Source of the DNA: Negaprion brevirostris
Taxonomy: Eukaryota
Length of the DNA stretch: 64,000 nt
Assembly: GCA_030324005.1 (NCBI GenBank)
Contig: JARDVH010000143.1
Location: forward strand, 20,277,660 to 20,341,659
Direction: 5' to 3'
Part shown: positions 1 through 64,000 of the stretch, piece by piece
Position numbering within the stretch: the first letter of the stretch is position 1
How the letters are laid out: the number at the start of each line of letters is the position of its first letter
Program-made: the position numbers and the translations under genes
The notes under the pieces: generated by a model
The model's input: only the letters and a program-made list of their open reading frames with translations
Told to the model about the DNA's origin: nothing
Database searches by the model: none

Positions 1-132
1 CCCGGAGGAAACCCACGCAGACACGAGGAGAATGTGCAAACTCCACACAGACAGTGACCCGAGCCAGGAATTGAACCTAGGACCCTGGAGCTGTGAAGCA
101 GCAGTGCTAACCACTGTGCTACTATGCCACCC
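1..132 (-). mobile_element. HE1-like tRNA-derived shark SINE (5' part)
   Basis: cccggaggaaacccacgcagacac...gcagcagtgctaaccactgtgc is the reverse complement of a SINE head with A and B boxes. Confidence 0.85.
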
Positions 133-365
133 AATATATGATATATTGATAAATGATGTAGAGATAGAACTTCTGTTGCAGAAATATTATCAATTTGGAA
201 TCTTAAAGTAAAAAAAATCAATTGGAAATAGAAGTAGAATATTTTGCAAAAATACAGCTGTAAAATCATAACATCTGGAGATAAAATAAGTTAAGATGTA
301 AACCTTCATCTGAATATTGGTATATATGTTATATACAGGGGAATCTGAGTATCTCATTATTTCAC

Positions 366-1260
366 TTTTTTAAAAACAAAATGCAAACTTTATTGTGTGT
401 AGAACAACTTTAATAATGCAATTACTAAGTTAACACTACCTTATACCCATCTATGCTGAGCCCTCAGGTTTACTTTTTACTTCCTCCAAGAATTCTCTTC
501 CACATTACAATATCTTAAAATCTATTTTCTTCTATAGGGAACAACAATAACTTTCCCTCCATTCCTGCTACATTTTTAAAGGTAAAATCTTCATTGACCC
601 TCTTTTGACTGTGTGTACTCCAATCATTTGTTCTGGTTATTTTTCCTTTCCTTCCTACTAGTTGCTTTTTTTGCCACAAGAATCTAAGAAGACCACTGTA
701 GATTCTTCTACCAGTTTCACTGGAGATTCTTTCACTAGTTTCAGGCAAGGCAAGCTTCCAGCTTCTGTTCCATCACAAAATTCAAAGCGAGAGTAAGCCA
801 CACTGGCATCCTACACGGCAAAAGAAGCAGTTAGTTTTTTTTTCACCCTGCTTACAGTGCAGGCCCTATCCAACCATCATTTAATTTGGCTATCTTCTGT
901 CAATAAAATTATCCACCCCAGTTCCAAGCTGCTCTTACTACTTGGATAGCTCTGTCTCCTTTTATAGCCTCAACCTGTTTTATCCTGTCCAGAAGTTTTG
1001 GTTTAAATCTCAGGTTCAGTTTTTGTTTTCTTAGTAACTGGGAGGGTCAGTTTCCTTTCTATTTTTCCATTTTTGGTTTCTGTTTTTGGTTAAGTGATGT
1101 GTTTTTTAAATTTTTCCTCCTGTTGTTTGATAGCTATCTCTCTTCTATCCTGATCTTTTAAATATAATAACTTCTCAACTTGTTTATTCATCCCATTTTC
1201 GAGTTAAACATTAAGTCCTTGAAACCACAAGTTTTATTCTAAAACATGTGAGACATGGAC
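366..1260 (-). mobile_element. Old L1/Tx1-like LINE 3' remnant
   Basis: A-rich minus strand with aataaag near 390. An ILVAKK motif near 660-690 resembles the ORF2 C-terminus. Heavily degraded. Confidence 0.4.
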
Positions 1261-1339
1261 TAGATATTCACAACAAGGTATAGTAGTCCAATCATGTTAC
1301 CTTCTTAATGATTGCTGGCAGACGTGTCAGGGCAATAAC

Positions 1340-2300
1340 AGCAACTTGCATTTATATGCTGCCTTTAAGATCGTGAAACATCCCAAAATGCTTCAGAGTG
1401 TTGACAAACAGGATTTAACACCTGGCCACATATGGAGGTACTAGAACAAGTGAGGTAGGTTTGAAAGAGATGTTAAAGGAGAGAGTGAGGTATAGGAGAG
1501 AGAATTCCAGAGTTTGGGGCCTAGGCAACTGAAGGTAGAGGGATTAAAATCCATGATGTACAGAATGGAGGAGTTTAAAAAATGCAGCGGTTTCTAGGTC
1601 TAAAGAAGGTTACAGTGATAGGGAGCAATGACATCATGGAAAGATATGAAAATGAGGATGAGAATTTAATAATTGAGACGTTGCCAGACCAGGAACTCTT
1701 TAGGTCAGCGAGCACAGGGGGTGTTGGGTGAATAGGACTTAGTACAAGTTAAGGTAAAAACAGTTGAGTGAAGGGAGAAGTGGAATGGTCAAATGCAGAG
1801 GTTATGAAGACATCGATGAAGGTAGATAAATCGAGGTAGCAGAGGAGCTGCTCTATATTACTGAGGGTGAGGTAGTCAGTCTTGGTGATGGAACAGATTG
1901 GTGGGTGGAAGCTCATTTATAGGTCAAATAGGATGCCAAAGTTGCAAACAATTTGGTTTTGTCTCAGTGATTTTAATCAGGAATAGAAACCATAGCTAGG
2001 GAACAGAGTTTGTAGCAGGAACCTAAATCAATGGATCAAAGCAAATTACTGTGGATGCTGGAATCTGAAACCAAAAGAGGAAATGCTGGAAAATCTCAGC
2101 AGGTCTTGCACCATCTGTAGGGAGAAAAAGAGAGAAAAAAGCTGACAGTTCGACAAAGCTTAGACGGGGGTCATCTGGACTCGAAACATCAGCTCTTTTC
2201 TCTCCTTACAGATGCCGCCAGACGTGTTGGGACTTTCCAGCATTTTCTCTTTTGAGATCTAAATCAATGGTTTTGGCCCTTCCTGATATTTAATTGGAGG
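1340..2300 (-). mobile_element. Old L2-clade LINE 3' remnant
   Basis: Tail acttgcatttatatgctgccttt...aaacatcccaaaatgctt, then purine-rich L2-like sequence (gagaattccagagtttggggcctaggcaactgaagg). Confidence 0.6.
2035..2258. mobile_element. Palindromic Penelope-like mini-element with 12-bp TSD, inserted in an old L2 LINE
   Basis: Arms gctggaaaatctcagcaggtc...ctgtagggagaaaa and ttttctctccttacagatg...ttccagcattttctctt. TSD ctaaatcaatgg at 2023-2034 and 2259-2270. Confidence 0.7.
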
Positions 2301-3516
2301 ACAGTCCCTGGGATTTTACCTCATTTGGAAGTTTTTGATTTCCCCTTTTTCTGGAAGTTTCTAAGATATTACAAGTGTTATGTCTGCACACACTTCCTAT
2401 CTCCAAAACCTTACTTTTTGCTTTCAGTTCTTTATTATGCTTTTGTGAAACAAAAAATCCTGATGTAAATTCCCTTGTTCACACTCATTATGGAAGCTAG
2501 AATGTTTCTGAATGGAAGAAAATATTTTAGAGAACTTTTCTGACTTCCTATTCAAAGCAAAATGATAAACGCATTCTTTCTCCTCCCATTTTATGGTTTT
2601 GCTACAAACAACAGAGGAATGTTTTTCCAATGTTACCTCGAGTCTAACAGATGATTACAAGCATGTCCAAAGCTGTAATGTGCTTGAGGGTTTGGATAAC
2701 ACATCTGAACCCTGAGTGCACTTTGCTATTGAAGACATTCCAGGCACATTTTATTCTCTTCAATGCTTAATTTACTGGGGTTTTTTCCTATTAGTGTGGT
2801 AAATGTCTGCTTTTATTGTCTGGCAATTCTCACCAGCTTCTCCTCTCTGGTTTTTAAATCTGCTATAGCAAATTTAGCAACTGTTTACCTAGTGATTTTT
2901 TTTCAATGAGCTTTTTCTTTGTATTGTTATCTTCCATTTCTGATGCAAATTCTTCCCCTGCCACCGAGTGTTAGATTTTTGCTTAGTCTCCTGTGAAGAC
3001 TCGTTCTACAAGTTTATATGCCTGGGGTGGGTAGTGGGAGAAGTGAAGTTAAGTAATGTGCAGACTGTATTTTATTAAAATAATATCCTGCTTTATTTGA
3101 CAATCATATTCATAGATACTATGAGGAACTTGTAAAAACGGACTGGTTATTTTATGGATGACATGCAGGCAGCAATGCATTAGAAATTTGATTATATGAG
3201 AACTAACCCCAATTACACCAGATTATTTATTCCAGATTTGTTAGAGAGTAAATGTAAAGAAAAATGGAGAGGGCGGGAGTGTGGAACTGAGCCACGACAG
3301 ATCAGCCATGATCTTATTGAATGGCGGGGCAGGCTCGAAGGNNNNNNNNNNNNNNNNNNNNNNNNNNNNNNNNNNNNNNNNNNNNNNNNNNNNNNNNNNN
3401 NNNNNNNNNNNNNNNNNNNNNNNNNNNNNNNNNNNNNNNNNTTGAATGGCGGGGCAGGCTCGAAGGGCTGGATGGCCTACTCCTGCTCCTATTTCTTATG
3501 TTCTTATGTTCTTATA

Positions 3517-4036
3517 TAGGCCAGAGTTCTCCTACCATTCATGTCCCGCCACTGCAAAAGTGAAAACAGAGAATTTAGCGCTCAGCCAAATCTTCATTCA
3601 CTGCAGTGGGACAGGAGATTCCCAGCTGCAGGCGATGTTGAAGAATCCAGCCCATAATATTTTTTAAAATTTATTTAACGTTGACATTGCCTCAAGGAAA
3701 TGAGTGTCAGAATTTCTTCTGTTTTTGTTACTGTCCAAAGATGTGCTGGTTTATGTGGATTGGCTATGCCAAATTGCTTCTTAATGTCCCAAAAGGACAT
3801 GTAAAGCTGTCTTAAAAGAAAAAAAGATAGGATCTTATGTATTATAAGTTATTTACACATATCCAAATCACTGGTTAGGCTGCAAGCGGGACATAAATCA
3901 AGGCTGGAATTCTCTGGTGCCATAAGTCCCGTCACCTCTGCCAGCGAGAACAGAGGATCTGGCGCTTAGCCAAATCTTCATTCACACCAGTGGGACCGGA
4001 AAATCCCAGCCAGGTCGAGGTCAGAGAATTCCGGCT
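3517..4036. mobile_element. Two short MITEs of one family (3517-3652 and 3900-4036), PIF/Harbinger-like
   Basis: Shared core gcgct(c/t)agccaaatcttcattcac...agtgggac and TIRs ggctggaattct/agaattccggc. A reverse copy lies at ~8040-8192. Confidence 0.6.
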
Positions 4037-4164
4037 CAAGAATATAGCAAGGCCATGGAGAGTGTATGCAAGTCATTTTGAAAGCAGGGGCTTGCAGTTC
4101 AAGGACTTCCCAAAATATTTCAATCAATGTAGTACCATTTGGAGTCAGACTAAATTCACAAATT

Positions 4165-4390
4165 CAGCAACTAATTTGCACACAGCAAGATCCCACAGCA
4201 ATGAGATGACTGCTCAGATCATTTGTTTGAATGATTTATTTTGAGGTATAATTGTTGTACAGACCAGCTCCCCCTTCAAATGCACTCATAGGAACTTTTA
4301 CATTCATTTCAAGGGAGCAAATGTAGCCTCAGTTTAGTATTTAACCTGCACTTCCAATCATATCACATTCCTTCAATACTGCACTGAAGG
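4165..4390 (-). mobile_element. Deu-domain SINE fragment
   Basis: gcaactaatttgcacacagcaagatcccacagcaatg...ctcagtttag...aatactgcactgaag. Confidence 0.6.
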
Positions 4391-6975
4391 GGAGACCAGC
4401 ATCTCATCGTTGATGTTGACGTCAGCAGGAGTAGTGGCAGGTGGCAGCAATGCACTCACCAGAGACTTAAGATCATTGTGGGAATCCAGCTGAGAAGTGA
4501 AGGAAGATGGGTGTTCTGGGGTGGGGGTCATAAAAGGGTGACTGGAGGCAAGGGCAGAGAGTGGCCTTCAATGCCACCTCCTTCCTGAGGCTGGGTCCTT
4601 TGACTAGCTGAAGAGTCTGTGCTTGATAAACCTACCAATCCTTTCACCTCCCAGAAGGCAGCTGATAATTATTAAGTATGTCCCTATGGACTAAGGGTGC
4701 ATAAAGAATCACTAGGAAGGCTTAATAACTTGAACACTCGGAGCTCCTTATTTAAGTTGTGCATTGATTCACAGTCAGGTCAAAAACTGCCCAAAGGGAT
4801 CCCACACTGGGGGCAGCTAATTGCCCTGACCCACACTCTTAAAGGGGAAGTCCACACTTCAAACCTGCATGTACAATATATACACATATATCACAGGTTT
4901 TATTGATCAACCTTCCAAAGTCAGTAAGGGGACTCATGGGCCTCCATTGAATCCCCAAGCCTCAACTAAGTTCTCCAGGATAATTGGAGTCAATTGGCTC
5001 ATTAATGAGTCTAATTGATCTCCTGCCACCAGCAGCAGAGAAGCCCATGTCAGTTCCTCCCACCCTCCAACCTCCCACTTAATCAGGGGACTGACATGAG
5101 GTGGGGCCTGGTCACCATGTTTCCCACCAAAATGCACTGCATAAAATCCAACCTGAGGTGCTTTCAGCTGTTACTTTAACTTGAAAGAACATGGCAGCAG
5201 AGAAGGTAAATCCTTAATTTACCCCAATTCCAATCAAAATGTCTTCTTTTCAACTTCATTCTTGAACTTTTAAAAACACAGATAGTTGTCAAGCAATTGA
5301 AATGGAAGACACAGAGAGATTTATAAAGGCAGTTGGTTCCTAAGTATAGACAGCTAAACAAAATGTGTCCCCTTAGCTCTTGTTTCCTGTTTTCGAAAGC
5401 AATGGTACAGCCAGATTATTACGAATCCACGCACTTGAAATCTGTAAACATAGAAATGACCTCAATGTGTGCAGTTCTTCTCTTGTGTATACACATGCTC
5501 CAGATACAGCTAGGGTCTGGGCGATGACCCTGAAGAAGAATTTTACTTTAATCAAATTAGTGTTCAGCCATAAACAATATTGCACACTCCTGGTTCATTT
5601 CATTCCTAAATTAGACATGCATGCAGAGTCAGGTGGTCCAAACACAGCCCAATGTTATATCAGTATGCTCCTGCATTGGTTATCAATGTAATTCCCTGAT
5701 ATCAGTGGAGCTGTTGGATGGAAGGTGAAGTGTCCAGGGGCATTCCTACTAGTGCCTGTAGTTTGGCAATAATTCTTTTTAGGAGCATGATAGAGACTGG
5801 TATTGGGAGGTACCACAAAAGTACTTGAAGAATTCATTAACAAAGTACAAAAGAGAATTGGTTTCAAGTTGATAGCTCCCATTAAAGATATAGGATGGCC
5901 TCACTTCTGAATTGTAAATTCTTCAATCTTATAAGTCCCTGGTTTGGATCATTTTCCAACTTTCTTTTGGTTTGTGAATTGATTTAAGGGGTATTCTAAA
6001 GAAAAATGAGTTGAAGTAATAAGAGAAAACTTGAAATGAAAGTGGAAATGGCCAAAAGAGTTAATTTAACTCTTGGTTTATATTGAAATCCCAGTTGGCA
6101 GCTGTTTGCCTTCATAATTTAACACTTGTTTGGGCTGTGAAGTCGGGTGACCTCTGTAATGACTAACAGACGTCTCCAAATTGATACCTATCCCATTAAA
6201 CAGGCCTGAAGTCCACAAGCTCTGGGAATCCATTCCCTGGTTAGTAAAATGATTAACTAGATATTGCCAAAAGTATTTTCAGCTGCCAAGTTAAACACAA
6301 TGGAAGAAACATAGCATTCAGGAATTGAAGCAGTTTGTGACAGATAAAGGCAATTTCAACAATGATGCGACTGCTCAGGCAAGTAAATTAAAATGTTGTA
6401 ATAGACTCATTAAAATGCACATGATAGATGAATGGGACCAGTGGAATATTATAGACAGAGATAGATTTGTGATTTATCTGGCTGAGTTCAGGGCAGATAC
6501 AGTGGCCGATCAGATATGAAATGCATGTCCTTAAGGTTTAAGGGGGAAATACTATTGTAGAGATTTTCAGTTTGACTCTCAGATAGAAGACTGACATTGC
6601 TGACCAGTCATCCAATTCAATTAGGTGGCGATTTGTAAATCCATCCATTCTCTCACCCTTCATACATTTACAGTGGAAAGGACATGGCTATGGCCATCTT
6701 GTTAATGTTTGTGTGCTAATGGATTATTTCTAATTCATCTGGTGACATTAGGGTTATGGTGGATAATTCAGCAAAACCATCAGCACAAAGCTTAGTCGCA
6801 TTTAAAAAAAAAGGCAAAATGACGTAGACACTCATTAACAGAGGGATAGACTGCAAATAAAAAGGAGAACTATTTTCACTGGATATTTCAGACCAATCCC
6901 ATCTGTAATACTCGAAGCGATTCTGGTCTCTCAACTTTCCAACTTTGAATAAAGTTTCAGAGCCAAACAACAAAA

Positions 6976-7147
6976 TGTTGTATCATGCCTTTAAGGAATA
7001 GCAGTGTTCCATTACACGTGGGAAATGTGTCGTGTTTTCCAGTCTCGGTTTCACTGTGGCCTATAAGCGGAACACAGCACCCATTTAGCTTAAATAAATG
7101 AACCTACAATGCATTCACATAATCCCTTACAAGCGATTGGTGTTTTT
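6976..7147 (+). repeat. 5' LTR of the Gypsy element (cut by a CR1 insertion)
   Basis: Starts TGTTG. Collinear with 11557-11780, e.g. gggaaatgtgtc/gggaagtgtgtc, tttagcttaaataaatgaacc/tttagtttacataaatgaacc, gattggtgttttta/gattggtgctttta. Confidence 0.75.
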
Positions 7148-7790
7148 AGAGTCACAGAGGTTTACAGCATGGAAACAGGCCCTTCAGTCCAATTTGTCCA
7201 TGCCACCCAGTTTTTACCATTTAGTCTCAATTGCCCACACTTGGCCCATATCCCTCTATACCAATATTACCTTTGTAACTGTCTAAATGCTTTAAAAAGA
7301 CCCGCGTCTACTACTGCCTCTGGCAGTTCGTTCCAGATACTCACTACCCTCTGTATAAAAAGAATTGCCCCTCTGGACCCCTTTGAATCTCTCCCTCCTC
7401 ACCTTAATCCCATGCCCTCTAGATTTAGAGTCCCCTATATTTGGGAAAAGATGTTGACTATCTACCTTATCTATGCCTCTCATTATTTTATAGACCTCTA
7501 TAAGAGCATCCCTAAGNNNCCAGTCTATCCAGCCTCTCCTTATAACTCAAACCATCAAGTCCCGGTAGCATCCTAATAAATCTTTTCTGCACTCTTCCTA
7601 GTTTAATAATATCCTTTCTGTAATAGGGTGACCAGAACTGAACACTCTTCGAAGTGTGGCCTTACCAATGTCTTGTACAACTTCAACAAGTCATCAACAG
7701 ACATCCTGATCAATGAAACCAAGCATGCCAAATGCCTTTTTCACCACCCTATCCACCTGTGACTCCATTTTCAAAGAGCTACAGCTGTAC
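7148..7790 (-). mobile_element. CR1-clade LINE 3' end nested in the Gypsy element
   Basis: ORF 7292-7483(-) MRGIDKVDSQHLFPNIGDSKSRGHGIKVRRERFK is a CR1 ORF2 C-terminus. A CR1 tail lies at 7148-7200. Confidence 0.85.
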
Positions 7791-9859
7791 CCGAATCAGA
7801 CAAACAAGCCACAAAAATTCACATAAAAATTGGGAATGAAGGTCGTCACATTAAACATTAGGCTTAACAGCAGAAATGCTAAATGATTCCAATGGAAGAT
7901 TGGCTCAGAATCATGTTAAATTTCTGTATTCATCAATTGGAGTCCAAATTATTTTGACGACAGTGTGCAGAATCCATAGACCACTTCACCAGTAGATGCA
8001 GAGAAAAGGATACATACTGTAATTTTCAAACATAGAATCAGCAGGCAGAATTATTGGCTGGAACATTACCACATTCATGCTGGCAGGACTTTCCCATCCA
8101 GCTGCAATGAATGGAGATTTGGCTGGGAGCCTAATTCTCCGACCTCACTGCAGAGGGAGCAATGCATGAACGGCCAGTAAGATCGTGCCCACTGAGTTGT
8201 TGATTGTGTTCACTTCCATGGAAGCAACACAAAAATATCCACTAGACAAGCACAAAATGCATAACATTGAGGGGCTCGCTCAAGGATGGACATAGGTACA
8301 AAGTGATCCTTGAAGGTTAAAGAAGCTGACAGGCCCTAAGCACAACCCCAATTGTTGATGCACTTAAGGGAACACCCAAACTTACCAAGACATGTGGAGG
8401 GTATGGTCTTCTGCTCGCACTAGGGAAATGCTCAGCTTTCCACCAATTCTGTAAGGCAGATGCAGAATGGGGCCATTGGCAGTACCAGTGCATTAGATCA
8501 AAGGCTGATGCAGCTATGAAGAGCTGTGCACTGCTCCAAACAGACTGTCTGCAACAGGAGCCTTAAAGCAAAAAGATGTGGTGTCCTGTCAGAAACATTT
8601 CCATGAGGTAATTGGCAAACCAGAAAATGATGATGATGAAACAAAGAATGGTGACCACATGTCTGACATGTGAAAGTATTAGTGCCATCACATCATCCAA
8701 AGTGTTTGCCAAGGTGAAATTTACCTGTCCTTAAAAAAGGCCAGCAACTATTCATTATCAGCCAAGATTAGCATTTGCCCCTATTTCAATGTACTATCTC
8801 TGCGGATTTTATAACACAGGTATCCACAGAAATGGAAGGCCATGGCAAAAACTAATACTGAACAACGTTTTGACGTACAATGGTTCACTCATTCTAAGTG
8901 CATGATTCATAGTCCAGGATCACAAGTACAATCAATCCTCCTAGGTGTCACCAATGGTTTACATCATGGAGACTAAGGGCCCAGTGATTGTAGGTCTACC
9001 CAAATACCGTGATCTTAGACATTGACAATCCATGGAATCAGCCAGACCTCACATGTCAGATCAACCTCAGGAACTGCTCATTGCCTCAGCTTACACCCTC
9101 ACATTGAAATATCCAGAATGTTTTGGCAAAGTTTCAAGGGAGCTGCAATGTTATGGTCACAGGAAAATCCAGGTTTGTTAAATGATCTGGTACATTTTGC
9201 ACAATGCAAGTGTCAGCAGTTACAAGAAGAAACAGTGAAAGATTTCACATTGCAGAAACCATAAAAGGGTGGCTTGGTTCAATTAACATATCCACAAACA
9301 CATGAAACATTTTGGCTCTATTGCAACAAACTAGAGATCTCCCAGGGAGTCATTTTTAAAGGCAAGCAGGTCATCATACCAGAATCTTTGTGATCAGATA
9401 TGCTTCAGCAAATTGATCACCAACACATGAGCATAGATTAGACAAGAAAACTTGCAAGAGAGATAGTCCACTGGCCAAATATGAACAATGACATTGTGTA
9501 GTTGTCAAGAGTGCGAAGCATGTCGAAAGCATATACCAGGTTAGTGCAAGGAACCACTGGTTTTACATGAAGTTCCTACCCATTCTTGGTCCAAAATCTG
9601 AACTCTTCCATATCACGGCACTAACTTCATCAAGATCCAAGGACCCTACTGTTCAACAATTGCCCAGACAGAACACTTCAGGATATGTGTGAGAAGTGGA
9701 ATATCAATCACACTACTTCTTCTCATTACCCTAGATCTAACGGCTCAGATGAACAAATGATTAGCATAATGCAATCCTAAATTCACAATAGTAGACAGTC
9801 GAAGCAGGACCTATTCTTTGCAATATTGTATTTGAGAAGGGCACCTTTCAGTGCAAATA

Positions 9860-10200
9860 TTCAATTTATTTATCTAAACTTTATTTAGCCAGGTGAGTCA
9901 ATTGAGAACTAATTCCTATTTGTAATAAGGCCCTGGCTAAAAATGCAGCAACAGAAATTACACAACAATACAATTCATATAAACACTAAAATACAAATTA
10001 GAAAGAGAATTGACAGTTCAACAAGTACTAGTCTCTGTTTAGCAGACCCTTAACCCTTCAGCGAAAGGTATCCACGGTAATAAAATTAGTTAGCTTCAGC
10101 TTTTACTGTACCTTGACTCAGTTAGTGGCAACCACAAACTGAAATGAATTATGACCAAAGACTATGCTCACTCTTGGAGTGGCCAATTTGATCAAGTCGC
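9860..10200 (-). mobile_element. L2/Rex-Babar-like LINE 3' fragment nested in the Gypsy element
   Basis: Minus-strand LATPRVSIVFGHNSFQFVVATN resembles a non-LTR ORF2 C-terminus (PRVRTxFGxxSFxF). It ends in a taaa-type tail near 9865. Confidence 0.5.
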
Positions 10201-10334
10201 ATGACTTGATGATCATGTGCAGCAAACAGGCACATACCATTTCACCTACTCTTACCCATTCTGTTCTCGCAGAAACTAGACAGCAACATTTAAAACTGCA
10301 AGAGGAGATGACAACCTGGAGAATAAAACAATAA

Positions 10335-10540
10335 AAGCAAAATACTGCAGAAGCTAGAATCTGAAATAAAAACAGGAAACATTGGAAAAATTCAGCAGGT
10401 CTGACAGCGTCTGTGGAGAAAGAATAGAGCCAACATTTCGAGTCAGGATAACCCTTCATCAGGATGTCATGTTGGCTCTATTCTCTCTCCACAGATGCTG
10501 TTAGACCTGCTGAGTTTTTCCAGCATTTTCTATTTTTGTG
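10335..10540. mobile_element. Palindromic Penelope-like mini-element inside the Gypsy integrase
   Basis: cagcaggtctgacagcgtctgtggagaaagaatagagccaaca is mirrored by tgttggctctattctctctccacagatgctgttagacctgctg. acaataaaa is repeated on both flanks. Confidence 0.7.
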
Positions 10541-11047
10541 GACAATAAAATGTTGGTACAGAATTGATATATTTACATTTGGGGCAACAAGTTTGCATTC
10601 AGGATCCCAGAGAAGGTACGTGGCAACAAGGCATAATGACAAGGACCAAGTACTTAAGAAGTCATTAGACACAAAGACACAATGGTGAGACATAAGCAAG
10701 GACACATCAGATCCATTCCACCTTCTCAATTGCCACACAGCTCTATTACACTTAAGTCAAGATCTCAAATACAACCAGGGTCAACATCCAAGAATGACAG
10801 CCTCACAGATCACTGTGAATAATTAAAGAACCAGGCACAGGCACAGTGGTTAGCACTGCTGCTTCACAGCTCCAGGGAACTNNNNNNNNNNNNNNNNNNN
10901 NNNNNNNNNNNNNNNNNNNNNNNNNNNNNNNNNNNNNNNNNNNNNNNNNNNNNNNNNNNNNNNNNNNNNNNNNNNNNNNNNCAACCAGGGTCAACAGCCA
11001 AGAATGACAGCCTCACAGATCACGGTGAATAATTAAAGAACCAGGCA

Positions 11048-11382
11048 CAGGCACAGTGGTTAGCACTGCTGCTTCACAGCTCCAGGGAACTGGGTTCGAT
11101 TCCTGGCTTGGGTCACTGTGTGGAGTTTGTACATTCTCCTCATGTCTGCATGGGTTTCCTCTGGATGCTCCGGTTTCCTCCCACAGTCCAAAGATGTGTG
11201 GATTAGGTTGATTGGCCATACTAAAATTCCCCCTTAGCATCCTGAGAGGTATAGGTTAGAAGGATTAGTGGGTAAATATATAGGGATTTGGGGGTAGGGC
11301 CTCGGTGGGATTGTGGTCTGTGCGGACTTGATGAGCTGAATGCCCTCTTTCTGTACTGTAGAGTTTCTATGATTAGTTCTAT
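11048..11382 (+). mobile_element. HE1-like SINE with CR1-type tail
   Basis: ggcacagtggttagcactgctgc...ggttcgattcc...ctgtactgtagagtttctatga. Confidence 0.85.
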
Positions 11383-11556
11383 GAAACCTCAAACAAGGTT
11401 ATCATTCCAAGATCTGAGTACACCAGCAGATTACATCTCTGCTTTAGAGAGTCATAAATTTATCAGTCCTATATGCTTTCGTAATGGTAGCTAATCATAC
11501 ATTATAAATACTTATACTGCTTTGGAAGGAGGAAAGCATCTTAAAAGAAAGGAAGA

Positions 11557-11801
11557 TGTTGTAATGTGCTTAAAAGGAATGGCAGCATGCCACCACTGGA
11601 AGGGAAGTGTGTCATACGACCTAGTCTCAGTCTTGCTTTGGCCTGTGAACAGAATACAGCACACACATTTCTGCTGTTGATGGCCTCAAGCTTTCTATCC
11701 AAGGACATGTGTTTTAATATGTTTAGTTTACATAAATGAACCAAGTTTACTCAATCCTTTATGAATGATTGGTGCTTTTATATCATTATAAAAACGCAAC
11801 A
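11557..11801 (+). repeat. 3' LTR of the Gypsy element
   Basis: TGTTG...CAACA termini, directly preceded by the polypurine tract aaaagaaaggaaga. Homologous to 6976-7147. Confidence 0.78.
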
Positions 11802-12599
11802 GATGGGATTTTCCATACCTCCCCCCCCTACAAAACCCATGCAGTATTGTGAGGTAGTGGCGGCAGCCTGGCATTGGCTGGTTGCAGGATCTTCCAGTCT
11901 CACTGCTGTTAATGAGATTTCCCATTATTTGCACCCTTCACTTCTGGGGAATCTAGAGCAGCGAAGTCACTGTCAGTGCGACGGGAAGNNNNNNNNNNCA
12001 GGCTCGATGGACCAAATGGCCGCCTTGTACACTGTAGGGATTCAATGACTTCTATAACTCTAACCTGTCTTTGGAAATGGCTGGGAAATTACAGTGAATG
12101 CAAAAGTAATGCCATTGAAGTGGGTGTTTTTGGAGAGAAAAGATAGAAATGGCGAAAGCATTGTTGATAGATGGAAAAAATCGAATAGCTTGGAGTCTAA
12201 TAGACTTTACCGACTCCAAAAATCCTTATGTGATTAATAGTGTTTCAAGTAAAATCTATCATGATTTTCAGAGTAGTTCTCAGAAATTTTATTATTTGTT
12301 ACGCCTGTTGTTTTTTTAAATCTATTTTCTTCATTATGTCTAAATGCCCTTTGGGCAAAGATGAGAAGAAAGCAGCATAAATTATATCACACCACATAAC
12401 TTCCACCAAATATGTTTGAAATAAGTTATTGATTAAAGGATTTGCTTAATTTGAGAAACCTCAAGTCTAGCTTTTAAAGGATCCGCAATAACTAAGGTGC
12501 TTTCTCAATGATATGCAGGTTAAAAGTTTTCTTGTGTTCAGCTGTTGTTCTGCAGATGCTAGTACTGCTGACTCTAATTATACAGTGCTTGGCTAACCT

Positions 12600-12801
12600 C
12601 TGCCAAAACTACTCCTTCACTGCCCGTTTCCTGCAGCATTTATGCAAATTGGTGGAGACTGATTGGCAGGAGAACTCACCACTCCTACTGTTAGTTTTAG
12701 AACTACTTCAGCAGTGAACTTTGAAGAATTGAAGTGGTATGAACTGTGCTAGTATACAGAGAGATTGGGCTGCGCTGGTGTGCTGACTGTAGACTTATAG
12801 C
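12600..12801 (+). promoter_or_regulatory. Candidate proximal promoter / 5' leader of the semaphorin gene
   Basis: TE-free stretch immediately 5' of the ATG. Octamer ATGCAAAT at 12642-12649 and inverted CCAAT boxes (ATTGG) at 12648, 12662 and 12763. The TSS cannot be located from sequence, and an upstream non-coding exon is possible. Confidence 0.35.
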
Positions 12802-12958
12802 ATGGAATGTAAATTTTTAATCAAAGATAAGGACCACAGGAGTAATTTAGCTTCTGCGCTGTTTAGTGCTGTTTGCTGCTGTGTTATCCTTTTCTTCCTT
12901 TTACCAGCGAACGATGCCTGGAAGCAAAGTAAACCACGGCTGAAGTTCTCATACAAAG
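12802..12958 (+). CDS. SEMA3D: Class 3 semaphorin (SEMA3D-like), first coding exon with signal peptide
   Basis: ATG in strong Kozak context (agcATGg). Encodes MECKFLIKDKDHRSNLASALFSAVCCCVILFFLLPANDAWKQSKPRLKFSYK: a hydrophobic signal peptide followed by the Sema3 PRLKxSYK motif. Phase-1 donor G|GTAAAA at 12958/12959. The symbol is a best match; a SEMA3D paralog is not excluded. Confidence 0.88.
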
Positions 12959-15674
12959 GTAAAAATATAAGTGTATCACATATTTCAGGATCTTTGTTCA
13001 TCTCGCTAAGTTATTTCAAGAACAGTGCCAACCTTGTAATCCTCACTGTGAAAAAAATATATTAACTCCTGCAGAATTGTGTGCATCTGAGACCCAATGT
13101 TGGAAAGTGATTATTGTGTTTGACAGAATAAAAGATGCTGCTGATTTTAATTTCACCTAAAATCTTTTTGATTTGTCACTCAAGATTTGATCCGACTCTC
13201 TAAGTTGTTTCTCTGAGGTTCCAGTAGTTTATTAGCGTCAAGTGGTGATTTCCTGAGCAAGTTGTTTTCAGTCTAGAAGTTTCAATAATCCAGCAAAAGT
13301 CACCTAATTAGATTACTGTCGGAACAGAAACATAACAGCGATTGGGTATTGGGCCATTGTTTGGGCAAGTGACTTGATATGTTCTGATATCCTGGAATGA
13401 ATAGTACAATTGCGAGGTTCATCTTGCATAGCCCAAGATGTGTATGTCTCTTTGTGTAAAAGCGGCAAAAATGCTGGTTCTCTGGTCAATAGCTCCATAT
13501 CATAATGACGGATTTGAGTGTGGCCAGACGGTATGTGAGGAGGACAAGGAGTGAATGAGTGGAGATAAAGAGTGAGCCCACCAACAGCATTAGGGCAGAG
13601 AAAGAAAGAAGAAGCACAAGGCAAGGGCGAGCTGTGTAACGGAGGCACGGAGACACTGACACAACTTGAGAAGCAACCCAAACCCATTAAATAATGCAAT
13701 CACTTGTCCTAAATAGGCAAAAGGCCTGGGATACTCACTGAGAACACTCAAGCCAAATTGCAACTGCTCTTTCCACATGCTGCTGCTGCTGAACTTAACT
13801 TCATTTTAAATCAAGTTTACTTTCATTTGCAAAATGGACATAGAAAATACTGAAACAATCTATCCCTTTGTGGCAGTGAAGGTATACATACATTATGACC
13901 TTTTATTCAAACTTTGGAGGCAGTATTCCAGTTCTTAGCTTCAGAGTAAATCCCGTGTTCACATGCGTGTCTTAGCATGTGTCACCTCATTTCTCAGCTG
14001 CAACTCGTACTTTAATTGGAAACTAAAGAAGCAGTTGTAACTTCAGTTAGCTTTCAACCCAGATGCAAAGAATACTGACAATCAGTCAATCAGAATTTTA
14101 GTTTGTTTCTCAGAAATGATGACCACTTGATGAATAATTTATGAAATATATCACACAACCTGTTGGGCTCAATTCTATGTATTACCTTCAGACACTGCTG
14201 CAACACAAGCTGCTCTCAATCTCGAATGTAAATACCATTTTTAGGACACTTATGGGGTACTGCAACATTGGGCAACAGTGGCTGAGATCAATGTGAATGT
14301 AAATACTCCTTCCTCTTTTAACTTGAGGAAGAAAGAATGGATGTAAAGGCTGCAATCCTATAAGGATTAAGATAGGAGCCACTTCTCGACATTAAAAAAA
14401 CTCCCTTTGAAAATGAACCGCTTTCTTGCTCTCCCTCCTTTCTCTCTCAATCACAAGCTCAGATCCTATTAGCATTCCTTTTGTTCTTTATGCCACAAAT
14501 CATGATTGGAAAATAGCATTGCTGGGCATTCTAAGCACTTAGCACGACAGTTTGGTTCAGCGACCCCCATCTTAGCAACAGATGTCACCGCAATGATGAT
14601 GCGGAGGAAGCATTTGCTGTTGCTAATGCTGCCACAATCCTCTGAATGCACCTGAGTGTGGCAGAAGCGTGCTTTGTCTTTTCACAAACACTGTGCATTT
14701 GCTTGTAATGTTACTCTTGCAAATCCTAAATGCAGAAAAGAAATCTTTGATACTCAATTTCATGAGGGTCATTTTACTCGGAAGACCGGAGCTGCTGTTA
14801 CAAATCACAGTTGATTGCAAGGCACAATACAATTTTCTCCCTCGATCCACTATACAGAGTTACGCAAGCTCTGTATCTGTCAGACACTAGACATTTGGCA
14901 TCTGTTATAGGTCTGGGGAGAGGAACAACTCTGAGGTATTTGTGTGAATTTTAAATGTACTGTTGTTACTGACAGGTCAGGGGGCATTGTGACCTTTCGA
15001 GGAAAAGCAGAATCAGACACAACTGAAGAATCTCATGGTTTCCTCCAGTATTGGTTAATACATACATAACCTAATTCAAAAATAAGATGAATGAAGTTAT
15101 TCATTCCATAATTTATTAAGCTGCAGAATGGAGTAATGCTTTGTTGGGTTTAAGCGATCTATTTGGTAGCAAAATGCTGCATCTTTGCTGTTGCTTCCAA
15201 ACTATAGGCTATTCCAGTACAGAATCACATCTGTAAAACATACCGCTTCCTATCATTGCTGGATATGATGGAATGTACAATGAAAGTTGCAAACCACAGA
15301 ATATTTTCCCATTTCATTCCTGCAATTAATTGGGGGCAATAAAAATGCCTCTGATCTTGCCATTTTATTTATAAACATAATGAGAATTAGTGTCGTTGAA
15401 GAGCTGTCAACTATTCATTCATATTTTTTACATGACATTGGTATTTCTTTCTTTGTATTGGTCTTGAAGGATTGTGTTAATTGAGGGAAAAACCACATGT
15501 GATCTTCAATTGACATTACTGCTTTCTGTTCACAGCTGGCAGAGTCGGTCATACTTTGCCTTTATCTTATTTTCTCATCCAACAACATGGCTATTTTTAA
15601 ATTCATCCAGGAAATAACCAATTACCCAAACTATCTTATAAACCTTCCATGAATTCAGAATCTGGTCCATAGTT

Positions 15675-15951
15675 AGAAGCACAGAATCCCGACAGTACAA
15701 AAGGACACGATTCAGCCCATTGAGCCTGTACTGGCTGCAATCCCACCCAGGCCCTATTTTACCCTGCTATTCCCCTTGACAAGGTCAATTTAGCCTGGCC
15801 AATCAACCTGACCCGCACATCTTCGGACTGTGGGCAGAAGCCGGGGCACGAGTAAAAAATCCACACAGACATGGGGAGAAAGTGCAAATTTCACATAGAC
15901 AGTGACCTGTGGCTGGAATTGAACCTGGGGCCATGGCACTGTGAGGCAGCA
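15675..15951 (-). mobile_element. HE1-like SINE with CR1-type tail
   Basis: Same core (tttagcctggccaatcaacct...ggactgtggg...gcactgtgaggcagc). Confidence 0.8.
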
Positions 15952-17065
15952 CTTCTTAATTAATCATGTAATTCATTGCAAAGAATCTTCCATTGCTTTA
16001 CGTAACAGTTTGTTGTCCCATAGTTATCCATTCTGGTGAAGAGTAAAACTGCAAGGGATATTCCTGTAGTCTAATTTGATTAGTTTTGTCCAAGATTTTT
16101 TAATCAGCAATTCATAAAATCACTACAGTGNNNNNNNNNNNNNNNNNNNNNNNNNNNNNNNNNNNNNNNNNNNNNNNNNNNNNNNNNNNNNNNNNNNNNN
16201 NNNNNNNNNNNNNNNNNNNNNNNNNNNNNNNNNNNNNNNNNNNNNNNNNNNNNNNNNNNNNNNNNNNNNNNNNNNNNNNNNNNNNNNNNNNNNNNNNNNN
16301 NNNNNNNNNNNNNNNNNNNNNNNNNNNNNNNNNNNNNNNNNNNNNNNNNNNNNNNNNNNNNNNNNNNNNNNNNNNNNNNNNNNNNNNNNNNNNNNNNNNN
16401 NNNNNNNNNNNNNNNNNNNNNNNNNNNNNNNNNNNNNNNNNNNNNNNNNNNNNNNNNNNNNNNNNNNNNNNNNNNNNNNNNNNNNNNNNNNNNNNNNNNN
16501 NNNNNNNNNNNNNNNNNNNNNNNNNNNNNNNNNNNNNNNNNNNNNNNNNNNNNNNNNNNNNNNNNNNNNNNNNNNNNNNNNNNNNNNNNNNNNNNNNNNN
16601 NNNNNNNNNNNNNNNNNNNNNNNNNNNNNNNNNNNNNNNNNNNNNNNNNNNNNNNNNNNNNNNNNNNNNNNNNNNNNNNNNNNNNNNNNNNNNNNNNNNN
16701 NNNNNNNNNNNNNNNNNNNNNNNNNNNNNNNNNNNNNNNNNNNNNNNNNNNNNNNNNNNNNNNNNNNNNNNNNNNNNNNNNNNNNNNNNNNNNNNNNNNN
16801 NNNNNNNNNNNNNNNNNNNNNNNNNNNNNNNNNNNNNNNNNNNNNNNNNNNNNNNNNNNNNNNNNNNNNNNNNNNNNNNNNNNNNNNNNNNNNNNNNNNN
16901 NNNNNNNNNNNNNNNNNNNNNNNNNNNNNNNNNNNNNNNNNNNNNNNNNNNNNNNNNNNNNNNNNNNNNNNNNNNNNNNNNNNNNNNNNNNNNNNNNNNN
17001 NNNNNNNNNNNNNNNNNNNNNNNNNNNNNNNNNNNNNNNNNNNNNNNNNNNNNNNNNNNNNNNNA

Positions 17066-17740
17066 TTGGTCTCCAACAATGGGGACCAGTCCCTGCTGAT
17101 TGGGACAGAGGCCATTGACGCCCCCCACCCCCACCCCAGGAAGTTGGGGGTGGGGGTTTGCCCCACAGGGCACCTTGACACTGCCCACCAAGCACACTGG
17201 CACTGCCAGGCACCAGGCAGTGCCAAAGGAGCAGGGCCAAATGGCAGTGAGGCCAACTGGGGATGGGGTCTATTGAGGGCGCTGATGGGTGAACAGTCTT
17301 CATTAGGGATCGGTGGAATTCGGAGGGAGGAGGGCTATTGGGGCTGGACATGGGAGGGGGGACTGGAATCGGGGCTACACATTGTGGAGGGGTCGGAGGC
17401 GCACATGGAGGGCTGGCGATTGGAGCTGGCCTGGCGATGGGAATTGGATATGCTGGCGATCGGGGGATGTGGGGATGGGAAAGGCCAGCGATCAACAGTG
17501 AGGAGGTTCTGTGAAGCCAGCGATTGGGAGGCTGGTGAAGGAGGGGTGAAATGCCAGTATGCATGCGTCATTCTCCCCACTGACAGATCGGCGCATGTGC
17601 AGTCACCCGCTTAGCGAGCTGATGCTGGCCTTTCCACTGGGATGAACTCCTGCGCCCTCACTTTCCGGTGAGAATCCCCCTGAGGCACTCTGTGCATCAC
17701 AGATTACCAATCTAAGTACACCCAAAAAGCGGGTGGGATG
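17066..17740. mobile_element. GC-rich PIF/Harbinger-like element remnant
   Basis: Shares ggcaccaggcagtgccaa(a)ggag(c/t)agggcc and ggtc(t/c)cca...gggac with 49907-50515. Both copies abut large N gaps. Confidence 0.5.
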
Positions 17741-18211
17741 ACTGTGCAAGTCATAAGCCATGGTAATGGGTCAAGTAAAGCATGGAAGGGTGGGAGTAGA
17801 AGAGATACATATGGTCACAGCAGAATAATTAATAAAAGGGAAGGGAAGGATGGAAAATCTGGCAAAGAAGAAATAAGGGATGATAGCTGCATCAAATCCG
17901 TGGCAGAGACTTCAGTGTACCCAAACAGGCGCTGGAGTGTGACAGCTAGGGGATTTTCACAGTAACCTCATTGCAGTGTTAATGTAAGCCTAATTGTGAC
18001 ACTAATTATTAAACAAACTTTAAGGTGTGGGCTGATGCTTGGGGTGAAGATTCCTTCTCAATACATAGCCAAAGGGATAGCATGTATCCTTGGTTCAAGT
18101 CATTATTCTTTCTGTCAGTCACTTCTGACTCACTTCCACCATATCATACACCTTTCTCTTTTATTTCTTTTCCATCGTTCCCCCTCCTTTTCCCCGGCAT
18201 TATAGTTGCTT

Positions 18212-18526
18212 AAAAGTTTAAATTTTATTTATTAATGTCACAAGCAGACTCACATTAACACTACAATGAATTTACTGTGAAAATCCCCTAGTCGGCACAC
18301 TCCGATGCCTGTTTGAGTACATTGAGGGAGAATTTAGCACCAGCCAATGCAACTAACCAGCACATCTTCCGGACTGTGGGAGGAAACCAGAGCACCCGGA
18401 GGAAACCCACCCAGACATGGGGAGAACATGCAGATTCCACACAGTCAGTGACCCAAGCCAGGAATCAAACCCAGGTCCCTGGCGCTGTGAGGCAGCAGTG
18501 CTAACCACTGTGCCACCGTGCTGCCC
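18212..18526 (-). mobile_element. HE1-like SINE with the alternative (taaa-ending) tail
   Basis: tttatt...gtcacaag...cattaacactacaatgaa...aaaatcccctagtcg...ccaccgtgctgccc. A sense-strand tail fragment of the same type lies at ~17905-18020. Confidence 0.88.
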
Positions 18527-19189
18527 GAAAACTATTCATCCCTAACATCTTCCGATTCTGATAAGAGATTATCAATCCTTGCCTCTCGTTCTACTCTCCA
18601 CAGATGCTCCCTGACCTGATGAGTGTTTTCCAGAATTTTCTGGTTTCGTTTCAGATTTGTAGCAACGTTTTGCTTCTGATGAAAGTTTGTACTTGATCAT
18701 TGGTTTTGTCAGAAGTAGTTTCACTATCTATGTGAACTTCAATGATGAAACTAGCCTTGGCTCTCTGATTATGTTTTTCAAACATTGTCGATTAAGTTAA
18801 CACTTTTCCTCTGCCTCCCACCTGAACCAATCTTCTGTACTACAAATCAGAAATTAAACAAATGGTTTCACTACCAGAACGACTTTTTTTTCTACACATT
18901 GGAAACCAGTGGTTTACAGATCAAAAACCACAATGCCCAAAACATTTGTCACTGGGTTTTTATGTTGGCCACGAAATGAGTGTTACTTTGAGTAAGCCAC
19001 CAATTTTTGCCTCAATCTATTATCTGCTCATGCAATGGCTTTCGCATTCTTAAGAAGAAATGTACTCTGTGCTGAGGCAGGATAACAGCAGGGTACTATA
19101 ATTAACTTCAAGCTTTGTAGATGGGAAGGGTAAGTCACTTGGGCCCCTATTCCTGAAGACAAATATTGTTGAAGATCGTGGGTAGAATC

Positions 19190-20760
19190 TGGCACTGATC
19201 CTGGGAAACATGGAGTGGGAGGCCAAAAATCAGCTTCCTGCCAGTGGGATGAACTTTTGCAATAAAGTTCAGGAAAGTTTAGATCCATGTCGAGCTTCCC
19301 ATCTGCAAGTGTAGCGAAGCGCTTTTGCATGCACATGCATCTCACGAATGCTTATCAGAACGAAACTCCCCTCCCCAATTAAATTATCGGTGAGCAAGTC
19401 CAATAGTACCTCCAGATTTGTGGCTGCATATAGGTGGTGTGCAGCAGGCAAAGTATTCGACTTGCTGGAGGTGGAGTGGGAAGCGTTGTTTAACTGGGGG
19501 AGGTGATCAGGTGGCGACAGTCTGAGAGACATATGGCAGGGAGGCTGGTTGAGGGAGGCAGCCTGGGCAGAGATGTGACCAGCGTAGACAGTGATGGGAA
19601 AGAAGGGGCCAGCAAAGCGTTTTAGACGTGAGGCTTCTGTGAATAAATGAGGGTGGATTTCCAGGCAGTGATGGTGGGCAAGAGATGGTGCTCAATGTCA
19701 TGGTCAGTGTTGTCTATGGTAGATTCCTGGGGTTTGAACTGAGGGTACTAGGCAGCAGAGGGAACAATCACAATGAAAAGTGGGATGACAGGCCCAGGGT
19801 CACAGTCAGATAGCAGATGATCTCATGGGGAGGGTTAGGGTTAAGGTTAGTGTTAGGACAAATCAGATTGTGCAGTTAATGGAGAGGTTAGGGTGGGCAT
19901 GGGAATTATAACGGTCAGAGGGGAGAGAATGCATTTGGAGAATGCTGGTTATAAGTTCTGGAGCAATGGCAGATTCAAGAGTAACATAGCAGAGAGGAAT
20001 GGTTATTGTGGGTATATCCAGGGTAATGATTGGAGGTTGGTGGGTGACAGGAGAAGGTGTTGGGGAGGGAAGGTGTCTGGTAAGTTACATGCTCCATTTT
20101 CTCAAGGTCCTTCTTCTTGATACCATCGCTCGGTATGAATCCTCGAAATGAGAGGAGGAATTTTTTGGGTGGGTAGGGTGGTTAAAGATAAGCACAATTG
20201 GCAGCTCAGATGTGTTGACTTATTTATGGTAAAGATCAAATGATAGTTGGTTTTCTCCCGGAACATGGGCTTCATAACATTGGGATCCCGATAAGGTGTG
20301 GAACTGCAATAAAGTCTATGCTGAAGAATAACACTAGACAAAGGTNNNNNGGTGGCTGTGGATAAGGAGGGAGGGAACAAAAGAGTGAGGAAGTATTTAG
20401 CTCCCTGGGGCTCAATGGTATGTGTGGGAAATGGTGGTAAACCAAAGCAATATGCCAGTTCAGAGCCTCTAGGGTCCTTGGTAGATGGCTGATAATGGGG
20501 TGGATGGGACATCTATGATGGCAAGGCAGCGGTCTCTCGAATGTGTCTTGAGGATGATGGGGGGAAGCCCAGTAATATTTGATGAAGGGTGCATGGACAT
20601 GGCTTTCATTACTAGAGTCAATGATGTTGTCCCCATGTACATAGATTAATGAATGAGAATAGAACTGTGGTCCTCCAGAATGGGGCTCCAGCACGGTGGT
20701 ATGGGACGCGTGCAGCGTAGTCCAATGTTAGCTTTAGAATTTCCTGTTGGCTAATATGCT
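19190..20760 (-). mobile_element. Possible decayed Harbinger-like element (Myb/SANT-ORF remnant)
   Basis: Purine-rich + strand. Minus-strand NLEVLLDLL resembles the start of Harbinger Myb-like proteins. Weak. Confidence 0.3.
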
Positions 20761-22129
20761 TAGGGACAGAAAGACAGTTTCAAAGAATATGCTGACAGAT
20801 CACTTCAGGCATACATGATGCTGGGTCTGTAACCCTGCACTTCTAGTGATTGTCCAACTGAGAAGAAAGTGGCAGGAGCAACCCACCCCCGTCACAAGAT
20901 TTATCATTCTCCTCATGTATGTATATCTAATGATCTGACCAGGGCAATGGACAGCCATCCCATCCTCAGTTGATAATTACTCTCCCCACTCCCATCTCCC
21001 AACTTATACTCCATACCAAAAGTTTCCATGTTGTGTGTGTGTGTGTGAGTGTGAATGAGATCACATTGGGTTGTAAATATGAGAGAAAAACTAACACTTA
21101 GCATAGCCCACCAAGGAATCACTATTTAAAAGGGAACAGAAGGAGAGGAAGAGGGCAGGGAGAAGCTAAAGGAGTATTCTTGGGCATTTATTTAACATAT
21201 CTCATTTGGGTGGAACTTTTGGATCTCATGAGAGATTGCAGAATGCCACTGACGGAAATAGTCCCATCAACAAATATAGAGATTTTTAAATATTAATGAA
21301 AAAAAGATCTTCTTGGTTTCTACCAATGTCACTTGATAGTTAACCATTGAGAGATATTTGAGACAGCAGAGCATTCTAAACCCAATTGTGTGCAATGATG
21401 CAGAATTAAATAATGACTTCATTGTGTAGGAGCCACTAGGGAGCAGTGATCATAACATGACTAAATTTTGCGTTCAGTTTCAGGGAGTGAAGAATCAGTC
21501 TAAAACTAATGTTTATAACTTAAATAAAGGGATGTATGATTGTTTGAAGGAAGAGCTAGCTCAGGTGAACTGGGAAAATAGATTTAGGTCAGTAGAAATG
21601 CAATTGCAGACATTTAAGGAAATAGTCCATCATGTTCGNNNNNNNNNNNNNNNNNNNNNNNNNNNNNNNNNNNNNNNNNNNNNNNNNNNNNNNNNNNNNN
21701 NNNNNNNNNNNNNNNNNNNNNNNNNNNNNNNNNNNNNNNNNNNNNNNNNNNNNNNNNNNNNNNNNNNNNNNNNNNNNNNNNNNNNNNNNNNNNNNNNNNN
21801 NNNNNNNNNNNNNNNNNNNNNNNNNNNNNNNNNNNNNNNNNNNNNNNNNNNNNNNNNNNNNNNNNNNNNNNNNNNNNNNNNNNNNNNNNNNNNNNNNNNN
21901 NNNNNNNGTTCGGTAAACATACATCATAGTGAGACTCCAGGAGACAAATGCATCATCTATGGGTAACAAATGAAGCTAAAGATAATCTAAAATTGAAAAA
22001 GACGTACAATTCTACAAAAGTTAGAAAATTGGACATCATTTGTAAACCAGCAAAGAATGACTTAAAATTAATAAGGAGGGGGAAATTAAAGTATGGGAGA
22101 AGGATAGCTAGCAATATAAAACAAGATAC

Positions 22130-22870
22130 CAAGGCCAAAATTTTACATCATTCAGTGCCTGATCCAGATGCATGTTAAATCACGTTCCCGACATCATTGC
22201 ATGCCTGCACAATCTTTCAGCCAGCGGCGCACACAAGAGTTAGAAGCGGCCTGCCAAAAATTAAGCACACAAATTAACACTTTAAAGGGCAGACTGAACG
22301 CAATTTTACACGGCCTGTCTGCTTTCATGGCTGCTGGGTGAGCTGATTGGCCAGGTGGCATTTACATCTAAACCGCAACCTCGATCAAGGGTGGGAAAAA
22401 ATGTCAGGGNNNNNNNNNNNNNNNNNNNNNNNNNNNNNNNNNNNNNNNNNNNNNNNNNNNNNNNNNNNNNNNNNNNNNNNNNNNNNNNNNNNNNNNNNNN
22501 NNNNNNNNNAAAATAACATTTAAAACAGGCTTCTGGGAACTAAATTTTATGTTCAAATGCACTACCTGGACACTCTTTGCAGCGTTTTCCTTTTGTAATT
22601 TATTTTTTACAGGTCAGCCATCCCCTGAGACAGCTCCACATCAGCTGTCACCCTGATGGAACACGTTGGAAGTACCAGCTCGCACCATCTCTTTTCTCTG
22701 CGCCTGCCCTCTTCCTGCCTTCCCCAGCAGCTCTGAGCCTTTCCCAGTACACATTTCATGCTGATTTCCCATTTGTTGGTTTTCAGGGGCTGATTGCGGC
22801 CAAAACTGTGTTTAGTATCTGCTTCCAGGCCAACGAGAGCGCATGCCCAATGGGCAAAAAATTCAGACCC
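22130..22870. mobile_element. PIF/Harbinger-like non-autonomous DNA element inserted in the CR1
   Basis: Termini ggccaaaatttt / aaaattcagacc. CR1 sequence resumes collinearly after it. Confidence 0.5.
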
Positions 22871-23799
22871 AAGATTTTCTACAAATATTTAAAAAGGGAA
22901 AAGAGTAAAGTGGAGTCTCTACTGGAGAGTGGGTGAATCTGAGGAATTCGTAATGGGAAATAAAGAACTGGTGGAAGCATTATGCAGATAATTGTATCTG
23001 TCTTCAGTGTAGAAAACATCCTAGAAATACTCGTAAAATCAAAAAGGTAAACGTGAAGGAGGAACTTAAAACAATTACAATCACCAGGAAAAGTGTATTT
23101 AGAAAAATATTAGAACAAAAGGCTGACAAGTCCCTAGGTTCTGATGAACTCCACCTGATGTGCTAAAAGAAGTGGCTGTGGAGATTGTTGATGCATTGGT
23201 TTTAATTTTCCAAAATTTTCTGGTTTTTGGAAAGGTCCCGGCAGTTTGGAAATTAGCAAATGTAATTCCTCTATTTAAGAAAGAAGGGAGACAGAAAGCA
23301 GGTCACTATAGGTCGGTTAACCTAAAGTCTATCATAAGGAAATTGCTAGAATCTATTATTAATGAAGTTATAGCATGGGGTCTTCAAAAATCTTTGCATA
23401 ATTGGAATCAACGTGGTTTTCTGAAAGGGAACTCACATTTGGCTAATTTATTATTACAGGACGTAAAAAATAGTAATGATAAAGAAGAGCCTTTAGATGT
23501 GGAGTACCTGGATATCCAAAGCGTGTTTGATAAGGTGTCACATCAAAGATAATGATGCAAAATAAGAAGTCATGGTGTGGTCGGTAATATATTCATGGAT
23601 AGAGGATTGGTTGACTAACACCACAGAGTAGGGATAAATGGGTCATTTTTAGTTTGGCAGGTTGTAACAAGTGATGTGCCACAAGAATCAGTGCAGGGGN
23701 NNNNNNNNNNNNNNNNNNNNNNNNNNNNNNNNNNNNNNNNNNNNNNNNNNNNNNNNNNNNNNNNNNNNNNNNNNNNNNNNNNNNNNNNNNNNNNNNNNN

Positions 23800-23938
23800 A
23801 ATCAAGAAAGACCACATCCACCGGCTCTCCTCTATCCACCGCCCTAGACACATCCTCATAGAACTCCAATAAGTTCATCAGACACGACTTCCCCTTAACG
23901 AAACCGTGCTGCGTCTGCTCTATCAAGCAATTCTCCTC
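23800..23938 (-). mobile_element. Second CR1 RT fragment, opposite orientation
   Basis: QHGFVKGKSCLMNLLEFYEDVSRAVDRGEPVDVVFLD. Confidence 0.8.
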
Positions 23939-24739
23939 AAGAGAAATGACTTGGATGAAGGGATGCCTTCCTCAGACTTCCTCTAATCTGCACACTCCAG
24001 ATTCCACACTCCTGTTCTTCCAAAGTCCCACCTCAGTGCTGGCGATTTAAGTGGCCAGCTGTCTCTGTGAGCCCACACATGTGCGAACTATAGCCTGACC
24101 CCTGTCCCCTTGCTGAGTTTGAGCATGACACTAAGGTAGATAGGAAAGTAAATGGTGAGGAGGACATAAAGGTCAGGATTTTCATATCCTGGAAATGTCA
24201 GAATTTTCTAATTCCTGTCCCTGAACTTAGCATTCCCCATCTTCACAGTCAAAAAGTTGTGTGGTTGAAAATTGTAAACCATACTGCGAACAAAGTGCTG
24301 ATGTGTGGGCTTCACTTCTTATGATACTGTGAAAAAACATGGAAGGCTTTGTACTCATTATTTTTGGACCAGAAACAGGAATGTTAATGTTGCCACATGA
24401 ATGCCCATTGTGTGGTGACTTACAGCTTATAGGCCAATGAACTTGCTTTTGAGAAAAAGGTAAAAGTGAGGGAGGAACTTAATCTGTAATCCAGTGCAAA
24501 CATTGAAAACAAAAAAATGATCACATTACAGTTCTGTTCACCAGTTTAAGCACTTTGGTTTGAACACACTTGTTGAATAAAACCAGTGTCGTTACTGTTC
24601 CAAAAATTGTTAGCTTATTGATCCAGGCAATTTGAGATGAGCATTTCGCACCAGAGCAAGTCCTCATCCTGACCAGGCAGAAAAGAGCAAAGGCTTAGAC
24701 ATTTCTTCATGAAGTAGAGACGTAAACCACTCTAAATGA

Positions 24740-25090
24740 TTTTTAACAAATCATTTTATGGGACTCAAGTGTCGCTGGCTGGGCTAGCATTTATTGCCCA
24801 TCTCTCCATTTCAGAGGACATTTGAGAGTCAACCATATGGCTGTAGCTCTGCAGTCACACATAGGTCAGAACAGGTAAGGATAGCAGATTTCCATCCCTA
24901 AAGGCCATTAGTGAACCAGGCGGGTTTATACAGCAATTGACAATGTTTTCATGGTGATCATGAGACTTTTAATTCCAGATGTTTATTGAATTCAAATTTC
25001 AACCTCTGCCCTGGTGGTATTTGAACTCAGGTCCCCAGATCTTGCTGTGGGTCCCTGGACTACCAGTCCAATGACACGACCACTGCACAA
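24740..25090 (-). mobile_element. tRNA-derived SINE sharing its 3' tail with the 48225-48907 LINE
   Basis: gcatttattgccca...gagagtcaaccat...ggtaaggatagcagatttcc...ggactaccagtccaatgac. Related SINE copies at ~44355-44690(-) and ~52300-52660(+). Fragments with the same tail at ~42320-42570(-), ~57270-57440(-) and ~61404-61550(-). Confidence 0.65.
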
Positions 25091-27609
25091 CTGACTCCCC
25101 TAAACAACAGAGGAGGAATTAGAACAACAAAGAACAAAGGACAAAGAACAACCCAGCACGGGAAACAGGCCCTTCGGCCCAACGAGCCCGCGCCGCCGCA
25201 TCNNNNNNNNNNNNNNNNNNNNNNNNNNNNNNNNNNNNNNNNNNNNNNNNNNNNNNNNNNNNNNNNNNNNNNNNNNNNNNNNNNNNNNNNNNNNNNNNNN
25301 NNATCCTTCTCCCTAATAATTTTCCTTTCCCACAACTCTCTGGTATAATGCAAATGCAACATTTTGCTGCACAGCTCTGGTTTGCCCTCTGAATCTCAGA
25401 TGCCAAAATAGCTTAGGGCCTTCCAGGATCTGTGAGCAATGGAAGGCCTTGGAGTGTTTTCGAGACACCAAGAATAATTTACAACTTAGCCTTCTAAGTT
25501 TTACTTTGTTTTGTATCCTGGCCAATATTTGTCCGACAATCAACATGATAAAACCAGATTGTCTGGTTGTTATCACATTGCTGTTTTTGGAGCCCTGCTG
25601 GGTGCAAATTGGCTGCCATGTTTCTTGCAGTGCATGAGAGGATTCAGGGAATGGAGAACTATCATGAACTTGTATTGCATGCTTGATTTGGGGATGTTGG
25701 CACAAAAGGCAGCAGTTGATAGATTCGAGAAGTCATTGGAGTAGCATCACTTTGCCTGTTCTGATTCATTTGCTATATTTTTAAGAGCAAGAAAAATAAC
25801 ATGGTGAGAAACCCAAGGAAGAAGTGGGATAGACACTCTGCAAGTGCGTAGCAGAAAGCAATGTGCATCTACAGACTGAATAAAAAAATTGAGTTAATTG
25901 TGATAACCCCCAGGAATTGCATGGGAAATCACTGTTTGACCTCCCCACAGGACTCATTGAATATTTATTTATTTAATTAATGTAAACAAGTAGGTTTACA
26001 TTAACACTGTAGTGAAGTTACGGTGAAAATTCCCTCATCACCACACTCCGGTGCTTGGGTACACTGAGGGAGAATTTAGCACAACCATTGCACCTAACCA
26101 GAACTCCCCAGGGATTGGTACTTAACTAACCAGGTGGAGCTTGTACACTCAGCAGGCCATTGAATAAGTCCATTATTGTATTGTCCCAGTTGGGACTAGT
26201 GTGTTCACCACAGGCTTGTGGTTTTGCTTTACTTTTATGTTGTGCAATAAAACACTGTTCCTTCACCGCTGACTTGTGGATGTATTATCGTAAAATTACA
26301 TTCATATCATTCAAATCAACAAAGTCTTCTTTAAAGTTGTATTTATTAGTGTCACAAGTACATTAACACTGCAATGAAGTTACTGTAAAAATCTCCTAGT
26401 TGCTACACTCCTGTTCGGGTATAGTGAGGGAGAGTTTAGCACGGCCAATGCATCTAACCAGCACCTCTTTTAGACTGCTAAGTATATATGTTTACCAAAA
26501 TATATTTGGAAGTTCTACCTCGCGCTATTTGGTCCCCAAGAGGAAAAATAAATTAATAGATAAAGCTGGGAAACACATCAAGATGGATGTACATTTTTAC
26601 TTTAAATTAGTTACATTTGCGAGGGATATGAGTTGAGAATAGCCAATCGAAAGCCACCAACATGAACAATAATATCTTGGTTGCTACACTCCATTCTGGG
26701 AATTAATCAGATAAAAAACAATCTCTAAACTGATCCTAGGGGATTGAAAAAAAAGGCCTTTGTTTTAAAACATCGCTTTGTCAGAACATATTGCTTTATG
26801 AATTGAACGTATTTTTAGAAGGAGAAAGAAAAATCAAGCAATAATGTGTATCCAATCTGAAAATAATCAGCTGCAGATTGTACAGTAAAAGTAAGATCTA
26901 AATACACACTGCCATCACAAGTAACTGTGCTCTTGCATTAAGATGTTTAGTAAGTGTAGATCAAAATTATACAACTTGCTGGCAAAGCTTTATAACACTA
27001 CTTATTCATAAATTATAATGTTTAAATAATCTATTTAACAATTCAGTTTGGGCAAAGAAAAACTCTTAATCAAAACATATATTCAATACAGATGCTCCAC
27101 CTCAGGATTCAAGCTTATTGCACAAGCTTATATTCTGCACTTATATGGACGGGAAATAATTTTAAACCAGGCAGTGAAATTCAATTGTGAAAGAAGTCAC
27201 ACTTGGAAGTGTTTGTCAATCTTTTCCAGAAGGTAGTTTAATTGCAGCCCAGTGTAATGTCAAGTTTAAAGAATCAAAAACTCTTAAAACTTCATTTTTA
27301 ATCACTTAAATATTGTGCCGATTACCCTCCTGGCACATCTCTGGTAATTAAAATTTAATTGGCATAGGAAGCTGGTGAGTGGAGCTTTGCACATGCAAGT
27401 TTGGATCCGTGCCCAACACTCTGTCTTTTCTCTGGCCAGAGACAGCTGTTTACTTTGTGACTGCCTGCCCTGCGTTTCCCAGTTGAGGTTAGCTCCTGGA
27501 GGATAATAATAAATTTGAGTTAAATTAATTGCCTGAGGCAGTGAATTGATTTTAGAAAATTTGGATCATTTTCTGCTTTGATCAGTGCTTTATTTCAACC
27601 ATGGTTTTG

Positions 27610-28020
27610 CGTTAGCACTCACACTTATTTGTTAGGTTATGGGCTCCAGTGATATGAGCACATAATTTAGGCTGGCACTGCAGTGAAGTTGTGAGGGAGT
27701 GCTGCACTATTGGCAGCACATTCTTTACGATAAGATATTAAAATGAGGCCATAAGTGCCGTCTCAGGTCGATGTAAAGAAATGCGGCACTTTTGTAAGAG
27801 AAGTTAGGGAGTTTTGGTCTCCTGACCAACATTTATCCTTCCACTGATACATCAAGAACAGATCACCTGGTCATTTATTTAATTGCTGTTTGTAAGAGCT
27901 TGCTGTACCCAAATTGGCTCCCAGTTGCCTACAATAGAACATTAATTGCACTTTAACTGTAGCTAGTAGCTGTGAAGTGCTTTGGGACATACTGACATCT
28001 TGAAAGGCACTATTTCTTTG
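27610..28020 (+). mobile_element. Deu-domain SINE (SacSINE1/AmnSINE1-like), near full length
   Basis: gagcacataatttaggctg...gagggagtgctgcact...aacatttatcc...ctggtcatt...ttgctgtttg...aaattggct...gctttgggac...gaaaggcactat matches the recalled Deu-SINE consensus. Confidence 0.75.
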
Positions 28021-28254
28021 TTTTTAAGTACACTGCCTGAATTAGGAGTTTATAAAATTGAAGTAAACAGAAAATGGCTCACTGAGTTTGAAATACTATG
28101 ATACATCAGATATGTGTGTGCATATCCTATTGATGCAAGTTTTACAAGATAGAACATGTGATTTCCCCTCGCATGTTGTTACAACCACATGAAGAGGACT
28201 GAAATCACTCTCCTGCTCTATCACTCGAGGTCTCACCGTAATGGAGGTTTCTCA

Positions 28255-28503
28255 TAGTATCATAGAATCCTCACAGTGCAGAAGGAGGCCATTCGGCCCA
28301 TCAAATCTGAACAATTATTACCCAGGCTTACCCTATATCCCCACCAATCTAAGGGGCAGTCAACCTCACCTGCACTTGTTTGGAGTGTGGGAGGAAACCC
28401 GGAGAACCTGGAAGAAGCACATGCAAATTCCATACAGTCACCCAAGGCCAGATTTGAACCTGGGCCCTTAGTGTTTGTGAGGCAGCAGTGCTAACCACTG
28501 TGC
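28255..28503 (-). mobile_element. HE1-like SINE, CR1-type tail
   Basis: catagaatcctcacagtgcagaaggaggccattcggccc...gcagtgctaaccactgtgc. Confidence 0.85.
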
Positions 28504-28719
28504 GACTTGAATTTGTGAGGATGAAGGTATTTATGCAGTATCTGTGCTTTACCATTTACGTACGAATTGCAAATAAACCAATTTGACAGATTTCTTAAGT
28601 TTAAAACACAAAGGAGTTTGGAAAAAAGGAGTTATCTTTCACTGAGTTAAAACCCATGCTCTCAAGATAGACAGAATGGCTAAAAAGGCAAACCCACTCC
28701 CTAATCTTCACAACATATT

Positions 28720-29000
28720 AGCAGCTTGGTATCATAGTGGTTAGCATTGCTGCCTCACTGTGCCTAGGACCCAGGTACGATTGCAGCTTGGGACACTGTC
28801 TGTGTGGAGTTTGCACATTCTCCCCGTGACTGTGTGGGTTTCCTCTGGGTGCTCGGGTTTTGTCCCACAGTCTGAAAGATGGTTAGGTGCATTGACCCAA
28901 ACAGATGTTGGACTATGGTGACTAGTAGGAATTTTACAGAAACTTCATTGCAGCGTTAATGTAAGCCTTACTTGTGACTAATAAATAAATTTTAACTTTA
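28720..29000 (+). mobile_element. HE1-like SINE, alternative tail
   Basis: agtggttagcattgctgcc...ttcattgcagcgttaatgtaagccttacttgtgactaataaataaa. Confidence 0.85.
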
Positions 29001-29454
29001 ACGTGGTTACAGACAGTNNNNNNNNNNNNNNNNNNNNNNNNNNNNNNNNNNNNNNNNNNNNNNNNNNNNNNNNNNNNNNNNNNNNNNNNNNNNNNNNNNN
29101 NNNNNNNNNNNNNNNNNNNNNNNNNNNNNNNNNNNNNNNNNNNNNNNNNNNNNNNNNNNNNNNNNNNNNNNNNNNNNNNNNNNNNNNNNNNNNNNNNNNN
29201 NNNNNNNNNNNNNNNNNNNNNNNNNNNNNNNNNNNNNNNNNNNNNNNNNNNNNNNNNNNNNNNNNNNNNNNNNNNNNNNNNNNNNNNNNNNNNNNNNNNN
29301 NNNNNNNNNNNNNNNNNNNNNNNNNNNNNNNNNNNNNNNNNNNNNNNNNNNNNNNNNNNNNNNNNNNNNNNNNNNNNNNNNNNNNNNNNNNNNNNNNNNN
29401 NNNNNNNNNNNNNNNNNNNNNNNNNNNNNNNNNNNNNNNNNNNNNNNNNNNNNC

Positions 29455-29695
29455 CCACGCACTTACCATGGCTAACCCATCTAACCTACTCATCTTGGGA
29501 CACACAGTGCCAATTTAGCATGGCCAATCCACCTAACCGCATACCTTTGGACTGTGGGTGGAAACCTGGGCACCCGGAGGAAATCCATGTAGACACAGGG
29601 AGAATTTGCAAACTCCACACAGACAGTGACCCAAGGCTGGAATTGAACCAAGGTCCCTGGAATTGTGAGTCAGCAATAATAACCAGTGTGCCAAT
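29455..29695 (-). mobile_element. HE1-like SINE
   Basis: tttagcatggccaatccacctaacc...ggaattgaaccaaggtccctgg. Confidence 0.8.
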
Positions 29696-31715
29696 GTGCA
29701 GCCAGAAGTTGATGATATTTGCACTGTTATCTTTTCGTTTGAATATTCTCTGTGTGCTGAACTTTAAACTGTAATACTACTGGGTCTTGAACTCTGGAGA
29801 AGAGATTGTTACTGGCCTATTGGCAGCTTCCATCCAGAGTTCTGCTTAGCAATATAGGTGTTGTAATAAAAAACTTTAAAAATAGTTATTCTAGTCACAT
29901 GGTCTCTCTCCCCCCAATGATTTCAGAAGATAATCGATTAGGTCATGTCTGAATACACTGTTACTTTTATTTCATGGCTTAGGTTATTAGATTCTGTACT
30001 ATCCCAGCTATCAACTCCTGCATGATCCATCATCCATCTGGATGGGAGAGGAACACCTTCTATGTAGAATTGTCCTGGCAGGTTTTCCATCTCCATCTTC
30101 CAGCTTAAGTGATAATTTTGTTTCAATGCAAATATGAGCTCCAGTACAGTTTTAGAAAATCTTTTGAACTGGTTCTTGACATCAGCAAGTATGAAATTCT
30201 ATAGGACGTTGTCTTGATTGCCTCAAATTTATGACCTAGCATTGGCAAGGCTTGTAAAATCCCACCCGAGGCCAACAAAGAATTCTGTTCTGCGAGCCTT
30301 GCCCACCCTGATTCTGGGTGGAAATAAAATTCCGGCTGATGTGCCTCAATTGTAATTCACACTGGAATCTTCCAGGCCTGGTCAGCTTGTAATACTATGC
30401 TTCGGGTGACTTACGGCAGTATCTTAATTCAATCTCTTTGCTTCATTTTTAGAAGTCCTTTTTAAAGCAACTCAATGTATGTTTGATCAGTCAGTAAAAT
30501 CAAAGATTAATATCACACATGCACACATCATATTGTTGTGATGACGTACATATAAATAGCTGTGAACAATGTCTGAGACTTAATACTAGATACACAAATC
30601 TTTCCAAATCGCACATGTAAAAATCCAGCATTGAAGGTGAGACATTTTTACTGTAAATCTCTAAAGCTGCACAAGAAATGTCCTTAACATTGCATATAGT
30701 TAGAGCAAGGTCCCAGTTGGAGCATGTCTAAGAATTTGATTAAATTCTTTACTGATTCTAAACCGATACGTGTGTATGCATTGCTGTGAGAGATCACATT
30801 GCTCNNNNNNNNNNTGCACCATTGACAATTTCAAGTTCTCCCTATCAAAGGACTGTTTCCTCCACAAAGGAAACGCTCTCCATGGAACTGTTTCTACGTG
30901 TTTATTATTTTAAGTCAGTTTGAATTGACCCATATGAAGAAATAATTCATTGTTTTCTCTAAAGAACTGCTCCCATCAATTTTTGCCTGGGATGAGGCGT
31001 GTGACAGGGTGCAAAGGCTTGGCAAGTGGCAGCAACCATTTAAGTCTAGACATCTTTGAATTTTGGAGATTAGTATTATATATGTTCATGTTGAGTCCAT
31101 AGAACAAATGTGAAGTCAACCCTGACTGATTTGATTCTTTCAAGCCTGAACTTAATATCAATTTCACTTAGTTTCCTCACTGCCATCTTTCAGTTTTTGC
31201 CCAGGTGTTGCCTTTTAAAATTAATCTGGCCGCAGCGTCTGCTTCTAACAGCAGATTCCATTATGGTCGGGATAAGACCCTGTCAACCATTGAGTCTCTG
31301 GGTCAGTAAACCTCCTCAGCACCTGGTGTGCAATTTATTAAAACATTTTGAGAGTTGCAACTGAAGTTGGTTAATAGATCAGCAGTAATAATGCGATACA
31401 CACATGATCACTGTTGGTTTGTGTTTGAGGCTTCTGAATATTGAATTAATTCCATGAAACAGACTGAAACTTCCTACTGATAGATCTTTCTGTGCCCTTT
31501 TGGACAGATGTAAATGTTTGTATATTTAAAAATAAAGTTAATTTTTTATCTTGAAGAATTCTTGATTTATAATTCACTAATTCCTTTTCTGTGCTGAAAT
31601 TTCAGTATCCATCTGAGAAATAAACTCTAACCTCCCCCCTTTCTCTTATGTCTACACAACGACAGATGTTTCAGCTCACAGACATCTTGTCATAATCCCC
31701 AGAATCAAGTGGTGT

Positions 31716-32890
31716 TACCATCATACCACCATGATGTAATCTTTTAAAATGCACAGGGACCACCTTAATTGTAAATTAAAGTGAAGACTTAGCACTTTTC
31801 TCACTTTTCACTCTTAAAACTCGAAGGTGAAATGTTGGCCACGCTGTTTCTGGCTGGTTATTACAAACTGTTTCTTCAAATATATGCACAGCAGCAAATA
31901 GGTGGTTGAGAATATCTTTACAAACTGAGTGTGCGCCTAAAGGGAGAGTTGTACCAGGTTTCCTGACTTGCGTCATGTTTAAATATTTGTCCTAACATGT
32001 CATTATTAAGTCGGCATTTGATGGGAGATTGGTTATACAGTCGAGGGCATATGTTTATTGAATTAAAACCAGCATCAGCGTGGGTCAGGGTTTAGGTTTT
32101 GCTCCTGGAGTGAAAAACCCTTTGCATCAATTGTAGATGTCTAATTGGTAATGGATTTTTTTTAGCATTGCATAATTTATAATGAAATAAGTTATTCCTA
32201 CCCACTCCTGACTTTTTTCCTTTCCGCCTCCTTCGCTGCTCATGATGGTGAAGCATCCTAATGTTCTCCGGACATCGGTGATCCTTGAATCACTCACTCA
32301 TGTGGCTGAGACTCAAAGCTTTTCAAACATGGTGAGAGTGTCACAGCCTGTCCCAATCATGTTCTTGCCTGACATCCATATTCTTAAGTGCTTTCCCATT
32401 GGGGGCAAAGGGCAAAGATCAGAAACCAGAAACCTATCTCGTTTTCTCTCCCTGATAGCCTAGGGACGCTCCAGTTGTCACCCTGGCTGAGATTACATAA
32501 CTCAACACAAACCAGAAACCACTCTTGGGACCTTCTGGATTTTTATGATTCAGAACCTCATCACACAGTTAATTTTCTCACTCGGCTCTTGACAATGCCG
32601 CTAAGTGTTTGTTTTTAGGAAGCAATTATTGCAAAATGTTGCTGTCCTCACCACCTCCCAATTCCCTACATTTTCTAAAATTGGCTACGTTTTTGCATTT
32701 GTGCTTTCATCTTTCAGTTTTTCCACCTCAGCAACTATTACCTGACTGTCTCCTCTTCTGGCTAGATGGAATATAATAAGAAGTCTCACAACACCAGGTT
32801 AAAGTCAACAAGTTTATTTGATACCATCATACCACCATGATGTAATCTTTTAAAATGCACAGGGACCACCTTAATTGTAAATTAAAGTGA
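31716..32890 (+). repeat. Exact 69-bp direct repeat (31716-31784 and 32822-32890)
   Basis: taccatcataccaccatgatgtaatcttttaaaatgcacagggaccaccttaattgtaaattaaagtga occurs twice, identical. Confidence 0.95.
32250..32590 (-). mobile_element. Very old tRNA-derived SINE
   Basis: Minus strand reads gaaggtcccaag...ctggtttgtgttgagtta...atctcagccaggg. Similar remnants near 41400-41520(+) and 60440-60600(-). Confidence 0.4.
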
Positions 32891-32931
32891 CGTGTTTATC
32901 CCTGTCCAACGCCAGCATCTCCACATCATGA
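32771..32931. mobile_element. Penelope-like element (same family as 36305) carrying the 69-bp templated insert
   Basis: aagaagtctcacaacaccaggttaaagtc...gtccaacgccagcatctccacatcatg. TSD ctagatgga at 32762-32770 and 32932-32940. Confidence 0.7.
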
Positions 32932-33224
32932 CTAGATGGAGCATTCCAGACCACCGACTTGGTGGATGATAGTCAAGCTACTCTGAAAATAGATGTATTT
33001 CTGCAGAGTAGCTCCCTTCTCTAATCTCCAGTGAACTAATTGCTGCACAATTCTCCAGCTGATAGTCCATCCAGATACAGGTAATATTTACCCCAAATTG
33101 CTGGCATGACCAAGTTCCATAGAACTGAAAGCCTTTGGTCCAGATTTTTCCCAAGTCCAGCTGACTTGTTCCTGTTTCCGCTATTTTTGCTGCTGTTGTG
33201 GGATAAGGATGCAGGTAGTCTACA

Positions 33225-33978
33225 CTGAATCCCGACAGTGCAGAAAGAGACCACTCGGTCCATCAAGTCTGCACCAACAACAATCCCACCTAGGCCCTAA
33301 CCCCACAACCCTACATATTTATCCCGCTAATCCCTCTAACCTACATATCCTGGGACACTAAGGGGCAATTTAACTTGGCCAATCAACCTAACCCACATAC
33401 CTTTGGACTGTGGGAGGAAACCGGACCAGCAAGAGGAAACCCGTGCAGACACACACAGACTGTGACCCAAGCCAGGAATCAATCCTGGGTCCTTGGAATT
33501 GGGCAAGTGATCTTTTAATAATTGATTAAAACTGTCAGTCAAAATGTTTGTACATTTAGAGACATGGCGGTGAATATTTTGAGAATCAGTTAAGCATTCA
33601 TAATGGCCACAGCTATCAAAACAAACCATTCTAACTTACAGATAATAGAGTCTGTTGTCATTTCAAAATGTCAGATGCCACCAATTTTTTAAAAGTTGCA
33701 GCAGATCTCCGGTCAATCAATGTGGTCAGCAATGGATCTTTTTCTCTGAAGTTTTTTTTTTAATTTTAAAGGGTTCTGCTGATTTTTAAATCACTATGGA
33801 TTCATCACACTAAAGTTCCCAAGCAGTGTTTTGTTTAGTTTTGAATGCACGAGAACATTTTTCCCAATGGGAAAAATCATGTCAACATTTATATAATGCT
33901 AGCAAATGTAATGGTTACTTTATATTTGGAGCTGGGTCCTGAGGCAGCAGTGCTAACCACTGTGTCACCATGCCACCC
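33225..33978 (-). mobile_element. HE1-like SINE split by the inverted-duplication insert (33225-33501 plus 33929-33978)
   Basis: The SINE stops at cctgggtccttggaattg and resumes at tgaggcagcagtgctaaccactgtgtcaccatgccaccc. Confidence 0.85.
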
Positions 33979-34800
33979 ATTAGACTCCATTTCCAGATGC
34001 AGTCAGGAAATTTTGCAGCTCCCCTTTGGAGAATTGAACCCCGTAACAGTCATGGATAGTAATCACTATACTAATGAGGAAGTGCTTGTACCACTCTCAT
34101 TCTTCCCTGCTCCATTGCAGGGAGGGTAGTCCAAACCTTTGCAGTTTTTGCAAAGTCAGGTCCCTTTGGTAGTTAAACCTGGTTCAAAAAGTGTCAGAGT
34201 TTATAGGAAATCCCAATTTCATCTGTGGAATGAGAAAATACACCTGAACCTAAAATTCCTTTACTGTCAGATTTTGAAATACAGAAACAAAAATGCTCTT
34301 TCAGTGTCATCAGCTCAATTGTGTATTTAAGATAGATATTTTCACAGTGATTCACTATAGGGCTCTTTCCTGCAAATACAAGTTAACCATTACATTTGCT
34401 AGCATTATGTAAATGTTGACGTTTATTTTTCCCTTGAGAAAAATGTTCTTGTGCGTTCAAAACTGAACAAAACACTGCTTGGGAAATTTAGTGTGATGGA
34501 TCCGTAGTGATTTAAAAATCAGCAGAACGCGATAAAATTAAAAAAGCTTCAGAGAAAAAGATCCATTGCTGAGCACATTGATTGACAGGCCATCTGGTGC
34601 AACTTTTAAAAAATTGATGACATCTGACATTTTGAAATTTCAACAGGTTCTATTTTATGTAAGTTAGAATGGTTTATTTTGATAGCTGTGGCCATTACGA
34701 ATGCTTTGCTGATTCGCAAAATGTCCACCGCCATGTCTCTAAAAGGCTGTACAAACATTTTGATTGACAGTTTTAATTAATTATTAAAAGATCACTTGCC
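33502..34800. repeat. Long imperfect inverted repeat (arms 33502-33928 and 34373-34800)
   Basis: The arms align as reverse complements over ~430 bp, roughly 85-90% identical by eye, with a 444-bp spacer. Confidence 0.95.
34019..34080 (-). pseudogene. Decayed tRNA-Asp(GTC) pseudogene
   Basis: The reverse complement TCCTCATTAGTATAGTGATTACTATCCATGACTGTTAC-GGGGTTCAATTCTCCAAAGGGGAG aligns end to end to vertebrate tRNA-Asp TCCTCGTTAGTATAGTGG...GGGGTTCGATTCCCCGACGGGGAG. It shows CpG decay, a GTC>GTT anticodon change and a 10-nt deletion. Confidence 0.8.
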
Positions 34801-36304
34801 TTTGTTATGGTCAGTGGAATTTTAATATTTTTAATGGTTTTAATTGAGCAGGAGCTTTTTTCATTTTGATGTTTTAAAATGAGATCAGATTGTTAAAAGT
34901 TTATTTTAATCGTTTTCAAAGGCCCCTTGATGTCTTTTCATAGTGAATACTGGGCGAGTGGCTATGGAGGATATATGGGGATGGCATTGGGATCTGAGGG
35001 GGCAGGGAGATGGCATTGGGATATGAGGTGACATGCGGTGTGATTTGAAAGTGAAGGGATAAGGATTTCAGGGCCTAACGCTAATCATTAAACTTAGACC
35101 AATGTCCAGATATACCAGGCCCATTCCCATCTCATCCCACCTCCCAGGAGTGAAAATATAGCAAGTCCAGGCCTTCTAAATGGAGACAGGTCTACTAAGT
35201 TAGGAAATTTCTATCTTGTCAATGAAAATTTGGCCCTTACTGTTTAAATTATATTGTTTTTTAAGTTACAGTAGGCGAAAAAGAAAACATAAAATGAGTG
35301 TAACTGAAAGTAAGATCTGGTGACTAAATTTCTTACCTTGACTTATTTTAACGGGAAAGAGAACTAGAGGGTATTGCAGCAATAAGCTGCCACACTAAAA
35401 ATATTTCTATTAGCACAGTAGTTGAATGACTGTGTAAACTTTGAGATGAATAAATCTCAATGGCCAGAAAAAATTCATCCAAAGTTTGAGGAAGTTGGTA
35501 CGCAGGAGCAACTAAATGCTGACTTTGTCTTTTCCCTGTGACAGAACACATTCTATATTCAAAGTTTTCCAATCCATTAACAGCTAAGATGAAGAACTCA
35601 ATGGCATGGATGACCATTAACCTAAGTCATAAAAGGGACACAAGCTGATACCCAGTTTTATCTACCCGTGGTAACATAACCAGAAGTTATGGGGCAGGGT
35701 AGGTGTAGGAAAATGCTTTGTTGAAATGGCGGTGCAGGCTCGTTGGGCCGAAGGGCCTGTTTCCCGTGCTGGGTTGTTCTTTGTTCTTTGTTCTTTTGTT
35801 CTGTATTCTAACCCTGGTTACAAAAGGTATGGGACAGGTTCTTACGATGTTTGGGGAAGGCTATATTTCTTCCCCCACCTCAACAGGCACAGCAGTCCTG
35901 CCAGAAGTTGCCAGGTTAAGTATTTAAATTCTTTCCAAGGATTCTTTGTGTTCCAAGAACAGCTGGAATGTATCTTCTGGACATTGAGCGTCCATGTGCT
36001 ACCCCAGTTCTGGTCTAGGGTGGATTTGGCTCCCTTCAGACACCCTCACACCCAACACTAACTTCATGCTGAGTTTTGCTCCCTTAGGTCTCTGGCATTT
36101 CTGTGCCTCCTATGCTAATTTCTGGCCCAACCCTCACCAGCTCCCTTCCACCACCCCTCCATCTCCATCTCCCCCCATCCTAGTTTGGATCAGGAGACAA
36201 TGCTGCAGAATTCAAAAGAGACTCTGGATTAAAATAGCCCAAGTTTCATGCCGACTGCTTTCTGGAGGTGTTTCACTGCTGTCCTGCATTCTGCTCTCCC
36301 AAAT

Positions 36305-36464
36305 GTATGATGTGGAGATACCAGTGTTGGACTGGGTAAGCACAGTAAGAAGTTTCAGAACACCAGGTTAAAGTCCAACAGGTTTATTTGTTAGCACAAG
36401 CTTTCAGAGTGTCGTTCCTTCTCCAGAAGGACTTTAACCTGGTGTTCTGAAACTTCTTACTGCG
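36305..36464. mobile_element. Penelope-like hairpin element (second family) with perfect 34-bp inverted repeat and 9-bp TSD
   Basis: 36343-36376 and 36429-36462 are exact reverse complements. TSD ctcccaaat at 36296-36304 and 36465-36473. Confidence 0.75.
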
Positions 36465-37304
36465 CTCCCAAATTTACCCAGAGTTAAAACCAAATTGTTG
36501 GCTTCTCCCACAACATATGGATGTGTTCCTCAGTTTCAATATAATTTATCCAGTTACTAAAATATAATTAATACAATAATGTTTGGGAATGATACCATGG
36601 CCAGCAAACCTTTGTTCTGTGATGCACACTTGCCTCAGAGTGAGAAAGCTTTGTTAGATTCCAGAGACTTCAAGTAATTGTTCCTACTCGTCCTCCAGCT
36701 TCAGGCATATGCTGTCCATCCTTAATTGGTTGGTGAACACATCTTTTGGTCACCAATTTGCCAATCCAGACAAAATCAATGTCGAGTCATTGGTCCCAAT
36801 ACAGCGAGGGGCTGGGACTTGCTTTTGACCCTCACATTGGGGTCCCAGTCCAAAAAGGCAAAATCCTGCCCAACATGTTTGATCTGCCAAATTAATAAAC
36901 TGTACTCAATTTAATTTTGAAATGTTATCATTTTTCTAGTTACAAAATCTAATGATATTTGGACCATGCCTGCTGTGGATAATATTGCGTGAGGAGGAAT
37001 GGAAACATTTTGAATGAGTAATCTGAATATCTGAGAAGCAGCAGAGCATAATGACCTGTTGACAGAAGGATTTGATTAGCATAATCAGTAGTTGGGGTGA
37101 CACTGTCTAATTGCATAACTTCACTGCTATGATTCACTATCGCTGAAACAATGAAGCTTGTTTGACCATTTAGTTGTTGGAGTCATTCTGTCTGCATGAT
37201 CACAGACTCATGGAATTATTCAAAAGTAACCAACTTTTACTCCGTATTGTCCATATTTATTGATTTGTGTAATGGGCTGTCGGAAAGCATTTTTTTTTCT
37301 CTCA

Positions 37305-37885
37305 GACGGTCTTTAAAAGAATGAGAGTGGACCTCATAGAAACACATAAAATCCTGATGGGACTGAACAGGCTAGATGCGGGAAGAATGTTCCCAATGTT
37401 GGGGAAGCCCAGAATGAAGGGTCATTGTCTAAGAATAAGGTGTTAGCCATTCAGGATTGAGATGAGGAAGAAATTCTTCACACAGAGAGTTGTAAACCTG
37501 TGTTATTCTCTACCACAGAAAGCTGTTGGGGCCATTTTGTTAGAAATGTTCAAGAAGGAGCAGAACATGACCCTTGTGGCTAAAGGGATCAAGGGGTATG
37601 GAAAGAAAGCAGGAGTGTGATACTGAAATGCATGATCAGCCATGATCATATTGAATGGTGGTCAAATGGCCTACTCCTGCACCTATTTTCCATGTTTCTA
37701 CTGGTTTGTGGAATTCTCATCCCCAGAGAACAGTGGAGGCTGGGTCAATGCATATATTCGAGGCTCAGACAGATTTTTGATGGTCAAGAGAGTCAAGGGT
37801 TATGGGGGGCTGATAGGTAGGGATATGATCAACGCAACTTGTGGGCCGAAGGGCCTGTTTGTGCTGTAGTCTTCTATGTTCTATT
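37305..37885 (+). mobile_element. CR1 LINE 3' ends (two adjacent)
   Basis: RMRVDLIETHKILMGLNRLDAGRMFP-like coding remnant. Tails ggcctactcctgcacctattttccatgtttcta and gggccgaagggcctg...ttctatgttcta. Confidence 0.8.
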
Positions 37886-38154
37886 GATTGAATACATCAA
37901 AATTTGATTCAATATTTTATCCCATGAATAGTTTGATTATGTTTCAGAGGCTAATATTGATAAAATGTGACAGATCGAATTTTATCATATTTCTACAACT
38001 GACTAGTCCATTAGCAGTCATTTGTTTTAGAGGAACATAATGGGTCTGTTGCAAGCTGTTCAGCAGTTGAATAGCAGAAAATTTTGGGTTCTCAAGGCTG
38101 ACTTGGTGCGATATTCAATTGGCTTGGAAATGGCTACTCAGCGTGTCTGGCAAA

Positions 38155-38445
38155 GAGATTGGGTGACTGTCTGTGTGGAATTTGCACATTCTCCCCATGT
38201 CTGAATGGGCTTTCTCTGGATTCTCTGGTTTCCCCCCACAATCCAAAGATATGCCGGTTAGGTGAATTGGCCATGCTAAGTTGCTCCCTTTTGTCCAATG
38301 ATATGTAGGTTAAGTGGATTAGCCATCGTAAATGCTTAAGTTTACAGGAATAAGGCAGATGGGAAGGCCAGGATGGGATGCTTTTACAGAGAATTGATGC
38401 ATTCAATGGGCCAAATGGCCTCTTTCTGCACTGTAGGGATTCTAT
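38155..38445 (+). mobile_element. HE1-like SINE, CR1-type tail (5'-truncated)
   Basis: gggtgactgtctgtgtgg...ggcctctttctgcactgtagggattcta. Confidence 0.8.
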
Positions 38446-38719
38446 TGTCAATTTATGAAAGTCAGGGTCTTTCATTGTAATCGTGTGAATAATCATGGTC
38501 CTTAAAAGAATCAGTACAAACATGTTCTGAAGTAATTTTACAGGAAATTTTCTGGTTGCTCCTGGCCTCAGAAAAAACACAAAGACGTATGGCTAGAAAC
38601 TGAGTAACCCCATCTCAATTTTAGCGCCAGCTCCTGGTTTAGCTTGTCTAATTCCCTGATGCCTGGTTTGGTGGTCTGCCTACCAACTCTCATTCAACTG
38701 TATATTAAATGTGTTTAAA

Positions 38720-39018
38720 TTATTTATTTATTTATTAGTGTCACAGATAGGCCTACATTAACACTGCAATGAAGTTACTGTGAAAATTCCTTCACCATCA
38801 CATTCTAGCGCCTGTTCGGGTACATGAGGGAGAATTTAGCATGTCAATGCAGCTCACCAGCACACTTTTGGACTGTGGGAAGAAACCGGAGCGCCCAGAG
38901 GAAACCCATGCAGACACAAAGAGGACAAGCAGACTCCGCATAGACAGTGACTCAAGCTGAGAATCGAACCCGGGTTCCTCACACTGTGAAGCAGCAGTGC
39001 TAACCCCCGTGCCACCAT
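38720..39018 (-). mobile_element. HE1-like SINE, alternative tail
   Basis: tttattagtgtcacag...cattaacactgcaatgaagttactgtgaaaat...gcagtgctaacc. Confidence 0.85.
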
Positions 39019-39083
39019 AATTGTAGGCAAATGATGAACATTAACTCAGAATTAATGTGTTCCCTTTTAAATAATTTTACCCG

Positions 39084-39330
39084 ATGTGTAGGGGGCTGGG
39101 AAGGAATGAGGATCTCCTTCTAAGTCTGCTGCTAGGCCTTGCCAAACTGGCCAATTACAGGTCCAGTGAGTGGACTATTCCCTGTCTACCCTTCCATATC
39201 TATGTTGGCGACCAGATGCCCATGAAAAGAGAGCACGCAGTGTCCACCTGCCACTGGAAACCTTCCATACAGCCTCCAAGGCAGGGAATGTGGGATAATT
39301 TAATTAGCAGGGTAGGATATTTCAACTTTT
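39084..39330 (+). mobile_element. Tx1/L1-like ORF2 C-terminal fragment
   Basis: EDLLLSLLLGLAKLANYRS...CLPF...KREHAVST resembles the Tx1 ORF2 C-terminus. Confidence 0.55.
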
Positions 39331-39990
39331 GATAGCAGGTTGAAATGCATGTGTGTCAAGCATTATGTCGGGTTCCTATTTGTAAGATATTTACATGTCA
39401 GGAATTCTATTTGCACAACTTAAAAAAAAATTACATCCCATCTCAAAATGAAGTCAATGGTGCATGAGAATCTCCTGGTAGCCAGTTCATGATGGTTCAG
39501 CCAGCTGAATTGAAAGCAGTTGTGCCTGAGGTCAGCAGCTTTCCTTATTTAACTCTACGGCACAAATGAGGGCAGCAGAAGAAATACAGCTTGCATGGAG
39601 GCTCGCTACTGGCCAGGGTGAGTCAGTGGTGAAGGAGAATCTTGAGTGTTGGGTCAGGGTCATGGAGGAGTGGAAGAGGGAAGGGAACTGGTGTTCTGGT
39701 GTAGGGGAGGGGGATAGGTGGGCATGCAGACAGTCAGTCAAGGTAAGAAATGAGAGGCCGAAAGAGTGGTGCCCAACTGTGTGTCCATCTTGGGCTGTGA
39801 CTAGCAGAGTCCTTACTTTGTGTTCACCTATAACACTTTGATCACCCTCACTGAAATTGCTCTCGGCCAATGTCCTTTAAAATGCATGGGNNNNNNNNNN
39901 NNNNNNNNNNNNNNNNNNNNNNNNNNNNNNNNNNNNNNNNNNNNNNNNNNNNNNNNNNNNNNNNNNNNNNNNNNNNNNNNNNNNNNNNNN

Positions 39991-40220
39991 TTGTTCTGTA
40001 ACTCTCCCCAACGCCCTACCATTAACTGAGTAAGTCCTGCCCTGGTTCAATATACCAAAATGCATTACCTCATATTTGTCTAAATTAAACTCCATCTGCC
40101 ATTCGCCAGCCCACTAGCCCAATTGACCAAGATCCCATTGCAATTGGAGATAACTTTCTTCACTATCCACTCTGCCACCAATCTTGGTGTCATCTGCAAA
40201 CTTACTAACCATGCCTCCTG
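39991..40220 (-). mobile_element. CR1 RT fragment
   Basis: KFADDTKIG on the minus strand and MEFNLDKYEVMHFG. Confidence 0.8.
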
Positions 40221-40477
40221 TATGCTAATACATGTGACAATAATAAATCAAACAGAGGTCATTTAGCCATAATTAAAAGATACTGAGACTGAAGAAGATC
40301 TGACTTAATTGCTCGTAGCAAGTTTAGTTCATATCAAAGATGCTAGTAAAGCATTTTAACACCAGCCTATACATTTCAATGTACAAAGTAAGGAATACTA
40401 ATATGGGAATTAAATAATATCAACAGGTATACTTATTCACTGAATCAAAATCTTGTAATTCCCTTCCTAACCAGAAT

Positions 40478-40767
40478 GGTACAGTGGTTAGCTCATAGCA
40501 CCATGGAGTCAAATTTGATTCCTGGCTTGAGACACTACCTTTGCAGATTCTGCACATTCTCCCTGTGTCTACATGGGTTTCCTCCGCATCCTCCAGTTTC
40601 CTCCCACAATCCAAAAGACATGCTGGCTAGGTGCATTGGCCATGCTAAATTCTCTGTCAGTCTACCTGAACAGATGCAGGAGTGTGGCAACTAGGGAATT
40701 TTCACAATAACTTCATTGTAATGTTAATGTAAGCTTACTTGTGATACTAACACACAAATAAATAAAC
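40478..40767 (+). mobile_element. HE1-like SINE, alternative tail
   Basis: ggtacagtggttagc...ttttcacaataacttcattgtaatgttaatgtaagcttacttgtgatactaa...aaataaataaac. Confidence 0.85.
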
Positions 40768-41852
40768 ATGCCTGTTGGGGCACGAGTCTCAATGGCAGAC
40801 AACAGTCATGATGGTGCCTGCCGTTGCCTTGTACAAGAGAAGAGGCAAGAATCTGGGAGGTCAGAAACCTCAGCTAAGCCTGCCAGCAGTGCTATGTCAA
40901 ATCTCATAATGAATATCCTGATTGCAATTTTTTTCTGCTTTAAAGAATACATTTGCAGCTCCCTGCATTGAACTGCCAGCTGTAACATGCACCAAATTGT
41001 TCAGTTTGGCAATTTCAATTTGAAAATTGCCTCCTGGCCCCTTGGCTTCATTAATAACCTTGATATTTTCCTGCAATTGAAAATTCAGCCCTGGAGAACA
41101 ATTTCGCTCCACGCATTCTGTATATTCTCACTAAATCTACCATTTAGGTCACTGCTGGTGGGTTTAATATTACTCTGGCTCGCCTGCTGTACTTTAAAAA
41201 GATTATTAATGCAATTATATAAATTTGTGTTCCCTTGTTAAGAAATGTGTCCCTTGAAAGATTGCTTACCATGTCTACTGTGACTGCAAGAAACACATTA
41301 TTACTTCACAATTATTTTTGTCCTGAGCTTTTGTACAACATAAATACCACTGACAACAGTTCTGCCACTGCAAATAAGTCTGAAAAGGCTCCCCTGATGA
41401 TATAGTGGAATATAGGCCAGCTGAAATTATGTTAAGTCACACAGTTTAGGAAGTCATTTGCTGTACTCTGAGTTAGCTAGTTAGCTTGTTTGAAATTATG
41501 ATTGGTGTCCTATGTCTGTAGCTCTCCTTTTAGATCATTAACTTTGACTTAGCTGCAAGGACATGGTGTGGAATCAAGTCACAATTTCCTTTTTGCATGT
41601 ATAATTTTACGCAAGAAGAATTCGTTACTCCTCACAATTCTAGTCAGTTTGAATACATTGCAGAATTCTTTTTCAATGCAGCCCTCTTAAAAATGTACAA
41701 CCAACTTAGTGAATGCTGCTCGCACAGAACTTTGGCAGCAGACTTAACCTTAGCATTATTGGTCAAGTGTGTCAGTCTCTGCAAAAAAAAAGTTTCCTTC
41801 ACATTCTTAGTGCTGGTTCATATTTTCACTTTATATTGTCTTGCCCTGGCAG

Positions 41853-42013
41853 ATACATTGATGAACAACAGTTGTAATCCATTCCAGGGATCGGCAGAAA
41901 GTTCCAGTTTCCAGACATTACTAATAGATGAAGAAAGAGGCAAACTTCTAGTTGGAGCTAAAGATCTGATTTACATTTTGAATCTAGAAGACTTGAACAA
42001 GGAACCTAAGAAG
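41853..42013 (+). CDS. SEMA3D: SEMA3D-like coding exon 2 (161 nt)
   Basis: Pyrimidine tract plus cctggcAG acceptor. Encodes (D)[53 protein letters not shown], the start of the Sema domain (DEERGxLxxGAKD). Donor AAG|GTAAAT. Phase matches exon 1. Confidence 0.93.
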
Positions 42014-42081
42014 GTAAATAGCAACATAGAAGCCACATGTAGACATGATGCATCAAAATGTGAAAATTGCATATATATGTA

Positions 42082-42312
42082 AAGTTGCCATAATCAAAGT
42101 TGTCAAAGTCTCAGATGACAATAGGCTGCTCCCCCCTCTGAAGAGGAGAGCTGACTGGTGGTGATTTAACCTGAGGACCACCATACCTCAGGCAAGGGGC
42201 AAGGTTGAGAAGGCGGGGCCTTCTTTAGCTCCTGTAACAGCTAAATTCAGATGGTACAGGAATTAAACTCATGTTGTTGGTGTCACACAAACCAGTCATC
42301 CAACAAATTGAG
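42082..42312 (-). mobile_element. tRNA-derived SINE just downstream of exon 2
   Basis: aagttgccata...ggtggtgatttaacctgagg...ggaattaaactc...aattgagct. A related head lies on the + strand at ~58745-58840 (ggttagctcagttggttgg...ggattcaattcc). Confidence 0.55.
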
Positions 42313-43225
42313 CTTTTTTTCTCATTCGTTCATGGGACCTGGGCATCACTGACTGGCCAGCATTTATTGTCCACCTCTAGTCCCCCTTGAGAACGTTGTG
42401 ATGAGCTGTCTTCTCGAATCGCTGCATTCCATTCTCTGTGGGTTGACCCACAATGCTGTTAGGGAGGGAACTCCAGGATTTTGACCCAGTGACTGTGAAG
42501 GAATGCCAATATATTTCTAAGTCAGGATGGTGGGTGGCTTGGAGGGGAACTTGGTGGTGTTCCCATGTATCTGCAGATAAATCCGATTTGAAAAGAGAAA
42601 GTTGCTGGAGTCTAATGTGAAGAAACCTGGAGGAGCTGATTTTCATTTGTTTTACCTGACTTGAACATGAGAGCAACAACCTCAGAACAGGGACAGTAAC
42701 TTTACCACCCCACTACCACTGAGAAAAACATTAAATTAACAAACAAATTTCATTACAAACAGTGCAGTGTCCTTCCTGTAGGTCATTAGTCCATGACACA
42801 ATTAGTTATCTTATTGTGAAAAGCCTCACTGACATTCAGGATGAGTGTTCCCACTGACCTTTCCTCAAATATAATTGGGCTGACAGGATACATTCTGTGT
42901 GATATCTCGTGGCGTATAGTGTGCTGCATCATAATTCAGACTGCACCGCAATAACGACACTGCAAAGGAAGTCAGTATGTTACTGTGAACATCACAGCAC
43001 TGAAATACCAAAATCCTAGCAAGAAAGATTAAACCAACTGTGCAACCACCAGAAAATGTTTAATAAAAAAAAAGCTAGAAAGGGGAGGTTGGAACAGGAA
43101 CTTCAGGTTCAGATTAAATTTACAAATACTCCAGCTTCTCTACTTCTGTGCGATATGTCACCAAAAACTCACTGCCATGTCCACTACTAAGCTGCAGGGT
43201 TATTGATCATACTTTGTTCACCATT

Positions 43226-43570
43226 CATAGAATCAAAAATCCCTACTCTGCAGAAGGAGGCCATTTGGCTACTGAGTTATCACTGATTATCTGAAAGAGC
43301 ATCTTGCCCAGGACCACCCCACGGCCTGTTCGTGTAACCCCACACATTTATCCCACTAGCCCCCCTAACCTAGACATCTTTGGACACTAAAGAGCAATTT
43401 AGCATGGCCAATCTACCTAACCTGCACACCTTTGGATTGTGGGGGGAAACCAGAGCACCCGGAGGAAACCCATGCAGACATGGGAAGAACATGCAAACTC
43501 CACACAGTCACTCGAGGCTGGAATTGAACACTGGTGCCCTGAGGCAAATCACTGCACCACCGTACCACCC
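43226..43570 (-). mobile_element. HE1-like SINE, CR1-type tail
   Basis: catagaatc...gcagaaggaggccatttggc...ccagagcacccggaggaaaccc. Confidence 0.85.
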
Positions 43571-43839
43571 AATCCTGTTCAATTGTGCACCTTATTGGTA
43601 ATCTGGCAGTATGCCTAGCCCTGTTATTACTTGCATTCTGCCTCTCACAACATTCGGTTCAATCAATGGCATCAAAGATTGCCAGCTCTTTCCTGAGTTC
43701 AGAACTTAAAGGCCAGCAGGAGAAAAGTAGGAGAGGAGATAGAATTGTGGATTCAATTCCAAAACTGCTTTGCTGTTAAAAACTGACAGCCAATTTTAAT
43801 AGGCGTGAGGCGAGGGAGACTTTTAAACAGCATACTTTC

Positions 43840-44060
43840 AAAATAGAAAATACTAGAAATACTCAGCTGGTCAGGCAACATCTGTGGTGTGAAACGGAGT
43901 TCATTTTTTGAGTCCAATATGACCCTTTTGCAAGTTCAGAAGAAGAATTGTATTGGATTCAAAATACTAACTCTGTCTCTCCACGGATGCTGCCATACCT
44001 GCTGAGTATTTCCAACACTTTCTGTTTTTATTTCCAATCTCCTGTATTCACAGTATTTCA
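43840..44060. mobile_element. Older palindromic Penelope-like mini-element
   Basis: aaatactcagctggtcaggcaacatctgtgg is mirrored by ccacggatgctgccatacctgctgagtattt. Confidence 0.6.
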
Positions 44061-45031
44061 CGTTAAATTTCCTGGGGTGATTTTCCCTTATAGTTGCTAC
44101 TTAAAACTGTCATATTCCAACAAGGCGCTCAAAGCCTCTTTTAAGGCCCATCTGGAGCATTGGACAGCACTGGGCTGGGTCAAGTGTTGGGCCTTCTAAC
44201 AAGCAGGCAGGCAAAAAGGGTAAATGAAAGATGAAACTGTTTTAAGTTTGTGGAGACAGGAGGAGAATTAAAGCCTTCCTTAGCTCCATTCTGATGATTG
44301 CCACTGACCCACATTGGCCTCCCTCCCTTTATCATCTTCCCCGTCCCAACCCCTTCATTTTTTTTATTCATTTGTGGGACATGAGCATTTCTGGCTGCTC
44401 TTGGAGGACAGTTAAGAGTCAACCACATTGCTGCTGGTCTGGAACCACATGTGGCCAGATCAGGTAAGGACAGCAGGATTACCTTCCTTAAAGGACAGTA
44501 ATGAATCAGATGGGTTTTTCCAACAATTGTCAATGGTTTCATCATTATCAGTAGAGTCTTAATTCCAAGTATATTATATCAAATTAAAATTCTACTACCT
44601 GCCATTGCGGGATTTAAACCCAGATCCCCAGAACATTAGCTGACTTTCTGGATTAATAGTTTAGCGATAATATCACTAGGCCATCGTCTCCCCCTAAGAT
44701 TGGTTCCAGTGAATCAGGCAATACAACAATGGAGCTAAAAGGCAAGTTGCATTGGAAACGTGACAGGCACCAGCAGTTTGCCTGACATACTAAGATGAGG
44801 CCCAAGGAGTAATTTTGGGTAGGCCTTGGGTCACCTTTCCCTCCCTTCTCCCCACAATGCTCCCCAGACCCCACAATCTCCATGGTGAAAAAAAAACATT
44901 GAATCCAATCTGTCCAGTATACTGCTTTGCATAGTTTGACAACCAGCCAAAGGCTTGACAAGGAAAATTTGAAAATACCTCATCTAATTGTGTTTTTCTT
45001 TCCAATAGTTTTAATTCTTTTGTCTTGTCAG

Positions 45032-45091
45032 ATTTATTGGCCTGCAGCTAAGGAGAGAGTGGAACTGTGTAAACAGACTGGAAAAAAAGAA
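45032..45091 (+). CDS. SEMA3D: SEMA3D-like coding exon 3 (60 nt)
   Basis: Acceptor ttcttttgtcttgtcAG, donor GAA|GTAAGA. Encodes IYWPAAKERVELCKQTGKKE; IYWPAAKERVELCK is the sequence I recall for SEMA3D. Too short to appear in the ORF track. Confidence 0.92.
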
Positions 45092-45318
45092 GTAAGAAAT
45101 GCTTGACATTATTTTGTAATTTCCATATATTTTGCTTTAAAAAAGTAATTTTCACATTTGCTGTCATATTTAATCTGCATTGAACAAATTGGTGACATTC
45201 TACGATCTAAAAGCTTGCATTGCACAAGAACCTGCTGTGAAGAAAATGTCATTTCTCAAATATTACTGGGATACAGTGGTATTCTGTAATGGAGGGGGTT
45301 AGATGTATATATATGTAT

Positions 45319-45343
45319 GTGTGTGTGTGTGTGTGTGTGTGTG
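45319..45343. repeat. (GT)n microsatellite
   Basis: Direct observation. A shorter imperfect tract lies at ~21032-21052. Confidence 0.9.
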
Positions 45344-46658
45344 ACTAGTTTAATTAAACTAGGATTGAGTGTCTGTGGAATTGAGACCATCAAAGGGGCT
45401 ATGTGTGAAAAGTAGGCACTTGAAGTAAAGAGGACCAAGTTGGATATTCTACAATACAGCATGAGTAGAAGTTTGCATTCAGAGATAAGTGAGGATTTGG
45501 AATTTTAGTTGTTGCATTTCAAAGGAAAGTAAGAAGGAGTTTAAAACTTAACAAAGGTTATAATAAATGAGGCAAAATTATTCAGTTCTATTTTACCAAA
45601 AGTAATGGTCATTTGAAGAACATAAAAGTTTTTTGATATTATGGGATAAGTACATTTCAAAGAGAGATTAGAACATTGTTTGTAAAAACGAAAGAGGAGA
45701 ACATTTTTAAGGAAAGGTTGGGAGCTGTTCTGAGGGCACCCTGAAGTATGCTCTGTGCTCAAACAAATCTGTGACAAATGGCAGCGAGCATTTTGGAGCC
45801 TGTCAGTTGTTTTCTGAAAGCAGCGTTTTTCTCTAAAGCTTTTTGGAATTCCCCATAACTGTTGCCTTAAAGGATTGTTTATTTTTGAGTTTAATCAAGA
45901 AAGAATCTATAGGGGAAATATTCTTTAAGACTAACTTTTCACTGTGTAAGTGTGATCTTGTATGTTTAAGTTTTCTTTCCTTTTGTTGATAAATTTTTTA
46001 ATTCACTGTCTACAATCTTCAAAAGATGTTATGGAAATTGTGATTCTTGCCTTCAGTGCACATATCTTCTCATAATAAAATACAAACCGAAAATTGTGAT
46101 AGCTTGCCAAGTTTCCCCTTGGGACTCAGTTAGCCCAGCAAATACCCACTTCCATATCTAAACACTACAATTTTTAAAAGCATTTTAATGCTGAAGATAC
46201 CAGTGTGTTTTGCTACACTGTATATTAAAATGTTCTGATCACATGCTATAAATCATGTATTATTAGTTATAGCTGCTATTTTACTCCTAATCCAGATGAA
46301 TTTAGCTGAGGCTAGTGATACTCAAGCATCAAATGAAATTTAAATTTCTTAAGGCATTGTTGAAAGGCAGGTTTCTCAGGTGAATTCAGCAAGTGTACAG
46401 ATTTTTATAACCTCCCACAAGTCATCTATCAATTACAATGCTTAAAAGGTCTATCATTATGTAAATTAAAGAGTGATAATGAAACAATATGAGCACTTGA
46501 TTCAAAATTTAAACATTTGTTTTATGTAAAAAGAATGAAATCAGTATACTTCCGTGAAAATGTTATCATGTTGCCTTGCCGCAATGTTGAAGATTTGGAG
46601 TCTTCTTGGTGCCACTGTTGTGAACCCCCTAACAGTAGCACAGATAGCATAACCAACC

Positions 46659-46961
46659 CGGCCTTTTGGCTAAGATCAAGTGTAGTGTCGACATGCTGCG
46701 CTTGGTTGAAGTCATTAGGTTACATTTCAGCAATTTTTTCAAGCAGTATCTCGGTCTTTTGGCTAAGATGCAAATAAGATCAAGAATTGGAGGAGGAGCT
46801 ACACCTACGCCAATCAGCTTGGATCATGTAGATCAAGCCCAAGACAGGTGGTGAGAGCCCTGTCTTGTCAGCTTGGATCGGGAATGTCCCAACTTGTTGA
46901 GACTCTGAATTGGCTTTAATTTGACTAGATTGGAATGGAATAAAGTTTAAAAAAAAAGCAC
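46659..46961 (+). mobile_element. Retroposed element with U2 snRNA-derived segments (5'-truncated Tx1/Keno-like 3' end or SINEU-like element)
   Basis: 46659-46686 equals U2 nt 10-37 exactly. A second U2 piece lies at 46749-46769. AATAAA at 46939-46944, A9 at 46949-46957. Direct repeat taaccaacc at 46650-46658 and 46962-46970. Confidence 0.75.
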
Positions 46962-47194
46962 TAACCAACCGAGTTCCAATCCTCACCACCAACTGTAAGG
47001 AAAGTACAGTCCAATATGCAACTGAAAGGGGAGAAATAGGGGAAATAAGAATTCATCTTCTACCTTTAAAAATAACCATTTCCCATGTGCTCTTTTGAAT
47101 GAAAATTACTTGCAATGAGACAACTTAACAGTCTCTTTATTCTCACATCTAATATTTGTGATGATAATGTTACATTGCTTATTTTTTTAAGTGA

Positions 47195-47491
<297 letters not shown>

Positions 47492-48224
47492 TAGGTGCAA
47501 ATTTTTTTTAATGAATGTAATGACGATTTTGTTGAGGCTGGTTTTAAGCTTGGAGCAGAATAAGAATTTTCAATAATGAAGCTTCGCAGTAAACTATAAT
47601 TTCATCACCAACTGCAGGTTTCTCTATATCTACATGCCTCTGTATATTTTACAACTCAGAACGTCCACATAATAGTTTAGAACTAGAGAAGAGTATTACT
47701 ATTACCTAAAGGTGGTTCTGTGCGCTATACAGACTTGAAGTAATTATTTATTCAACCAACCTATTGCACAATTATCCACCAGGATTTTCCCAGCATAAAA
47801 TGTCAAAGCGTGAACCCCTATCATTCTGTCCCGTTTATCTGGATTGCAGCTTTTCCATTGCATTCCCGTTGGAGTTACAACAATAACAAGCTGGAAGGGC
47901 TGAAGAGTTTGTTCACATAAGCTTTATTTTGTTCCGTGTGTAATACTTGTCTTTATTGTAATGCCTGGCGCACAGCCGTATCAATTGGGGAAAGCCCTTT
48001 GAGAGCACAAGCCAACAGTGAAGTTTTGAAGGCAGGGGATGGTGCGTTGGAAAAATGTGGAAGCAATGCCAATGATTTTCTGTCCATCTGAAATCAATGG
48101 ATGGAAATCATTGGCAGTTCACCACTGATTTCCTAATAAGCTGCTGTGCCACTAGCGTGGATTTTTGGAAAACATTGCTTCACTTTTGGCAACACTCAGT
48201 TATCCACCAAGTTCCATTCTGCAC

Positions 48225-48907
48225 CAGCATGACTCATTCATGAGGACATATTTTGGAGGCGCTACCATTGTGCTATCAACATCCTGGGGTTCACCATTGA
48301 ATATAAGCTGAACTAGACTGGCATTATAAATACTGTGGCTACAAAAGTTAGAGGCTAGGAATCCTGCAGCGTGTAACTCATTCCCCAAAGACTGTTTACA
48401 AGACACAAGTCAGGAGTATGATCGGATGCTCGCCACTTGCCTGGATGAGTGCCGATCTAATGAAACTCATGAAGCTTGACACCATCCAGGATAAAATATC
48501 CTGCTTGAGTGGCACCCCTTCCACAAAATTTCACTCCCTCCACCACCGGCGAATAGTGGCAGCAGTGCATATCTTCTGCAAGATGCAATGCTATAACTCA
48601 CCAAGGCTTGTTAGCTAGCATCTTCCAAACCCATGGCCACTACCATCTAGAAGGACAAGGGCAGAAGACACATGGGAACACCACCATCTAGAAGATCCCC
48701 TCCAAGCCACTCACCATCCTGACATGGAAATATATCGCCGCTCTTAGTAGTCGCTGGGTCAAAATCCTGGAACTCCCACTCTGACAACTTTGTGAGCTGC
48801 AGCGGTTCAAGAAAGCAGCTCAACACTTCACAAGGGCAATCATGGATGGGCAATAAATGCTGACCTCGTCAGTGACACCCCCATCTGGGGTAAATGAATA
48901 AAAAAAT
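48225..48907 (+). mobile_element. CR1/L2-clade LINE 3' end with tail
   Basis: SPLAWMSA...KLDTIQDK...HSLHHRRIVAAVHIFCKM. Tail gatgggcaataaatgctg...aatgaataaaaaaa. Confidence 0.8.
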
Positions 48908-49906
48908 CTATTGCACCTATTTATTTGTTGTGTCACGGCCTCTGCATTACTCATCGTTTCAAGTAACTGCTTCAGACACAATTAATTACAAAAATCGTAT
49001 TGTGAAGGCGTAAATGCAATGTTTATGACCCAGTAGTAAGAAAAGCACGCAGCCTTTCAACGAGAATGTCAGTATGGAAGGAAATACTTGCAATATTTAA
49101 TACACCCCCCCCATGGGTCCACTGCTATGAGTTCCAACATTCTTCAGTCATGTTGGTTNNNNNNNNNNGTGCAAGGAATAAAAAAAAATCTCACAAAGCA
49201 TGTCCAGGAGGAGCGGATTCTCTATAAGATGTTACATGAGGCTTTCTTCATGCTGATCAGGAAACAATTCAAACCATTACCGTGAGTGTTTGGATGTTCA
49301 CAACTTCTAACAGCAAGGTTAGGCCAGTAATGCTTTGAAGTACTAAAGATAACTTCACATTGACATAACTTGATGTTCCCGTGCGGGGCGCGTACACACT
49401 TTTCTCATCTTGGCTTCCTCCTCACTCTTCTTCAAATATAATATTTTTGGCAGCTTTGGAGCCAGTTCAGAGAGGAAAATATGACTTTAAATCTGTAATA
49501 AATCATGAAGCCTTAAACACAGGATAGTGAAGGGGAAATAATTCATCAGCTGAAAAACATTTCACATTTCAGTGACACACTTTGCATTTTCTCTCTCTCA
49601 GTGTGAAGTAAATATTTTACCTTTTCACTTCTCGCACTGTTACTGTGATAGTGGTACTGACTCTGATAGTGGCACCTATAAAGACCACGTTAATTGTATG
49701 ACTGTTTATGATTGCTCTTTCTGGATTCTTGAAAGGAATGCTAATGTTTTGCAATATATCTATCTCAAATATATAAAACTGTAAAAGGTATGTACAGGAT
49801 TGAAAGATTTTAAGCTTTGGTCTGTGCTTACTGCTGGTGTTCATAATGTGCCAAATCCACCCCACACTTTTCACAAATAAAAGCGCAAATTAATTTTAAA
49901 AAATTA

Positions 49907-50515
49907 ATGGGGCGATCTTACTGGCTCATTGTGCCGGTCAATGGGCGGGGCGAGTTGGTAAGATGTCAAGAGAGGTGAGAAATCGGGTTTGCATCCGATT
50001 TCTCTCCTCTGGCAATCTTATCAGCCCTGGATTTCCGGCGTGACCAGCCTCATGCCCGGGAAGGGCACGAGGTTGATTATAATATTTAAATCAATTTAAA
50101 CGCTGATTTAAATCTTATTAGTGAGCCGGGACACGATTGTCCAGGCTCACTTGCCTTAATGGCCACGCCAGTTAAGGCTGTCACCAGCGAGAATCAGTCA
50201 TGGTCCCCACCAACAGGGACTTGACACGATGGCCTCACAGGTAGGCTTGGAGGCCCCTGAGGCCCGTTCAGGTGATCAAGGGCAAGGCAGACAGTGCCCC
50301 TTGATTAGTGCCAGCCTGACACCCTTGCACTGCTCACCGGGCACCAGGCAGTGCCAAAGGAGTAGGGCCTGATGGACGGGGCCTGAGGAGAGGCAGGCAG
50401 CAGGAAGCTGCGTATGCTGCAACTGGGGATTGGCTGAAGTGGGGGGAGCTGCTCACTCTGCAATCAGTAATTGGCTGAGCTGGGGGTGGGGGCAGGGACG
50501 GCAGTGGCGATCAGG
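49907..50515. mobile_element. GC-rich PIF/Harbinger-like element end with subterminal hairpin
   Basis: Terminus ggggcgatcttac and hairpin gagaaatcgg...ccgatttctc. Homologous to 17066-17260. Confidence 0.5.
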
Positions 50516-52119
50516 NNNNNNNNNNNNNNNNNNNNNNNNNNNNNNNNNNNNNNNNNNNNNNNNNNNNNNNNNNNNNNNNNNNNNNNNNNNNNNNNNNNNN
50601 NNNNNNNNNNNNNNNNNNNNNNNNNNNNNNNNNNNNNNNNNNNNNNNNNNNNNNNNNNNNNNNNNNNNNNNNNNNNNNNNNNNNNNNNNNNNNNNNNNNN
50701 NNNNNNNNNNNNNNNNNNNNNNNNNNNNNNNNNNNNNNNNNNNNNNNNNNNNNNNNNNNNNNNNNNNNNNNNNNNNNNNNNNNNNNNNNNNNNNNNNNNN
50801 NNNNNNNNNNNNNNNNNNNNNNNNNNNNNNNNNNNNNNNNNNNNNNNNNNNNNNNNNNNNNNNNNNNNNNNNNNNNNNNNNNNNNNNNNNNNNNNNNNNN
50901 NNNNNNNNNNNNNNNNNNNNNNNNNNNNNNNNNNNNNNNNNNNNNNNNNNNNNNNNNNNNNNNNNNNNNNNNNNNNNNNNNNNNNNNNNNNNNNNNNNNN
51001 NNNNNNNNNNNNNNNNNNNNNNNNNNNNNNNNNNNNNNNNNNNNNNNNNNNNNNNNNNNNNNNNNNNNNNNNNNNNNNNNNNNNNNNNNNNNNNNNNNNN
51101 NNNNNNNNNNNNNNCCCAGAGGAAACCAATGCAGATGCTAGGTGAACATGTAGACTCCGCTCAGACAATGACCCAAGCCGGTAATTGAACGCGGGTCCCT
51201 GACGCTGTGAGGCAGCAATGCTAACCACTGTGCCTCTGCACTGCATGTGGAAGTAATTGGAGCTGAAATGATGATCTGAAATCTCCAAACTTTAGCCTTC
51301 CTTCTTGTTTGTTATAATTGAGCTGTCAGTCCCTTTTCAGCAGTTCAGCCTACATGTTACCCAAAAAAGTAATAGAGAAAATAATGGGACTTAAGATGCA
51401 CAAATCTATTAGAGATAATTTTGCAATAGGTTCCAGGTTCAGGAATTGTGCCTTTGATTTGAAAAATTGCAATTGCCACTCCATTTTTTTAAACAGGGCA
51501 AGAGAGAGAGAAAGTGGACCTGTCAGGTTAATGTTAATTGCTGGGATTATATCTTCAGAAGCAAAGGGGTAAATTTTCCAATCCAGCCTGTTGCAGGGAT
51601 CGTTGTGAGTGGGATAGACAATTTAACAAACCGTGAAACGGTTCATTGATCTTGGGAGGGAATTTCTGGTCTTGGGGTGGGTGAGCTTGGAAAATCCTGC
51701 CCAAATTAACTGAGACTGTTGATGAATATCAACTTATCACAGAGTCAGCGCAGATTATGAAGAGTAAATTAATCTATTTGATGGACTGACTGTGCATGAA
51801 TGTTAGGCAGAATTTAATAGGCCCCATTAGTGGTTTTGCAGGCATGGGAACCACTTAAATTGCCTCGGTGGTCTTCCCATATCCCTCCCACCTTTCCCCG
51901 ATTCTACGGAGATGGACAAGTCCGGGGGGCCAACCCATTCTCGGTCCTATTAAGGATCTTGAGTAGCTGTTTTTGAGACTTGTGCGAGAAGGTTAGGGAT
52001 GGGAGGGAAGCCTGACAGAGTATCCTGCTCAATCCACCTTTCTTGACCATGACTTTGACCCCAGTGCTGGGACTGAGTGAATGGTAGAAGTCTTGTCTCA
52101 GTCAATTTATATTTTGCCT

Positions 52120-54380
52120 GTTTTCTCTGTGGACTTCAATGAGGCATTTGTTTAGATTCGGCACAAGAGGTCAAAAATAAAGTCACATGTATTTGGCGGT
52201 AATGTTGAAAAATGGGTTTATTTTGGCAATTAAGAAGCTGAGAGTAGGAAAAAGGGTGCATTCTGTAACTGATGCCAACTGGTCAATTTGAGGACATTTC
52301 AGGGAGGCAGTGGTGTTGTGGTATTGTCACTGGAATAGTAATCCAGAGACCTCGAGACCCAGGGCAAGAACTGGGTTCAAATCCCACCATGGCAGATGGT
52401 GACATTTGCATTCAATATAAAAAAATTTGCAGTTGATTGATGACCATGAAACCTTTATCAACTGTCATAAAAACCCATCTCGTTCATTAATATCCCATGG
52501 GGAAGGAAATCTGCTTTCCTTACTTGGTCTAGCCGAGATATGGCACCACAGCAATGTGATTGACTCTCAAATGCCCTCTGAAATAATGGGCAGTTTGGAA
52601 TGGGCAATAAATAATTTTGTTCCATCGGTGACACCCACATTCTGCATATGAATTTTAAAAAAACTTGTTCCCCAATATTGAAGTCTCAGTTTTGAGCATG
52701 TATTTAACGGCTTGGTTGAAGAAATGGTAAACTGTATATCAAATTTGACAGTTGACATTAAGTTAGGAAGCACTAAATTGTGTGGGTCAGAAGCGTACGT
52801 GACAAAGGAACCTAAACAGACTAAGTCAGTGGGCAAAACTACAGTAAATGGAGTTCCACCTGAAGATATGTGAGGTCATTGATTGTGAATGAAGGAAAGA
52901 CAAATCTGAATATTTTCTAATTGACAACAAAGTANNNNNNNNNNGGCTTGTAATTGTATACGAATCACTAAATTGCATAGGTAGCAAAAGTAATTCAAAA
53001 GCATAATGGAATGTTGTCCTTTATCTTGGAGAGGTTGGAATTCAAAGGAGAAAGTTATGTTTTAGTAGCACCGTGTCTTGTTCAGATTCCACCTAAAGTA
53101 TTGTGGTCAGTTTTCATAACAAAGCTCAGTAAAGATATGGTGGTGTAGCACACATTTACCAAAACGATGGCAAGACTTACAGAGTTAAATAATGATCAAT
53201 GGTTAACTTCTATTCTCTAGAATTTAGAAAGGGGATGATCTAATCAAGGTTTTTAGGGTGATTAAGTGATTCATTGGTGTGGACACAATAGTGGAACCTT
53301 TTGTGGCCTGGTCTTCAGCAGTCGGAGTGTGTCCAAGTGCCTGGGACTTCAGCTATCACTTCCTTCACAAGCTGTGGACTTATGTCTGTGACATGCCCAT
53401 CAGATCATGACTCTGAGCATAATACGGCACACGTACCCCTGATGTGGGCGGTACAGGTGAACGCTGTGATGGTGTATCCTGTGAGGATTCTGAAAACTCA
53501 TCCTCAGAGGTGATGCCTGGGTGGAGATGGTAGTTAAGTTGGAGTAGGTTCTCTCTGCCTCTTTCTCTTGGTTTTTGTTCTGGAATCTGTAGTCGAGGAC
53601 ATAAAGAATTAGTTCATAGTTAAACACAATCCATTTGCCCACACACGTTTCCTGCCTCAATCATGTATGAACACTAACTAACACAAGGCTGGAGGCATCC
53701 TCATTGGATGGCTGTAACATTCCAGTCTCTCTAACCACACAGATTCAGTCTCAATAGGTTTCCCACAAGGGGTGAAAAGGTGCCCAGACCAACAGCTAGA
53801 CTGATGCTCCTGGCTTGTAGGGAATGAATGCCTGTCCAGGTACCCTTTAGATATGATGTCTAGACCTGCTACCCCCTGAAGTAATGGTAAAATTTCATGT
53901 CCACCCTCATCGCATATTTCACTGCACTTCTGAAACATGCATAGTTAATTGGCTGGCCTCTGCATAATCCCTGCATGGTTTCCAGTTCCTGAGGAGGACT
54001 GTCACTCAACTACGCTCCCACTGCCGAACTTATGCCCCGCGCTGGAAGATTCTATCCAAAGGAACTATTTCCCCTGGTGGGGGAGTCCAGAACAGGAGGG
54101 CCTAATCTTAAAATTGGAGCTAGGCCATCTGTAAGTGAAGTCAGGAATTTTGATTTCACATAAAAGCTCGTAGAAATCTGGAAGACTCTGAACAGGCTTT
54201 TGCGGATAAGTCAATCGAAATTTTCAAGATTGCGCGAGATTAAATTTTTCATAGGTAAGAGTCCAAAAGCATATGGAATGAAGAACGGTTTATGAACTTG
54301 AGGTAAGTTCAGCCATGGTCTAATTGAATGTTGGAATAAGGCCATGGGCCTAAGTGGCCTTGTCCTGTTCCTGTATTCCT
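52120..54380 (+). mobile_element. Old CR1 LINE remnant, split by a SINE (52300-52660) and a Harbinger-like remnant (53290-54058)
   Basis: FADD-like region near 52740, ggggatgatctaatcaagg, and tail ggccttgtcctgttcctgtattccta. Confidence 0.65.
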
Positions 54381-54409
54381 ACACAACAGCTTTTTTAAAA
54401 AAAATCAAG

Positions 54410-54682
54410 TAAAGTTTATTTGTTAGTCACAACTACGCTTACATTCACACTGCAATGAAGTTACTGTGAAAAATCCCCTAGTGGCCACATTCCAGTATCT
54501 GCTCGGGGACACGGAGGGAGAAATTAGCATGAACAATGCATCAAATCAGCACGTATTTCAGACAGTGAGAGGAAACTGGAGCTCCTGGAGGAAACCCATG
54601 CAGACATGGGAAGAATGTGCAAACTCCTCACAGACTGTGACCCAAACCACTGTGCTGCAGCTGTGCTAACCACTGTGCCACT
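54410..54682 (-). mobile_element. HE1-like SINE, alternative tail
   Basis: aaagtttatttgttagtcac...ctgcaatgaagttactgtgaaaaatcccctag...gtgctaaccactgtgccac. Confidence 0.85.
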
Positions 54683-55491
54683 GAGTCACTACTCAGATGA
54701 CGCCAAGGCCATAGAGCTTTCTTGCTTGCTCCTGCATTGTAGACGCTACGGCTGACAGCACATCAACAGTATCAAAGTGTCTTCTGCATAGCTCTGAGCA
54801 GGCTGTCGCTTTACTCGTTTCCATTTTTTGACACATTATGGTTCACAAGCTGCCAACTCTTCAGTGACGCATTGCTGTTGCCAATCAATGGAACCTGAGT
54901 GATAAACGGTAACGTTTATCTTTTGCACACAAAATGGAATGGGAAGCTAAGCATACAACCCATTGCACAGGAATATTAAAATGATTCAGAAATGTAATCT
55001 ATGATTTATGCTGTGATTTTGAAACATTTGACTATCTTGAAATTTGTATGTTGTGCCAGCGGAAAAAATGGGAATCGTTCAACAGGCCAGATCTTAGACG
55101 TGCTGCATTTAATAGTTTTCAGCGTTGCCGTTCCTCCCACTCATTTGGTTATCTAGGGATTCTGGGGGTGGGATGCAGAAGGTAGAAACCTGAGAAGTAA
55201 TGAAGATGTGTTAAATGATAGGCTGTTAAACCCTAGTAATGCTATTGGCTCTGACGGTGGGTAATAACATGTAGTTAATAGCCTGTCTCCCATAGTTATC
55301 TTCCTATCTATCCACAAAATGTCATGAAAATGTTTTAATGTGGTTTATTCTGAGGCAGTAAAAATCCTTGAAAATCTCCATGTGCTCTTTTAAATTCTGC
55401 ACCTTATTTAGTAGACTGCAAGATTTTGAGACATGAATGATTTATTTTTGGTTGCACCTGATCTCTTAATTTCTTGTAACTTTACTAACAG

Positions 55492-55585
55492 GAGCTTTCG
55501 TTAAAGCTTGACCTTGAAACTCTGGAATCTGGAATATTGAAATGCCCTTATGATCCCATTCAGCCTTTCACATCAGCTCTCATAG
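55492..55585 (+). CDS. SEMA3D: SEMA3D-like coding exon 5 (94 nt)
   Basis: Acceptor tttactaacAG, phase-1 donor ATAG|GTAAGA. Encodes ELSLKLDLETLESGILKCPYDPIQPFTSALI with the ESGxxKCPYDP motif. Confidence 0.92.
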
Positions 55586-58500
55586 GTAAGACAATTGTAT
55601 GTGAATGAGGATTTGAAATAATAACGTTGAATGAATGAGTTCCTGTGTTTAATATGGGCCAAATGTGCAACGATCAGGTTGTAAAGATTACAACTATCAG
55701 GTTTACATTGTCAAAATCATGCAGGTTAAATATTGCTTATGAAATAGATTTTACGCAAAAACTAACTTTTGGAGAAAATGCATATTTGTGTAGAACTCAA
55801 AAGGTGCAGGATGAAAATGATCTGTCACACAATGACAGTGGACAACTCAAATTATTTTCATCCATGTGTCTTCAAACCATCTGTTTGTACTTTTAACCAA
55901 ATTTTTAATTTGCGGGTCAGCACAGCCATTTGCTGTGAAGTATGTCGTAGACTAAACGCTACATTTCACAAAAAAGTTCCATTGTGGAGCATCAGGCCTA
56001 AGGAATTCAACATGGAGCTGCCACAAGGGTAAAGCTACATATGGCTCCAGTTAATCGTATATGATTATCAACTGACTGACCACGCTGTTTTTATCTTTTT
56101 GCCTAGCACGTGAGCTGTGTCTCCCTGTAAAACTCAGTCAATAGTCAACTCTCTGAAGATATGTAATTATATCAGAACATCCGGAAAGAATTTTTACATA
56201 ATTGTCAATGGGGGAAAATAACAGTTTTAAAACCAGATCACTGCCAATTTCCTAAATAGACGTTTTTATAAGATCCCAGTTTTCCTGCATTCTCACAACA
56301 TGCCTTTGATACTTGCAGTTATGCTGAAACTGGAGCTACTGTTACATTGGCCTGGAGTTTTCATGGTATGTGCTATTTTGGCACAATCCCCTTTACAGCA
56401 ACGTAACCAATTTCACTTGCAACTCTTCAGATAATAAAACGGCCAATATTTGTGACACAGAAGTGCCAGGCAATGACCATAATCCAATAAGAGAGAACCT
56501 AACTACCTCTCCTTGACATTCACCTGCATCACCACTGCTGAATTCCCTGCCCAACATCACCTTCCGAGGCAGCCGCCATTTTCTGCACTTTCAGTTACAT
56601 CAGTGTGGTGATTGTCTCTTTAAGGGCACAAAGGTCAAGCGACCCTTACTCTGAAAGTAACACATTGTATTGCCCTTAAAGGGAAAGGACCACAATGAGC
56701 CACATAAATACTGCGTCTGCAAGAGCAGGTCCGATGCTAGAAGTTTTGCAGTGAGTTACTCACCTTCTGACTCCCCAAAGACATTTGACCATCTGCCTGG
56801 TGCAAATGGGGAGTGAGATGGAACTCCCATCCTGACTCCTGCTAGAAGCTGGCCCTACTGACAAAACTGGCCACCTGAATTAATCACCATTGGCAGTTTC
56901 TGATAATTGGGCTTGTTTCCAGGCTTTTGATCACAAGTGAANNNNNNNNNNNNNNNNNNNNNNNNNTGGCTACACGTAGTGTATCCATATTGTAACTAAA
57001 CTGTTCGATTCTCAGTCTACAAATCCTGTTATCACAACTCTTAGGGTGGAATTTTCCCATCTCACCTCACACGTAGAAGACAGGGAGCAGACCATGTGAA
57101 GGTCTGTTGACCTTGAGTGGGATTTTCCTTATCTTAGGGTGAGCGTGGATAGAAAATCCCGCTCCTAGTCAACTGTTCTCGATGCAGAGTGGCACCCCTC
57201 AAACTTTAGGCTAGCGACCTGCCTCAAGGAAAACAGACCATGGAAAACAAACATAAGCATGTGTTTTGGCATTTTTTTTATTCATTCGTGGGTCAGGAGC
57301 TTTGCTGGCTGGCCAGCATTTATTGCCCATCCCTAGTTACCTTGAGAAGGTGGTGATGAGCTGCCTTCTTGCAATGCTGAGATCCACGTGCTGTGTGTTG
57401 ACCCATAATGCCATTAATTCCAGAATATTGACCCAGCGACTTCTTCATGTGTCTTCAGATGTGGGACTCTCTCTAAGTCTAACTCTTTGCTCTTGTTGTC
57501 TCCATTTTCTGATTGGCCGTCCCACCTCAGCCACCCAGTCGGGCTGCCAATTTCTGAACACTAAGAGACTGGCATTGGTTCTCCAGCCTTGGGAACCTAA
57601 ATGCCATCCCTGATTGGATCGCCAGCCTGCGTCTTGTCTTTAATTGGCTGGATATTTTAAAACAGCAATGGGGATGTTCATTACATGGCAGATTAGGTTG
57701 AAACCCTCTGTTGAGATCCTGACCCCTGAGTAAAAGTTTATCCCCTTGATCGCATCCAAAGCAGAAGCTTTAACCCGTTATATTGCAGTATGGGGAAAGT
57801 TACCAAATTAGAAAAATTTGCAAATTATAATAGCTCATTTCCCCCAAATCTTTAAAAATGACAGTGTGCATGCTCAATACGTTGTTGTAGCATTTACATC
57901 CCCTTTTTTAATGGAAGAATTCACCTTTTTAATATTTCTTTACCATAAGCAAGGTTATGCAACCACATTTAACACATGATTGCTATTTTCACAAATCATG
58001 ATGTCTCCTTGTGAGCACAGAACCTGTCATTTCCATCTTAACCAGAGCTTTGTAGATTTACAAACTGAATTGAAGAAATCTCTTTGTTTCCAAATCGGCT
58101 TAAGAGAAACATGTGGCGATAATGGGAAGGAAATTCCTGATAGGAATAAATGAATAATTGAAACATTCTGCATGTGGAGAGGAGCATTATAAATTCACCA
58201 GTGAAAGGATAAAAGAAGAATTTTGTGAGGTTTTTGCTTTGAAAGTTTAGCTAAGTACTCTGGAGAGTCAGTAGCTTTATGTCCACTGAACTCCATCTTT
58301 TACTTTTTAAGTAATGAAGAATTTCTTTTGTTGTCTTTTGGCCTTTCCTCTGGCTGTGGATGTTGCAGTGTTACTGACCTGAGCATTGTTGACTAGTCAC
58401 AGCTACTTGAAGTTCATCATTGCTGCCAGAAACACAAATAGATTGACTCAATTGTCGATTTTCATTAAAAACCCATCTGGTTCATTAATGTCCTTAACTG

Positions 58501-61500
58501 ATCTGGCCTACCTGTTACTTCAGACCAATTGCATCGTGGTTGACTCTCAACTGCTGGGCAGCCAGCAACTCCCATGTCCCAGGAACGAATTTTTAAAAAT
58601 TCAGTGAATGAATTTACTTCAGTTCTAATGGATACCATTCAAGCCAAGTGGCCCTGCAAGCTGTGTTAGTTGTTCACGGGAGTTGGAGGAAACATCTCAG
58701 CCAAGCCTCATCTTATCATAGAATCATACAGCTGCTTGCTGCTTGTTATGGAGGTCGGTTAGCTCAGTTGGTTGGACAGCTGGTTTGTGATACCTACAGC
58801 ACGGATTCAATTCCTGTTCTGACTGAGGTTATTTATGAAATCCCTGTCTACTGCACCTTACCAGCACATCCACCCTGCACCCCTCCACCACCACCAACTA
58901 TATTGTGTTTTCTGGTGGCAGAGGTGGCCTGCCATTGACCACATCAGGATTTTCCATTCCAGCCTAAGTCCACGAGATTCTGCATGGCTCACCCGTCCCA
59001 CCATCAGGCATTTGTGGAGGCTAACCAGAAGATCCTGATGGTGTGAAGGGTTGAGGTCTGAAGGGGTGGTAGCAGAGAATCAATAGTGACTTTCAAAAAA
59101 GAGTTGGACATAATCTTGAAGAATAAAATCTTGCTGCAAAGCTCTGGGGACAGGTTTCATAACTGGATGATTTACAGCTGGCATTACACTTGTCCCTGAG
59201 CTAACCTCCTGATATCCTCAGCAACATCAAGATCGAGACTTAATGCATGATTTGTTTAAGTTCATGGCCCTTTCAAATATTTTTGCCTGGCTGTGAATGT
59301 GCAGTAATTTTAAAAAGATAACTTCTGCATGGAATGCTTGAGAGATTTTGGTTTGCCATACAGCCAAATAATCGCATTGCTTCTAACTCTTTAATATTTT
59401 GGGTCTCCAGCCCTCTGCCATTCAATGTAGTACTGAAAATCTTATCATGACTTTGTTACTCCCAGACCCAAATACTCCAAAGCATTTTTTTGCTGACCTC
59501 CCACTTTGCACCTTCCAGAAACTTAAATGTATCCTGAACTTCATCCCTTTCCACTTTCTTCCTCTTTTCAGTCCCGTAAGCCTCCAAAATTTATACACTC
59601 CTCCAATTCTGGTTTCTTGCACATTCCCTTATGGGCGGCACAGTGGGTAGTACTGAGGCTTTACAACACCAGGGACCCGTGTTTGATTCACAGCTTGGGT
59701 CACTGTCTGTGTGGAGTTTGCAGGTTCTCCTAGTGTCTCTCAAGGGAAAACTAAAATCTTTGCAGGAAAGACATGTGCCGGTCAAGAGGAAGGATGGGAA
59801 GGGTAGGATTANNNNNNNNNNNNNNNNNNNNNNNNNNNNNNNNNNNNNNNNNNNNNNNNNNNNNNNNNNNNNNNNNNNNNNNNNNNNNNNNNNNNNNNNN
59901 NNNNNNNNNNNNNNNNNNNNNNNNNNNNNNNNNNNNNNNNNNNNNNNNNNNNNNNNNNNNNNNNNNNNNNNNNNNNNNNNNNNNNNNNNNNNNNNNNNNN
60001 NNNNNNNNNNNNNNNNNNNNNNNNNNNNNNNNNNNNNNNNNNNNNNNNNNNNNNNNNNNNNNNNNNNNNNNNNNNNNNNNNNNNNNNNNNNNNNNNNNNN
60101 NNNNNNNNNNNNNNNNNNNNNNNNNNNNNNNNNNNNNNNNNNNNNNNNNNNNNNNNNNNNNNNNNNNNNNNNNNNNNNNNNNNNNNNNNNNNNNNNNNNN
60201 NNNNNNNNNNNNNNNNNNNNNNNNNNNNNNNNNNNNNNNNNNNNNNNNNNNNNNNNNNNNNNNNNNNNNNNNNNNNNNNNNNNNNNNNNNNNNNNNNNNN
60301 NNNNNCGTTCCTTCATCAATTATTTTAAATCTGTACTCTCCAACCACCAAATCCCCTGTTAACAGAAACAATCCGTTTGCCCTCACTCAAATCTCACCCA
60401 GGCTAACTTCCCACTGGTTGCTAGACATTGATTAGAAGTGAAAACCTTGGCTATTTTTTTGAGCTCAGTAGTACTGTTGCTAATCGCGCACCGTTATAGT
60501 TGAGGTCAATTAACTGAACACTGTTGGGGGAATCGAACCAATGAATTTTCTATCTGTGTGGCTCGGTTCCAAACAGGGTTCCGCACTTACCGACTGAACT
60601 GCAGTTGAAGACACATTTTTTCAAAGCCGTAACAAATAACTACTGTGCGTGTAATCAAGTTGTATATTTTTTTTTTGGACACGCTATCATTTCTAGAGAA
60701 TTAACCTTGCACCCAGCTCACACGAAAGGGATTTTCTAGTTACCCAAACTCCGGTGGAAAATTTGTGTCTGTGACCCATATAATGAGAATAACTGTGCTT
60801 GAGCCTGGGAACATTTAACACTCAATACGCTGATTGCAAAACGTGACCTTAATTGGTACCCTTTTCATTGCCTTGCATAAATCTGATTATCATGGTTCCA
60901 TAAAATTGTAAAACTTGAGAGTATGATGTTTACAATTATTAGATTAAATAATAATTCATCTTATAATTGTGACCTGACATAAAATCCGAGTCAAACAGAA
61001 TATGATCATTCCTTCCAATTGTTGGAACGTTGTTCACTGGTTTAATGGGATTTTCCAACTTTGTTGCTGCCACAAGAAAATGTCAATTTGGCAACAAAAC
61101 ACAAGACTTGACAAATGGCAGCTGATGATGATGGGAAGAAATAAAAGTTAGTGTGGCTGTAAAACTAAATTTTCCCATAATAAACCAAGCTAACCTTTCA
61201 ACGTTTACACCATCAGCAGCAGAAAGAAGGTCAAGGCGCAAGTTTTCCACAATGATGCTCTTAAGTGAATCTGAGAACATTGGTTTAATATCGCCATAAA
61301 AACTCTACAGTGTAAAGAATTCTGTTCACATTATGTTTGTTCAGTAACCTCACAGTTTTCCTGCAATCCCACTGTCCACTTGTAAAAAATAATTCTGAGG
61401 GATATGGGTGTCTTTCTCAAGGCCAAAGTTTATTGTCCATTGCTCATGGCCTTTGAGAAGATAGTAGTGAGTCATACGCTTAAACTGCTGCAGTCTGTAT

Positions 61501-61554
61501 GTGGCGAACGAGTTATTAGGGCATTCCGGTGTTTTGACCCCATGATGATGTTCT

Positions 61555-61960
61555 TTAGATTGATTCCAGAGATGAGGTATTTGTCTTATGAGGAGAGATT
61601 GTGCATGTTATGCTTATACACTCTAGAGTTTAGAAGAGTGAGGGGAGATCTAATTGAGGTGTATAAGATGCTAAAGGAGATTGACAGGGTAGACGTGGAG
61701 AGGATGTTCCCTCTTGTGGACCAGCCTAGAACAAGAGGTCATGGTTTTCGGATAAAGGATGGTAGAATAAAATCCAAGGTGTGGAAAAAAATCACTTCTC
61801 TCAAATGGCCATGAGTCTGTGGAATTCACTACCTCAGAGTGTGCTGGATGTCAGAACACTGAGCAAATTTAAGGAGCAGATAGATAGACTTTCAATTAGT
61901 GTTGGGTTGACGGGTTATGGACAATGGGCAGGAAAGTGGAATTGAGGCCATGATTGGACT
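61555..61960 (+). mobile_element. CR1 LINE 3' end
   Basis: LSYEERL...LEFRRVRGDLIEVYKMLKEIDRVDVERMFPLV...TRGH. Confidence 0.88.
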
Positions 61961-62394
61961 GAATCATTCAAACCTAATACCGGTGTTAACAACAATCTAT
62001 CAAACTCAGATTGAAAGTTAACAATTTATATCCTCAAATGCCACTTGCAGAAGAAAGTTTCAAACTTCCATGACCCTTTGTACGTAGAAGCAATTCCTAA
62101 TTTTAACACCTGAAAGATTTGGCTCTATTTATTTGGCTCTTTTGCCCCAGACCATGCCTTTGAATCAACTGAGACAAAAACACTGAATGGACATTTTTAC
62201 GTTTATAATGCCCCTTGGATGTCCTTAGAATGTCCAAAGTATCTCGCACCAATGAGCTGCATTTTGAAGTTCAGGAATTCATCTTAATCATGCAGATGGT
62301 AACTAATAGGATTGGACTGAAGACAATAAAATTAAAAGTCAGGCATGTTCTAAGATGGGCGACCAAGCCTATCCTAATTCCTACCTTTTCTATA

Positions 62395-62600
62395 GCAATA
62401 TTTGAAGAGCAATAGGTGGTCAGCATTTACCCCTCAACAACTAAAGCATATTATCTGGTTATTGCCGTTTGTACAAATTTGTTGTCATATTTGCCCACAC
62501 TATCACAGTGATTACACTTTGAAAGTACTTCATTGGATTTGAAGTGATGTAGAAAATCTTGAAGACATGGGTAGCACTACATAAATGTGTGTTCTTTCTT
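62395..62600 (+). mobile_element. Deu-domain SINE 3' fragment
   Basis: tttgaagagc...catttacccctcaac...ttatctggtt...acactttgaaagtacttcattgg. A similar fragment lies at 25514-25625. Confidence 0.6.
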
Positions 62601-62679
62601 TTCAAAAGCACTGCACTGAAAAACGCTCAGTATATGACAAATGCAAGAGAAATATAACTCTTTGTTGTATTTAGAGTTA

Positions 62680-63479
62680 AAATCATAGATCCCTATAGCG
62701 CTGAAGAGGCCCAGCAAGTCTGCACCAAATCTCTGACAGAGAATCTTACCTAGGCTATCACCCACGCCTTATCCCACGTATTTACCATGGCTAATCCATC
62801 TAATTTACACATCTTGGGACAGTAAGAAGCAACTTAGCATGGCCAATCCACCTCACCCGCACATCTTTGGACTGTGGGAGGAAATTGGAGCACCCAAAAG
62901 AATCCCATGCAGACACTGGGAGAATATGCAAACTTGACACAGTGATGCAAGGTGGGAATTGAACAAGGTTCCTGGAGCTGTGAGTAGCAGTGCTAACCAT
63001 TGAGTCACCATGCCACCCATTTAATGCGTTAGCTCACTGCTCACATTGATATAACTCACATTTTAGCCCACAGGTTTAGAAGTGAGCAAACCAGTAGGAG
63101 TGAATTGCATGCAAATCTATTTATCAGCCATAGGAATAAGCTGTCAAAGAAGACTTCATGCAACAGCATCATAGAATATCTACAGTGAGGAAGCAGGCCA
63201 TTTGGCCCAGTGAACCTGCACTGACAATAATCCCAACCAGACCCTATCCCTGTAATCTCATATATTTACCCTGCTAATCCTCCTGACACAAAGGGTCAAT
63301 TTAGCATGGCCAATCAACCTAACCTGCACATCTTTGGAGTGTGGGAGGAAACTGGAGTACTTAGAGGAAACCCATGCAGACACGAGGAGAACGTGCAAAC
63401 TCCACACAGACTATGACCTGAGGCTTGAATTGAACCTGGGTCCCTGGCGCTTTGAGGCAGCAGTGCTAACCATTGTACC
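62680..63479 (-). mobile_element. Two HE1-like SINEs (62680-63018 and 63170-63479)
   Basis: Both carry the core ttagcatggccaatc...gcagtgctaacc and CR1-type tails. Confidence 0.85.
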
Positions 63480-63578
63480 NNNNNNNNNNNNNNNNNNNNN
63501 NNNNNNNNNNNNNNNNNNNNNNNNNNNNNNNNNNNNNNNNNNNNNNNNNNNNNNNNNNNNNNNNNNNNNNNNNNNNNN

Positions 63579-63810
63579 NGGCGTTGGACTGGGGTGGGCA
63601 CAGTAAAAAGTCTCACAACATCAGGTTAAAGTCCAACAGGTTTATTTGGAATCACAAGCTTTCAGAGTACTGCTCCTTCATCAGGTGAGTGAGGAGATGG
63701 TTCACAAACATGGCATGTATAGATAGAGACACAGAGACACAAGTAAATTACCTTTACAGGTAATCAAATCTTTATACGTATAGATAATGTGAATGGAGAG
63801 ATTAGAGAGA
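63579..63810. mobile_element. Penelope-like element end (same family as 36305/32771)
   Basis: ggcgttggactggggtgggcacagtaaaaagtctcacaacatcaggttaaagtccaacaggtttatttgg. Confidence 0.6.
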
Positions 63811-64000
63811 CAGTAAATTGGTATTTTGGCCAAAGCACTTTGCAAAATTCATCAACAATTGATCACATTTCATTAGTTCTTCAGATTCATACTTTTACTC
63901 AATGGTTTGCACTGATGATGCAAACAGTTGATGCTGCTATTGAATCCCCTGTTTGCATTAAAGAACTAAATAACTGTATTGCCTATAAAACAATAGAAAT

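Follow-up and report, generated by a model that had tools for sequence, protein, structure and literature searches.

SINEs with an snRNA-derived head have been described under the names SINEU-1, -2 and -3. According to the available parts of the original paper (Kojima 2015, PMC4494074), they occur in crocodilians only, with none outside this group, and were moved by Tx1-Mar. Most copies of SINEU-2 lack a target site duplication (TSD), and the transcription of SINEU elements was left open since U2 has no internal promoter (same source, available parts). No further case of a U2-headed SINE is mentioned in the available parts of PMC7245038 and PMC4758252, and no description of a non-crocodilian one was found in the literature searched, whose scope did not extend to Repbase Reports, Dfam and most subscription papers. 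The non-LTR element Keno, of the Tx1 clade, has a published 3' target in U2 genes (PMC6136364 and PMC4640811, in the parts available).

The window analysed here is a stretch of 64,000 nucleotides from Negaprion brevirostris. It carries, in an intron of a semaphorin-3-type gene, a 300-nt insert that is a 5'-truncated copy of a dispersed retroposon family. Our reading (probability roughly 0.7) is that the element is a non-coding, poly(A)-tailed retroposon composed for the most part of U2 sequence, likely copied by a Keno-like LINE and likely transcribed from rare source copies located at the Keno site of U2 genes. The insert lies on the same strand as the host gene, in the intron preceding the exon at 47258-47377, and has the following parts:

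46646..46658, + strand: TSD, 5' copy, one base shorter than the 3' copy; single copy at the empty site of sequencing run X1
46659..46689, + strand: head, U2 snRNA nt 10-40, branch-point recognition sequence included; 30/31 identical to the genome's own U2 gene (L031)
46693..46721, + strand: arm with 25 predicted pairs to head nt 11-39, G-U in many cases
46722..46745, + strand: linker with a T6 run, a degenerate Sm-site-like sequence; a 12-nt deletion here is private to the window copy
46746..46775, + strand: second U2 piece (nt 7-27, stem-loop I) with an extended stem, then ATGCAAAT
46774..46827, + strand: module 2, a diverged duplicate of module 3 and of nt 27-80 of sister family B; the predicted hairpin is the same, its letters differ
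46831..46938, + strand: module 3, corresponding to sister family B nt 31-132, with a 9-bp stem and a stem IIb-like hairpin inside
46939..46957, + strand: AATAAA, GTTT and A9 tail, common to the family
46957..46970, + strand: TSD, 3' copy
47258..47377, + strand: downstream exon of the semaphorin-3-type host gene, with AG/GT ends; E 2.5e-13 to Semaphorin 3A chains

For the U2 reference we used L031, a U2 gene of this genome that ranked first among 48 Rfam matches. All pieces listed in the original prediction were found where it had placed them: 46659-46686 is identical to U2 nt 10-37, the second U2 piece (46749-46769) matches at 20 of 21 positions, the third lies at 46775-46784, the 9-bp stem is formed by 46840-46848 and 46859-46867, the repeat occupies 46814-46825 and 46868-46879, and AATAAA and A9 are at 46939-46944 and 46949-46957. 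However, contrary to the claim, U2 sequence continues past nt 37. The match resumes after one substitution, so that 46659-46689 agrees with U2 nt 10-40 at 30 of 31 positions. The change at nt 38 is A-to-G, the G being a minority variant (8 of 76 copies), and what had been taken for a Keno signature is a substitution at the level of the copy. The largest hairpin of the element (46660-46721) had been absent from the original list. The family head comprises U2 nt 1-40, full-length copies begin at nt 1, and the 12 nt missing from the linker of the window copy are found in the family. The 8-mer ATGCAAAT sits where the branch-point sequence would start and is kept in 65 of the 71 copies listed. At 46768-46775, about 190 nt before the 3' end of the element, it forms a perfect octamer motif, the snRNA enhancer element, which could act on a downstream unit in head-to-tail arrays, or be there by chance. 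Rfam gave no match over the window at the gathering threshold, and at the level of E-values U2 was the only notable one within the element.

Contigs of four sequencing runs were aligned to window positions 46200-47450. Run X1 has a contig of 2,760 nt that spans the two flanks, with 52 of 853 letters different, and in which a single letter separates 46646 from 46959: the element is absent and the target single. This empty site shows that the duplication predicted around taaccaacc is a real TSD, 13-14 nt long, with a 1-nt loss in its 5' copy. Contigs of runs X2, X4 and X5 cross from the interior of the element into the 3' flank with 2-3% other letters, indicating that the insertion is common to those organisms. 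Being absent in X1 and present in X2, X4 and X5, the window insertion can serve as a presence/absence marker for related organisms. Words of the family were present in 20 of 24 listed runs belonging to 12 studies; among the listed runs with such words none is recorded as RNA, and six that may be RNA contain some of the words. Most family copies have no clear TSD; a TSD score of at least 9 was reached by 9 of 54 copies with clean flanks, compared with 16 of 400 shuffled pairings. An extra 5' G, as might come from cap copying, is seen in a few copies, but in L129 it belongs to the TSD and the idea was dropped.

When the genome was searched with the element, 2,826 candidates were obtained, and the 40 places that were scored had 87-100% identity. 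A 27-mer of the body had 792 exact matches against none in the control; we infer a family of a few thousand copies. Among 30 loci chosen by a body motif (two of them, L080 and L081, overlap), 22 start within U2 nt 1-26, four are truncated in the body and four are hidden by gaps. This anatomy fits the alternative that had been offered from the start, an independent SINEU-like family. The reverse sample, 30 of the 269 loci with the perfect U2 28-mer, ran into the SINE body in 27 cases and into a LINE in three. Two subfamilies are distinguishable: one (n=31) lies 3.4%, the other (n=24) 10.3% away from the consensus, which is identical to U2 at all 36 positions of nt 5-40. The SINE is about 320 nt long and non-coding, its longest stop-free frame having 64 codons. 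Judged by eye, there is a loose likeness of the head and the arm to A and B boxes; an internal Pol III promoter was rejected in view of the T4, T6 and T4 runs inside the element, which argue against Pol III transcription. Many copies in the set L061-L120 contain or abut assembly gaps, and full-length copies and array-resident sources are for this reason probably under-counted. Pieces of SINE A, SINE B and the LINE also form head-to-tail clusters, by impression more than the density of these pieces would lead one to expect (L023, L012, L086, L127, L139, L180, L190, L203, L209, L214 and L244).

An older neighbour of a copy in L079 led to sister family B (1,689 candidates), a rearranged and diverged U2 whose body matches U2 nt 41-160 at 93 of 119 positions (z 19). 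Module 3 of the window copy (46831-46938) aligns with B at 82 of 101 positions (z 16), whereas its direct match to U2 is weak (49/74, z 2.2), so the link to U2 rests on family B. Module 2 (46774-46827) aligns with B at 34 of 54 positions (z 5.2) and with module 3 at 32 of 48 (z 4.6); judging from these alignments, modules 2 and 3 are an internal duplication. The linker region 46690-46748 was tried as forward U2 or B sequence and rejected, the alignments not being significant (p 0.28-0.52). Compared with antisense U2 by plain identity, the arm gave 19-20 matches in 29 positions, a borderline value (p 0.07 for the window copy, 0.011 for the consensus), and 46693-46721 probably derives from the U2 head by inversion and decay. 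Most of the body is old U2, made up of the arm, which is predicted to fold over the head with its branch-point sequence, of another stem-loop from U2, and of modules 2 and 3, which go back through family B to nt 41-160.

The head-arm duplex has a predicted energy of -33.2 kcal/mol, and none of 5000 shuffled arms paired as well; the structure z scores were -3.2 and -6.2. Branch-point bases 33-38 are predicted to be paired with probabilities of 0.8-1.0 in the element, as against mostly 0.0-0.1 in U2 itself. In 93 copies or fragments, the non-CpG variants found in at least 10% of copies preserved the pair in 6 of 6 cases, compared with 37 of 177 for private variants, the shared pair-preserving variants being few and mutually dependent. 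The six include a swap between a C-G and a T-A pair (31 versus 24 copies). The lineage shows evolution by stacking of U2 pieces under selection for RNA structure. That branch-point masking is the purpose of the head hairpin is suggested by the predicted fold, and we give it about even odds.

The candidate partner is a LINE whose ORF1 contains zf-CCHC (zinc-knuckle) and ZCCHC3-type RNA-binding domains. RVT_1 is present too, and two homologues carry PF00078 plus PF13966. No Pfam match to an endonuclease domain was obtained among 12 LINE fragments, and none of 18 long stretches held an intact ORF2. A U2 piece was found at the 5' end of 19 of 30 LINE copies. At four LINE 5' ends (L149, L151, L152 and L156) Rfam identified stacked U1, U3 and U2 pieces, and two SINE copies (L019, L027) contain a short similar piece, by eye only. 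In L146 and L226 the LINE 5' end follows U2 nt 1-35 behind spacer DNA of the U2 array, a junction that recurs in dispersed copies. At the other end, LINE tails are joined to U2 nt 39 in L238/L163, L166, L216, L244, L242 and L248; the LINE tail in L060 joins nt 43, and the other LINE tails are dispersed. By junction and domain content, as read from the sequence, the LINE is Keno-like.

A connection between SINE and U2 genes came from a search for an A-run followed by the published Keno target with at most one mismatch, which found 19 places compared with one in the control. Six of them are clear tails of SINE families A and B joined to U2 nt 39 (L237, L240, L241, L247, L250 and L251), and L246 is a probable one; the chance expectation for SINE tails at this site is about 1e-3 in total. 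The rest comprise six clear LINE tails and a probable seventh, a bare A-tract, a head junction and three unrelated places. The U2 piece after the SINE tail is followed by another A-rich tail in L237, L240, L247, L250 and L241 and is enclosed in a 12-nt TSD in L251, the pattern that 3' transduction from a source copy in a U2 gene would leave. Template jumping could be an alternative source of nt-39 tail joints outside arrays. Two other pattern searches for tails running into U2 gave no match in the first case and only LINE tails, no SINE tails, in the second.

Upstream junctions were sought among units with U2 promoter-side DNA. Twelve were found: five carry an intact U2, four a LINE piece after nt 35-39, and three the SINE. 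In L232 a seamless SINE head (nt 1-48) stands behind canonical U2 upstream DNA, with a LINE fragment cutting in at nt 48; in L215 the SINE is entered after U2 nt 37-41 and the contig end terminates the locus; in L219 the placement of the SINE behind U2 upstream DNA is weak, being made across a gap. L214 contains a LINE and a SINE with their ends at one target word. A complete array-resident SINE, flanked by the U2 promoter and by U2 nt 39-191, was not recovered from this gappy assembly. The 3' flanks of dispersed SINE copies are not U2-like (2 of 68 match at 6 or more of 8 positions; mean 2.34 versus 2.15 in the control), indicating that homing is rare; a general preference for U2-like targets was rejected on the same figures. 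The originally proposed tie to a U2-targeting lineage has support in the relatives at the Keno site, with both LINE and SINE tails at nt 39; the argument from a break at nt 37 and the form of a LINE 3' UTR have not stood. On the best reading the two original ideas combine, in a SINEU-type element with relatives at the Keno site of U2 genes.

The U2 loci themselves were varied. Three genes (L032, L033 and L034; G000 C2094, C54082 and C154) carry an additional A just ahead of the branch-point sequence, and their bodies do not resemble the host U2; two are on tiny contigs and one beside a gap, and all three may represent non-vertebrate contamination of the assembly. L036-L038 (G000:C157:37354999-37356174) form a tandem array of a variant U2 with a 492-nt period, about 84% identical to the canonical gene and with C at nt 23. 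The same C is found in the head of 5 of the 30 best SINE copies, hinting at heads from more than one type of U2 gene. Among the U2 retrocopies L039-L058, many include about 35 nt of the 3' flank of the gene, which indicates copying from unprocessed pre-U2 RNA.

Taken together, mobilisation of the SINE by the Keno-like LINE appears highly probable, and transcription of the source copies by RNA polymerase II from U2 promoters probable, the promoter function of the U2 upstream DNA being assumed from its position. RNA polymerase II would start at the host U2 promoter and read U2 nt 1-38/40 into the element, and the transcript would end at the element's own AATAAA or at times slightly beyond it, in U2 nt 39 onwards. 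Reverse transcription would then be primed by ORF2 of the LINE, in most cases at sites chosen loosely and seldom in a U2 gene again, where reinsertion would renew the source. Supply of the head by the host gene would account for a consensus identical to U2 over nt 5-40 alongside inner U2 copies that drift. The arm (46693-46721) is predicted to cover the branch-point sequence, so that the RNA would not be a decoy of U2. The full scheme may be put as a self-renewing SINE cycle that needs no internal promoter, in which insertion at the Keno position (nt 38/39) would fuse the head seamlessly with the first 40 bases of the gene and the antisense arm would protect splicing; we regard it as an evenly balanced proposition.

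A different account keeps the SINEU-type family and the same Tx1 LINE as its mover. Transcription would be by read-through from assorted host promoters, template switching onto U2 snRNA would renew the heads, and the copies in U2 genes would be dead ends. The variability of the added heads speaks for it (LINE copies with U2 pieces that vary in length and with U1 and U3 pieces, double heads on the SINE copies L002 and L060), as do the repeated 5' additions of crocodilian SINEU-2 (PMC4494074, available parts) and the fact that no complete, promoter-bearing source copy was seen. Against it stand a head/body junction that is uniform at nt 40 across copies, and SINE tails that join exactly nt 39 and take the U2 piece to new sites. 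No tail joining U2 nt 41-49 was present among the 100 listed of 124 matches to a looser pattern, a weak control. We consider read-through unlikely as the explanation.

The proposal that the body is the 3' UTR of a Keno/Tx1 LINE which captured copies of its U2 target draws on the existence here of a Keno-like LINE that uses the U2 site, and on the adjacency of SINE and LINE in L127 and L214. It is largely refuted and hardly credible now: a 5-kb LINE copy compared with the family by blastn gave no E better than 0.18, the 3' ends of LINE and SINE share only a poly(A)-signal word of 9-10 nt, and extension of 30 copies by 1.5 kb upstream met ORF2 C-terminal sequence in none of them (0/30). In addition, the 5' ends cluster at U2 nt 1-26 and the body was traced to U2 through family B. 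Very improbable, too, is that a variant U2-like RNA gene of the host gave rise to the copies as passive retropseudogenes, with no selfish element involved. The pair-preserving variants, which show selection on RNA structure, the head of L232 directly behind U2 upstream DNA, and the plain U2 retrocopies common in this genome would all suit such a gene, but the two successive subfamilies and the older sister family, the stacked and duplicated modules, AATAAA and poly(A), and a branch-point sequence that is masked or mutated fit a SINE lineage.

This family shares with SINEU elements an snRNA-derived head (here U2 nt 1-40), a poly(A) tail, a length below 500 bp, a high copy number and internal oligo-T runs, as well as stacked heads, partial duplications and a mixture of insertions with and without TSD (SINEU data from the available parts of its description). 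In both systems the Tx1 partner itself bears U1/U2 heads and the SINE shares its target preference, here nt 39 for both. Family B is similar to SINEU-3, a rearranged, near-whole U2 in the available description. The differences are in the host lineage; in the shared target, which is the Keno site of U2 genes here and Mariner-N4_AMi in crocodilians; in the body, which is traceable to U2 here and given as unknown for SINEU-1 (both in the available parts of the paper); in the arm folding over the head; and in the U3 pieces among the LINE heads. An origin independent of the crocodilian SINEUs is presumed. With Keno the system has in common the 3' junction at U2 nt 39, seen in the partner LINE and in 6-7 SINE copies, but the SINE has neither an ORF nor a LINE UTR and nearly all of its copies are dispersed. 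The window copy itself does not end at U2 nt 39; it sits in a semaphorin intron with an unrelated TSD. Reliance of a promoter-less element on the promoter of its target gene recalls the co-transcription of R2 with 28S rRNA (PMC4494074, available parts). Here, in contrast, it is a non-autonomous element that rides, its target is an snRNA gene transcribed by Pol II, and a self-cleaving step would be unneeded since the host piece is kept as the head.

The element in the window is an ordinary-looking insertion of an unusual SINEU-type family for which there is concrete evidence of homing to U2 genes. As far as the papers searched go, it extends this class beyond crocodilians. The loci L215, L232, L241, L251, L237 and L240 make the question of SINEU transcription directly testable, as candidates for sources inside U2 genes at the LINE target site. 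If true, the self-renewing cycle answers how SINEU elements get transcribed, and the SINEU class would have arisen independently at least twice in vertebrates.
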